Notes under the pieces: generated by a model
Seen by the model: the letters and a program-made list of their open reading frames with translations, nothing else
The model's database searches: none
What the model was told of the DNA's origin: nothing
Shown here: positions 1 through 64,000 of the stretch, one piece after another
How positions within the stretch are numbered: the first letter of the stretch is position 1
Layout: the number at the start of each line of letters is the position of its first letter
Assembly (NCBI RefSeq): GCF_003334765.1
Contig: NZ_QOWT01000005.1
Length of the DNA: 64,000 bases
Direction: 5' to 3' (one strand)
DNA from: Escherichia coli
Lineage (GTDB): Bacteria; Pseudomonadota; Gammaproteobacteria; Enterobacterales; Enterobacteriaceae
Translations under genes and position numbers: made by a program

Positions 1-339
1 ACGTGAACCGCCAGAGCCGTAAGGGCCGGGCCACATATCGTATCCGGCTTTGGTAGAGATAATCAGTTCATCGCGATAAGCGGCAAAATCCTCGCGCAGC
101 AGGCGACCAAAGTTCTCTTCTGCGCTTCCTGGAGGCGGCCCGTAATTGTTGGCTAAATCAAAGTGCGTAATGCCTAAATCAAACGCTTTACGCAGGATCG
201 CACGCTGTGATTCCAGCGCGTTAACGTGACCGAAATTGTGCCATAAACCGAGCGATAACGCGGGCAGGCGTAAACCACTTTTTCCGCAATAGCGGTACTG
301 CATCTGCCCGTAACGTTCGGGATTCGCTAACCAGACCAT
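1..339 (-). CDS. yghZ: Aldo-keto reductase (YghZ/Gpr-like), N-terminal 113 codons; 3' end lies beyond window start
   Basis: Reverse-strand translation from ATG (rc of 337-339) reads MVWLANPERYGQMQYRYCGKSGLRLPALSLGLWHNFG..., typical AKR N-terminus; frame continues to position 1. Confidence 0.75.
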   Translation of the reverse strand, partial: MVWLANPERYGQMQYRYCGKSGLRLPALSLGLWHNFGHVNALESQRAILRKAFDLGITHFDLANNYGPPPGSAEENFGRLLREDFAAYRDELIISTKAGYDMWPGPYGSGGSR

Positions 340-491
340 GACCTCTCCTTTCCACCGTTCAATTTCGAAACAATGTTTTTAGTTTAGCGATTCGCCTGCG
401 CGTATCCCGTAGTCTGGCTCACAGAGTGACGAAAAACTGGGCAAAAACACGTGCTTATGCTTTGCTTAAAAAACACCAACTGAGGAGTGCA

Positions 492-1382
492 ATGATGCCG
501 CGTTTAACCGCCAAAGATTTCCCACAAGAGTTGCTGGATTACTACGACTATTACGCTCACGGGAAAATCTCGAAACGTGAGTTCCTCAACCTTGCGGCGA
601 AGTATGCGGTGGGCGGGATGACGGCATTAGCGTTGTTTGATTTGCTCAAGCCAAATTATGCGCTGGCGACTCAGGTAGAGTTTACCGACCCGGAGATTGT
701 TGCTGAGTACATCACGTATCCTTCACCAAATGGTCACGGCGAGGTACGGGGTTATCTGGTGAAACCCGCAAAAATGAGCGGCAAAACGCCAGCCGTGGTG
801 GTGGTGCATGAGAATCGTGGACTGAATCCGTATATCGAAGATGTGGCACGGCGAGTAGCGAAGGCGGGGTATATCGCCCTGGCACCTGACGGCTTAAGTT
901 CCGTTGGAGGTTATCCGGGTAATGACGATAAAGGTCGTGAGCTGCAACAGCAGATTGATCCAACCAAACTGATGAATGATTTCTTTGCCGCAATTGAGTT
1001 TATGCAACGCTATCCGCAAGCGACAGGCAAAGCGGGTATTACCGGATTTTGCTATGGCGGTGGTGTATCGAACGCGGCGGCTGTCGCGTATCCGGAACTG
1101 GCCTGCGCGGTGCCGTTTTATGGTCGACAGGCACCCACCGCCGATGTGGCGAAGATTGAAGCGCCTTTACTACTCCACTACGCGGAACTGGACACCCGAA
1201 TCAACGAGGGCTGGCCTGCTTACGAGGCGGCGTTGAAAGCCAATAATAAGGTCTATGAGGCGTATATCTATCCGGGGGTTAATCACGGATTCCATAATGA
1301 TTCCACGCCCCGTTATGACAAATCTGCCGCCGATCTTGCCTGGCAAAGGACGCTGAAATGGTTCGATAAATATCTCTCCTGA
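492..1382 (+). CDS. yghX: Dienelactone hydrolase family protein (YghX-like), apparently intact
   Basis: ORF 426..1382; RBS GAGGAG at 483-488 precedes ATG at 492/495; alpha/beta hydrolase features (FCYGGG nucleophile region, HGFHN near C-terminus). Start codon choice uncertain. Confidence 0.75.
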   Translation: MMPRLTAKDFPQELLDYYDYYAHGKISKREFLNLAAKYAVGGMTALALFDLLKPNYALATQVEFTDPEIVAEYITYPSPNGHGEVRGYLVKPAKMSGKTPAVVVVHENRGLNPYIEDVARRVAKAGYIALAPDGLSSVGGYPGNDDKGRELQQQIDPTKLMNDFFAAIEFMQRYPQATGKAGITGFCYGGGVSNAAAVAYPELACAVPFYGRQAPTADVAKIEAPLLLHYAELDTRINEGWPAYEAALKANNKVYEAYIYPGVNHGFHNDSTPRYDKSAADLAWQRTLKWFDKYLS

Positions 1383-1500
1383 TAGGTTTATCTCTTACGG
1401 GATTACGTCTTAAACAAGCATGAAAAAATAGCGTGCGCAAAAGTCGTTCTTTGCCTAAAATATCGCTATATATGACAATATATAGCGAATGAGGTGAACG

Positions 1501-1788
1501 ATGAATAACCATTTTGGTAAAGGCTTAATGGCGGGATTAAAAGCAACGCATGCCGACAGTGCGGTTAATGTGACAAAATTCTGTGCCGATTATAAACGCG
1601 GTTTTGTATTAGGCTACTCACACCGGATGTACGAAAAGACCGGAGATCGCCAGCTTAGCGCCTGGGAAGCGGGTATTCTGACGCGCCGTTATGGACTGGA
1701 TAAAGAGATGGTAATGGATTTCTTTCGTGAGAATAATTCCTGTTCTACGTTGCGCTTTTTTATGGCCGGTTATCGCCTAGAAAATTGA
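1501..1788 (+). CDS. yghW: Small conserved protein of unknown function upstream of hyb operon
   Basis: 95-aa ORF with the syntenic position of yghW between yghX and hybO. Confidence 0.7.
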
Positions 1789-1976
1789 TCAAACATACGT
1801 ATTATCTTGCTTTAATTAATTACACTAATGCTTCTTCCCTTCGTTTTAGTGCCCCGCCGCAGTATCATGATATCGATAACCATAATAAATGTGTGGTAAA
1901 TGGCGCATCGATCGCATTATTGATTTTGCGATTGAGGCAAAATATATGCCAGGTCTTCGCAACGGAATAACTATAA

Positions 1977-3095
1977 ATGACTGGAGATAACACCCTCATC
2001 CATTCTCACGGCATTAACCGTCGTGATTTCATGAAGCTTTGTGCAGCATTAGCCGCCACCATGGGGTTAAGTAGCAAAGCCGCTGCAGAGATGGCCGAAT
2101 CGGTTACTAACCCGCAGCGTCCGCCAGTTATCTGGATTGGCGCGCAGGAGTGCACCGGTTGTACGGAATCTCTGCTTCGTGCAACGCATCCAACGGTAGA
2201 AAACCTCGTGCTGGAGACTATCTCTCTGGAGTATCACGAAGTGCTTTCCGCCGCCTTCGGTCATCAGGTCGAAGAGAACAAACATAACGCTCTCGAGAAG
2301 TACAAAGGGCAGTATGTGTTAGTGGTGGATGGTTCCATCCCATTAAAAGATAATGGTATTTATTGCATGGTTGCCGGTGAGCCGATTGTGGATCACATCC
2401 GCAAAGCGGCGGAAGGCGCAGCAGCCATTATCGCTATCGGTTCCTGCTCTGCGTGGGGCGGTGTTGCCGCAGCTGGAGTTAACCCAACCGGCGCAGTCAG
2501 CCTGCAAGAAGTTCTGCCGGGCAAAACTGTAATCAACATTCCTGGCTGCCCGCCGAACCCGCACAACTTCCTCGCGACCGTTGCGCACATCATCACTTAC
2601 GGCAAGCCGCCGAAACTGGATGACAAAAACCGTCCGACCTTCGCCTATGGCCGTCTGATTCACGAACACTGCGAACGTCGCCCGCACTTCGATGCTGGTC
2701 GTTTTGCCAAAGAGTTCGGTGATGAAGGCCACCGCGAAGGCTGGTGCCTGTACCACCTCGGCTGTAAAGGGCCAGAAACTTACGGCAACTGCTCAACGCT
2801 GCAATTCTGCGATGTTGGCGGTGTGTGGCCGGTGGCGATTGGTCACCCGTGCTATGGCTGTAACGAAGAAGGTATCGGCTTCCATAAAGGCATCCATCAG
2901 CTTGCCAACGTCGAAAACCAGACTCCGCGTTCACAGAAACCGGATGTTAACGCTAAAGAAGGCGGCAACGTCTCGGCAGGCGCTATTGGTTTGCTCGGCG
3001 GTGTGGTTGGGCTGGTTGCCGGTGTCAGCGTGATGGCGGTGCGTGAACTGGGTCGTCAGCAAAAGAAAGATAACGCTGACTCACGGGGAGAATAA
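1977..3095 (+). CDS. hybO: Hydrogenase 2 small subunit, Tat-exported [NiFe] hydrogenase
   Basis: 372 aa; twin-arginine signal ([15 protein letters not shown]); multiple Cys clusters typical of NiFe hydrogenase small subunit. Confidence 0.95.
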
Positions 3096-3097
3096 CC

Positions 3098-4084
3098 GTG
3101 AACAGACGTAATTTTATTAAAGCAGCCTCCTGCGGGGCATTGCTGACGGGCGCGCTGCCGTCTGTCAGTCATGCGGCTGCTGAAAACCGCCCGCCAATTC
3201 CGGGATCGCTGGGGATGTTGTACGACTCGACCTTGTGCGTTGGCTGCCAGGCGTGCGTCACCAAGTGTCAGGATATCAATTTCCCTGAACGTAACCCGCA
3301 AGGGGAACAGACCTGGTCGAACAACGACAAACTGTCGCCGTACACCAATAACATCATTCAGGTGTGGACCAGCGGCACAGGGGTCAACAAAGACCAGGAG
3401 GAGAACGGCTACGCGTACATTAAGAAACAGTGTATGCACTGCGTCGATCCGAACTGTGTCTCTGTGTGCCCGGTCTCTGCACTGAAAAAAGATCCGAAAA
3501 CCGGCATTGTCCATTACGACAAAGACGTGTGCACCGGTTGCCGTTACTGCATGGTTGCCTGTCCGTACAACGTGCCGAAGTACGACTACAACAACCCGTT
3601 TGGTGCGCTGCATAAGTGCGAGCTGTGCAACCAGAAAGGTGTGGAACGTCTCGATAAAGGCGGTCTGCCTGGCTGCGTAGAAGTGTGCCCGGCGGGCGCG
3701 GTGATTTTTGGTACGCGTGAAGAGCTGATGGCGGAGGCGAAAAAACGTCTGGCGCTGAAGCCGGGCAGCGAATACCACTATCCGCGTCAGACGCTGAAAT
3801 CTGGCGACACTTACCTGCATACGGTGCCGAAATATTATCCGCATCTGTACGGCGAGAAAGAGGGCGGCGGTACTCAGGTTCTGGTACTGACGGGTGTGCC
3901 TTATGAAAATCTCGACCTGCCGAAACTGGACGATCTTTCTACTGGTGCGCGTTCCGAAAATATTCAACACACCTTGTATAAAGGCATGATGCTACCACTG
4001 GCTGTGCTGGCGGGCTTAACCGTGCTGGTTCGTCGCAACACTAAAAACGACCATCACGACGGAGGAGACGATCATGAGTCATGA
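3098..4084 (+). CDS. hybA: Hydrogenase 2 4Fe-4S ferredoxin-type component
   Basis: 328 aa, GTG start; RRNFIKAAS Tat motif; four CxxCxxCxxxCP ferredoxin motifs. Confidence 0.95.
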
Positions 4085-5252
4085 TCCACAACCGCTGGGC
4101 GGCAAAATCATCAGTAAACCGGTCATGATTTTTGGACCGTTAATCGTCATCTGTATGCTCCTGATTGTGAAGCGTCTGGTGTTCGGTCTGGGCTCTGTCT
4201 CCGACCTGAACGGCGGCTTCCCGTGGGGCGTGTGGATCGCGTTTGACCTGCTGATCGGTACCGGCTTTGCCTGTGGCGGCTGGGCGCTGGCGTGGGCAGT
4301 ATACGTCTTTAACCGTGGGCAATACCATCCGCTGGTGCGTCCGGCGCTGTTGGCGAGTCTGTTCGGTTACTCCTTGGGTGGCTTGTCGATCACCATCGAC
4401 GTGGGTCGCTACTGGAACCTGCCGTACTTCTACATTCCGGGTCACTTCAACGTGAACTCGGTACTGTTCGAGACGGCGGTCTGTATGACCATCTATATCG
4501 GCGTGATGGCACTGGAGTTTGCTCCGGCACTGTTTGAACGTCTGGGCTGGAAGGTGTCGCTACAGCGTCTGAACAAGGTGATGTTCTTCATCATTGCACT
4601 TGGCGCGCTGCTGCCGACCATGCACCAGTCTTCAATGGGGTCGCTGATGATCTCGGCGGGCTACAAGGTGCATCCGCTGTGGCAAAGCTATGAAATGTTG
4701 CCGCTGTTCTCGCTGCTGACGGCGTTCATCATGGGCTTCTCAATTGTCATCTTTGAAGGTTCGCTGGTGCAGGCGGGTCTGCGTGGCAACGGTCCGGATG
4801 AAAAGAGTCTGTTCGTTAAGCTGACCAACACCATCAGTGTGTTGCTGGCGATTTTCATCGTGCTGCGCTTTGGCGAGCTTATCTATCGCGACAAGCTGTC
4901 GTTAGCGTTTGCCGGTGACTTCTACTCCGTGATGTTCTGGATTGAAGTCCTGCTGATGCTCTTCCCGCTGGTCGTTCTGCGTGTGGCGAAGTTGCGTAAT
5001 GATTCCCGCATGCTGTTCCTGTCAGCACTGAGCGCGCTGTTAGGTTGTGCAACCTGGCGTCTGACCTATTCGCTGGTGGCATTCAACCCGGGCGGCGGTT
5101 ACGCCTACTTCCCGACCTGGGAAGAACTGTTGATTTCTATTGGTTTTGTGGCTATTGAGATTTGCGCTTACATCGTACTCATTCGTCTACTGCCGATACT
5201 TCCTCCTTTAAAACAAAACGATCATAATCGTCATGAGGCGAGCAAAGCATGA
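4074..5252 (+). CDS. hybB: Hydrogenase 2 integral membrane subunit (NrfD/PsrC family)
   Basis: 392 aa polytopic membrane protein; overlaps hybA stop by 11 nt (translational coupling). Confidence 0.95.
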
Positions 5253-6952
5253 GCCAGAGAATTACTATTGATCCGGTAACCCGTATTGAGGGGCATTTAC
5301 GCATCGATTGCGAAATCGAAAATGGCGTCGTTTCGAAAGCATGGGCTTCCGGTACCATGTGGCGCGGCATGGAAGAGATCGTGAAAAACCGCGATCCGCG
5401 CGATGCATGGATGATTGTGCAACGTATCTGTGGCGTATGTACGACTACTCACGCGCTGTCTTCCGTTCGTGCGGCAGAAAGTGCACTGAATATCGACGTT
5501 CCGGTTAACGCGCAATACATCCGTAACATCATTCTGGCTGCGCACACCACGCATGACCATATCGTTCATTTCTATCAGCTCTCGGCGCTGGACTGGGTGG
5601 ACATCACTTCTGCACTGCAAGCTGACCCAACCAAAGCCTCCGAAATGCTGAAAGGTGTTTCGACCTGGCACCTGAACAGCCCGGAAGAGTTCACCAAAGT
5701 TCAGAACAAGATCAAAGATCTGGTTGCCAGCGGTCAGTTGGGTATTTTCGCCAATGGCTACTGGGGTCACCCGGCGATGAAACTGCCGCCGGAAGTGAAC
5801 CTGATTGCGGTAGCGCACTACCTGCAGGCGCTGGAGTGCCAGCGTGACGCTAACCGCGTCGTGGCGCTGCTGGGCGGTAAAACGCCGCACATTCAGAACC
5901 TGGCGGTAGGTGGGGTCGCTAACCCAATCAACCTCGACGGTCTGGGCGTGCTGAACCTTGAGCGCCTGATGTACATCAAGTCTTTCATCGATAAACTGAG
6001 CGACTTTGTTGAGCAGGTTTACAAGGTTGATACCGCGGTTATCGCCGCGTTCTACCCGGAATGGCTGACGCGTGGTAAAGGTGCGGTGAACTACCTGAGC
6101 GTGCCGGAATTCCCGACCGACAGCAAAAACGGCAGCTTCCTGTTCCCGGGCGGCTACATTGAGAATGCGGATCTGTCCTCGTATCGCCCGATCACTTCCC
6201 ACTCCGATGAATACCTGATTAAAGGCATTCAGGAGAGCGCGAAGCACTCCTGGTATAAAGACGAAGCGCCGCAGGCACCGTGGGAAGGTACCACCATTCC
6301 GGCTTATGATGGTTGGTCTGACGACGGTAAATACTCCTGGGTGAAATCACCGACTTTCTACGGCAAAACGGTAGAAGTGGGTCCGCTGGCTAACATGCTG
6401 GTGAAACTGGCGGCAGGACGCGAGTCTACCCAGAACAAACTGAATGAAATCGTTGCGATTTATCAGAAACTGACTGGCAACACGCTGGAAGTGGCGCAGC
6501 TGCACTCCACGCTGGGCCGTATTATTGGTCGTACCGTTCACTGCTGTGAATTGCAGGATATCCTGCAAAATCAATACAGTGCACTGATCACCAATATCGG
6601 CAAAGGCGATCACACCACCTTTGTGAAGCCGAACATTCCGGCAACGGGTGAGTTCAAAGGCGTAGGTTTCCTCGAAGCACCGCGCGGTATGCTCTCTCAC
6701 TGGATGGTTATTAAAGACGGTATCATCAGCAACTACCAGGCGGTTGTTCCATCAACCTGGAACTCTGGTCCGCGTAACTTCAATGATGACGTCGGTCCTT
6801 ACGAGCAGTCGCTGGTGGGTACACCGGTTGCCGATCCGAATAAACCGCTGGAAGTGGTGCGTACCATTCACTCCTTCGACCCGTGCATGGCCTGTGCGGT
6901 ACACGTAGTGGATGCCGACGGCAACGAAGTGGTTTCAGTGAAGGTTCTGTAA
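5249..6952 (+). CDS. hybC: Hydrogenase 2 large subunit ([NiFe] catalytic subunit)
   Basis: 567 aa; N-terminal RICGVCTTTH and C-terminal DPCMACAVH nickel-binding motifs followed by a short cleavable extension. Confidence 0.97.
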   Translation: MSQRITIDPVTRIEGHLRIDCEIENGVVSKAWASGTMWRGMEEIVKNRDPRDAWMIVQRICGVCTTTHALSSVRAAESALNIDVPVNAQYIRNIILAAHTTHDHIVHFYQLSALDWVDITSALQADPTKASEMLKGVSTWHLNSPEEFTKVQNKIKDLVASGQLGIFANGYWGHPAMKLPPEVNLIAVAHYLQALECQRDANRVVALLGGKTPHIQNLAVGGVANPINLDGLGVLNLERLMYIKSFIDKLSDFVEQVYKVDTAVIAAFYPEWLTRGKGAVNYLSVPEFPTDSKNGSFLFPGGYIENADLSSYRPITSHSDEYLIKGIQESAKHSWYKDEAPQAPWEGTTIPAYDGWSDDGKYSWVKSPTFYGKTVEVGPLANMLVKLAAGRESTQNKLNEIVAIYQKLTGNTLEVAQLHSTLGRIIGRTVHCCELQDILQNQYSALITNIGKGDHTTFVKPNIPATGEFKGVGFLEAPRGMLSHWMVIKDGIISNYQAVVPSTWNSGPRNFNDDVGPYEQSLVGTPVADPNKPLEVVRTIHSFDPCMACAVHVVDADGNEVVSVKVL

Positions 6953-7446
6953 TGCGTATTTTAGTCTTAGGGGTCGGCAATATTTTGCTGACCGATGAAG
7001 CCATCGGTGTGCGGATTGTTGAAGCGTTAGAGCAACGATACATTCTGCCGGATTATGTTGAGATCCTCGATGGCGGCACGGCGGGAATGGAGCTGCTTGG
7101 CGACATGGCAAATCGCGATCATCTGATTATTGCGGATGCCATTGTGTCGAAAAAGAACGCGCCGGGAACGATGATGATCCTGCGGGATGAAGAAGTTCCG
7201 GCGTTGTTTACCAACAAAATCTCTCCGCATCAGCTTGGCCTGGCCGACGTATTGTCGGCCCTGCGCTTCACCGGCGAGTTTCCGAAAAAGCTGACCCTGG
7301 TCGGCGTGATCCCGGAATCGCTGGAGCCGCACATCGGCTTAACGCCGACGGTCGAAGCGATGATTGAACCTGCGCTTGAGCAGGTTCTGGCTGCGCTGCG
7401 CGAATCTGGCGTGGAAGCCATCCCACGGGAGGCGATTCATGACTGA
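6952..7446 (+). CDS. hybD: Hydrogenase 2 maturation endopeptidase
   Basis: 164 aa, MRILVLGVGNILLTDEAIG N-terminus typical of HybD/HycI proteases; ATG overlaps hybC TAA (TAATG). Confidence 0.9.
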   Translation: MRILVLGVGNILLTDEAIGVRIVEALEQRYILPDYVEILDGGTAGMELLGDMANRDHLIIADAIVSKKNAPGTMMILRDEEVPALFTNKISPHQLGLADVLSALRFTGEFPKKLTLVGVIPESLEPHIGLTPTVEAMIEPALEQVLAALRESGVEAIPREAIHD

Positions 7447-7927
7447 AGAGATAACAGGTTTCCAGACCTCCCCGAAGGCGCAAGTACAGGCAGCGTTTGA
7501 AGAAATTGCCCGGCGTTCGATGCACGATCTCTCTTTTCTGCATCCTTCAATGCCGGTGTATGTTTCTGACTTTACGCTGTTCGAAGGTCAGTGGACGGGG
7601 TGTGTGATCACCCCGTGGATGCTGAGTGCAGTTATCTTCCCCGGCCCGGATCAACTCTGGCCGCTGCGCAAAGTGAGTGAAAAAATTGGTCTGCAACTGC
7701 CGTATGGCACTATGACCTTTACTGTTGGTGAACTGGACGGTGTTTCGCAATACCTCTCCTGCTCGCTGATGTCGCCGCTTTCGCACAGCATGTCGATTGA
7801 AGAGGGCCAACGGCTGACGGATGACTGCGCCCGAATGATCCTTTCGCTGCCAGTCAGCAATCCGGATGTACCACACGCAGGGCGTCGTGCCCTGCTATTT
7901 GGCCGCAGGAGTGGCGAAAATGCATGA
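7439..7927 (+). CDS. hybE: Hydrogenase 2-specific chaperone
   Basis: 162-aa ORF starting MTEEITGFQ, overlapping hybD end; operon position. Confidence 0.85.
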   Translation: MTEEITGFQTSPKAQVQAAFEEIARRSMHDLSFLHPSMPVYVSDFTLFEGQWTGCVITPWMLSAVIFPGPDQLWPLRKVSEKIGLQLPYGTMTFTVGELDGVSQYLSCSLMSPLSHSMSIEEGQRLTDDCARMILSLPVSNPDVPHAGRRALLFGRRSGENA

Positions 7928-8261
7928 GTTGTCGCTTTGCCAGAGCGCCGTTGAAATTATCCAACGGCAGGCGGAGCAGCACGATGTTAAGCGCGTCACC
8001 GCCGTGTGGCTGGAAATTGGTGCACTCTCCTGCGTTGAGGAGAGCGCCGTCCGTTTTAGTTTTGAAATTGTCTGCCACGGAACGGTGGCGCAAGGGTGCG
8101 ATTTACATATCGTCTATAAACCCGCCCAGGCCTGGTGCTGGGATTGCAGCCAGGTGGTGGAGATTCATCAGCACGATGCGCAGTGTCCGCTCTGTCATGG
8201 CGAGCGGTTGCGTGTCGATACCGGCGATTCGCTGATCGTCAAAAGTATTGAAGTTGAATAA
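7920..8261 (+). CDS. hybF: Hydrogenase nickel incorporation protein (HypA paralogue)
   Basis: 113 aa starting MHELSLCQSAVEII; CxxC...CxxC zinc motif (CWDCS...CPLCHG). Confidence 0.9.
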   Translation: MHELSLCQSAVEIIQRQAEQHDVKRVTAVWLEIGALSCVEESAVRFSFEIVCHGTVAQGCDLHIVYKPAQAWCWDCSQVVEIHQHDAQCPLCHGERLRVDTGDSLIVKSIEVE

Positions 8262-8273
8262 CTGGAGTTAACA

Positions 8274-8522
8274 ATGTGTATTGGCGTTCCAGGCCAGGTG
8301 CTGGCTGTCGGTGAAGATATTCACCAGCTTGCGCAGGTTGAAGTATGTGGTATCAAGCGCGACGTGAATATCGCCCTGATTTGTGAAGGTAACCCTGCCG
8401 ATCTGCTGGGCCAGTGGGTACTGGTACACGTCGGATTTGCCATGAGCATTATCGATGAAGACGAAGCCAAAGCCACATTAGACGCACTGCGCCAAATGGA
8501 TTACGACATTACCAGCGGGTGA
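8274..8522 (+). CDS. hybG: Hydrogenase maturation factor (HypC paralogue)
   Basis: 82 aa starting MCIGVPGQV (conserved N-terminal Cys2 of HypC family). Confidence 0.9.
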
Positions 8523-8530
8523 TGATTAAA

Positions 8531-8566
8531 GCCGGATGCGGCGTAAATGCTTTATCCGGCTACATA
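8531..8566. repeat. REP (repetitive extragenic palindromic) element
   Basis: GCCGGATGCGGCGTAAATGCTTTATCCGGCTAC matches the enterobacterial REP consensus; lies between convergent hybG and yghU. Confidence 0.6.
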
Positions 8567-8591
8567 GCGATAAGCCTGCCAATGTTGCGAC

Positions 8592-9458
8592 TTACCCCTG
8601 ACGCTTATCTTCCGTATTCGTCTCGAAATCACTGGCGTCATGGCGCTCATGCAACTGCTCGTTCAGCGGCCCGTTGGTGCGGTTAACAATACGCCCACGC
8701 TTCACCGCCGGACGTTCGCCCACTTCTTTCGCCCAGCGTTGTACGTGTTTATAACTTTCCGCATCAAGAAACTCTGCGGCATCATACACGCCGCCTAACA
8801 CCACGTTGCCAAACCACGGCCAGATCGCCATATCCGCAATGGTGTACTCATCGCCCGCAACAAACTTGTGCTGCGCCAGTTGCTTATCCAGCACGTCGAG
8901 CAGGCGCTTGGCTTCCATGGTAAAGCGGTTGATGGCGTACTCAATTTTCACCGGCGCGTAATGGTAAAAGTGACCAAAACCACCGCCGAGGAACGGTGCC
9001 GCGCCCTGTAACCAGAACAGCCAGTTCAGCGTTTCAGTCCGTTTTGCCAGATCCTGCGGCAGGAAGTAGCCAAATTTCTCCGCCAGATAAAGCAGAATCG
9101 ATCCAGACTCAAACACGCGGATCGGTGGATTATGGGTATGGTCGCGCAATGCCGGGATCTTCGAGTTTGGGTTCACTTCGACAAAGCCGCTGGAGAATTG
9201 ATCGCCATCGCCAATACGAATCAGCCAGGCGTCATACTCTGCACCAGTAACACCCAGCGCCAGCAGCTCCTCAAGCATAATCGTTACTTTCTGTCCGTTT
9301 GGCGTTCCCAGCGAATAGAGTTGCAGCGGATGTTTGCCCACCGGCAGCGTTTTTTCATGCGTCGGACCAGAAACCGGGCGATTGATATTGGCGAACGCGC
9401 CGCCAGCGGATTTATCCCACGTCCAGACTTTCGCGGGCTGATAAGTATTGTCTGTCAT
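8592..9458 (-). CDS. yghU: Glutathione S-transferase-like protein (disulfide reductase)
   Basis: 288 aa from MTDNTYQPAKVWTWDK; GST N/C domains; synteny. Confidence 0.85.
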   Translation of the reverse strand: MTDNTYQPAKVWTWDKSAGGAFANINRPVSGPTHEKTLPVGKHPLQLYSLGTPNGQKVTIMLEELLALGVTGAEYDAWLIRIGDGDQFSSGFVEVNPNSKIPALRDHTHNPPIRVFESGSILLYLAEKFGYFLPQDLAKRTETLNWLFWLQGAAPFLGGGFGHFYHYAPVKIEYAINRFTMEAKRLLDVLDKQLAQHKFVAGDEYTIADMAIWPWFGNVVLGGVYDAAEFLDAESYKHVQRWAKEVGERPAVKRGRIVNRTNGPLNEQLHERHDASDFETNTEDKRQG

Positions 9459-9662
9459 AGTGAGTTGCCTTCTGAGTGGTAGTGTTGAAGCAGTGTAGCA
9501 GGTCACTTGCTGTACAGAATGTGAATTTTTTAACCCTTTGCGCCAGCCGCTGCGTTGAGGTGTATGATAAGTCAGACCTCTGTCCGGTTAATGTCGCTGA
9601 GCAGGTAATCAGAGCACAACAATTACGCCAACTGCTTAGGTTGTATTGTTAAAGGTAAAGTG

Positions 9663-11522
9663 ATGAGCAAAGGAACGACCAGCCAGGATGCCCCGTTCGG
9701 GACATTATTGGGCTACGCCCCAGGTGGGGTAGCAATCTACTCTTCAGATTACAGTTCTCTCGATCCGCAGGAATACGAAGATGACGCCGTATTCCGTAGC
9801 TATATCGACGATGAATATATGGGCCACAAATGGCAATGCGTTGAATTTGCTCGCCGTTTTCTCTTTCTGAATTACGGTGTGGTCTTCACTGACGTGGGTA
9901 TGGCGTGGGAGATTTTCTCGCTGCGCTTCCTGCGTGAAGTGGTTAATGACAACATCCTGCCATTGCAGGCATTTCCTAATGGCTCGCCGCGTGCACCGGT
10001 CGCGGGCGCGCTTCTTATCTGGGATAAAGGCGGTGAATTTAAAGACACTGGCCATGTCGCCATCATTACTCAATTGCATGGCAACAAAGTCCGTATTGCG
10101 GAACAGAACGTGATTCATTCCCCGTTGCCGCAAGGGCAACAGTGGACACGCGAGCTGGAGATGGTGGTCGAAAACGGCTGCTATACCCTTAAAGACACGT
10201 TTGATGACACCACCATTCTGGGCTGGATGATCCAGACGGAAGATACCGACTACAGCTTACCGCAGCCGGAAATTGCAGGCGAGCTGCTGAAAATCAGCGG
10301 AGCGCGTCTGGAAAACAAAGGTCAGTTTGACGGTAAATGGCTGGATGAAAAAGATCCGCTACAAAATGCCTACGTGCAGGCCAACGGTCAGGTGATCAAT
10401 CAGGATCCGTATCATTACTACACCATTACCGAGAGCGCAGAGCAGGAGCTGATTAAAGCCACCAACGAGCTGCACCTGATGTATCTTCACGCCACCGACA
10501 AGGTGCTAAAAGATGACAACCTGCTGGCGCTGTTCGACATTCCGAAAATCCTCTGGCCACGTTTGCGTCTCTCCTGGCAGCGTCGCCGTCACCATATGAT
10601 CACCGGTCGTATGGATTTCTGCATGGACGAACGTGGCCTGAAGGTCTACGAATACAACGCCGATTCCGCCTCCTGTCATACCGAAGCGGGCTTGATCCTC
10701 GAACGTTGGGCGGAGCAGGGCTATAAAGGCAACGGCTTCAATCCTGCGGAAGGGCTGATTAACGAACTGGCTGGTGCCTGGAAACACAGTCGTGCACGTC
10801 CGTTTGTCCATATCATGCAGGACAAAGATATCGAGGAAAACTATCACGCGCAGTTTATGGAGCAGGCGCTGCACCAGGCGGGCTTTGAAACGCGTATCTT
10901 GCGTGGGTTGGATGAACTGGGCTGGGATGCTGCCGGGCAACTGATTGATGGGGAAGGGCGACTGGTTAACTGCGTGTGGAAAACCTGGGCGTGGGAAACC
11001 GCGTTTGATCAGATTCGTGAAGTCAGCGACCGTGAGTTTGCTGCGGTGCCGATCCGTACCGGTCATCCGCAAAATGAAGTGCGTCTTATCGACGTATTGC
11101 TGCGCCCGGAAGTGCTGGTCTTTGAACCTCTGTGGACTGTGATCCCCGGCAACAAAGCGATTCTGCCGATCCTCTGGTCGCTGTTCCCGCACCATCGTTA
11201 CCTGCTGGATACCGATTTCACTGTTAATGATGAACTGGTAAAAACAGGTTACGCAGTGAAACCGATCGCCGGTCGCTGTGGCAGTAACATCGACCTCGTC
11301 AGCCATCATGAAGAGGTGCTGGACAAAACCAGCGGTAAATTTGCCGAGCAGAAAAACATCTATCAGCAACTGTGGTGTTTGCCGAAAGTGGACGGTAAAT
11401 ACATTCAGGTATGTACCTTCACCGTTGGCGGCAACTACGGTGGGACGTGTTTGCGCGGTGATGAATCACTGGTCATCAAAAAAGAGAGTGATATTGAACC
11501 GTTAATTGTGGTGAAAAAGTAA
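9663..11522 (+). CDS. gss: Bifunctional glutathionylspermidine synthetase/amidase
   Basis: 619 aa; N-terminal CHAP amidase domain and C-terminal ATP-grasp synthetase domain; synteny. Confidence 0.95.
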   Translation: MSKGTTSQDAPFGTLLGYAPGGVAIYSSDYSSLDPQEYEDDAVFRSYIDDEYMGHKWQCVEFARRFLFLNYGVVFTDVGMAWEIFSLRFLREVVNDNILPLQAFPNGSPRAPVAGALLIWDKGGEFKDTGHVAIITQLHGNKVRIAEQNVIHSPLPQGQQWTRELEMVVENGCYTLKDTFDDTTILGWMIQTEDTDYSLPQPEIAGELLKISGARLENKGQFDGKWLDEKDPLQNAYVQANGQVINQDPYHYYTITESAEQELIKATNELHLMYLHATDKVLKDDNLLALFDIPKILWPRLRLSWQRRRHHMITGRMDFCMDERGLKVYEYNADSASCHTEAGLILERWAEQGYKGNGFNPAEGLINELAGAWKHSRARPFVHIMQDKDIEENYHAQFMEQALHQAGFETRILRGLDELGWDAAGQLIDGEGRLVNCVWKTWAWETAFDQIREVSDREFAAVPIRTGHPQNEVRLIDVLLRPEVLVFEPLWTVIPGNKAILPILWSLFPHHRYLLDTDFTVNDELVKTGYAVKPIAGRCGSNIDLVSHHEEVLDKTSGKFAEQKNIYQQLWCLPKVDGKYIQVCTFTVGGNYGGTCLRGDESLVIKKESDIEPLIVVKK

Positions 11523-11613
11523 TACATGTTGTAGCAACCCCGTACTGATTATGAAGAATAATCAGCACGGGGATTAATCAAAACATTCAACATTTATATA
11601 TTCCAATATTTAT

Positions 11614-11633
11614 TTAATATATGAATATATTAA
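11614..11633. promoter_or_regulatory. Perfect 9-bp inverted repeat TTAATATAT-GA-ATATATTAA in the gss-pitB intergenic region; candidate operator
   Basis: Seen directly; a near-identical copy occurs at 24976-24995. Confidence 0.3.
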
Positions 11634-11809
11634 CCAGTGGAATACCTGTGTTTTGATTATTTCTAAAGATTTTGAATGAATGCTTATTGTCTGATACACA
11701 AGAAATAACACGCTTTTTATCGTTAAAAAATGATATTTCACTTTGCCCATGCCGTTAAAGTCACTGATAATGCGTCCGTTCGTAAATTCAAAATGGCGTA
11801 ATCTAATAT

Positions 11810-13309
11810 ATGCTAAATTTATTTGTTGGCCTTGATATATACACAGGGCTTTTGTTATTACTTGCTCTGGCATTTGTGTTGTTCTACGAAGCAATCAATG
11901 GTTTTCATGACACGGCGAATGCGGTGGCAACCGTTATTTATACTCGTGCCATGCAACCACAACTTGCTGTGGTGATGGCGGCATTTTTTAATTTTTTTGG
12001 CGTGTTATTGGGCGGACTTAGCGTTGCCTATGCCATTGTCCATATGTTGCCAACCGATTTGTTGCTGAATATGGGGTCAACCCACGGTCTGGCGATGGTC
12101 TTTTCCATGCTGCTGGCGGCGATTATCTGGAACCTGGGAACGTGGTTCTTTGGTTTACCGGCCTCCAGTTCGCACACCTTGATTGGTGCGATTATCGGCA
12201 TCGGTTTAACCAACGCGCTGTTAACCGGCTCATCGGTGATGGATGCGTTAAACCTGCGTGAAGTGACCAAAATTTTCTCCTCGCTGATTGTTTCCCCTAT
12301 CGTCGGCCTGGTCATTGCGGGTGGTCTGATTTTCCTGCTGCGCCGTTTCTGGAGCGGGACGAAAAAGCGTGACCGTATTCACCGCATTCCGGAAGATCGC
12401 AAAAAGAAAAAAGGCAAACGTAAGCCGCCATTCTGGACGCGTATTGCGCTGATTGTTTCCGCTGCGGGCGTGGCGTTTTCGCACGGCGCTAACGACGGGC
12501 AGAAAGGGATCGGCCTGGTGATGCTGGTACTGGTGGGGATTGCCCCTGCTGGCTTCGTCGTCAATATGAACGCGTCCGGCTATGAAATTACCCGTACCCG
12601 CGATGCCGTCACCAACTTCGAACACTACCTGCAACAGCATCCTGAACTGCCGCAGAAGTTGATTACGATGGAACCTCCATTGCCTGCGACATCGACTGAT
12701 GGCACGCAAGTAACAGAGTTTCACTGTCATCCGGCAAATACCTTTGATGCGATTGCGCGCGTTAAAACGATGCTGCCAGGCAATATGGAAAGTTACGAGC
12801 CGTTAAGCGTGAGTCAGCGCAGCCAGCTGCGCCGCATTATGCTGTGCATCTCTGATACCTCCGCGAAGCTGGCGAAACTGCCAGGCGTCAGTAAAGAAGA
12901 CCAGAACCTGCTGAAAAAACTGCGCAGCGATATGTTAAGCACCATTGAGTACGCACCGGTGTGGATCATCATGGCGGTAGCACTGGCGCTCGGCATCGGC
13001 ACCATGATTGGCTGGTGTCGTGTAGCGATGACCATCGGTGAGAAGATTGGTAAGCGCGGCATGACGTATGCGCAAGGCATGGCGGCACAAATGACGGCGG
13101 CAGTGTCTATCGGCCTTGCCAGTTATATTGGGATGCCCGTCTCCACAACACACGTCCTCTCGTCTGCAGTAGCAGGGACGATGGTGGTGGACGGCGGTGG
13201 GTTACAGCGTAAAACGGTAACCAGCATCCTGATGGCGTGGGTGTTTACTTTACCGGCGGCGATTTTTCTTTCTGGTGGGTTGTACTGGATAGCATTGCAG
13301 TTGATTTAA
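11810..13309 (+). CDS. pitB: Low-affinity inorganic phosphate transporter (PiT family)
   Basis: 499 aa polytopic membrane protein with duplicated GANDGQK-type PiT signature ([20 protein letters not shown]). Confidence 0.9.
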
Positions 13310-13357
13310 CCTTCCTGAAAATGCCCGGTCCTGGCGATCGGGCATTTCCATTTTTGA

Positions 13358-14050
13358 CTAGTGATAACCACGCGCGGTCATAAAATCCGTAATCGCTTTT
13401 TCTGCATCAATCAGCACCTTTTCCAGTGGCTGATTAGCATCGATATCAACCAGTTGTGCACCACCAAAGGTTAACTGTGGCGTTATGGCTATCTTTCTTG
13501 CCAGCGATTCCCTTTTGTGGTCAGGCTTACGCGCGCAGGCCACGTCTAGATCGACATTGAGTTTGATGACCAGATCAGGTTTATGGCTCGCCATCCAGTG
13601 AAACGCTTTACGTTCCTGGCTTGCCAGCCATGAGACAAAACGACCACCTTCAATGTTAGGTGGGAACACTGTACCATCGTAAGCGCCAGGAATTTGGTCC
13701 TGAGGATAACGGTCGGTTAGAACAATTAACCCGCGACGACGACAGGCAAGCATATGACGAAAGCGCAGTAAGCGACGGGCGACAAACGCTGTAATTACCA
13801 GCGCCGGAACAGGGCCAGGCAATTTTTTTGCTGTTTTCACCTGATTTCGTTCAATTGTTTTATGTAAGGATTTTCCCATGAACGGTAATTTTGTCACTGC
13901 ACGACCGACATTTCCGGCCTGTTTTCCTAAATGAACTCTTTCGGCAGCACCATATTTTTCGACAACGGTAATGAGATGTTCACACACCGTTGACTTGCCT
14001 GAACCATCGCTACCAATAACGGCAATTAATGGAGGTGTTATTGACTGCAT
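13358..14050 (-). CDS. yghT: P-loop NTPase of unknown function (YghT/YghS/YghR paralogue family)
   Basis: 230 aa; Walker [11 protein letters not shown]; shared motifs DRYPQ and ARKPDH with the two downstream paralogues. Confidence 0.8.
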
Positions 14051-14223
14051 GAATATATCCTTTAATTTAAATATCCATTAAAAATATTTATTTGGTTAAT
14101 ATGTTTTTATGAAAGCGTAATTCAGGTCAATGTCACAATTAACCATTGTCACAATAAGGTTGAACGGATATTCTGAGCACGGACCACGTAATATTCAATA
14201 CATTATTTGCTGCCGGGTTTTTC

Positions 14224-14937
14224 GTGAATCAACGTAATATGTCAATAATTAATTCCACGCCAGTGCGTGTTATTGCCATTGTAGGATGTGATGGTTCAGG
14301 TAAATCGACCCTCACGGCAAGCCTGGTAAATGAACTGGCAGCAACAATGCCAACAGAACACATTTATCTCGGGCAATCGTCCGGGCGAATTGGCGAATGG
14401 ATTTCACAGCTCCCTGTTATTGGCGCACCTTTTGGGCGTTATCTGCGAAGTAAAGCGGCACATGTGCACGAAAAGCCCTCCACACCGCCTGGCAATATGA
14501 CTGCGCTGGTTATCTATCTGCTTTCCTGCTGGCGGGCGTACAAGTTTCACAAAATGTTGTGTAAAAACCAGCAAGGCTATCTGCTCATCACCGACCGCTA
14601 CCCGCAGGTTGAAGTGCCGGGTTTCCGCTTTGATGGCCCGCAATTGGCAAAAACCACGGGCGGTAACGGTTGGATAAAAATGTTAAGGCAGCGCGAGCTG
14701 AAGCTGTACCAATGGATGGCGTCTTATTTGCCCGTATTGTTGATTCGTCTTGGCATTGATGAACAAACCGCGTTTGCGCGTAAACCTGACCACCAACTGG
14801 CAGCGTTACAGGAAAAAATCGCCGTTACGCCGCAACTGACATTCAATGGCGCAAAGATCCTTGAACTGGATGGTCGGCAACCAGCCGATGAAATTCTGCA
14901 AGCGTCACTACGCGCAATTCACGCTGCGCTTTCCTGA
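14224..14937 (+). CDS. yghS: P-loop NTPase of unknown function (paralogue 2)
   Basis: 237 aa; Walker A VGCDGSGKST; DRYPQ and ARKPDH motifs. Confidence 0.8.
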   Translation: MNQRNMSIINSTPVRVIAIVGCDGSGKSTLTASLVNELAATMPTEHIYLGQSSGRIGEWISQLPVIGAPFGRYLRSKAAHVHEKPSTPPGNMTALVIYLLSCWRAYKFHKMLCKNQQGYLLITDRYPQVEVPGFRFDGPQLAKTTGGNGWIKMLRQRELKLYQWMASYLPVLLIRLGIDEQTAFARKPDHQLAALQEKIAVTPQLTFNGAKILELDGRQPADEILQASLRAIHAALS

Positions 14938-14968
14938 TCACCAAAATGGATAGGGGATGATTTAACGA

Positions 14969-15727
14969 ATGGACGCACTACAAACACAAACTGTTAATAG
15001 TACAACCGCGCCGCAGCCCAACTACATTCCGGGGCTGATTGCGGTGGTCGGGTGTGATGGCACCGGTAAATCCACACTGACCAATGACCTGGTGAAATCG
15101 CTGCAACAACACTGGCAAACCGAGCGGCGCTATCTGGGGCTGCTCTCCGGCGAAGACGGCGACAAAATCAAACGATTGCCGTTGGTTGGTGTCTGGCTCG
15201 AACGGCGACTGGCGGCCAAATCCTCGAAAACCCAAAGCATGAAAACCAAATCTCCGGCGCTATGGGCGGCGGTGATTATGTACTGCTTCTCGCTGCGAAG
15301 AATGGCGAATCTACGCAAGGTTCAGCGACTGGCGCAAAGTGGCGTTCTGGTGGTCAGCGATCGCTTCCCGCAGGCTGAAATTTCGGGCTTTTATTATGAC
15401 GGACCGGGGATCGGCGTCGAACGTGCGACCGGGAAAATCAGCATGTTTCTGGCGCAGCGCGAACGGCGTTTATACCAAAAAATGGCGCAATACCGTCCTG
15501 AATTAATTATTCGTTTGGGGATTGATATTGATACTGCCATCTCCCGCAAGCCTGACCATGACTATGCCGAGCTGCAGGACAAAATCGGCGTCATGTCGAC
15601 GATTGGCTATAACGGCACAAAAATTCTTGAGATTGATTCCAGAGCGCCCTACAGCGAAGTGCTGGAACAGGCACAGAAGGCGGTTTCTCTGGTTGCCATC
15701 GTTTCTGACCGCCGAAGTTTAACTTAA
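14969..15727 (+). CDS. yghR: P-loop NTPase of unknown function (paralogue 3)
   Basis: 252 aa; Walker A VGCDGTGKST; DRFPQ and SRKPDH motifs. Confidence 0.8.
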   Translation: MDALQTQTVNSTTAPQPNYIPGLIAVVGCDGTGKSTLTNDLVKSLQQHWQTERRYLGLLSGEDGDKIKRLPLVGVWLERRLAAKSSKTQSMKTKSPALWAAVIMYCFSLRRMANLRKVQRLAQSGVLVVSDRFPQAEISGFYYDGPGIGVERATGKISMFLAQRERRLYQKMAQYRPELIIRLGIDIDTAISRKPDHDYAELQDKIGVMSTIGYNGTKILEIDSRAPYSEVLEQAQKAVSLVAIVSDRRSLT

Positions 15728-15772
15728 GGCTGGCGGGATACTTTTTACTATCAACGATAAGGTCAGGCTGAA

Positions 15773-17122
15773 TTGGCGGGTTTTAACATCAAACATTGGT
15801 TTGCAGATGGCGCGTTTCGCACCATTATTCGCAATAGCGCCTGGTTAGGCTCCAGTAATGTCGTGAGCGCTTTACTGGGTCTGTTGGCGCTCTCGTGTGC
15901 CGGTAAAGGGATGACGCCCGCCATGTTTGGCGTACTGGTGATTGTACAATCGTACGCCAAGTCGATCAGCGATTTTATTAAGTTTCAGGCATGGCAGCTG
16001 GTGGTTCAGTACGGAACACCAGCATTAACCAACAATAATCCGCAGCAATTCCGCAATGTCGTCTCATTTTCCTTCTCGCTGGATATCGTCAGCGGCGCGG
16101 TGGCGATTGTCGGCGGCATTGCCTTACTCCCTTTTCTTTCCCATTCATTAGGTCTGGATGACCAAAGCTTTTGGCTGGCAGCGCTGTATTGCACGCTCAT
16201 TCCTTCAATGGCTTCCTCCACGCCGACCGGCATTCTGCGTGCGGTAGATCGCTTCGATCTAATTGCTGTACAGCAAGCGACGAAACCTTTTCTGCGCGCA
16301 GCGGGGAGCGTCGTAGCCTGGTATTTTGACTTTGGTTTTGCGGGTTTTGTTATTGCCTGGTACGTGTCGAATCTGGTTGGCGGCACCATGTACTGGTGGT
16401 TTGCCGCGCGCGAATTACGCCGCAGAAATATCCATAACGCCTTCAAATTGAATCTGTTTGAGTCTGCCCGACACATTAAAGGCGCGTGGAGTTTTGTCTG
16501 GTCAACCAACATTGCCCACTCCATCTGGTCGGCGCGTAACTCGTGCAGCACAGTGCTGGTGGGGATCGTGTTAGGACCCGCTGCCGCCGGGTTATTTAAA
16601 ATCGCCATGACATTCTTCGACGCCGCCGGAACGCCAGCGGGTTTACTGGGCAAAAGTTTTTACCCAGAGGTGATGCGTTTAGATCCGCGCACCACCAGAC
16701 CGTGGTTGTTAGGCGTGAAGTCAGGTTTACTGGCGGGCGGAATCGGTATTCTGGTGGCGCTCGCGGTGTTGATCGTCGGCAAGCCGCTTATTTCGCTGGT
16801 GTTTGGCGTTAAGTATCTCGAAGCGTATGACCTGATTCAGGTGATGCTGGGCGCAATTGTGATTTCGATGCTGGGCTTCCCACAGGAGTCATTGCTATTG
16901 ATGGCGGGAAAACAGCGCGCTTTTCTCGTGGCGCAAACCATCGCCTCAATCGGCTACATCGTATTGCTGTTCATGTTCTGTCATCTGTTTGGCGTGCTGG
17001 GAGCAGCGTTTGCTTATTTCGGTGGGCAATGTCTGGATGTGGTGCTCTCGTTAATTCCGACCTTAAAGGCATTTTTTCAGCGCCATTCCTTGCTTTATAA
17101 CGCAGCCGGAGAGAAATCCTGA
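15773..17122 (+). CDS. yghQ: Polytopic membrane protein, MOP/Wzx-like flippase superfamily
   Basis: 449-codon ORF with many hydrophobic helices; apparent TTG start at 15773 (next in-frame ATG would remove the first predicted TM helix); start uncertain. Confidence 0.7.
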   Translation: MAGFNIKHWFADGAFRTIIRNSAWLGSSNVVSALLGLLALSCAGKGMTPAMFGVLVIVQSYAKSISDFIKFQAWQLVVQYGTPALTNNNPQQFRNVVSFSFSLDIVSGAVAIVGGIALLPFLSHSLGLDDQSFWLAALYCTLIPSMASSTPTGILRAVDRFDLIAVQQATKPFLRAAGSVVAWYFDFGFAGFVIAWYVSNLVGGTMYWWFAARELRRRNIHNAFKLNLFESARHIKGAWSFVWSTNIAHSIWSARNSCSTVLVGIVLGPAAAGLFKIAMTFFDAAGTPAGLLGKSFYPEVMRLDPRTTRPWLLGVKSGLLAGGIGILVALAVLIVGKPLISLVFGVKYLEAYDLIQVMLGAIVISMLGFPQESLLLMAGKQRAFLVAQTIASIGYIVLLFMFCHLFGVLGAAFAYFGGQCLDVVLSLIPTLKAFFQRHSLLYNAAGEKS

Positions 17123-17946
17123 TGATGAGAAAATATTTCCCGCTTGAGGCGAGCGAGCGTCTATTTGTTGCAGTTGAAGAAGATGATGTCGTTGATGCAC
17201 AGGTCAGTTTGCCGCCGACTATCGCACTAAGTTGTACCACCGAAATCATCCATGATAATTACGCGTTATGCCTGCAATTCTGGCTCAATGGCGTCAATCG
17301 CCAGGAGTTACTGCGTTTAATATGCAAACAGGCCAAAGGCGATGAGTTGACTGCTGATGAGCGCAAACAATTTAAATACATGCGAGCGCGCTACAAGCAC
17401 CTGCGTTTTGCGCAACGGCTGTATTTAAAGAAGCATCAGGCCGGATTTTTATTCGGCAAAACGACCGTTTTTTTGGGGCGTTTTCAGGACGGTTTTCGTA
17501 ACGGTAAGAAAAATATTGTGTCGTATTACGGCAACTTGTTACGGGTTTATTTAAGCTCTCCGGTCTGGTCGTTGGTGAACTATTCATTACGCCATAGCCA
17601 GTTAGAAAGCGTAAGCGGTTTTATTGCCTATCGGCAAAAGCAAATGCATACCCTGAAAGAGATAATTGCCAAACCGCGACTAACCGGCAGGGAATTTCAT
17701 GATGTGCGAAAAATCATCAGCCAGCAGGTTTCTTATTACGACACCTTAAGATCGCTTGATCCTGAAAATAAAGAGGCGTTACAGATTTCCCGCTTCCTCG
17801 CCGCCATTAATGGCCTGATGGGGGATAAACACGACGACATGGTGGCGGATGATATGGAAAACCGCCAGTCGTATGATGCACCGGTGGCGCTGGATAGCGA
17901 TATTCGCCAGCGCTTAGAGCTGCTGATTTCGCGTTTTCCGCTATAA
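17122..17946 (+). CDS. Hypothetical cytoplasmic protein, no recognisable motifs
   Basis: 274-aa ORF; ATG overlaps yghQ stop (TGATGATG); same strand and tight spacing as flanking genes. Confidence 0.55.
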   Translation: MMRKYFPLEASERLFVAVEEDDVVDAQVSLPPTIALSCTTEIIHDNYALCLQFWLNGVNRQELLRLICKQAKGDELTADERKQFKYMRARYKHLRFAQRLYLKKHQAGFLFGKTTVFLGRFQDGFRNGKKNIVSYYGNLLRVYLSSPVWSLVNYSLRHSQLESVSGFIAYRQKQMHTLKEIIAKPRLTGREFHDVRKIISQQVSYYDTLRSLDPENKEALQISRFLAAINGLMGDKHDDMVADDMENRQSYDAPVALDSDIRQRLELLISRFPL

Positions 17947-17954
17947 CCGGAGCA

Positions 17955-18518
17955 ATGATGTCATCTCGTTTGATTATTGCGCTGATTATCATGCTCTTAG
18001 CCCAGGGTGTGCAGGCACACAATTTCGTCACTGGCAAAACGGTTACCCCCGTTTATATCCAGGAAGGCGGCGAGCTGCTTCTGAATAGCGACGACGAAAT
18101 TCACTACCAAAAGTGGAACAGCACACAGCTGGCGGGAAAAGTCCGCATTATCCAGTATATCGCCGGGCGTAAGTCGGCGAAGAAAAAGAACTCACTGTTA
18201 ATTAAAGCGGTTGAAGCGGCAAACTTTCCGCAGGATCGTTTTCAGCCCACCACCATTGTGAACACCGATGATGCCATCTTTGGTACTGGCTATTTTGTCG
18301 TTGGCAAAATCGAAAAAAATAAACGCCGCTATCCGTGGGCGCAATTCGTTATTGACGGCAATGGACTGGGACGCGTTGCCTGGCGGTTGCCGGAGCAGAG
18401 TTCAACCATTCTGGTGCTGAATAAAGACGGGCAAATTCAGTGGGCAAAGGACGGCAGCCTGACGCCGGAAGAGGTAGATCATGTCATTGCGCTGGCGCAG
18501 AAACTGATCAATGAATAA
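17955..18518 (+). CDS. YtfJ-family periplasmic protein (signal peptide)
   Basis: 187 aa; N-terminal signal peptide (LIIALIIMLLAQGVQA/HN); sequence pattern strongly reminiscent of E. coli YtfJ as I recall it (not verified). Confidence 0.6.
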   Translation: MMSSRLIIALIIMLLAQGVQAHNFVTGKTVTPVYIQEGGELLLNSDDEIHYQKWNSTQLAGKVRIIQYIAGRKSAKKKNSLLIKAVEAANFPQDRFQPTTIVNTDDAIFGTGYFVVGKIEKNKRRYPWAQFVIDGNGLGRVAWRLPEQSSTILVLNKDGQIQWAKDGSLTPEEVDHVIALAQKLINE

Positions 18519-18548
18519 AAAATTCAAAGGATTGAGGGTGTTAGTGAG

Positions 18549-19619
18549 ATGAAGCTGGTTGAACACTACATCATGCGTGGTACGCGCCGTCTGGTGCTGA
18601 TTATCGTCGGTTTTCTGATCTTTATTTTCGCCAGCTACTCCGCACAGCGTTATCTGACCGAAGCGGCAAATGGGACCTTAGCTCTTGATGTTGTGCTGGA
18701 TATCGTTTTCTACAAAGTGCTGATTGCACTGGAGATGTTGTTACCTGTTGGTCTGTATGTGTCAGTTGGCGTGACGCTAGGGCAGATGTATACCGACTCG
18801 GAAATTACCGCTATCTCTGCGGCGGGGGGCAGTCCGGGACGCTTGTACAAAGCCGTTCTTTATCTGGCGATACCGCTAAGTATTTTTGTCACCCTTCTGT
18901 CGATGTATGGTCGGCCGTGGGCTTATGCGCAGATTTATCAACTGGAGCAACAGTCGCAGTCGGAGCTGGATGTTCGCCAGTTGCGGGCAAAGAAATTTAA
19001 CACTAACGATAACGGACGAATGATCCTTTCGCAGACGGTTGATCAGGATAATAATCGCCTGACTGACGCGCTGATTTATACTTCTACTGCCAATCGAACC
19101 CGCATTTTCCGCGCCCGTTCGGTTGATGTGGTTGACCCATCACCTGAGAAACCGACCGTTATGTTGCATAACGGGACCGCCTATCTTCTCGATCATCAGG
19201 GGCGTGACGACAACGAACAGATCTACCGTAATCTGCAATTACATCTGAATCCGCTGGATCAAAGCCCTAACGTCAAACGCAAAGCAAAATCGGTCACGGA
19301 GCTGGCGCGCTCCGCCTTTCCTGCCGATCATGCCGAACTGCAATGGCGACAAAGCCGTGGCCTGACAGCATTGTTGATGGCGCTGCTGGCCATTTCATTA
19401 AGTCGGGTAAAACCGCGGCAAGGGCGATTTTCAACGTTATTGCCACTGACGTTGCTGTTTGTTGCCATTTTTTATGGCGGCGACGTCTGCCGTACGCTGG
19501 TGGCTAACGGTGCGATTCCCCTCATTCCTGGTTTGTGGTTAGTACCCGGACTCATGCTAATGGGCCTGCTGATGCTGGTCGCACGCGACTTCTCTTTGCT
19601 GCAGAAATTTTCCCGATGA
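18549..19619 (+). CDS. LptF-like permease (YjgP/YjgQ family), paralogue not part of the canonical lptFG locus
   Basis: 356 aa; N-terminal TM helices, a periplasmic domain, then C-terminal TM helices, the typical LptF/LptG layout. Confidence 0.7.
   Translation: MKLVEHYIMRGTRRLVLIIVGFLIFIFASYSAQRYLTEAANGTLALDVVLDIVFYKVLIALEMLLPVGLYVSVGVTLGQMYTDSEITAISAAGGSPGRLYKAVLYLAIPLSIFVTLLSMYGRPWAYAQIYQLEQQSQSELDVRQLRAKKFNTNDNGRMILSQTVDQDNNRLTDALIYTSTANRTRIFRARSVDVVDPSPEKPTVMLHNGTAYLLDHQGRDDNEQIYRNLQLHLNPLDQSPNVKRKAKSVTELARSAFPADHAELQWRQSRGLTALLMALLAISLSRVKPRQGRFSTLLPLTLLFVAIFYGGDVCRTLVANGAIPLIPGLWLVPGLMLMGLLMLVARDFSLLQKFSR

Positions 19620-64000: not shown

Follow-up and report, generated by a model that had tools for sequence, protein, structure and literature searches.

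The window, by which we mean the whole stretch of 64,000 nucleotides of Escherichia coli DNA that was analysed, begins with the 5' part of gpr and continues through yghX and yghW into the hyb genes. The features at this end are the following:

1..339, minus strand: 5' part of gpr, L-glyceraldehyde-3-phosphate reductase, an aldo-keto reductase; divergent from yghX (mapped from the annotation of strain B771)
340..494, no strand: spacer between the divergent genes gpr and yghX; it contains an A-tract (469-474) of strain-dependent length
483..488, plus strand: Shine-Dalgarno-like GAGGAG, read from the sequence
492..494, plus strand: extra in-frame ATG, a private SNP of this allele (ACG in K-12 and O111, by alignment)
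495..1382, plus strand: intact yghX coding sequence of 295 codons plus TGA (PGAP coding sequence in the identical strain B771; NF041440; Pfam DLH and YqhI-like domains)
1501..1788, plus strand: yghW (DUF2623), the next gene downstream; hybO comes after it, at 1977

In the list of open reading frames of the window, a single open frame runs from 426 to 1382 on the plus strand. The earlier note had claimed an uninterrupted frame of 297-318 codons here, and indeed neither a stop nor a frameshift interrupts it. Its length depends on the start that is chosen: 318 amino acids from GTG 426, 296 from ATG 492 and 295 from ATG 495. Since K-12 and an O111:H8 strain read ACG ATG at the positions where the window reads ATG ATG (492-497), the conserved start is ATG 495. 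The same ATG is the PGAP start in strain B771, which is 100% identical to the window across 400-1420. The Shine-Dalgarno-like sequence lies 6 nt from ATG 495 and 3 nt from ATG 492, and the latter is probably not the start. Residues are therefore numbered from ATG 495 unless stated otherwise.

Two longer forms of the protein were considered and rejected. The A-tract at 469-474 has 6 A in the window and 7 A in the aligned K-12 and O111 sequences, which puts upstream extensions in different frames in different strains. The 318-aa version from GTG 426 is thus not a conserved protein and was discarded as the true product. The same strain-variable frame speaks against the 308-aa form of the literature, beginning MLCLKKHQLRSAT, and the homologues begin M-[PTSE]-R. 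The Shine-Dalgarno sequence, placed before ATG 495, also argues against both upstream starts. A scan for promoters and terminators around yghX gave no more matches than were obtained in shuffled sequence. The frame is not a chance ORF, as can be seen from its match to NF041440 (E = 3e-176), its Pfam DLH domain (E = 1e-46) and a dN/dS of 0.04-0.11 between intact E. coli alleles.

The protein scores 584.6 bits against the NCBIfam model NF041440, 'YghX family hydrolase' (curated cutoff 460 bits), and residues 3-294 cover positions 1-292 of this 292-position model, i.e. the model from end to end. Two Pfam domains were found, PF23678 at residues 2-37 (E = 8e-20) and PF01738 at residues 85-295 (E = 1e-46), both numbered here from ATG 492, and this pair is common to all homologues listed. 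PDB 4ZV9, which comes from E. coli O157:H7 Sakai and bears the title 'uncharacterized protein', shows 97% identity over residues 59-294. The identification as a yghX-like dienelactone hydrolase, proposed earlier from the letters of the sequence, is confirmed by NF041440, PF01738 and the match to 4ZV9. We are highly confident that 495-1382 carries yghX, a core gene of E. coli, as an intact allele, and that its product belongs to the dienelactone hydrolase (DLH) branch of the alpha/beta hydrolases. The hydrolase part of the gene contains these features:

744..1376, plus strand: dienelactone hydrolase (alpha/beta hydrolase) domain, residues 84-294 (PF01738, E = 1e-46; 4ZV9, E = 4e-160; Foldseek TMt 0.98, rmsd 1.1 A)
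1050..1052, plus strand: codon of Cys186, the catalytic nucleophile in G-F-C-Y-G-G; aligns with ClcD residue 123, which is Ser in the C123S variant 4U2C; invariant in 79 homologues
1191..1193, plus strand: codon of Asp233, the acid of the triad; aligns with ClcD Asp171; invariant (79 homologues)
1284..1286, plus strand: codon of His264, the base of the triad; aligns with ClcD His202; invariant (79 homologues)

The AlphaFold2 (AF2) model has a DLH-type alpha/beta-hydrolase fold, with a TMt of 0.98 against 4ZV9 and 0.80 against 1DIN. The latter is ClcD of Pseudomonas knackmussii (carboxymethylenebutenolidase, EC 3.1.1.45), with which YghX shares the fold, the Cys-Asp-His triad and an equivalent of Glu36: C186, D233, H264 and E106 fall on ClcD positions 123, 171, 202 and 36, and the triad together with Glu106 is invariant or nearly so in the 79 homologues. 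Cysteines occur at only two positions of YghX, 186 and 204. The chemistry is presumably the same as that of ClcD, and by this analogy an ester or lactone would be hydrolysed via a covalent thioester on Cys186. The two proteins differ in other respects. Their sequences are 23-26% identical, ClcD lacks the N-terminal leader and begins, in the alignment, near residue 68 of YghX, and the ClcD gene sits in a chlorocatechol operon, whereas yghX has no aromatic-degradation context. No chlorocatechol or aromatic-degradation neighbours were found in the E. coli, Enterobacter, Rhizobium or metagenomic loci examined.

The gene is already known: its family is catalogued, a structure has been solved and the K-12 pseudogene is annotated. 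4ZV9 and the E. coli members of NF041440 represent the same gene in the same gpr-yghX-yghW-hybO locus. The window protein differs from 4ZV9 by the conservative exchanges T59/A, V69/F, S135/N, I154/V, A180/V and Y229/F (window versus 4ZV9), and the crystal was obtained without residues 1-58. The O157 protein ('EcoDLH') was purified by others, who did not detect phosphotriesterase activity and found the catalytic Cys oxidised or modified in the crystal.

In K-12 the corresponding gene is broken. The pseudogene (formerly yghX/yghY; 'Putative hydrolase fragment YghX' in Swiss-Prot) occupies the same locus with about 97.6% DNA identity, and its start codon and first 36 codons are identical to those of the window, but it lacks TA in codon 37 and a single C in codon 157. 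Alignment places these two lesions at the following sites:

603..604, plus strand: site of the 2-bp (TA) deletion of K-12-type alleles, codon 37; intact here
964..965, plus strand: site of the 1-bp (C) deletion of K-12-type alleles, codon 157; intact here

The statement in the earlier note that the K-12 counterpart is a frameshifted pseudogene was thus correct, and the K-12 strain MGY, a derivative of MG1655, carries the PGAP label 'frameshifted' for yghX. With both deletion sites intact, the window allele is not a pseudogene of the K-12 type.

The yghX locus is present in all 5,426 complete E. coli genomes, with a coverage of 80% or more in 5,416 of them. An 80-mer spanning the 2-bp lesion occurs in its exact K-12 form in 1,247 of the 5,426 genomes, and one spanning the 1-bp lesion in 1,197. 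The dead K-12-type allele is therefore carried by about 23% of the genomes, and intact length is the majority state. Strain FDAARGOS_1288 has the 2-bp deletion alone, from which it follows that the 2-bp lesion came first. K-12 and about a quarter of the sequenced E. coli have lost yghX in this way, by the 2-bp deletion and then the 1-bp deletion. Intact alleles that were sampled are also annotated as intact, namely those of B771, of O111:H8 and of a urinary isolate whose allele is 95% identical.

Among intact alleles dN/dS is 0.04-0.11, with values of 0.11 and 0.04 for the window allele against two others. Judged by these low values, yghX is kept by selection where it is not broken, and purifying selection on the intact gene is strong. 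One could argue that the frame is only seemingly intact and that the decay of yghX seen in K-12 is under way in this lineage too. The gene is dispensable, as the genomes with K-12 lesions testify; the window allele is rare, being matched by only 5 of the 5,426 genomes at 99% identity or more over 1,021 nt; and it has four private or minority substitutions (I154, T177, A180, Y229). However, these substitutions are conservative and lie at variable columns, and the four differences from O111 are likewise conservative, none of them at a conserved site. There is no stop or frameshift, the catalytic and invariant residues are all retained, and the two dN/dS values of the window allele lie in the range given above. 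We thus regard decay as very improbable; the window allele represents the normal, selectively maintained state of the gene. An intact yghX being the norm, this adds to the record of K-12 as a degraded reference, and has little significance beyond correct bookkeeping.

The K-12 lesion does bear on the identity of a small protein. Read from the start codon of yghX, the K-12 sequence encodes MPRLTAKDFPQELLDYYDYYAHGKISKREFLNLAAK and then CGRRDDGISVV before it reaches a stop, 47 amino acids in total. This is exactly the published sequence of YqhI, a validated small protein that was tagged and shown to be made in K-12 (PMC6001520). YqhI is therefore the frameshift-truncated start of YghX and consists of 36 native YghX residues and 11 out-of-frame residues; it is the only product that K-12 can make from the shared start. 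Judged by this sequence identity, it is the stump of a leader and not a dedicated small-protein gene. Production of the tagged protein in K-12 also shows the promoter and the start codon of yghX to be active. In a later study of YqhI as a small protein induced by low Mg2+, the phenotype of its deletion could not be complemented (PMC11429745). Neither PMC6001520 nor PMC11429745 mentions yghX or an origin from a pseudogene. Although it is counted among the validated small proteins of E. coli, YqhI comes from a dead hydrolase gene whose N-terminus it represents in truncated form, and this origin accounts for its odd behaviour on deletion and complementation.

The same N-terminus, in its complete form in YghX, can be divided as follows:

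495..668, plus strand: N-terminal leader, residues 1-58, candidate Tat-type signal peptide; PF23678 (YqhI-like) covers residues 1-36 (E = 8e-20)
570..587, plus strand: S26-K27-R28-E29-F30-L31, a motif resembling that of Tat signals, in which Lys stands where the first Arg would be (from the comparison of homologues)
660..668, plus strand: A56-L57-A58, candidate signal-peptidase I site, after which a mature protein would start at T59 (from the -3/-1 pattern in homologues)

The peptide KISKREFLNLAAKYAVGGMTALALF, quoted in the earlier note as resembling a signal or Tat-like region, is present at residues 24-48. Of the Tat-like character claimed for it, the primary-sequence layout stands: the motif, the h-region and P53-x-x-A56-L-A58 appear in the expected order. 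Against it count the K-R pair where R-R would be expected, the failure of the Tat profiles to reach their thresholds, and a leader that is as conserved as the catalytic domain and docked in AlphaFold models. Each of these points is taken up below.

A search with the first 68 amino acids returned 1,120 cluster representatives (E <= 1e-3), and among the 150 matches listed none is longer than about 302 aa. The named homologues that we encountered are all from diderm bacteria. At residues 27-28, K-R is found in all 120 of 120 close homologues; R-R is found in 99 of the 150 diverse representatives listed and in 65 of the 79 aligned full-length homologues. R28 and F30 are invariant in this [K/R]-R-x-F-[L/I] motif, which commonly takes the forms S-R-R-x-F-L-D and N-R-R-E-F-L-D. 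The h-region is rich in Gly, Ala and Thr and weakly hydrophobic, with a mean Kyte-Doolittle value of 1.55 over 15 residues and of 1.41 over 19 residues of the hydrophobic stretch. The uncharged stretch that follows the motif (37-48) has only 12 residues in 229 of 377 homologues, and position 49 is acidic in 61%. A basic residue occupies position 52 in 80% of homologues. P53 (-6) is nearly invariant, position 56 (-3) is A, V, L or I, and position 58 (-1) is A or G in 364 of about 380 homologues (96%); position 59 (+1) is variable, and Q60 and D65, just past the putative cleavage site, are conserved. Measured as the mean frequency of the majority residue, conservation of the leader is 0.77-0.83, with 0.83 in residues 1-23 compared with 0.79 in the DLH domain. 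The YghX leader may accordingly be described, from its sequence, as an unusually conserved Tat-like one. Conservation of this degree, reaching Q60 and D65, is not what signals that are cleaved usually show.

In 53 homologues the match started well inside the protein. As the canonical Met is at its usual place in 43 of these 53, their longer N-termini look like mis-called starts, and the idea that Sec signals or additional domains precede the leader was rejected for this reason. Other extended homologues have mostly short extensions of about six residues or are fragments at contig ends. This check covers the 53 homologues; the AlphaFold database (AFDB) also has some longer entries, of 369-679 aa.

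Formal signatures of Tat signals gave a less favourable picture. A consecutive Arg-Arg pair in the arrangement S/T-R-R-x-F-L-K is missing from the first 35 or so residues; the window reads S-K-R-E-F-L at 26-31. The window protein is not recognised by the curated Tat profiles: TIGR01409 gave no match at E <= 10, and for the Pfam profile TAT_signal (PF10518) no match was reported. Among 14 R-R homologues TIGR01409 matched two, with 16.5 and 13.4 bits, both below its cutoff of 16.7 bits; in one homologue it aligned end to end with residues 25-58. One homologue in AFDB has been named automatically 'Twin-arginine translocation pathway signal'.

K-R is a functional natural variant of the Tat motif, as in Salmonella TtrB, and B. 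subtilis PhoD and Zymomonas GFOR have leaders of 52-56 residues in which R-R lies near position 27-31. With such Tat signal peptides the YghX leader shares the Z-[K/R]-R-x-F-L motif, a putative h-region that is rich in G/A/T, a basic residue in the c-region, a candidate A-x-A site and a length of about 58 residues. It differs from them in staying below the model thresholds, in an n-region that is conserved across phyla, and in being predicted as helical and docked on the enzyme. In the 4ZV9 entry the chain aligns from the equivalent of T59, after two unaligned N-terminal residues, which suggests that the depositors removed a predicted signal peptide. Taking the sequence features together, we consider cleaved export of YghX by Tat plausible and give it somewhat better than even chances. 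Residues 1-58 would then be, with similar probability, a long Tat-type signal peptide with a tolerated K-R variant. YghX would fold in the cytoplasm, cross the inner membrane by Tat and be cut after Ala56-Leu-Ala58, leaving a periplasmic enzyme of 237 residues that begins with Thr59. In the literature searched, no localisation reports for YghX or DLH proteins were found.

Structure prediction brings in a different possibility. With an alignment of 79 sequences, AF2 returned a model with a mean pLDDT of 93.3 and a pTM of 0.90. In this model the leader is not a floppy single helix but three short helices (11-21, 27-37 and 44-51; pLDDT 75-92), which are broken at the conserved GG. AFDB models of homologues with 45-76% identity match this model along its full 295 residues (TMq 0.93-0.99, rmsd 0.8-2 A), compared with a TMq of 0.80-0.82 for leaderless fragments and 0.79 for 4ZV9. 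This difference leads to the prediction that the leader is docked on the hydrolase core, consistently so across the models, as far as pTM and TM-scores tell. The full-length protein has moreover been purified elsewhere by means of a Strep tag at its N-terminus; at least when it is overexpressed, it thus exists in an uncleaved and soluble form. Together, the predicted docking and the soluble uncleaved form make a non-exported subdomain a real rival to the signal peptide: the leader could be a folded, YqhI-like helical subdomain packed on a cytoplasmic enzyme, for instance as a cap or a regulatory lid, and its likeness to Tat signals would be a coincidence.

Such a subdomain would explain why the leader is conserved like the catalytic domain across phyla, with A6, F9, D18, Y20, H22, R28, F30, L51 and P53 invariant, and why dN against Enterobacter is lower in codons 1-58 (0.062) than in the rest of the gene (0.099). 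It agrees with the confident helices and the full-length superpositions just described, with the silent or sub-threshold Tat models and with the solubility of the N-terminally tagged full-length protein, which could be purified. The free catalytic Cys, oxidised in the crystal, would also be better suited to the reducing cytoplasm. However, a mere coincidence would have to produce [K/R]-R-x-F-L, a G/A/T-rich stretch and P-x-x-A-x-A in the order of a Tat signal at the very N-terminus, with the first beta-strand of the DLH fold following 9 residues after P-x-x-A-x-A. The basic pair varies at its first position alone and only between K and R, as Tat tolerates, and 96% of homologues have Ala or Gly at the -1 position. 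The core does not need the leader in order to fold and crystallise (4ZV9), and the docking is read from pTM and TM-scores alone. We therefore regard a cytoplasmic cap or lid as possible but rather unlikely.

A third reading, in which an uncleaved Tat or Sec signal anchors the hydrolase on the periplasmic face of the inner membrane, seems improbable to us. Uncleaved Tat anchors are known from the Rieske proteins, and the conservation of Q60 and D65 beyond the putative cleavage site means that this junction could belong to the mature protein. But the hydrophobic stretch is short, with 12-15 uncharged residues, and its mean hydrophobicity of 1.41 over 19 residues is lower than membrane spans usually have, AF2 splits it into two short helices, and the -3/-1 pattern is well conserved. 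Cleaved Tat export and the cytoplasmic subdomain could be told apart with peptides of the native protein: one starting with TQVEF would mean cleavage, and abundant LTAKDFPQELLDYYDYYAHGK would speak for retention of the leader. More tentatively, the leader of the YghX family may be a structured module, shared across phyla, that both bears a Tat-type motif and docks on the enzyme. It could then be a dual-purpose Tat leader and propeptide, masking or chaperoning the Cys hydrolase until export, or else a cap domain that mimics a Tat signal.

The earlier note had placed the presumed exported hydrolase next to the Tat-dependent hydrogenase operon, which is that of hydrogenase-2. The order in E. coli is gpr (divergent), yghX and yghW, followed by hybOABCDEFG. 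In Enterobacter mori the gpr-yghX pair is kept and a chemoreceptor gene comes next; yghW and hyb are absent. On plasmids of Rhizobium and Agrobacterium there are copies with 77% identity to the E. coli protein; they also have K-R and lie in unrelated surroundings. Homologues with R-R from metagenomes occur as single genes, in contexts that vary. The suggested link to the hydrogenase operon was thus not substantiated, and a functional link of yghX with hyb or yghW was rejected as the synteny is not conserved. The adjacency to hyb is thus local and uninformative on the function of yghX. A constitutive promoter has been mapped in the yghX-yghW spacer of K-12 (PMC3946193), which fits yghX being monocistronic. 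The gene would thus probably be transcribed on its own, with no functional tie to the hyb operon. As a separate observation on the same window, K-12 has also lost two other parts of it, a lipid/LPS-like cluster of 9 kb and the greater part of a type II secretion operon.

Translated from its normal start, the frameshifted yghX of K-12 yields YqhI, a validated small protein of 47 aa, with identical sequence. According to the translation of the K-12 locus, 36 of these 47 residues are native YghX residues and the remaining 11 are out of frame. That YqhI is frameshifted yghX is mentioned neither in the description of YqhI (PMC6001520) nor in a later YqhI study (PMC11429745). The Pfam name "YqhI-like", which is applied to the N-terminal segment across the whole hydrolase family, was taken from this small protein. 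The features in and around yghX are:

469-474, A-tract of polymorphic length just 5' of the yghX start (sequence alignment)
495-605 (K-12 locus L001:1597-1740), YqhI-equivalent region (translation match to published YqhI)
1463-1488, perfect 11-bp inverted repeat, TCGCTATATAT-GACA-ATATATAGCGA, in the yghX-yghW spacer

The A-tract comprises 6 A in the window strain versus 7 A in K-12 and the O111:H8 strain, and this difference results in a different upstream ORF extension in frame with yghX. The 308-aa "MLCLKKHQLRSAT-MPRL..." form of YghX found in databases and in one recent paper is explained by the length polymorphism of the tract. Downstream of the gene, 12 nt separate the end of the inverted repeat from the start codon of yghW. 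The repeat resembles an operator to which a dimeric regulator would bind more than it does a terminator; in the promoter and terminator scan it was entered only as a minus-strand terminator-like site.

The yghX allele of the window is rare among complete E. coli genomes. Identity of at least 99% to window 400-1420 (1,021 nt) was found in only 5 of 5,426 complete genomes; most of the 5,426 show about 98%, and a separate allele class of 655 genomes reaches only 90-95%. Homologues are also carried on Rhizobiaceae plasmids:

L015:5001-5888, yghX homologue on Rhizobium johnstonii 3841 pRL11
L016:5001-5888, yghX homologue on Agrobacterium tumefaciens pAtH25_79a

The plasmid-borne proteins are 77% identical to E. 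coli YghX over the full length, which is unexpectedly high between alpha- and gammaproteobacteria, and they share with it the K-R variant of the Tat-like motif. For the K-R clade, these sequences suggest horizontal transfer.

Further loci were located elsewhere in the window:

about 15773-24844, full-length yghQ and a ~9-kb cluster
33870-34091, minus strand, C0719 sRNA (RF00117, 294 bits), between glcB and glcA
about 36319-52796, sslE-pppA-gspS2-gspCDEFGHIJKLM (type II secretion beta) operon
53786-53824, JUMPstart RNA element (RF01707, 58.5 bits)
53786-63988, polysaccharide-type cluster led by JUMPstart

Full-length yghQ is present both in the window strain and in strain B771. The window strain also carries the ~9-kb cluster, whereas K-12 lacks it and has an IS5 adjoining a truncated yghQ at this site. 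The cluster encodes a hypothetical protein, a YtfJ-family protein, lptF and lptG paralogues, a serine palmitoyltransferase, an acyl carrier protein, an epimerase/dehydratase and a fatty acyl-AMP ligase. Because the serine palmitoyltransferase adjoins the lptFG paralogues, this content suggests a putative sphingolipid-like or modified lipid export module.

The window strain has the whole type II secretion beta operon, of which K-12 has kept no more than gspC, a partial gspL and yghD; this makes the operon the third window locus to be intact in this strain but degraded in K-12. The site following it is occupied by tRNA-Phe in K-12, but in the window strain by the polysaccharide-type cluster, which contains an ABC transporter permease and ATPase, galE, a family-2 glycosyltransferase, hypothetical proteins and an IS3 transposase.

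Follow-up and report, generated by a model that had tools for sequence, protein, structure and literature searches.

Overlapping gene junctions in the hydrogenase-2 (hyb) operon of Escherichia coli are compatible with translational coupling

RESULTS

The hyb operon and its seven junctions

The window analysed here is a 64,000 nt stretch of E. coli DNA, in which positions 1977 to 8522 are the hybOABCDEFG (hydrogenase-2) operon, with eight co-directional genes according to the RefSeq annotation of the identical sequence and the reading of its open reading frames (ORFs). The operon lies between yghW and yghU/gss, as in E. coli. Across window positions 1-11000, strain B771 is 100% identical and most E. 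coli are 95-99% identical; the region is found in every one of 5,426 complete E. coli genomes, at a coverage of at least 80% in 5,385 of them. All eight products score above the curated NCBIfam cut-offs with full-length alignments; seven of the models are equivalogs (NF007779, NF008134, NF008133, NF007778, NF007777, NF007776 and NF007721), while the one for hybF (NF009046) is a subfamily model. The gene identities proposed by an earlier sequence-only reading were right. The genes are:

hybO, 1977..3095, + strand: hydrogenase 2 small subunit, 372 aa, the operon's first gene (NF007779, 1-372 to 1-372)
hybA, 3098..4084, + strand: Fe-S subunit, 328 aa, GTG start, +2 nt from the hybO stop (NF008134)
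hybB, 4074..5252, + strand: integral membrane subunit, 392 aa; 4074 is the ORF's first start codon (NF008133)
hybC, 5249..6952, + strand: hydrogenase 2 large subunit precursor, 567 aa (NF007778, 1-567 to 1-567)
hybD, 6952..7446, + strand: maturation endopeptidase, 164 aa (NF007777, 1-164 to 1-164)
hybE, 7439..7927, + strand: Hyd-2 assembly chaperone, 162 aa (NF007776, 1-162 to 1-162)
hybF, 7920..8261, + strand: HypA-type nickel metallochaperone, 113 aa, named hypA by PGAP (NF009046, 1-113 to 1-113)
hybG, 8274..8522, + strand: HypC-type chaperone, 82 aa, 12 nt from hybF (NF007721)

The literature takes hybOABCDEFG as a single operon (PMC5902676). Internal promoters and terminators were rejected as candidates, because promoter-like and terminator-like matches within the operon (3 and 13, versus 6.2 and 8.9 in shuffles) did not rise above expectation, a result that agrees with a single transcript but is no proof of one.

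The O/A and F/G junctions do not overlap (+2 and +12 nt). The other five have distances of -11 (A/B), -4 (B/C, ATGA), -1 (C/D, TAATG), -8 (D/E) and -8 (E/F), which agrees with the range of 1 to 11 nt given in the earlier reading:

hybA/hybB junction, 4061..4084, + strand: SD GGAGGAG 4061-4067, ATG 4074, hybA TGA 4082-4084; 11-nt overlap
hybB/hybC junction, 5235..5252, + strand: weak SD GAGG 5235-5238, ATGA 5249-5252; 4-nt overlap
hybC/hybD junction, 6940..6954, + strand: weak SD GAAGG 6940-6944, TAATG 6950-6954; 1-nt overlap at 6952
hybD/hybE junction, 7427..7446, + strand: SD GGGAGG 7427-7432, ATG 7439, TGA 7444-7446; 8-nt overlap
hybE/hybF junction, 7907..7927, + strand: SD AGGAG 7907-7911, ATGCATGA 7920-7927; 8-nt overlap

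An SD-like motif is found 6-11 nt 5′ of every hyb start, with duplex energies from -3.5 to -10.3 kcal/mol; in particular, the values are -9.5 (hybB), -5.6 (hybC), -3.5 (hybD), -10.3 (hybE) and -7.0 kcal/mol (hybF). The motif of hybB sits within the codons of the HybA C-terminal tail (..DGGDDHES, followed by the stop), that of hybD sits within the stretch that encodes the C-terminal extension of HybC, and the His2-Glu3 codons of hybF (CAT GAx) make up the hybE stop TGA. An alternative-frame ORF at 7924-8235 (103 aa), which begins at the second ATG of ATGCATGA and forms an ATGA with the hybE stop, was rejected as chance; Escherichia and a few Citrobacter keep it long, but elsewhere it shrinks to 6-54 codons.

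In local partition-function folding, hybO has the operon's most open predicted initiation region, with an unpaired probability of 0.68 (99th percentile), and hybC has the least accessible one (0.21, 2nd percentile). However, the 131-nt hybC junction is not folded better than its shuffles (z = +1.21; 180 of 200 shuffles were at least as stable), and an RNA structure that masks the hybC start was accordingly rejected.

Support for the annotated start codons

The overlaps could be annotation artefacts, with at least one true start lying further downstream. In that direction point an in-frame Met at HybB residue 18, the HybE structure (PDB 2KC5), which spans residues 1-162 but whose construct follows the annotation and is not independent of it, and a search for independent experimental N-termini of HybB and HybE that found none. 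The remaining evidence makes this explanation extremely improbable. In all eight proteins, residue 1 pairs with the first or second position of the NCBIfam profile. HybC is aligned over 1-567 with PDB 6EN9, and HybD aligns 1-160 to 1-160 with PDB 1CFZ. HybF must begin at its N-terminal MHE, whose first residue coincides with residue 1 of the HypA structures 3A43 and 6G81.

In 80 other species, belonging to 27 genus-level groups, the same starts and SD motifs are found again; start codon, SD and N-terminus were compared in 24 representative genera. The GTG start of hybA, its Tat motif NRR(N/D/H/Q)F and its GGGAG/GGAGG SD are kept in 24 of 24 genera; across these genera the HybC N-terminus MSQRITIDP is invariant, and the HybD N-terminus M-x-I/T-L-V/I-L-G-x-G-N is conserved, as are the ATG, SD and N-terminal PLGG motif of HybB, with synonymous variation in that frame. 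For hybB and hybE alike, the ATG, an SD 6-8 nt 5′ of it and the first ~10 residues are conserved between genera with synonymous changes in frame. Moreover, the hybE ATG and the N-terminus M-S/T-D/E-E-I-x-G-F/Y persist in genera where hybD ends earlier, leaving a gap of +1 or +2. Mis-assigned start codons, which the earlier reading had named as the way in which it could fail, are thus excluded by profile alignments, structures and conservation as far as sequence evidence goes.

Conservation of the junctions across genera

Junction distances were compared in 81 loci and across the 27 groups, where species counts are phylogenetically non-independent. The A/B overlap is found in 27 of 27 groups with a length of -8, -11, -14 or -17; its persistence while the length shifts indicates that the overlap as such is retained. 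All 27 groups also overlap at B/C, with a distance of -4 in 62 loci and of -23 in 18. At C/D, a distance of exactly -1 (TAATG or TGATG) is shared by 26 of the 27 groups and by 78 of the 81 loci. At E/F, 62 loci have a spacing of -8, and an overlap occurs in 22 of the 24 groups in which the two genes are adjacent; loci with CAC at HybF His2 lack the -8 hybE stop. The least conserved junction is D/E, which is -8 in 48 loci and spans -26 to +55 between genera, with an overlap in 18 of 27 groups and a gap in 9; gap lengths are approximate for Brenneria, Rahnella, Prodigiosinella, Edwardsiella and Buttiauxella, whose hybE start picks are unreliable (poorly conserved N-termini, some TTG). The overlap at D/E is therefore dispensable.

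The non-overlapping O/A junction has a gap of +2 or +3 in 80 of 81 loci. The F/G gap is +2 to +30 in 13 groups, and many other genera have a hybF-hybG spacing of ~1.1 kb; in the single locus examined, from Yersinia, the ~1.1-kb insert is hypB. A few outlying distances from automatic start and stop calls, in four loci (L026, +753 and +83; L028, +142; L065, -173; L071, -41), look like assembly frameshifts or extended tails and leave the conclusion unaffected.

Within one genome, the pattern is unremarkable. Among the other same-strand pairs in the window, 12 of 39 overlap (31%); at this rate, five overlaps in seven junctions have a binomial P of ~0.03, which becomes ~0.15 at a within-operon rate of 45% that was assumed rather than measured. 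Conservation across the 27 genus-level groups is a stronger sign of a non-accidental pattern than this one-genome count.

DISCUSSION

Plausible translational coupling at the hyb junctions

A standard hydrogenase-2 operon with packed overlaps, whose genes are co-expressed through coupling and whose products are not thereby fixed at equal amounts, is the explanation that we consider likely. Each of five successive downstream starts lies inside the end of the ORF before it or abuts that end, and has its SD in that ORF. In the proposed mechanism, a ribosome that terminates on the upstream ORF would then sit on or beside the downstream start, where it could reinitiate; alternatively, the terminating ribosome may keep the start site unfolded for a new 30S subunit. 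In either case, the outcome would be co-expression of the eight Hyb proteins from one mRNA.

Judged from sequence, coupling at the hyb junctions is plausible, and its strength probably varies by junction. It is likeliest at hybC and hybD because of their weak SDs and short overlaps (-4 with -5.6 kcal/mol and -1 with -3.5 kcal/mol), and these two genes should depend the most on upstream translation; hybB, hybE and hybF, with stronger SDs, could also initiate independently. Spacings from -8 to +10 have been treated as predictive of termination-reinitiation (PMC10666635). The B/C, C/D, D/E, E/F and O/A junctions are inside this range; A/B (-11) and F/G (+12) are just outside it, and the position of A/B counts against coupling there, as do the strong SDs of hybB and hybE, which would permit independent initiation. 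Also on the negative side are the dispensable overlap at D/E and the folding result, in which no significant structure masks the hybC start. A search of the literature for experiments that directly tested hyb coupling or measured subunit synthesis ratios found none. In the one paper that has both 'translational coupling' and 'hyb operon', the former is used loosely, for the plasmid co-expression of hypD and hybG.

A graded form of this mechanism may have a functionally telling case in hybD. The C-terminal extension of HybC is taken, from the biology of this family, to be the peptide that HybD removes. Its 15 residues are absent from the 552-residue mature chain in the PDB. The hybD gene has the weakest SD in the operon (-3.5 kcal/mol) together with a -1 overlap that 26 of the 27 groups retain. 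We tentatively raise the possibility, itself rather doubtful, that coupling is graded and junction-specific, with HybD synthesis left almost entirely to ribosomes that come directly from completing a HybC chain, and with hybB and hybE semi-independent. If true, the HybD protease would be placed beside its HybC substrate at a sub-stoichiometric level.

Alternative explanations

Overlaps may also arise neutrally, from genome compaction and stop-codon drift, with each gene initiated de novo at its own SD. Such an origin would fit the recognisable SD at every hyb junction (strong at hybB and hybE), the variable A/B overlap length, the wide D/E distances between genera, and the commonness of overlaps among other gene pairs in the window. 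It would also fit the bioBF pair, which has an ATGA overlap and is uncoupled in a dual-reporter assay (PMC6728339), a case that equally counts against our preferred explanation. However, four of the five native E. coli ATGA pairs in that assay were coupled, three strongly and one, menDH, by only ~60% (PMC6728339). Further, neutral spacing is hard to reconcile with an exact C/D distance of -1 in 26 of 27 groups and a B/C overlap in all 27, both of them with weak SDs. We therefore consider the neutral account unlikely. The earlier reading's claim of coupling stands to the extent that the overlap sizes are compatible with it (PMC10666635); as bioBF illustrates, an overlap is no guarantee.

That reading had gone further and taken the overlaps as consistent with a tight stoichiometric coupling between structural and maturation proteins. 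The efficiency of reinitiation usually stays below one and depends on the SD, so that ratios would be tuned rather than fixed at 1:1. Coupling links expression and secures co-expression; by itself, it sets no 1:1 ratio. In favour of enforced fixed-ratio synthesis, HybO, HybA, HybB and HybC form one complex (PMC5902676), and complex subunits are 4.5-fold enriched in short-distance pairs; Huber et al. suggested selection for stoichiometry (PMC10666635). However, HybC is reported to exceed HybO in anaerobically grown cells, where extra hybO by itself increased Hyd-2 about tenfold (PMC5902676). The O/A junction, which joins two subunits, has no overlap. At C/D, D/E and E/F, a subunit is linked to accessory proteins, and Huber et al. 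2023 score these junctions as 'CMPLX not' (no complex; PMC10666635). With bioBF uncoupled as well, tight stoichiometric coupling is unsupported, and fixed-ratio synthesis is highly unlikely. A 2025 review of the functional consequences of coupling does not contain the word 'stoichiometry'.

The importance of these observations is small, as they correctly describe a textbook operon whose overlaps a published genome-wide table already lists. Their practical use is in operon engineering: a deletion or tag in a hyb gene has to spare the SD and start of the next gene where these lie inside the upstream ORF, and a premature stop in hybB or hybC may have a polar effect on the translation of hybC or hybD. 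Gene overlap is not to be taken as evidence of fixed subunit ratios.

Comparison with known systems

The same genes, in the same order and with all seven distances the same, are found in the K-12 operon (b2997-b2990; Huber et al. 2023, Front Microbiol, Supplementary Table 2, PMC10666635); there is no relevant difference, the window being another strain. The overlaps are already known from that table, as the label 'known biology' in the earlier reading correctly had it, and are ordinary for compact bacterial operons. In E. coli, the commonest same-strand spacings are -4, -1 and -8, and 24% of 2,987 unidirectional pairs fall within -8 to +6 (PMC10666635).

The pairs hyfHI, astDB, ydbH/ynbE and menDH (Huber et al. 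2019, Nat Commun) resemble hybB/hybC in having a 4-nt ATGA overlap with the SD in the upstream ORF. Of these, hyfHI is the hydrogenase pair assayed in that study and, like hyb, encodes hydrogenase subunits. The four pairs were characterised with premature-stop reporters, whereas hyb is known here from sequence, and four of the five hyb overlaps (-11, -1, -8 and -8) differ from their -4 type. Within the same window, the gsp operon (type II secretion) is another multi-subunit operon with runs of overlaps: gspL/K/J/I/H has four consecutive -4 (ATGA) overlaps and gspF/E/D has two -1 overlaps. In contrast to gsp, where only the -4 and -1 classes occur, hyb additionally has overlaps of -8, -8 and -11.

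Organization of the hyb operon

The hybOABCDEFG operon, which encodes hydrogenase-2 (Hyd-2), lies within a region (window 1-11000) that is 100% identical to the chromosome of E. coli B771 and that is matched by 5,426 of 5,426 complete E. coli genomes at 95-100% identity. Gene coordinates were taken from the RefSeq annotation of the B771-identical sequence. Translation of the window yields a single ORF of the expected length for each of the eight genes, and all eight products exceed, at full length, the curated cut-offs of Hyd-2-specific NCBIfam models (seven equivalogs and, for hybF, a subfamily model).

Genes of the hyb operon (RefSeq annotation)
1977-3095 (+), hybO
3098-4084 (+), hybA, GTG start
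4074-5252 (+), hybB
5249-6952 (+), hybC
6952-7446 (+), hybD
7439-7927 (+), hybE
7920-8261 (+), hybF, labelled hypA by PGAP
8274-8522 (+), hybG

Junction distances were read straight off the window sequence, and conservation was counted in 27 genus-level groups from Enterobacterales and Aeromonas, which are phylogenetically non-independent.

Junction distances (nt; negative, overlap) and their conservation
hybO/hybA: +2; overlap in 0/27 groups, +2 or +3 in 80/81 loci
hybA/hybB: -11 (ATG 4074, TGA 4082-4084); 27/27 groups, -8, -11, -14 or -17
hybB/hybC: -4 (ATGA 5249-5252); 27/27 groups, -4 or -23
hybC/hybD: -1 (TAATG 6950-6954); 26/27 groups, exactly -1
hybD/hybE: -8 (ATG 7439, TGA 7444-7446); 18/27 groups, the rest gaps of +1 to ~+50
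hybE/hybF: -8 (ATGCATGA 7920-7927); 22/24 groups, mostly -8
hybF/hybG: +12

The overlaps of 1-11 nt that the sequence-only reading placed at the five junctions from hybA/hybB to hybE/hybF are borne out; the feature is real, correctly placed and ordinary.

Other features were observed elsewhere in the window.
~20730-24817 (-): genes annotated as fatty acyl-AMP ligase, NAD-dependent epimerase, acyl carrier protein and serine palmitoyltransferase (spt)
33870-34091 (-): Rfam C0719 sRNA, full-length match, 294 bits
53786-53824 (+): Rfam JUMPstart element, 58.5 bits
The four-gene lipid-synthesis cluster, unusual for E. coli, lies between yghO and yghS and adjoins lptF/lptG-like genes and a lipopolysaccharide biosynthesis gene. 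Beyond the gsp cluster, the JUMPstart element neighbours ABC-transporter, galE and glycosyltransferase genes that have the look of a capsule or polysaccharide locus. Identity of the window to B771 is complete up to 39224 and ~99% between there and 55261; positions 55261-64000 do not align, and the B771 counterpart carries an IS3 element and glycosyltransferases. Judged from this alignment, the right end is strain-variable.

Start codon assignment

Mis-assigned start codons, the error proposed as a refutation of the overlaps, are very unlikely given the structure alignments and the conservation of starts across genera. In particular, HybD (MRILVLGVGN) aligns over residues 1-160 with residues 1-160 of crystal structure 1CFZ, HybC residues 1-567 align with structure 6EN9, and the MHE motif that opens HybF matches the HypA structures of two distant organisms from residue 1 in each. 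The earliest start codon in the hybB ORF is 4074. For HybB and HybE, evidence on the N-termini was sought from other genomes: the hyb operon of 80 other species was compared, with the eight genes placed by tblastn and converted to gene models, and start-site conservation was judged on one representative from each of 24 genera. These representatives keep the start codon, an upstream Shine-Dalgarno (SD) motif at 6-11 nt and the first residues, and codons in the frame of the downstream gene vary synonymously around the starts; the N-termini of HybB (..PLGG), HybE (M-S/T-D/E-E-I-x-G-F/Y) and HybF (MHE) are conserved, and that of HybC is invariant. Moreover, an earlier hybD end in Leminorella, Budvicia and Limnobaculum leaves a gap of +1 or +2 before an unchanged hybE start, so that this start is confirmed even where there is no overlap.

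Sequence constraints at the junctions

In the HybA C-terminal tail, the Gly-Gly-Asp codons supply the hybB SD (GGAGGAG, 4061-4067), and the hybD SD (GAAGG, 6940-6944) lies within codons of the HybC C-terminal extension. At 7920-7927, the hybE stop TGA is built from the His2-Glu3 codons (CAT GAx) of the hybF MHE motif. Ignoring the kinship of loci, His2 is CAT in 66 of 70 loci, and the four comparison loci with CAC (L054, L060, L071 and L073) all lack the -8 junction; the choice of this codon may be constrained by the neighbouring hybE stop.

An alternative-frame ORF inside hybF (7924-8235, +, 103 aa) takes its start from the second ATG of ATGCATGA, which forms a canonical ATGA with the hybE stop. 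Outside Escherichia and a few Citrobacter, where it stays long, it shrinks to 6-54 codons, and it is therefore probably a chance ORF. Further, ~1.1 kb (0.9-1.4 kb) separates hybF from hybG in Yersinia L049 and ~25 other loci (Yersinia, Providencia, Budvicia, Limnobaculum, Leminorella, Brenneria, Rahnella, Serratia and Prodigiosinella); in L049, the sole spacer locus examined, hypB (NF007775) occupies 10199-11281 between them. Across the gene models, the adjacent hybF-hybG of E. coli is not universal.

Chance, coupling and stoichiometry

Within a single genome, the run of overlaps hardly exceeds chance. Overlaps occur in 12 of 39 other same-strand gene pairs of the window (31%), and at least five in seven junctions has P ~0.03 at p = 0.31 and P ~0.15 at an assumed within-operon rate of 0.45. 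Across the E. coli genome, the three most frequent spacings are -4, -1 and -8, and the interval -8 to +6 holds 24% of 2,987 unidirectional pairs (PMC10666635). The evolutionary pattern of the junctions is more telling than this test.

The best-supported reading, and a plausible one, is ordinary translational coupling along a single polycistronic mRNA, based on the architecture and on experiments with other E. coli pairs. A ribosome ending the upstream ORF would cover or abut the downstream start, where it could reinitiate or leave the site accessible to a new 30S subunit. [quoted passage not shown] Since SD duplex energies differ (hybE -10.3, hybB -9.5, hybF -7.0, hybC -5.6 and hybD -3.5 kcal/mol), reliance on upstream translation would be expected to be greatest for hybC and hybD and smallest for hybB and hybE. 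No significant fold emerged when the hybC start was tested for masking by RNA structure.

The further claim, that the overlaps reflect tight stoichiometric coupling of structural and maturation proteins, is not supported. Coupling ties expression together and sets no ratios, and stoichiometry goes unmentioned in a recent review of the functional effects of coupling. In anaerobically grown cells, HybC reportedly outnumbers HybO, and supplying hybO alone raises Hyd-2 ~tenfold above native levels (PMC5902676). Three of the five overlaps (hybC/hybD, hybD/hybE and hybE/hybF) pair an accessory protein with the preceding subunit or accessory protein, and Huber et al. scored these pairs as non-complex-forming (PMC10666635). 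The word 'stoichiometric' should be dropped from descriptions of the hyb overlaps.

Comparison with known operons

The same window carries a second run of the same kind at ~48570-52260 (+; coordinates +/-2), where, among the type II secretion genes, gspH-I-J-K-L are linked by four 4-nt (ATGA-type) overlaps in succession and gspD-E-F by two 1-nt overlaps. In K-12 (b2997-b2990), the seven hyb distances are tabulated in Supplementary Table 2 of Huber et al. 2023 (PMC10666635), and all seven are identical to those of the window; the overlaps were therefore already known, as the sequence-only reading had recorded.

Follow-up and report, generated by a model that had tools for sequence, protein, structure and literature searches.

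The three P-loop proteins encoded at positions 13358-15727 of the window (the whole 64,000-nucleotide stretch of Escherichia coli DNA that we analysed) are probably non-redundant, catalytically competent, ATP-dependent kinases of the thymidylate kinase (TMPK) fold. With the MOP flippase YghQ and a CHAD-like protein, they would make up the head-group module of proteobacterial sphingolipid loci of the E. coli type. Their most likely activity is the phosphorylation of the head group of a so far undescribed E. coli sphingolipid, because the kinases travel with ceramide genes, a flippase and a polyphosphate-binding-like protein in many bacteria. In the literature that we searched, YghR, YghS and YghT are named only as uncharacterised ATP-binding proteins, and we found no description of a kinase/flippase/CHAD-like module or of a native E. 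coli sphingolipid.

The yghT gene (13358..14050, minus strand) codes for 230 residues, yghS (14224..14937, plus strand, GTG start) for 237 and yghR (14969..15727, plus strand) for 252. RefSeq gives the same three coordinates for E. coli B771, a strain that matches the window at 100%. In pairwise comparisons, the other two paralogues showed 36% and 34% identity to YghT, and the preliminary description of three P-loop paralogues of 230-252 residues is thus borne out by the ORF calls, by RefSeq and by these identities. It was also correct in that yghT is inverted relative to yghS and yghR, from which it diverges over an AT-rich spacer of 173 bp (14051..14223). The spacer contains a sigma-70-like site directed toward yghS (14146-14174), a consensus match only, and scanning the region for promoters and terminators gave no matches above shuffled expectation. 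All three proteins are basic (pI 9.6-9.9), and the substrate-side insert of YghT has 18 Lys or Arg against 4 Asp or Glu residues. The motifs said to be shared by the three do occupy equivalent alignment columns, but they are less uniform than first worded: DRYPQ and ARKPDH are found in YghT and YghS, YghR has DRFPQ and SRKPDH, and the Walker A motif is the wider G-[S/C]-D-G-[S/T]-G-K-S-T.

Profile matching and structural modelling both predict that the fold of YghT, YghS and YghR is thymidylate-kinase-like, a three-layer P-loop fold with a lid. Thymidylate kinases in the PDB were matched by the family profile with E = 8e-12, in three segments (the P-loop, DRY and the lid region), and almost all the PDB matches returned by Foldseek for an AF2 model (pLDDT 92.5) were thymidylate kinases, with TM-scores of 0.55-0.70 and E values down to 5.8e-9. 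The original guess of a small nucleotide or substrate kinase was therefore sound, the best solved relatives being thymidylate kinases; a sulfotransferase fold, raised as an alternative at that time, was ruled out by the Foldseek search. With TMPK (PF02223, TIGR00041) the Ygh kinases share the fold, the acidic GxDGxGKS P-loop (here G[SC]DG[ST]GKST), DR(Y/F) after strand 3, the lid-region Arg and a C-terminal 'IDAxQP' strand. They differ in a basic insert of about 30 residues between the P-loop helix and DRY, in residues of their own (PQ, DG and RKPDH) and in falling under the family cut-offs. The TIGR00041 matches were weak (E = 1e-5 to 4e-8; 24.2, 25.2 and 33.0 bits, where the curated cut-off is 83.25), and Pfam Thymidylate_kin (PF02223) matched YghT at i-E = 0.53, with Pfam otherwise giving P-loop noise. 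Since all three scores are far under the dTMP-kinase cut-off, "dTMP kinase" is probably a misnomer in RefSeq. It is exceedingly improbable that the proteins are true dTMP kinases, as the RefSeq product names of yghT and yghS and the weak TIGR00041 matches would have it: besides the low scores, the insert and the family-specific invariant residues, three ancient paralogues inside a lipid locus are a poor fit to a housekeeping enzyme, and a canonical tmk is present elsewhere in E. coli.

Other P-loop classes were considered. Membership of PPK2, raised because of the CHAD-like partner, had no support from any family model: no PPK2 model was among the NCBIfam matches at E up to 1 (for YghS, among the best 25 of 52), and PPK2 was absent among the best 60 PDB profile matches. 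Matches to PADLOC defence models (E no better than 8.8e-5, and no match with the 274-residue CHAD-like protein) were mostly confined to the P-loop, and membership of a defence system was rejected on this ground. We also consider it very unlikely that the three proteins are regulatory or motor NTPases, not kinases, whose ATP hydrolysis drives flipping by YghQ or extraction by LptF2G2, or that they form a heteromeric scaffold. Although the conservation of three paralogues would allow a complex, and the locus of the sphingolipid LptF2G2 pair encodes no ATPase dedicated to it, the proteins have the TMPK fold, unlike the nucleotide-binding domain of an ABC protein, and their matches to ABC models did not extend past about 25 residues surrounding Walker A. 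Two features typical of phosphotransferases, the DRY-type motif and the Arg of the lid region, are also conserved, and in Caulobacter it is LptB that works with LptF2G2 (bioRxiv 10.64898/2026.04.12.717747).

The preliminary description had called the three genes triplicated. They are indeed paralogues, but not the outcome of a recent tandem expansion: across 79 gamma- and beta-proteobacterial species, T, S and R sort into orthogroups of their own, and each is monophyletic in a neighbour-joining tree, with R sister to S. Identity is 46-100% among orthologues versus 34-36% between paralogues. All three kinase genes are found in 64 of the 79 species loci, and their layout is kept in 62. Conservation in orthologues, proposed earlier as a test of the motifs, was high: each of G.DG.GKST, DR.PQ, the Asp of DG, a Glu and RKPDH reaches 90% conservation or more in every one of the three orthogroups (201 sequences), and R114, P116 and R174 are invariant in an alignment of the wider family (51 sequences). 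Judged from these alignments, the motifs are not a product of chance, and because the catalytic motifs are conserved to this degree in each orthogroup, none of YghT, YghS and YghR appears to be a pseudokinase. Each orthogroup also has its own conserved residues after Walker A.

In E. coli, the kinase genes are followed by yghQ (15773..17122, plus strand), which codes for a flippase of the MOP superfamily (Wzx-like), and by an unannotated gene for the 274-residue CHAD-like protein (17122..17946, plus strand), the start codon of which overlaps the yghQ stop codon. A gene for a YtfJ-family protein (17955..18518, plus strand; RefSeq start 17958) precedes paralogues of LptF (18549..19619, plus strand) and LptG (19616..20695, plus strand) of the LptF2 and LptG2 types, the permeases of sphingolipid loci (RefSeq; bioRxiv 10.64898/2026.04.12.717747). 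The lipid made downstream is a ceramide. On the minus strand lie spt, for serine palmitoyltransferase (20730..21902), acpR, for a specialised acyl carrier protein (21902..22150), cerR/epi, for an NAD-dependent reductase that is a putative ketosphinganine or ceramide reductase (22182..23096), and aasR, for a fatty acyl-AMP ligase or acyl-AcpR synthetase (23093..24817); yghO (25188..26330, plus strand) codes for a putative N-acyltransferase, a candidate bacterial ceramide synthase. These five genes, identified from ORF calls and RefSeq, form a ceramide module that is partly characterised, namely for Spt, AcpR and AasR of E. coli BL21 (PMC9386255). The ORFs and the RefSeq annotation of the E. coli locus include no CpgB-type kinase, CDP-alcohol transferase or nucleotidyltransferase, and the Ygh kinases are therefore the sole candidate head-group enzymes in the cluster. 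The locus is intact in 4081 of 5426 complete E. coli genomes (about three quarters). Laboratory K-12 has lost its centre through an IS5-associated deletion, and no phenotype pointing to function is reported for the remnants, which counts against the proposed role.

The earlier proposal that the kinases are tied to the lipid made downstream gained strong support from synteny in the 79 species and from the accessory genes that travel with them. Within 10 kb of the kinases, spt was found in 50 of the 79 loci, the CHAD-like gene in 60, a MOP flippase gene in 52 and lptF2/G2 in 39. In a separate lineage, the gene order is yghO-like, kinase, kinase, yghQ-like and CHAD-like, and a family kinase is fused to a MOP flippase in one protein (P0217) and to a GT4 glycosyltransferase in another (P0262). 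In 21 loci of Enterobacterales, the gene after yghO codes for a DgkA paralogue, which is absent from the locus in the window. Non-enteric loci carry genes for an LpxE-like PAP2 phosphatase (20 loci), an undecaprenyl-diphosphate-phosphatase-like PAP2 protein (14), an OlsC/LpxO-like acyl hydroxylase (15) and an LmtA-like lipid A 1-phosphate methyltransferase (8; E = 3.9e-33), the last typically directly upstream of T. Counting against a lipid role, 29 of the 79 loci have no spt inside the retrieved flanks, and some members of the wider kinase family (2157 representatives) are found in Wzx/Wzy polysaccharide clusters.

The latter setting raises the question of whether the module modifies another envelope molecule attached to a lipid, for instance a glycan on undecaprenyl diphosphate, with the sphingolipid genes nearby only through shared export machinery. 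The polysaccharide clusters, which include GT4 genes, a GT4 gene accompanying the module in seven loci and the adjoining undecaprenyl-diphosphate-phosphatase-like PAP2 genes would fit this idea. We nevertheless judge it quite unlikely, as spt, cerR and yghO are co-localised with T, S and R in 49 of the 64 three-kinase loci, yghO is directly upstream of the kinases, within a single string of genes, in the separate lineage, and the E. coli cluster has neither a glycosyltransferase nor a polymerase.

The acceptor could also be a soluble precursor, nucleotide-like or a small phosphorylated metabolite, from which the kinases would make an activated head-group donor that another enzyme moves to ceramide. 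The closest solved relatives are nucleoside-monophosphate kinases, and the substrates of the nearest characterised kinases are soluble nucleotides, not lipids, which counts against a lipid role. In TMPK, the P-loop Asp and the DRY Arg contact the nucleotide acceptor, and both are conserved in the Ygh kinases; the DRY Arg, however, is common to hydroxyl- and phosphate-acceptor kinases of the TMPK fold and is therefore uninformative on the type of acceptor. Many wider-family kinases are, in addition, fused to an NTP_transf_5-like nucleotidyltransferase domain. Yet no transferase for such a donor is encoded in the E. coli cluster, the fusion and adjacency of the family to MOP flippases favour action at the membrane, and the accessory genes code for enzymes that remodel lipid phosphates. 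A soluble acceptor thus seems unlikely to us, and head-group phosphorylation of the ceramide remains the reading that we favour.

The 274-residue partner has a CHAD-like all-helical fold; it has the helical bundle of CHAD proteins, but neither the E. coli protein nor 18 orthologues matched Pfam CHAD (PF05235), which gave weak matches to the homologue P0334 (i-E = 0.19 and 0.34). An hhalign comparison of the family with the CHAD region of E. coli YgiF found no match (probability 0.2), nor did NCBIfam with the protein or PDB sequence-profile searches with the family. R88, K92, R95, H105, H193, R196 and H237 are invariant in the family, and these Arg, Lys and His residues are compatible with polyphosphate binding. 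Inorganic polyphosphate is the ligand of known CHAD proteins, and these associate with PPK2-class polyphosphate kinases, P-loop enzymes that are TMPK-like. The 274-residue protein resembles these systems (PptA, the C-terminus of YgiF and Ricinus CHAD, with or without PPK2) in its fold and invariant residues. It differs from them in the lack of a significant Pfam CHAD match, in partner kinases with no PPK2 model among their NCBIfam matches listed at E up to 1 and in its setting, a membrane-lipid locus and not polyphosphate granules.

From these observations we infer a route in which the acceptor would be a lipid, and the order of the steps, as well as the number and position of the phosphates, would be as follows. 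Dihydroceramide would be made by AasR, AcpR, Spt, YghO and CerR at the cytoplasmic face of the inner membrane, and would then be phosphorylated, the first step possibly through DgkA or a DgkA paralogue. The head group would receive phosphoryl groups from the three basic kinases, each responsible for a different step or position, and the resulting anionic (oligo)phosphate head group would be bound by the CHAD-like protein. The product would be flipped by YghQ and drawn out toward the outer membrane by LptF2G2, with LptB. A more specific version is that YghT, YghS and YghR act serially on ceramide-1-phosphate, in the manner of TMPK on a phosphomonoester, and form a ceramide pyro-, tri- or oligophosphate that the CHAD-like protein holds before the YghQ flip and that, in some lineages, a PAP2 enzyme trims or an LmtA-like methyltransferase caps. 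This version is doubtful. To our knowledge, all known substrates of MOP flippases are lipid diphosphates. Our literature search on ceramide pyro-, di-, tri- or polyphosphate found nothing relevant.

The three TMPK-fold kinases, the CHAD-like protein and the MOP flippase are a newly identified conserved module, probably for the head group, distinct from the Cpg pathway of Caulobacter. About three quarters of complete E. coli genomes carry the intact locus, yet we could find no description of the sphingolipid made by E. coli and its relatives. The lipids of Caulobacter affect polymyxin and detergent sensitivity and host recognition (PMC11324152), and the same would hold for an anionic, phosphorylated ceramide of the outer membrane. 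If correct, our proposal would be the first assignment of a function to a family of P-loop kinases that has over 2000 representatives, and the likely misannotation as dTMP kinase in RefSeq would be put right. Should the oligophosphate version hold, a sphingolipid-anchored oligophosphate at the surface of E. coli and many other proteobacteria would constitute a new membrane-lipid class.

LpxK, the lipid A 4'-kinase, is a soluble-type P-loop kinase that acts on an envelope glycolipid at the cytoplasmic face and is in this respect a precedent for the Ygh kinases, which had no LpxK match in NCBIfam scans and whose lipid would be ceramide, not lipid A. The accessory genes, coding for homologues of LpxE, PAP2 phosphatases and LmtA, recall the remodelling of lipid A phosphates by LpxE, LpxT and LmtA. 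The integral-membrane diacylglycerol kinase DgkA of E. coli phosphorylates ceramide in vitro, and a paralogue is encoded beside yghO in the 21 loci mentioned above; its fold is unrelated to that of the Ygh kinases, and it would supply, not replace, the step before them. Our first expectation, that the Ygh kinases are homologues of the Caulobacter ceramide kinase CpgB, was rejected: the domain of CpgB is of the LCB5/DAG-kinase type, with GGDG and not a P-loop as its motif (PMC10331486), versus the P-loop TMPK fold. No TMPK-like or CHAD-like gene is among the 17 of the Caulobacter locus, and none of the genes in the E. coli locus is a Cpg homologue. The two modules nevertheless occupy the same position in otherwise homologous loci (spt, acpR, aasR, cerR, bCerS, LptF2G2 and a putative flippase), and an anionic phospho-sphingolipid is also the expected product in E. 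coli. On our best reading, the Ygh kinases would stand in for the CpgB/CpgA/C/D module of Caulobacter.

In the region that includes the three P-loop genes, the window is 100% identical to E. coli strain B771 (13000-23000). An AT-rich spacer of 173 bp separates yghT (13358-14050, minus strand, 230 aa) from the divergent yghS (14224-14937, plus strand, 237 aa) and yghR (14969-15727, plus strand, 252 aa), which bears out the inversion of yghT reported in the preliminary description. The three proteins align over their full length with 34-36% identity and have in common G[SC]DG[ST]GKST, DR[YF]PQ, a DG dipeptide, one Glu and [AS]RKPDH. The three paralogues with common motifs described at 13358-15727 are therefore real, with minor corrections to the spelling of the motifs. 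All three are basic (pI 9.6-9.9), and the basic charge is concentrated in an insert that separates the P-loop helix from DRY.

A scan of YghT alone against Pfam returned only P-loop noise, and scans of the three proteins against NCBIfam gave weak dTMP-kinase matches, at 24-33 bits, far below the cut-off of 83.25 bits. A profile built from 51 family members matched solved thymidylate kinases (E = 8e-12) in three places: at the P-loop, around the DRY motif and in the lid region. The AF2 model of YghT (pLDDT 92.5, pTM 0.88) matched thymidylate kinases almost throughout in the PDB, with E-values as low as 5.8e-9 and TM-scores between 0.55 and 0.70. The DRY motif of thymidylate kinases therefore has its counterpart in DRYPQ, and RKPDH belongs to the lid region. 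The earlier guess of a small nucleotide or substrate kinase is thus supported: the proteins have the thymidylate kinase fold but fail the dTMP-kinase family test. RefSeq names both yghT and yghS "dTMP kinase", and yghR "hypothetical" or "ATP-binding protein" (loci L001 and L090). Since YghT and YghS score only about 24-25 bits against the same cut-off, the name is probably an over-annotation, and that they are true dTMP kinases is hardly credible. That the three proteins are regulatory or motor NTPases, rather than kinases, we consider very unlikely given this fold.

When genomes were scanned, one for each species, 79 loci emerged. Mapping by tblastn showed orthologues of each of YghT, YghS and YghR (orthogroups T, S and R) at 46-100% identity, against 34-36% among the paralogues, in Enterobacterales, Xanthomonadales (Dyella, Rhodanobacter, Luteibacter), Halioglobus, Methylotenera, Rhodocyclaceae, Nitrotoga and many MAGs. 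In a neighbour-joining tree the three groups separated cleanly: S and R were sister clades, T branched outside this pair, and the longer, fused relatives were more distant still. The duplications are therefore ancient, and the "triplicated" enzyme, although correct as to three paralogues, is better worded as three ancient orthogroups. All three genes occur in 64 of the 79 loci, and S and R are co-oriented with T opposite in 62. Conservation of the catalytic motifs is 90% or higher in each group. Directly after the Walker A helix, each group carries its own conserved signature, of 11 residues in T, YLGQSSGxIG in S and YLGLxSGEdGDKIK in R. Judged from their sequences, T, S and R would have three different, retained functions, with no redundancy.

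The kinase genes head a string of closely spaced or overlapping genes: yghS, yghR, yghQ (a MOP flippase), a gene for a 274-aa protein, a ytfJ-family gene and paralogues of lptF and lptG. This string converges on aasR-cerR-acpR-spt, and yghO comes after. At four junctions the start codon of one gene overlaps the stop codon of its neighbour: yghQ/274-aa gene (17122, the start being that of the 274-aa gene), lptF2/lptG2 (19616-19619), acpR/spt (21902) and aasR/cerR (23093-23096), which suggests translational coupling within two putative convergent operons. The 274-aa protein (17122-17946, plus strand), annotated as hypothetical, has a CHAD fold with invariant Arg, Lys and His. The YtfJ-family protein (17955-18518, plus strand; TIGR01626, 216 bits) was found in 39 loci, almost all from Enterobacterales. 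Upstream of pitB, the gss-pitB intergenic region shows a sharp GC dip (0.34; 11500-12000). Because only 11 loci (Escherichia, Pseudocitrobacter, Citrobacter, Hafnia) have pitB next to yghT, the proximity of this phosphate transporter is probably coincidental.

Biochemical work has characterised Spt, AcpR and AasR of E. coli BL21, and cerR and yghO have been proposed to encode the reductase and the N-acyltransferase (PMC9386255). The link of the kinases to the lipid made downstream, as proposed in the preliminary description, is supported by the occurrence of spt within the retrieved flanks of 50 of the 79 loci, of the flippase in 52 and of lptF2/G2 in 39. The 274-aa gene, present in 60, is a more consistent partner of the kinases than spt. 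In an independent lineage from metagenomes, the genes run yghO-like, kinase, kinase, yghQ-like, 274-aa-like. Of 5426 complete E. coli genomes, 4081 contain 80% or more of the 10-kb stretch. In a K-12-type genome (NZ_CP169633; L090 7988-8968, corresponding to about 16840-25190 of the window), IS5 lies between a truncated yghQ and yghO, and everything from the 3' end of yghQ through aasR is missing, so that in K-12 the three kinases are orphaned remnants of a disrupted locus.

All ORFs from these loci were clustered, and we annotated the families that recurred. Non-enteric loci carry an LpxE-like PAP2 phosphatase (20 loci), an undecaprenyl-diphosphate-phosphatase/PgpB-like PAP2 protein (14), an OlsC/LpxO-like acyl 2-hydroxylase (15) and an LmtA-like lipid A 1-phosphate O-methyltransferase (8; E = 3.9e-33), whose gene usually sits immediately upstream of T; examples are L065 10730-12082, L069 9093-9974 and L049 7658-8695. 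A GT4 glycosyltransferase was found in seven loci and an LptA-like protein in five. An RND efflux pump, its outer-membrane factor and a further conserved ORF adjoin the kinase and PAP2 genes in 11-13 non-enteric loci (L060 13254-20648, L047, L063, L068), and the pump may be an alternative export route for the lipid. Directly after yghO, 21 Enterobacterales loci (Serratia, Pantoea, Erwinia, Mangrovibacter, Sodalis, Rosenbergiella) have a paralogue of DgkA that shares 46% identity with the E. coli enzyme, is absent from the window and is a candidate ceramide kinase (L034 14056-14412, L054 7659-8015, L023 17092-17448). Enzymes of the kinds encoded by these accessory genes build or modify the phosphate groups of envelope lipids.

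Among 1.8 billion representatives, a profile search recovered 2157 relatives, many of about 490-500 aa with an extra N-terminal domain fused to the kinase (P0162, P0168 and P0173, about 500 aa), as in most distant relatives. This domain matches NTP_transf_5 in one member, P0217 (978 aa), which also has an N-terminal MOP flippase. P0262 (669 aa) joins a GT4 glycosyltransferase to the kinase, and another fusion (L081 5721-9482) is encoded within a Wzx/Wzy polysaccharide cluster, where the gene of a second small P-loop protein (a faint AAA_33 match) comes next. Relatives in AFDB come from Sphingobium (three), Novosphingobium, Zymomonas, Acetobacter, Gluconobacter and Azotobacter, several of which are known sphingolipid producers. 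Modification of another lipid-linked glycan by YghT, YghS and YghR would suit the glycosyltransferase and polysaccharide contexts, but seems improbable beside the recurrence of spt.

We infer that the kinase substrate is the ceramide head group. In the best-supported mechanism, which on balance we think probable, the kinases would phosphorylate this group with ATP at the cytoplasmic face, YghQ would flip the phosphorylated product and LptF2G2 would extract it. Phosphorylation of a soluble precursor instead would suit the thymidylate kinase fold, but is unlikely beside the flippase and the lipid-phosphate genes. A sharper and rather doubtful version of ceramide head-group phosphorylation is the serial extension of ceramide-1-phosphate to an oligophosphate. 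In its favour are three distinct kinases against the only two hydroxyls of dihydroceramide, a partner with a polyphosphate-binding fold, a MOP flippase (to our knowledge, the known substrates of these are lipid diphosphates), and the PAP2 phosphatases and phosphate methyltransferase. In the literature searched, we found no mention of lipids of the ceramide oligophosphate type and no function for yghR, yghS or yghT; the genes themselves are not new, but the module that they form and its likely role seem not to have been described before.

In Caulobacter, LptF2/G2 has been implicated in sphingolipid export (bioRxiv 10.64898/2026.04.12.717747). In that organism, the head-group pathway relies on CpgB, a ceramide kinase of the LCB5 type, and on CDP-alcohol and nucleotidyl transferases; the Caulobacter locus contains no thymidylate kinase-like or CHAD-like gene. 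Conversely, the E. coli locus has no CpgB-type kinase, CDP-alcohol transferase or nucleotidyl transferase, and the three kinases are therefore the sole candidate head-group enzymes within it.

Follow-up and report, generated by a model that had tools for sequence, protein, structure and literature searches.

Organisation of the sphingolipid locus

The window, which is the whole 64,000 nucleotide stretch that was analysed, is chromosomal E. coli DNA and carries the published dihydroceramide locus. Two of its ORFs are considered here, one encoding a protein of 274 aa and the other a YtfJ-like protein. Of 5426 complete E. coli genomes, 4110 have the stretch with these two genes. The earlier note had placed both within an operon, and this is the case: they are part of a seven-gene operon, yghS-yghR-yghQ-[274 aa]-[YtfJ-like]-lptF2-lptG2, which adjoins spt-acpR-cerR-aasR and yghO. 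The features of the locus are as follows.

13358..14050 (-): yghT, P-loop kinase of the thymidylate-kinase (dTMPK) superfamily, divergent from the operon (RefSeq annotation)
14146..14174 (+): promoter-like site 5' of yghS, candidate operon promoter (consensus scan only)
14224..14937 (+): yghS, P-loop kinase of the dTMPK superfamily, operon gene 1
14969..15727 (+): yghR, P-loop kinase of the dTMPK superfamily (TIGR00041 E = 4.4e-8, sub-threshold)
15773..17122 (+): yghQ, MOP-superfamily flippase (Wzx/MurJ-type), 449 aa, full length
17122..17946 (+): 274-aa gene, predicted CHAD-fold, all-helical, basic, cytoplasmic protein, with translational coupling to yghQ
17958..18518 (+): ytfJ2, YtfJ-family paralog, predicted periplasmic, thioredoxin fold without cysteine, alternative start at 17955
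18549..19619 (+): lptF2, LptF paralog (TIGR04407, 320 bits)
19616..20695 (+): lptG2, LptG paralog, last gene of the operon (TIGR04408, 305 bits)
20693..20727 (no strand): strong hairpin, stem of 16 pairs, located where lptG2 and spt converge
20730..24817 (-): spt-acpR-cerR-aasR, dihydroceramide synthesis operon (RefSeq annotation)
25188..26330 (+): yghO, acyl-CoA N-acyltransferase, bacterial ceramide synthase homolog (listed in PMC9386255)

The promoter-like site matches 9 of 12 consensus positions, which is not above the shuffled expectation. The hairpin 3' of lptG2 is probably a bidirectional terminator. The BL21 orthologs of spt-acpR-cerR-aasR, ECD_02851-02854, have been characterised, and the same source has the entry 'aca: CC_1154, yghO ECD_02850' (PMC9386255). 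Lpt paralogs are required in sphingolipid transport in Caulobacter, where the LptF2 homolog binds LptB and is itself needed for this transport (bioRxiv 10.64898/2026.04.12.717747).

The yghQ product matches the MOP flippase model NF007773 (E = 8e-9) and its orthologs match Pfam Polysacc_synt. Its counterpart in Caulobacter is the candidate flippase CC_1166 (PMC11324152). In strain K-12 yghQ is truncated by IS5, and the K-12 yghQ papers concern that truncated gene. Against the TIGR00041 dTMP kinase model YghR, YghS, and YghT score E = 1e-5 to 4e-8, all below threshold, with YghT covered over most of its length. Single-sequence PDB searches with the three kinases were uninformative; only the family profile reached the thymidylate kinases, which are its best solved relatives at E of about 1e-5. 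The Walker A, DR, and lid motifs are retained in each of the three. A literature search returned nothing that ties yghR/S/T or YtfJ to sphingolipids, and no paper on the 274-aa protein was found.

The 274-aa protein and its neighbours

The ATG of the 274-aa ORF (17122-17124) shares a single base with the TGA of yghQ (17120-17122), the overlap that had been noted earlier, and a GGAG lies 9 nt 5' of this ATG. In strain PF9285, which is 100% identical, the gene is annotated 'hypothetical protein' (WP_000985005). The sequence has no Pfam or NCBIfam match, and phmmer against the PDB gave nothing useful. The lack of a profile match and the 'hypothetical' annotation would suit a spurious reading frame, yet this has next to no probability and is ruled out by strong purifying selection. 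In comparison with other Escherichia species dN/dS is 0.06-0.07, the homologs number 344 when clustered at 90% and form 207 clusters at 50% identity, and full-length homologs reach down to ~20% identity in several proteobacterial orders. The gene is thus conserved in related genomes, and the earlier note's refuting condition of a spurious ORF does not apply.

Structure prediction and a sensitive homology search were among the checks proposed in that note. The predicted structure is very confident and consists entirely of helices, which the model arranges as a CHAD fold: a pair of four-helix bundles, internally duplicated and arranged with pseudo-twofold symmetry. A PDB search with the family profile had the CHAD structure 6qv5 as its best match, at only E = 0.0028, and the CHAD match in Foldseek was weak (E = 0.23). 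At the sequence level, the basic-residue motifs of the family align with those of 6qv5. A basic helix is kept in each half of the protein (K85-x2-R88-x3-K92-x2-R95 and H193-x2-R196-K197), as is a G-x2-(Q/H)-D helix. Outside the CHAD core there is a conserved N-terminal extension of ~75 residues (1-77). The Pfam CHAD profile (PF05235) does not match the 274-aa protein of the window, and reaches E <= 1e-3 in only 3 of 81 family members and E <= 0.1 in 22 of 81. Alignment by hhalign of the family profile with the single sequence of E. coli YgiF, a 'short' CHAD protein, found nothing.

Binding of polyphosphate by CHAD domains has been assayed by ITC or GCI (PMC6537752). The presence of H105, H193, H237-D238, and D123 raises the alternative of a catalytic 274-aa protein, being either a His/Asp metal-dependent phosphohydrolase or phosphotransferase, or an HPt-like histidine phosphocarrier. 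This is very improbable, as binding is the only activity seen with the CHAD crystal structures, which lack a conserved metal site, and none of the HD-domain or HPt proteins outranks the generic helical bundles.

The 274-aa protein is basic and cytoplasmic. It has no signal peptide and no membrane segment, therefore the 'periplasmic lipid handling' suggested in the earlier note cannot apply to it, though for the YtfJ-like protein it is a reasonable suggestion. The broader suggestion, that both genes have accessory roles in a lipid pathway, is well supported by conservation of gene order. The conserved partners of the 274-aa protein are the cytoplasm-facing flippase YghQ and the YghR/S/T kinases.

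Loci of the family were identified by a genome scan using an alignment of 20 closer sequences. In alpha-, beta-, and gammaproteobacteria the 274-aa gene abuts the 3' end of yghQ, near two or three YghR/S/T-type kinases. The dTMPK-like kinases are present at nearly all of the loci, including those of the Sphingomonadales, where spt and lptFG are absent within 10 kb. No TTM/CYTH, PPK1, PPK2, or PPX genes were seen among the neighbours of the 274-aa gene. One distant locus also has a homolog of LmtA (lipid A 1-phosphate methyltransferase) and a CofC-like nucleotidyltransferase. A search for recurrent neighbours at the non-enterobacterial loci returned a two-component system at Novosphingobium-type loci and an RND pump, the remainder being mostly antisense shadow ORFs of GC-rich genomes.

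The most invariant feature of these loci is the overlap or abutment of the yghQ stop and the 274-aa start, the end of the yghQ-like ORF falling -11 to +77 nt from the start of the 274-aa match in 67 of 68 loci. Together with conservation of the N-terminal extension outside the CHAD core, this could mean that the 274-aa protein is solely a structural or regulatory cytoplasmic partner of YghQ, acting as a plug, chaperone, or gate, with its basic surface in contact with YghQ or with phospholipids of the membrane, and not with a phosphorylated head group or a phosphate polymer. It is unlikely, but deserves consideration, that this is the whole of its role. Several loci (L057, L079, L082, and L086) have a 274-aa family protein with kinases and no nearby flippase, and the conserved residues are those of the CHAD ligand-binding motifs. 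Likewise, in the natural fusions that were found, an APH/choline-kinase domain is joined to two copies of the 274-aa-type domain; fusion is to kinases and not to transporters.

A predicted periplasmic YtfJ paralog

The second ORF spans 17955-18518 (+) and encodes 187 aa. The RefSeq start is the second ATG at 17958, giving 186 aa, and this ATG is better spaced from the GGAG at 17949-17952 than that at 17955. In the identical strain PF9285 the product is annotated 'YtfJ family protein' (WP_000098713). Assignment to the YtfJ family, as proposed in the earlier note, is strongly supported by TIGR01626 (216 bits, curated cutoff 151.1) and by PF09695 (E = 1.9e-59, model positions 3-159 of 160). Inspection of the sequence also agrees with the note on a predicted signal peptide, MSSRLIIALIIMLLAQGVQA, cleaved before HNF, with an R in the n-region, a hydrophobic core, and an A-x-A that satisfies the cleavage rule; throughout the family the residues of this site are kept. 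The protein has the thioredoxin fold and zero cysteines, with a conserved G70-R71-x-S73-A74-K75 in the CxxC position. YtfJ2 is thus predicted to be a secreted, cysteine-free YtfJ paralog with a thioredoxin fold. The absence of cysteine makes redox chemistry impossible and a role as an oxidoreductase is excluded.

This gene is not the ytfJ of strain K-12 but a second, locus-specific paralog. YtfJ2 is 55% identical to K-12 YtfJ (b4216), ytfJ2 is at a different genomic site, and most E. coli carry both genes. Canonical ytfJ is present in 5416 of 5426 genomes, and the locus copy in 4110 of these 5426, where it is co-inherited with the sphingolipid genes. The promoter of canonical ytfJ is sigma-E dependent and part of the envelope-stress response (PMC4447067). 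Since the YtfJ family, which like that of the 274-aa protein is large, is also found in genomes that have no sphingolipid genes, such as K-12, the core function of the family is broader.

It may then be asked whether YtfJ2 merely duplicates YtfJ as an envelope protein of general function, travelling with the locus and having no role specific to sphingolipids. That canonical ytfJ is a core gene, present also in sphingolipid-free strains, is consistent with this, as is a neighbour-joining tree in which the locus-linked and canonical YtfJ are not cleanly split outside the Enterobacteriaceae. The location of ytfJ2 next to the 274-aa gene is, in addition, seen only in the Enterobacterales; ytfJ2 is missing from the loci of other orders. 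Within the Enterobacterales, however, ytfJ2 directly follows the 274-aa gene at 43 of 44 loci, while spt, lptFG, and the kinases vary in position and strand. The gene is under purifying selection (dN/dS = 0.14) and in K-12 it is gone along with the locus. A merely redundant YtfJ2 is accordingly considered unlikely, at a level that still warrants keeping the idea in mind. Both ORFs are genuine accessory genes of the enterobacterial sphingolipid locus.

Neither protein is a candidate to replace LptC2. LptC has a beta-jellyroll on an N-terminal membrane anchor, whereas the 274-aa protein is all-helical and cytoplasmic, and YtfJ2 has a thioredoxin fold.

A proposed export route and its relation to known systems

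The two genes suggest a lipid head group rich in phosphate, and a route for its export, that have yet to be described. We tentatively favour a joint mechanism, with a probability a little short of even, in which the kinases, the CHAD-like protein, YghQ, YtfJ2, and LptF2G2 form a route for the synthesis and export of phosphorylated ceramide. On the cytoplasmic side of the inner membrane, YghR/S/T would phosphorylate ceramide, perhaps repeatedly. The putative basic cavity of the CHAD-like 274-aa protein would accommodate either the head group with its phosphates or a donor in the form of oligo- or polyphosphate, and the protein would be a non-catalytic partner linking the kinases to YghQ. YghQ would then flip the lipid. 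In the periplasm YtfJ2 may bind or trim the anionic head group through R71/S73/K75, at the position of the oxidoreductase CxxC site. Lastly, LptF2G2 powered by LptB would extract the lipid for the outer membrane. In favour of this mechanism are the linkage of the 274-aa gene to yghQ and the kinases, the natural fusions with a kinase domain, the parallel with Sulfolobus PPK3, the sigma-E dependence of canonical ytfJ, and the transport role of the Lpt paralogs in Caulobacter. Against it are the weak CHAD matches, the lack of ppk1, ppk2, and ppx in the locus and of a specific affinity of YghR/S/T to PPK3, the export of sphingolipids in Caulobacter with neither protein, and the occurrence of the YtfJ family where there are no sphingolipid genes.

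A bolder form of this proposal is distinctly improbable. It states that a sphingolipid not described so far, bearing several phosphates or a polyphosphate, is made by E. coli and other Enterobacterales, sphingomonads, acetic acid bacteria, and some Xanthomonadales; examples would be ceramide pyrophosphate, ceramide triphosphate, or a ceramide capped with polyphosphate. The phosphates would be added by YghR/S/T and the 274-aa protein would be the subunit that binds the phosphate chain, so that a PPK3-like kinase/CHAD system would have been repurposed for the synthesis of a membrane lipid, and in the Enterobacterales alone YtfJ2 would serve as its receptor in the periplasm. MOP-class flippases normally move undecaprenyl-pyrophosphate-linked substrates. 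A pyrophosphate-type head group would explain the use of a flippase of this class.

A complete sphingolipid locus is carried by some three quarters of the E. coli sequenced, BL21 and uropathogens among them. Published work on E. coli reaches as far as the synthesis of dihydroceramide, and that on Caulobacter as far as the step of LptF2G2. The conserved core named here, being the kinases, the MOP flippase, and the CHAD-like protein, with the YtfJ paralog added in the Enterobacterales, provides gene targets for the part of the pathway that is missing in between, with a head group rich in phosphate as a testable hypothesis. The CHAD fold, known from polyphosphate granule biology, is also brought into a membrane-lipid setting, and the YtfJ family, an orphan until now, acquires a consistent association with a function for the first time.

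In Caulobacter crescentus, as in E. coli, a single locus contains ceramide synthesis genes, head-group genes, a MOP-type flippase, and LptFG paralogs, and E. coli UTI89 is shown in the same figure as the Caulobacter genes in a 2026 preprint (bioRxiv 10.64898/2026.04.12.717747). The Caulobacter head group involves CpgA/B/C, CC_1152, CC_1153, and CC_1158, and LptC2 is also present, whereas E. coli has neither LptC2 nor the Cpg genes. The idea that the 274-aa protein or YghR/S/T might be homologous to the Cpg enzymes was considered and rejected; CpgB is a DAG-kinase-type enzyme. No homolog of the 274-aa protein, YghR/S/T, or YtfJ has been reported in Caulobacter. As its anionic sphingolipids are produced and exported in the absence of homologs of the 274-aa protein and YtfJ2, these two are not general requirements.

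In Sulfolobus the polyphosphate kinase PPK3 consists of two dTMPK-like paralogs, and a CHAD protein is encoded alongside them (PMC12995831). The S. acidocaldarius PPK3 operon (saci_2017-2021; PMC12995831) and the E. coli locus therefore have in common thymidylate-kinase-like paralogs beside a CHAD-type protein. From this parallel in gene content, the superfamily of the kinases, and the predicted fold of the 274-aa protein, it could be argued that YghR/S/T and the 274-aa protein are a true PPK3-type system that makes or consumes inorganic polyphosphate, tied only loosely to sphingolipids, for example through local phosphate or energy supply. We regard this as quite improbable. Neither ppx nor sixA is present in the E. 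coli locus or among the neighbours, and E. coli already has PPK1. The three kinases all appear catalytically intact, so they do not form a catalytic/regulatory pair as in PPK3; the kinase profile against 2plr/5h70 gives E = 0.006 over the P-loop only, and no specific sequence affinity of YghR/S/T to cPPK3 was detected. Unlike the PPK3 operon, the E. coli locus has the flippase, Lpt paralogs, and ceramide synthesis genes, and the module is restricted to sphingolipid-producing lineages.

K-12 YtfJ (b4216; PF09695/TIGR01626) and YtfJ2 are alike in family, length, predicted signal peptide, and conserved motifs and differ in location, K-12 ytfJ being between ytfI and ytfK. With the TlpA/DsbE(CcmG)/ResA oxidoreductases and the peroxiredoxins YtfJ2 shares the thioredoxin fold, without their CxxC or peroxidatic cysteine.

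The predicted 274-aa protein has the two-bundle architecture and basic charge of the CHAD domains (PF05235; 6QV5 from Ricinus, 3E0S/6QV7/6QVA from Chlorobium, and 6RN5, Streptomyces PptA), and its size fits the 'long' CHAD form of about 275-300 residues. The duplicated H/K-x2-R-x3-K/R basic helix and the G-x2-(H/Q)-D are common to both. It differs from the known CHAD domains in escaping the Pfam CHAD model and in its N-terminal extension. Whereas the gene partners of CHAD domains are CYTH/TTM triphosphatases, PPK, and PPX, in sphingolipid producers the 274-aa gene is accompanied by genes for dTMPK-like kinases and a lipid flippase.

Organization and distribution of the locus

The sequence is E. 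coli chromosome, with 100% identity to strain PF9285 across the stretch used as query. The order of the region is gss-pitB-yghT, yghS-yghR-yghQ-[274 aa]-[YtfJ-like]-lptF-lptG, spt-acp-epimerase-acyl-AMP ligase and yghO-glcC. The seven genes from yghS to lptG are on the + strand with intergenic gaps of -4 to 45 nt. The features of interest are:

17122-17946, + strand: 274-aa ORF, its ATG sharing one base with the TGA stop of yghQ, GGAG 9 nt upstream
17955-18518, + strand: YtfJ-like ORF, ytfJ2 (RefSeq start at 17958 instead, 186 aa)
20693-20727: hairpin of 16 pairs at the end of the yghS-lptG operon, facing the convergent spt operon

The ORF coordinates, operon spacing and closing hairpin therefore confirm both ORFs where the earlier note had placed them, as well as the overlap that it claimed between the 274-aa start and the yghQ stop. 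Nothing supports a 92-aa antisense ORF (16971-17249, - strand) across the yghQ/274-aa gene junction, which most likely arose by chance on the strand opposite these two conserved genes.

The earlier note had allowed that an unconserved 274-aa ORF would be spurious. Against orthologs of other Escherichia species its dN/dS is 0.06–0.07, and its homologs form 344 clusters at 90% identity and 207 at 50%, mostly full-length at 270–300 aa. With homologs in several orders, a spurious ORF is excluded. When a single genome of each species was scanned, the gene was found within the Enterobacterales in Escherichia, Pseudocitrobacter, Hafnia, Serratia, Sodalis, Pantoea, Erwinia, some Citrobacter, Klebsiella indica, Rosenbergiella, Tatumella, Rahnella and Mangrovibacter; in the Xanthomonadales in Luteibacter, Rhodanobacter and Dyella; in many Sphingomonadales; in Acetobacteraceae; and in one betaproteobacterial MAG. 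These lineages are known or predicted sphingolipid makers via the proteobacterial pathway. Luteibacter has a tandem duplicate and a gammaproteobacterial MAG has two copies (together L045 9692-11760, L052 9119-10819 and L082 5501-8678). Contig NZ_SZPQ01000026.1 (L038), labelled as the alphaproteobacterium Martelella alba, has an entire locus of the enterobacterial type with a gene order like that of Serratia; its homolog of the 274-aa protein is 62% identical and goes under the name 'CHAD domain-containing protein' in UniRef. This assembly is probably mislabelled or contaminated.

In K-12 MG1655 (L087, 3124000-3140000; window 16840-25200), an IS5 (insH9) lies between yghO and a truncated yghQ of 355 aa, versus 449 at full length, and the 274-aa gene, aasR and all that lies between them are absent. 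Published K-12 yghQ phenotypes are therefore those of a truncated gene. Among complete E. coli genomes, about 24% do not have the locus stretch. Several database names in the region seem incorrect or too specific: YghT and YghS (13358-14937) are 'dTMP kinase', the Lpt paralogs (18549-20695) are 'LPS export ABC transporter permease LptF/LptG', and yghO (25188-26330) is in K-12 a 'putative DNA-binding transcriptional regulator' despite being the ceramide synthase homolog.

The 274-aa protein family and its neighbours

Direct searches of Pfam, NCBIfam and PDB with the 274-aa protein gave no match. When a profile of 81 family sequences was compared with solved structures, the best match was the Ricinus CHAD domain 6qv5 (E = 0.0028), collinear over both halves and with the R/K/H motifs aligned with those of CHAD. 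The halves of the family also align in register, K85-x2-R88-x3-K92-x2-R95 with H193-x2-R196-K197 and G119-x2-Q-D123 with G234-x2-H-D238, which is the internal twofold duplication known from CHAD. Of the 81 members, the Pfam CHAD profile recognises 3 at E <= 1e-3 and 22 at E <= 0.1, and it does not recognise the window's own protein. Homology with CHAD is likely, the protein representing a divergent CHAD-fold family missed by the Pfam model. Its pI is 9.2, and it shows neither a signal peptide nor any hydrophobic segment (maximum 19-residue hydropathy 0.82). CHAD domains bind polyphosphate as well as tripolyphosphate, and mutation of H-x2-R-x3-R abolishes binding (PMC6537752). By analogy, the 274-aa protein may bind a similar ligand. 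Invariant across the alignment are R88, D123, H193 and R196, with K92, R95, H105, G119, K197, N230, M233, G234, H237, D238 and Y251 nearly so. A catalytic or phosphocarrier role of the conserved His and Asp is an unlikely alternative.

Linkage was surveyed in 78 loci, searched with the window's own proteins. In 67 of the 68 with enough upstream sequence, a same-strand yghQ-like flippase ORF ends -11 to +77 nt from the start of the match, with four-base ATGA overlaps from Escherichia through Novosphingobium. This spacing would suit a partner of the flippase only. YghR/S/T-like kinases are also present, however, two or three per locus in nearly all 78 loci, and Carnimonas, one beta- and one gammaproteobacterial MAG have kinases with no flippase in the sequence retrieved, which in some cases is a short contig. 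The Sphingomonadales keep the unit kinase-kinase-flippase-[274-aa homolog], while their spt and lptFG genes are located at other genomic sites. A two-gene pair, for an OmpR-type response regulator and a histidine kinase, is conserved just upstream of this unit, ~3 to 4.5 kb upstream of the 274-aa homolog, in 14 non-enterobacterial loci (within L059-L073), most of them from Novosphingobium and further Sphingomonadales; it may regulate the unit.

YghR, YghS and YghT belong to the thymidylate kinase superfamily as divergent members, and their sequences and alignment (A3) show the Walker A, DR and lid motifs retained in each. PPK3, a polyphosphate kinase of crenarchaea, is likewise a thymidylate-kinase-like paralog pair, and a CHAD protein is encoded in its operon (PMC12995831). 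A true PPK3-like polyphosphate system with a loose tie to lipids is thus an alternative; the locus contains no classical polyphosphate genes, a weak point also of the lipid mechanism proposed below.

Two types of fusion were found. In P0371 and P0388 an APH/choline-kinase-type domain (Pfam APH E = 2e-8) precedes two 274-aa domains, while P0244 (564 aa, metagenomic) is a head-to-tail tandem of the domain. P0371, P0388 and P0373 (L008 1082-4033) are metagenomic proteins of ~980 aa with a hydrophobic N-terminal leader, the APH/choline-kinase-type domain (HGDLKPxNLFFD) and the doubled 274-aa domain. On one metagenome contig (L006 7464-13259), a 27%-identical homolog lies beside two YghT-like kinases and a convergent MOP flippase, with a homolog of Leptospira LmtA, the lipid A 1-phosphate O-methyltransferase (E = 5e-33), and a CofC/MobA-like nucleotidyltransferase, the type of CC_1153 in the Caulobacter phosphosphingolipid pathway.

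The YtfJ paralog

The YtfJ resemblance noted earlier for the 187-aa protein holds, and its sequence is in keeping with the signal peptide noted there. YtfJ2 is a full-length member of the family (TIGR01626 216 bits, cutoff 151; PF09695 E = 2e-59) with a signal peptide typical by sequence, including a conserved A-x-A|H-N-F site, and zero cysteines. Its identity to K-12 YtfJ is only 55%. Canonical ytfJ, between ytfI and ytfK, is present in 5416 of 5426 complete E. coli genomes and the locus stretch with ytfJ2 in 4110, so most strains carry the two genes side by side in one genome and ytfJ2 is a paralog. Transcription from the promoter of canonical ytfJ depends on sigma-E (PMC4447067).

YtfJ2 could be a hitch-hiking YtfJ copy. 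None of the 34 loci from other orders contains it. Canonical YtfJ is a tight family within the Enterobacteriaceae (>= 82% identity), and a neighbour-joining tree does not cleanly separate canonical and locus proteins outside the Enterobacteriaceae. In 43 of 44 Enterobacterales loci, however, ytfJ2 is directly downstream of the 274-aa gene, despite shifts of place and strand in spt, lptFG and the kinases. Erwinia endophytica and Serratia sp. M24T3 have ytfJ2 divided into two ORFs, and in Tatumella morbirosei yghS is split (L020 10973-11661, L027 10910-11480, L030 1030-1759), possibly as pseudogenes or sequencing errors.

Proposed export route and comparison with Caulobacter

The structural and linkage statements carry high confidence; the following overall picture, the likeliest mechanism, is put forward tentatively. 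Ceramide would be phosphorylated, possibly repeatedly, by YghR/S/T at the cytoplasmic face of the inner membrane. Translational coupling would make the CHAD-like protein stoichiometric with YghQ, and its duplicated basic site may hold a phosphate-rich head group or an oligo-/polyphosphate donor, by which the kinases are proposed to be coupled to the flippase. YghQ would then flip the lipid; a pyrophosphate-type head group would suit the usual substrates of MOP flippases. In the Enterobacterales, YtfJ2 may bind or process the anionic head group in the periplasm, and, following the proposal made for Caulobacter, LptF2G2 with LptB would extract the lipid for delivery to the outer membrane.

The locus and its Lpt paralogs are already known, and the two ORFs appear in published maps without an assigned role. 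A literature search found no paper giving either ORF a role, or connecting YghR/S/T with sphingolipids. What is new is the recognition of a CHAD-fold family that in sphingolipid producers is an obligatory companion of a MOP flippase and of thymidylate-kinase-like kinases, and of a cysteine-free YtfJ paralog specific to the locus. The head-group and flipping steps, missing from proteobacterial sphingolipid export, are now directly testable.

In E. coli BL21, spt, acpR, aasR, cerR (epimerase-like) and yghO are the five dihydroceramide genes, several of them biochemically studied (PMC9386255). Caulobacter does without the 274-aa protein and YtfJ2, which counts as a weak point of the mechanism. 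Its head-group genes (CpgA/B/C, CC_1152, CC_1153, CC_1158) belong to families other than those of the E. coli locus, CpgB being a DAG-kinase-type enzyme, and CC_1166 is a candidate MOP flippase. An April 2026 preprint, which draws the E. coli UTI89 locus, states that no organism but Caulobacter has LptC2. [quoted passage not shown]
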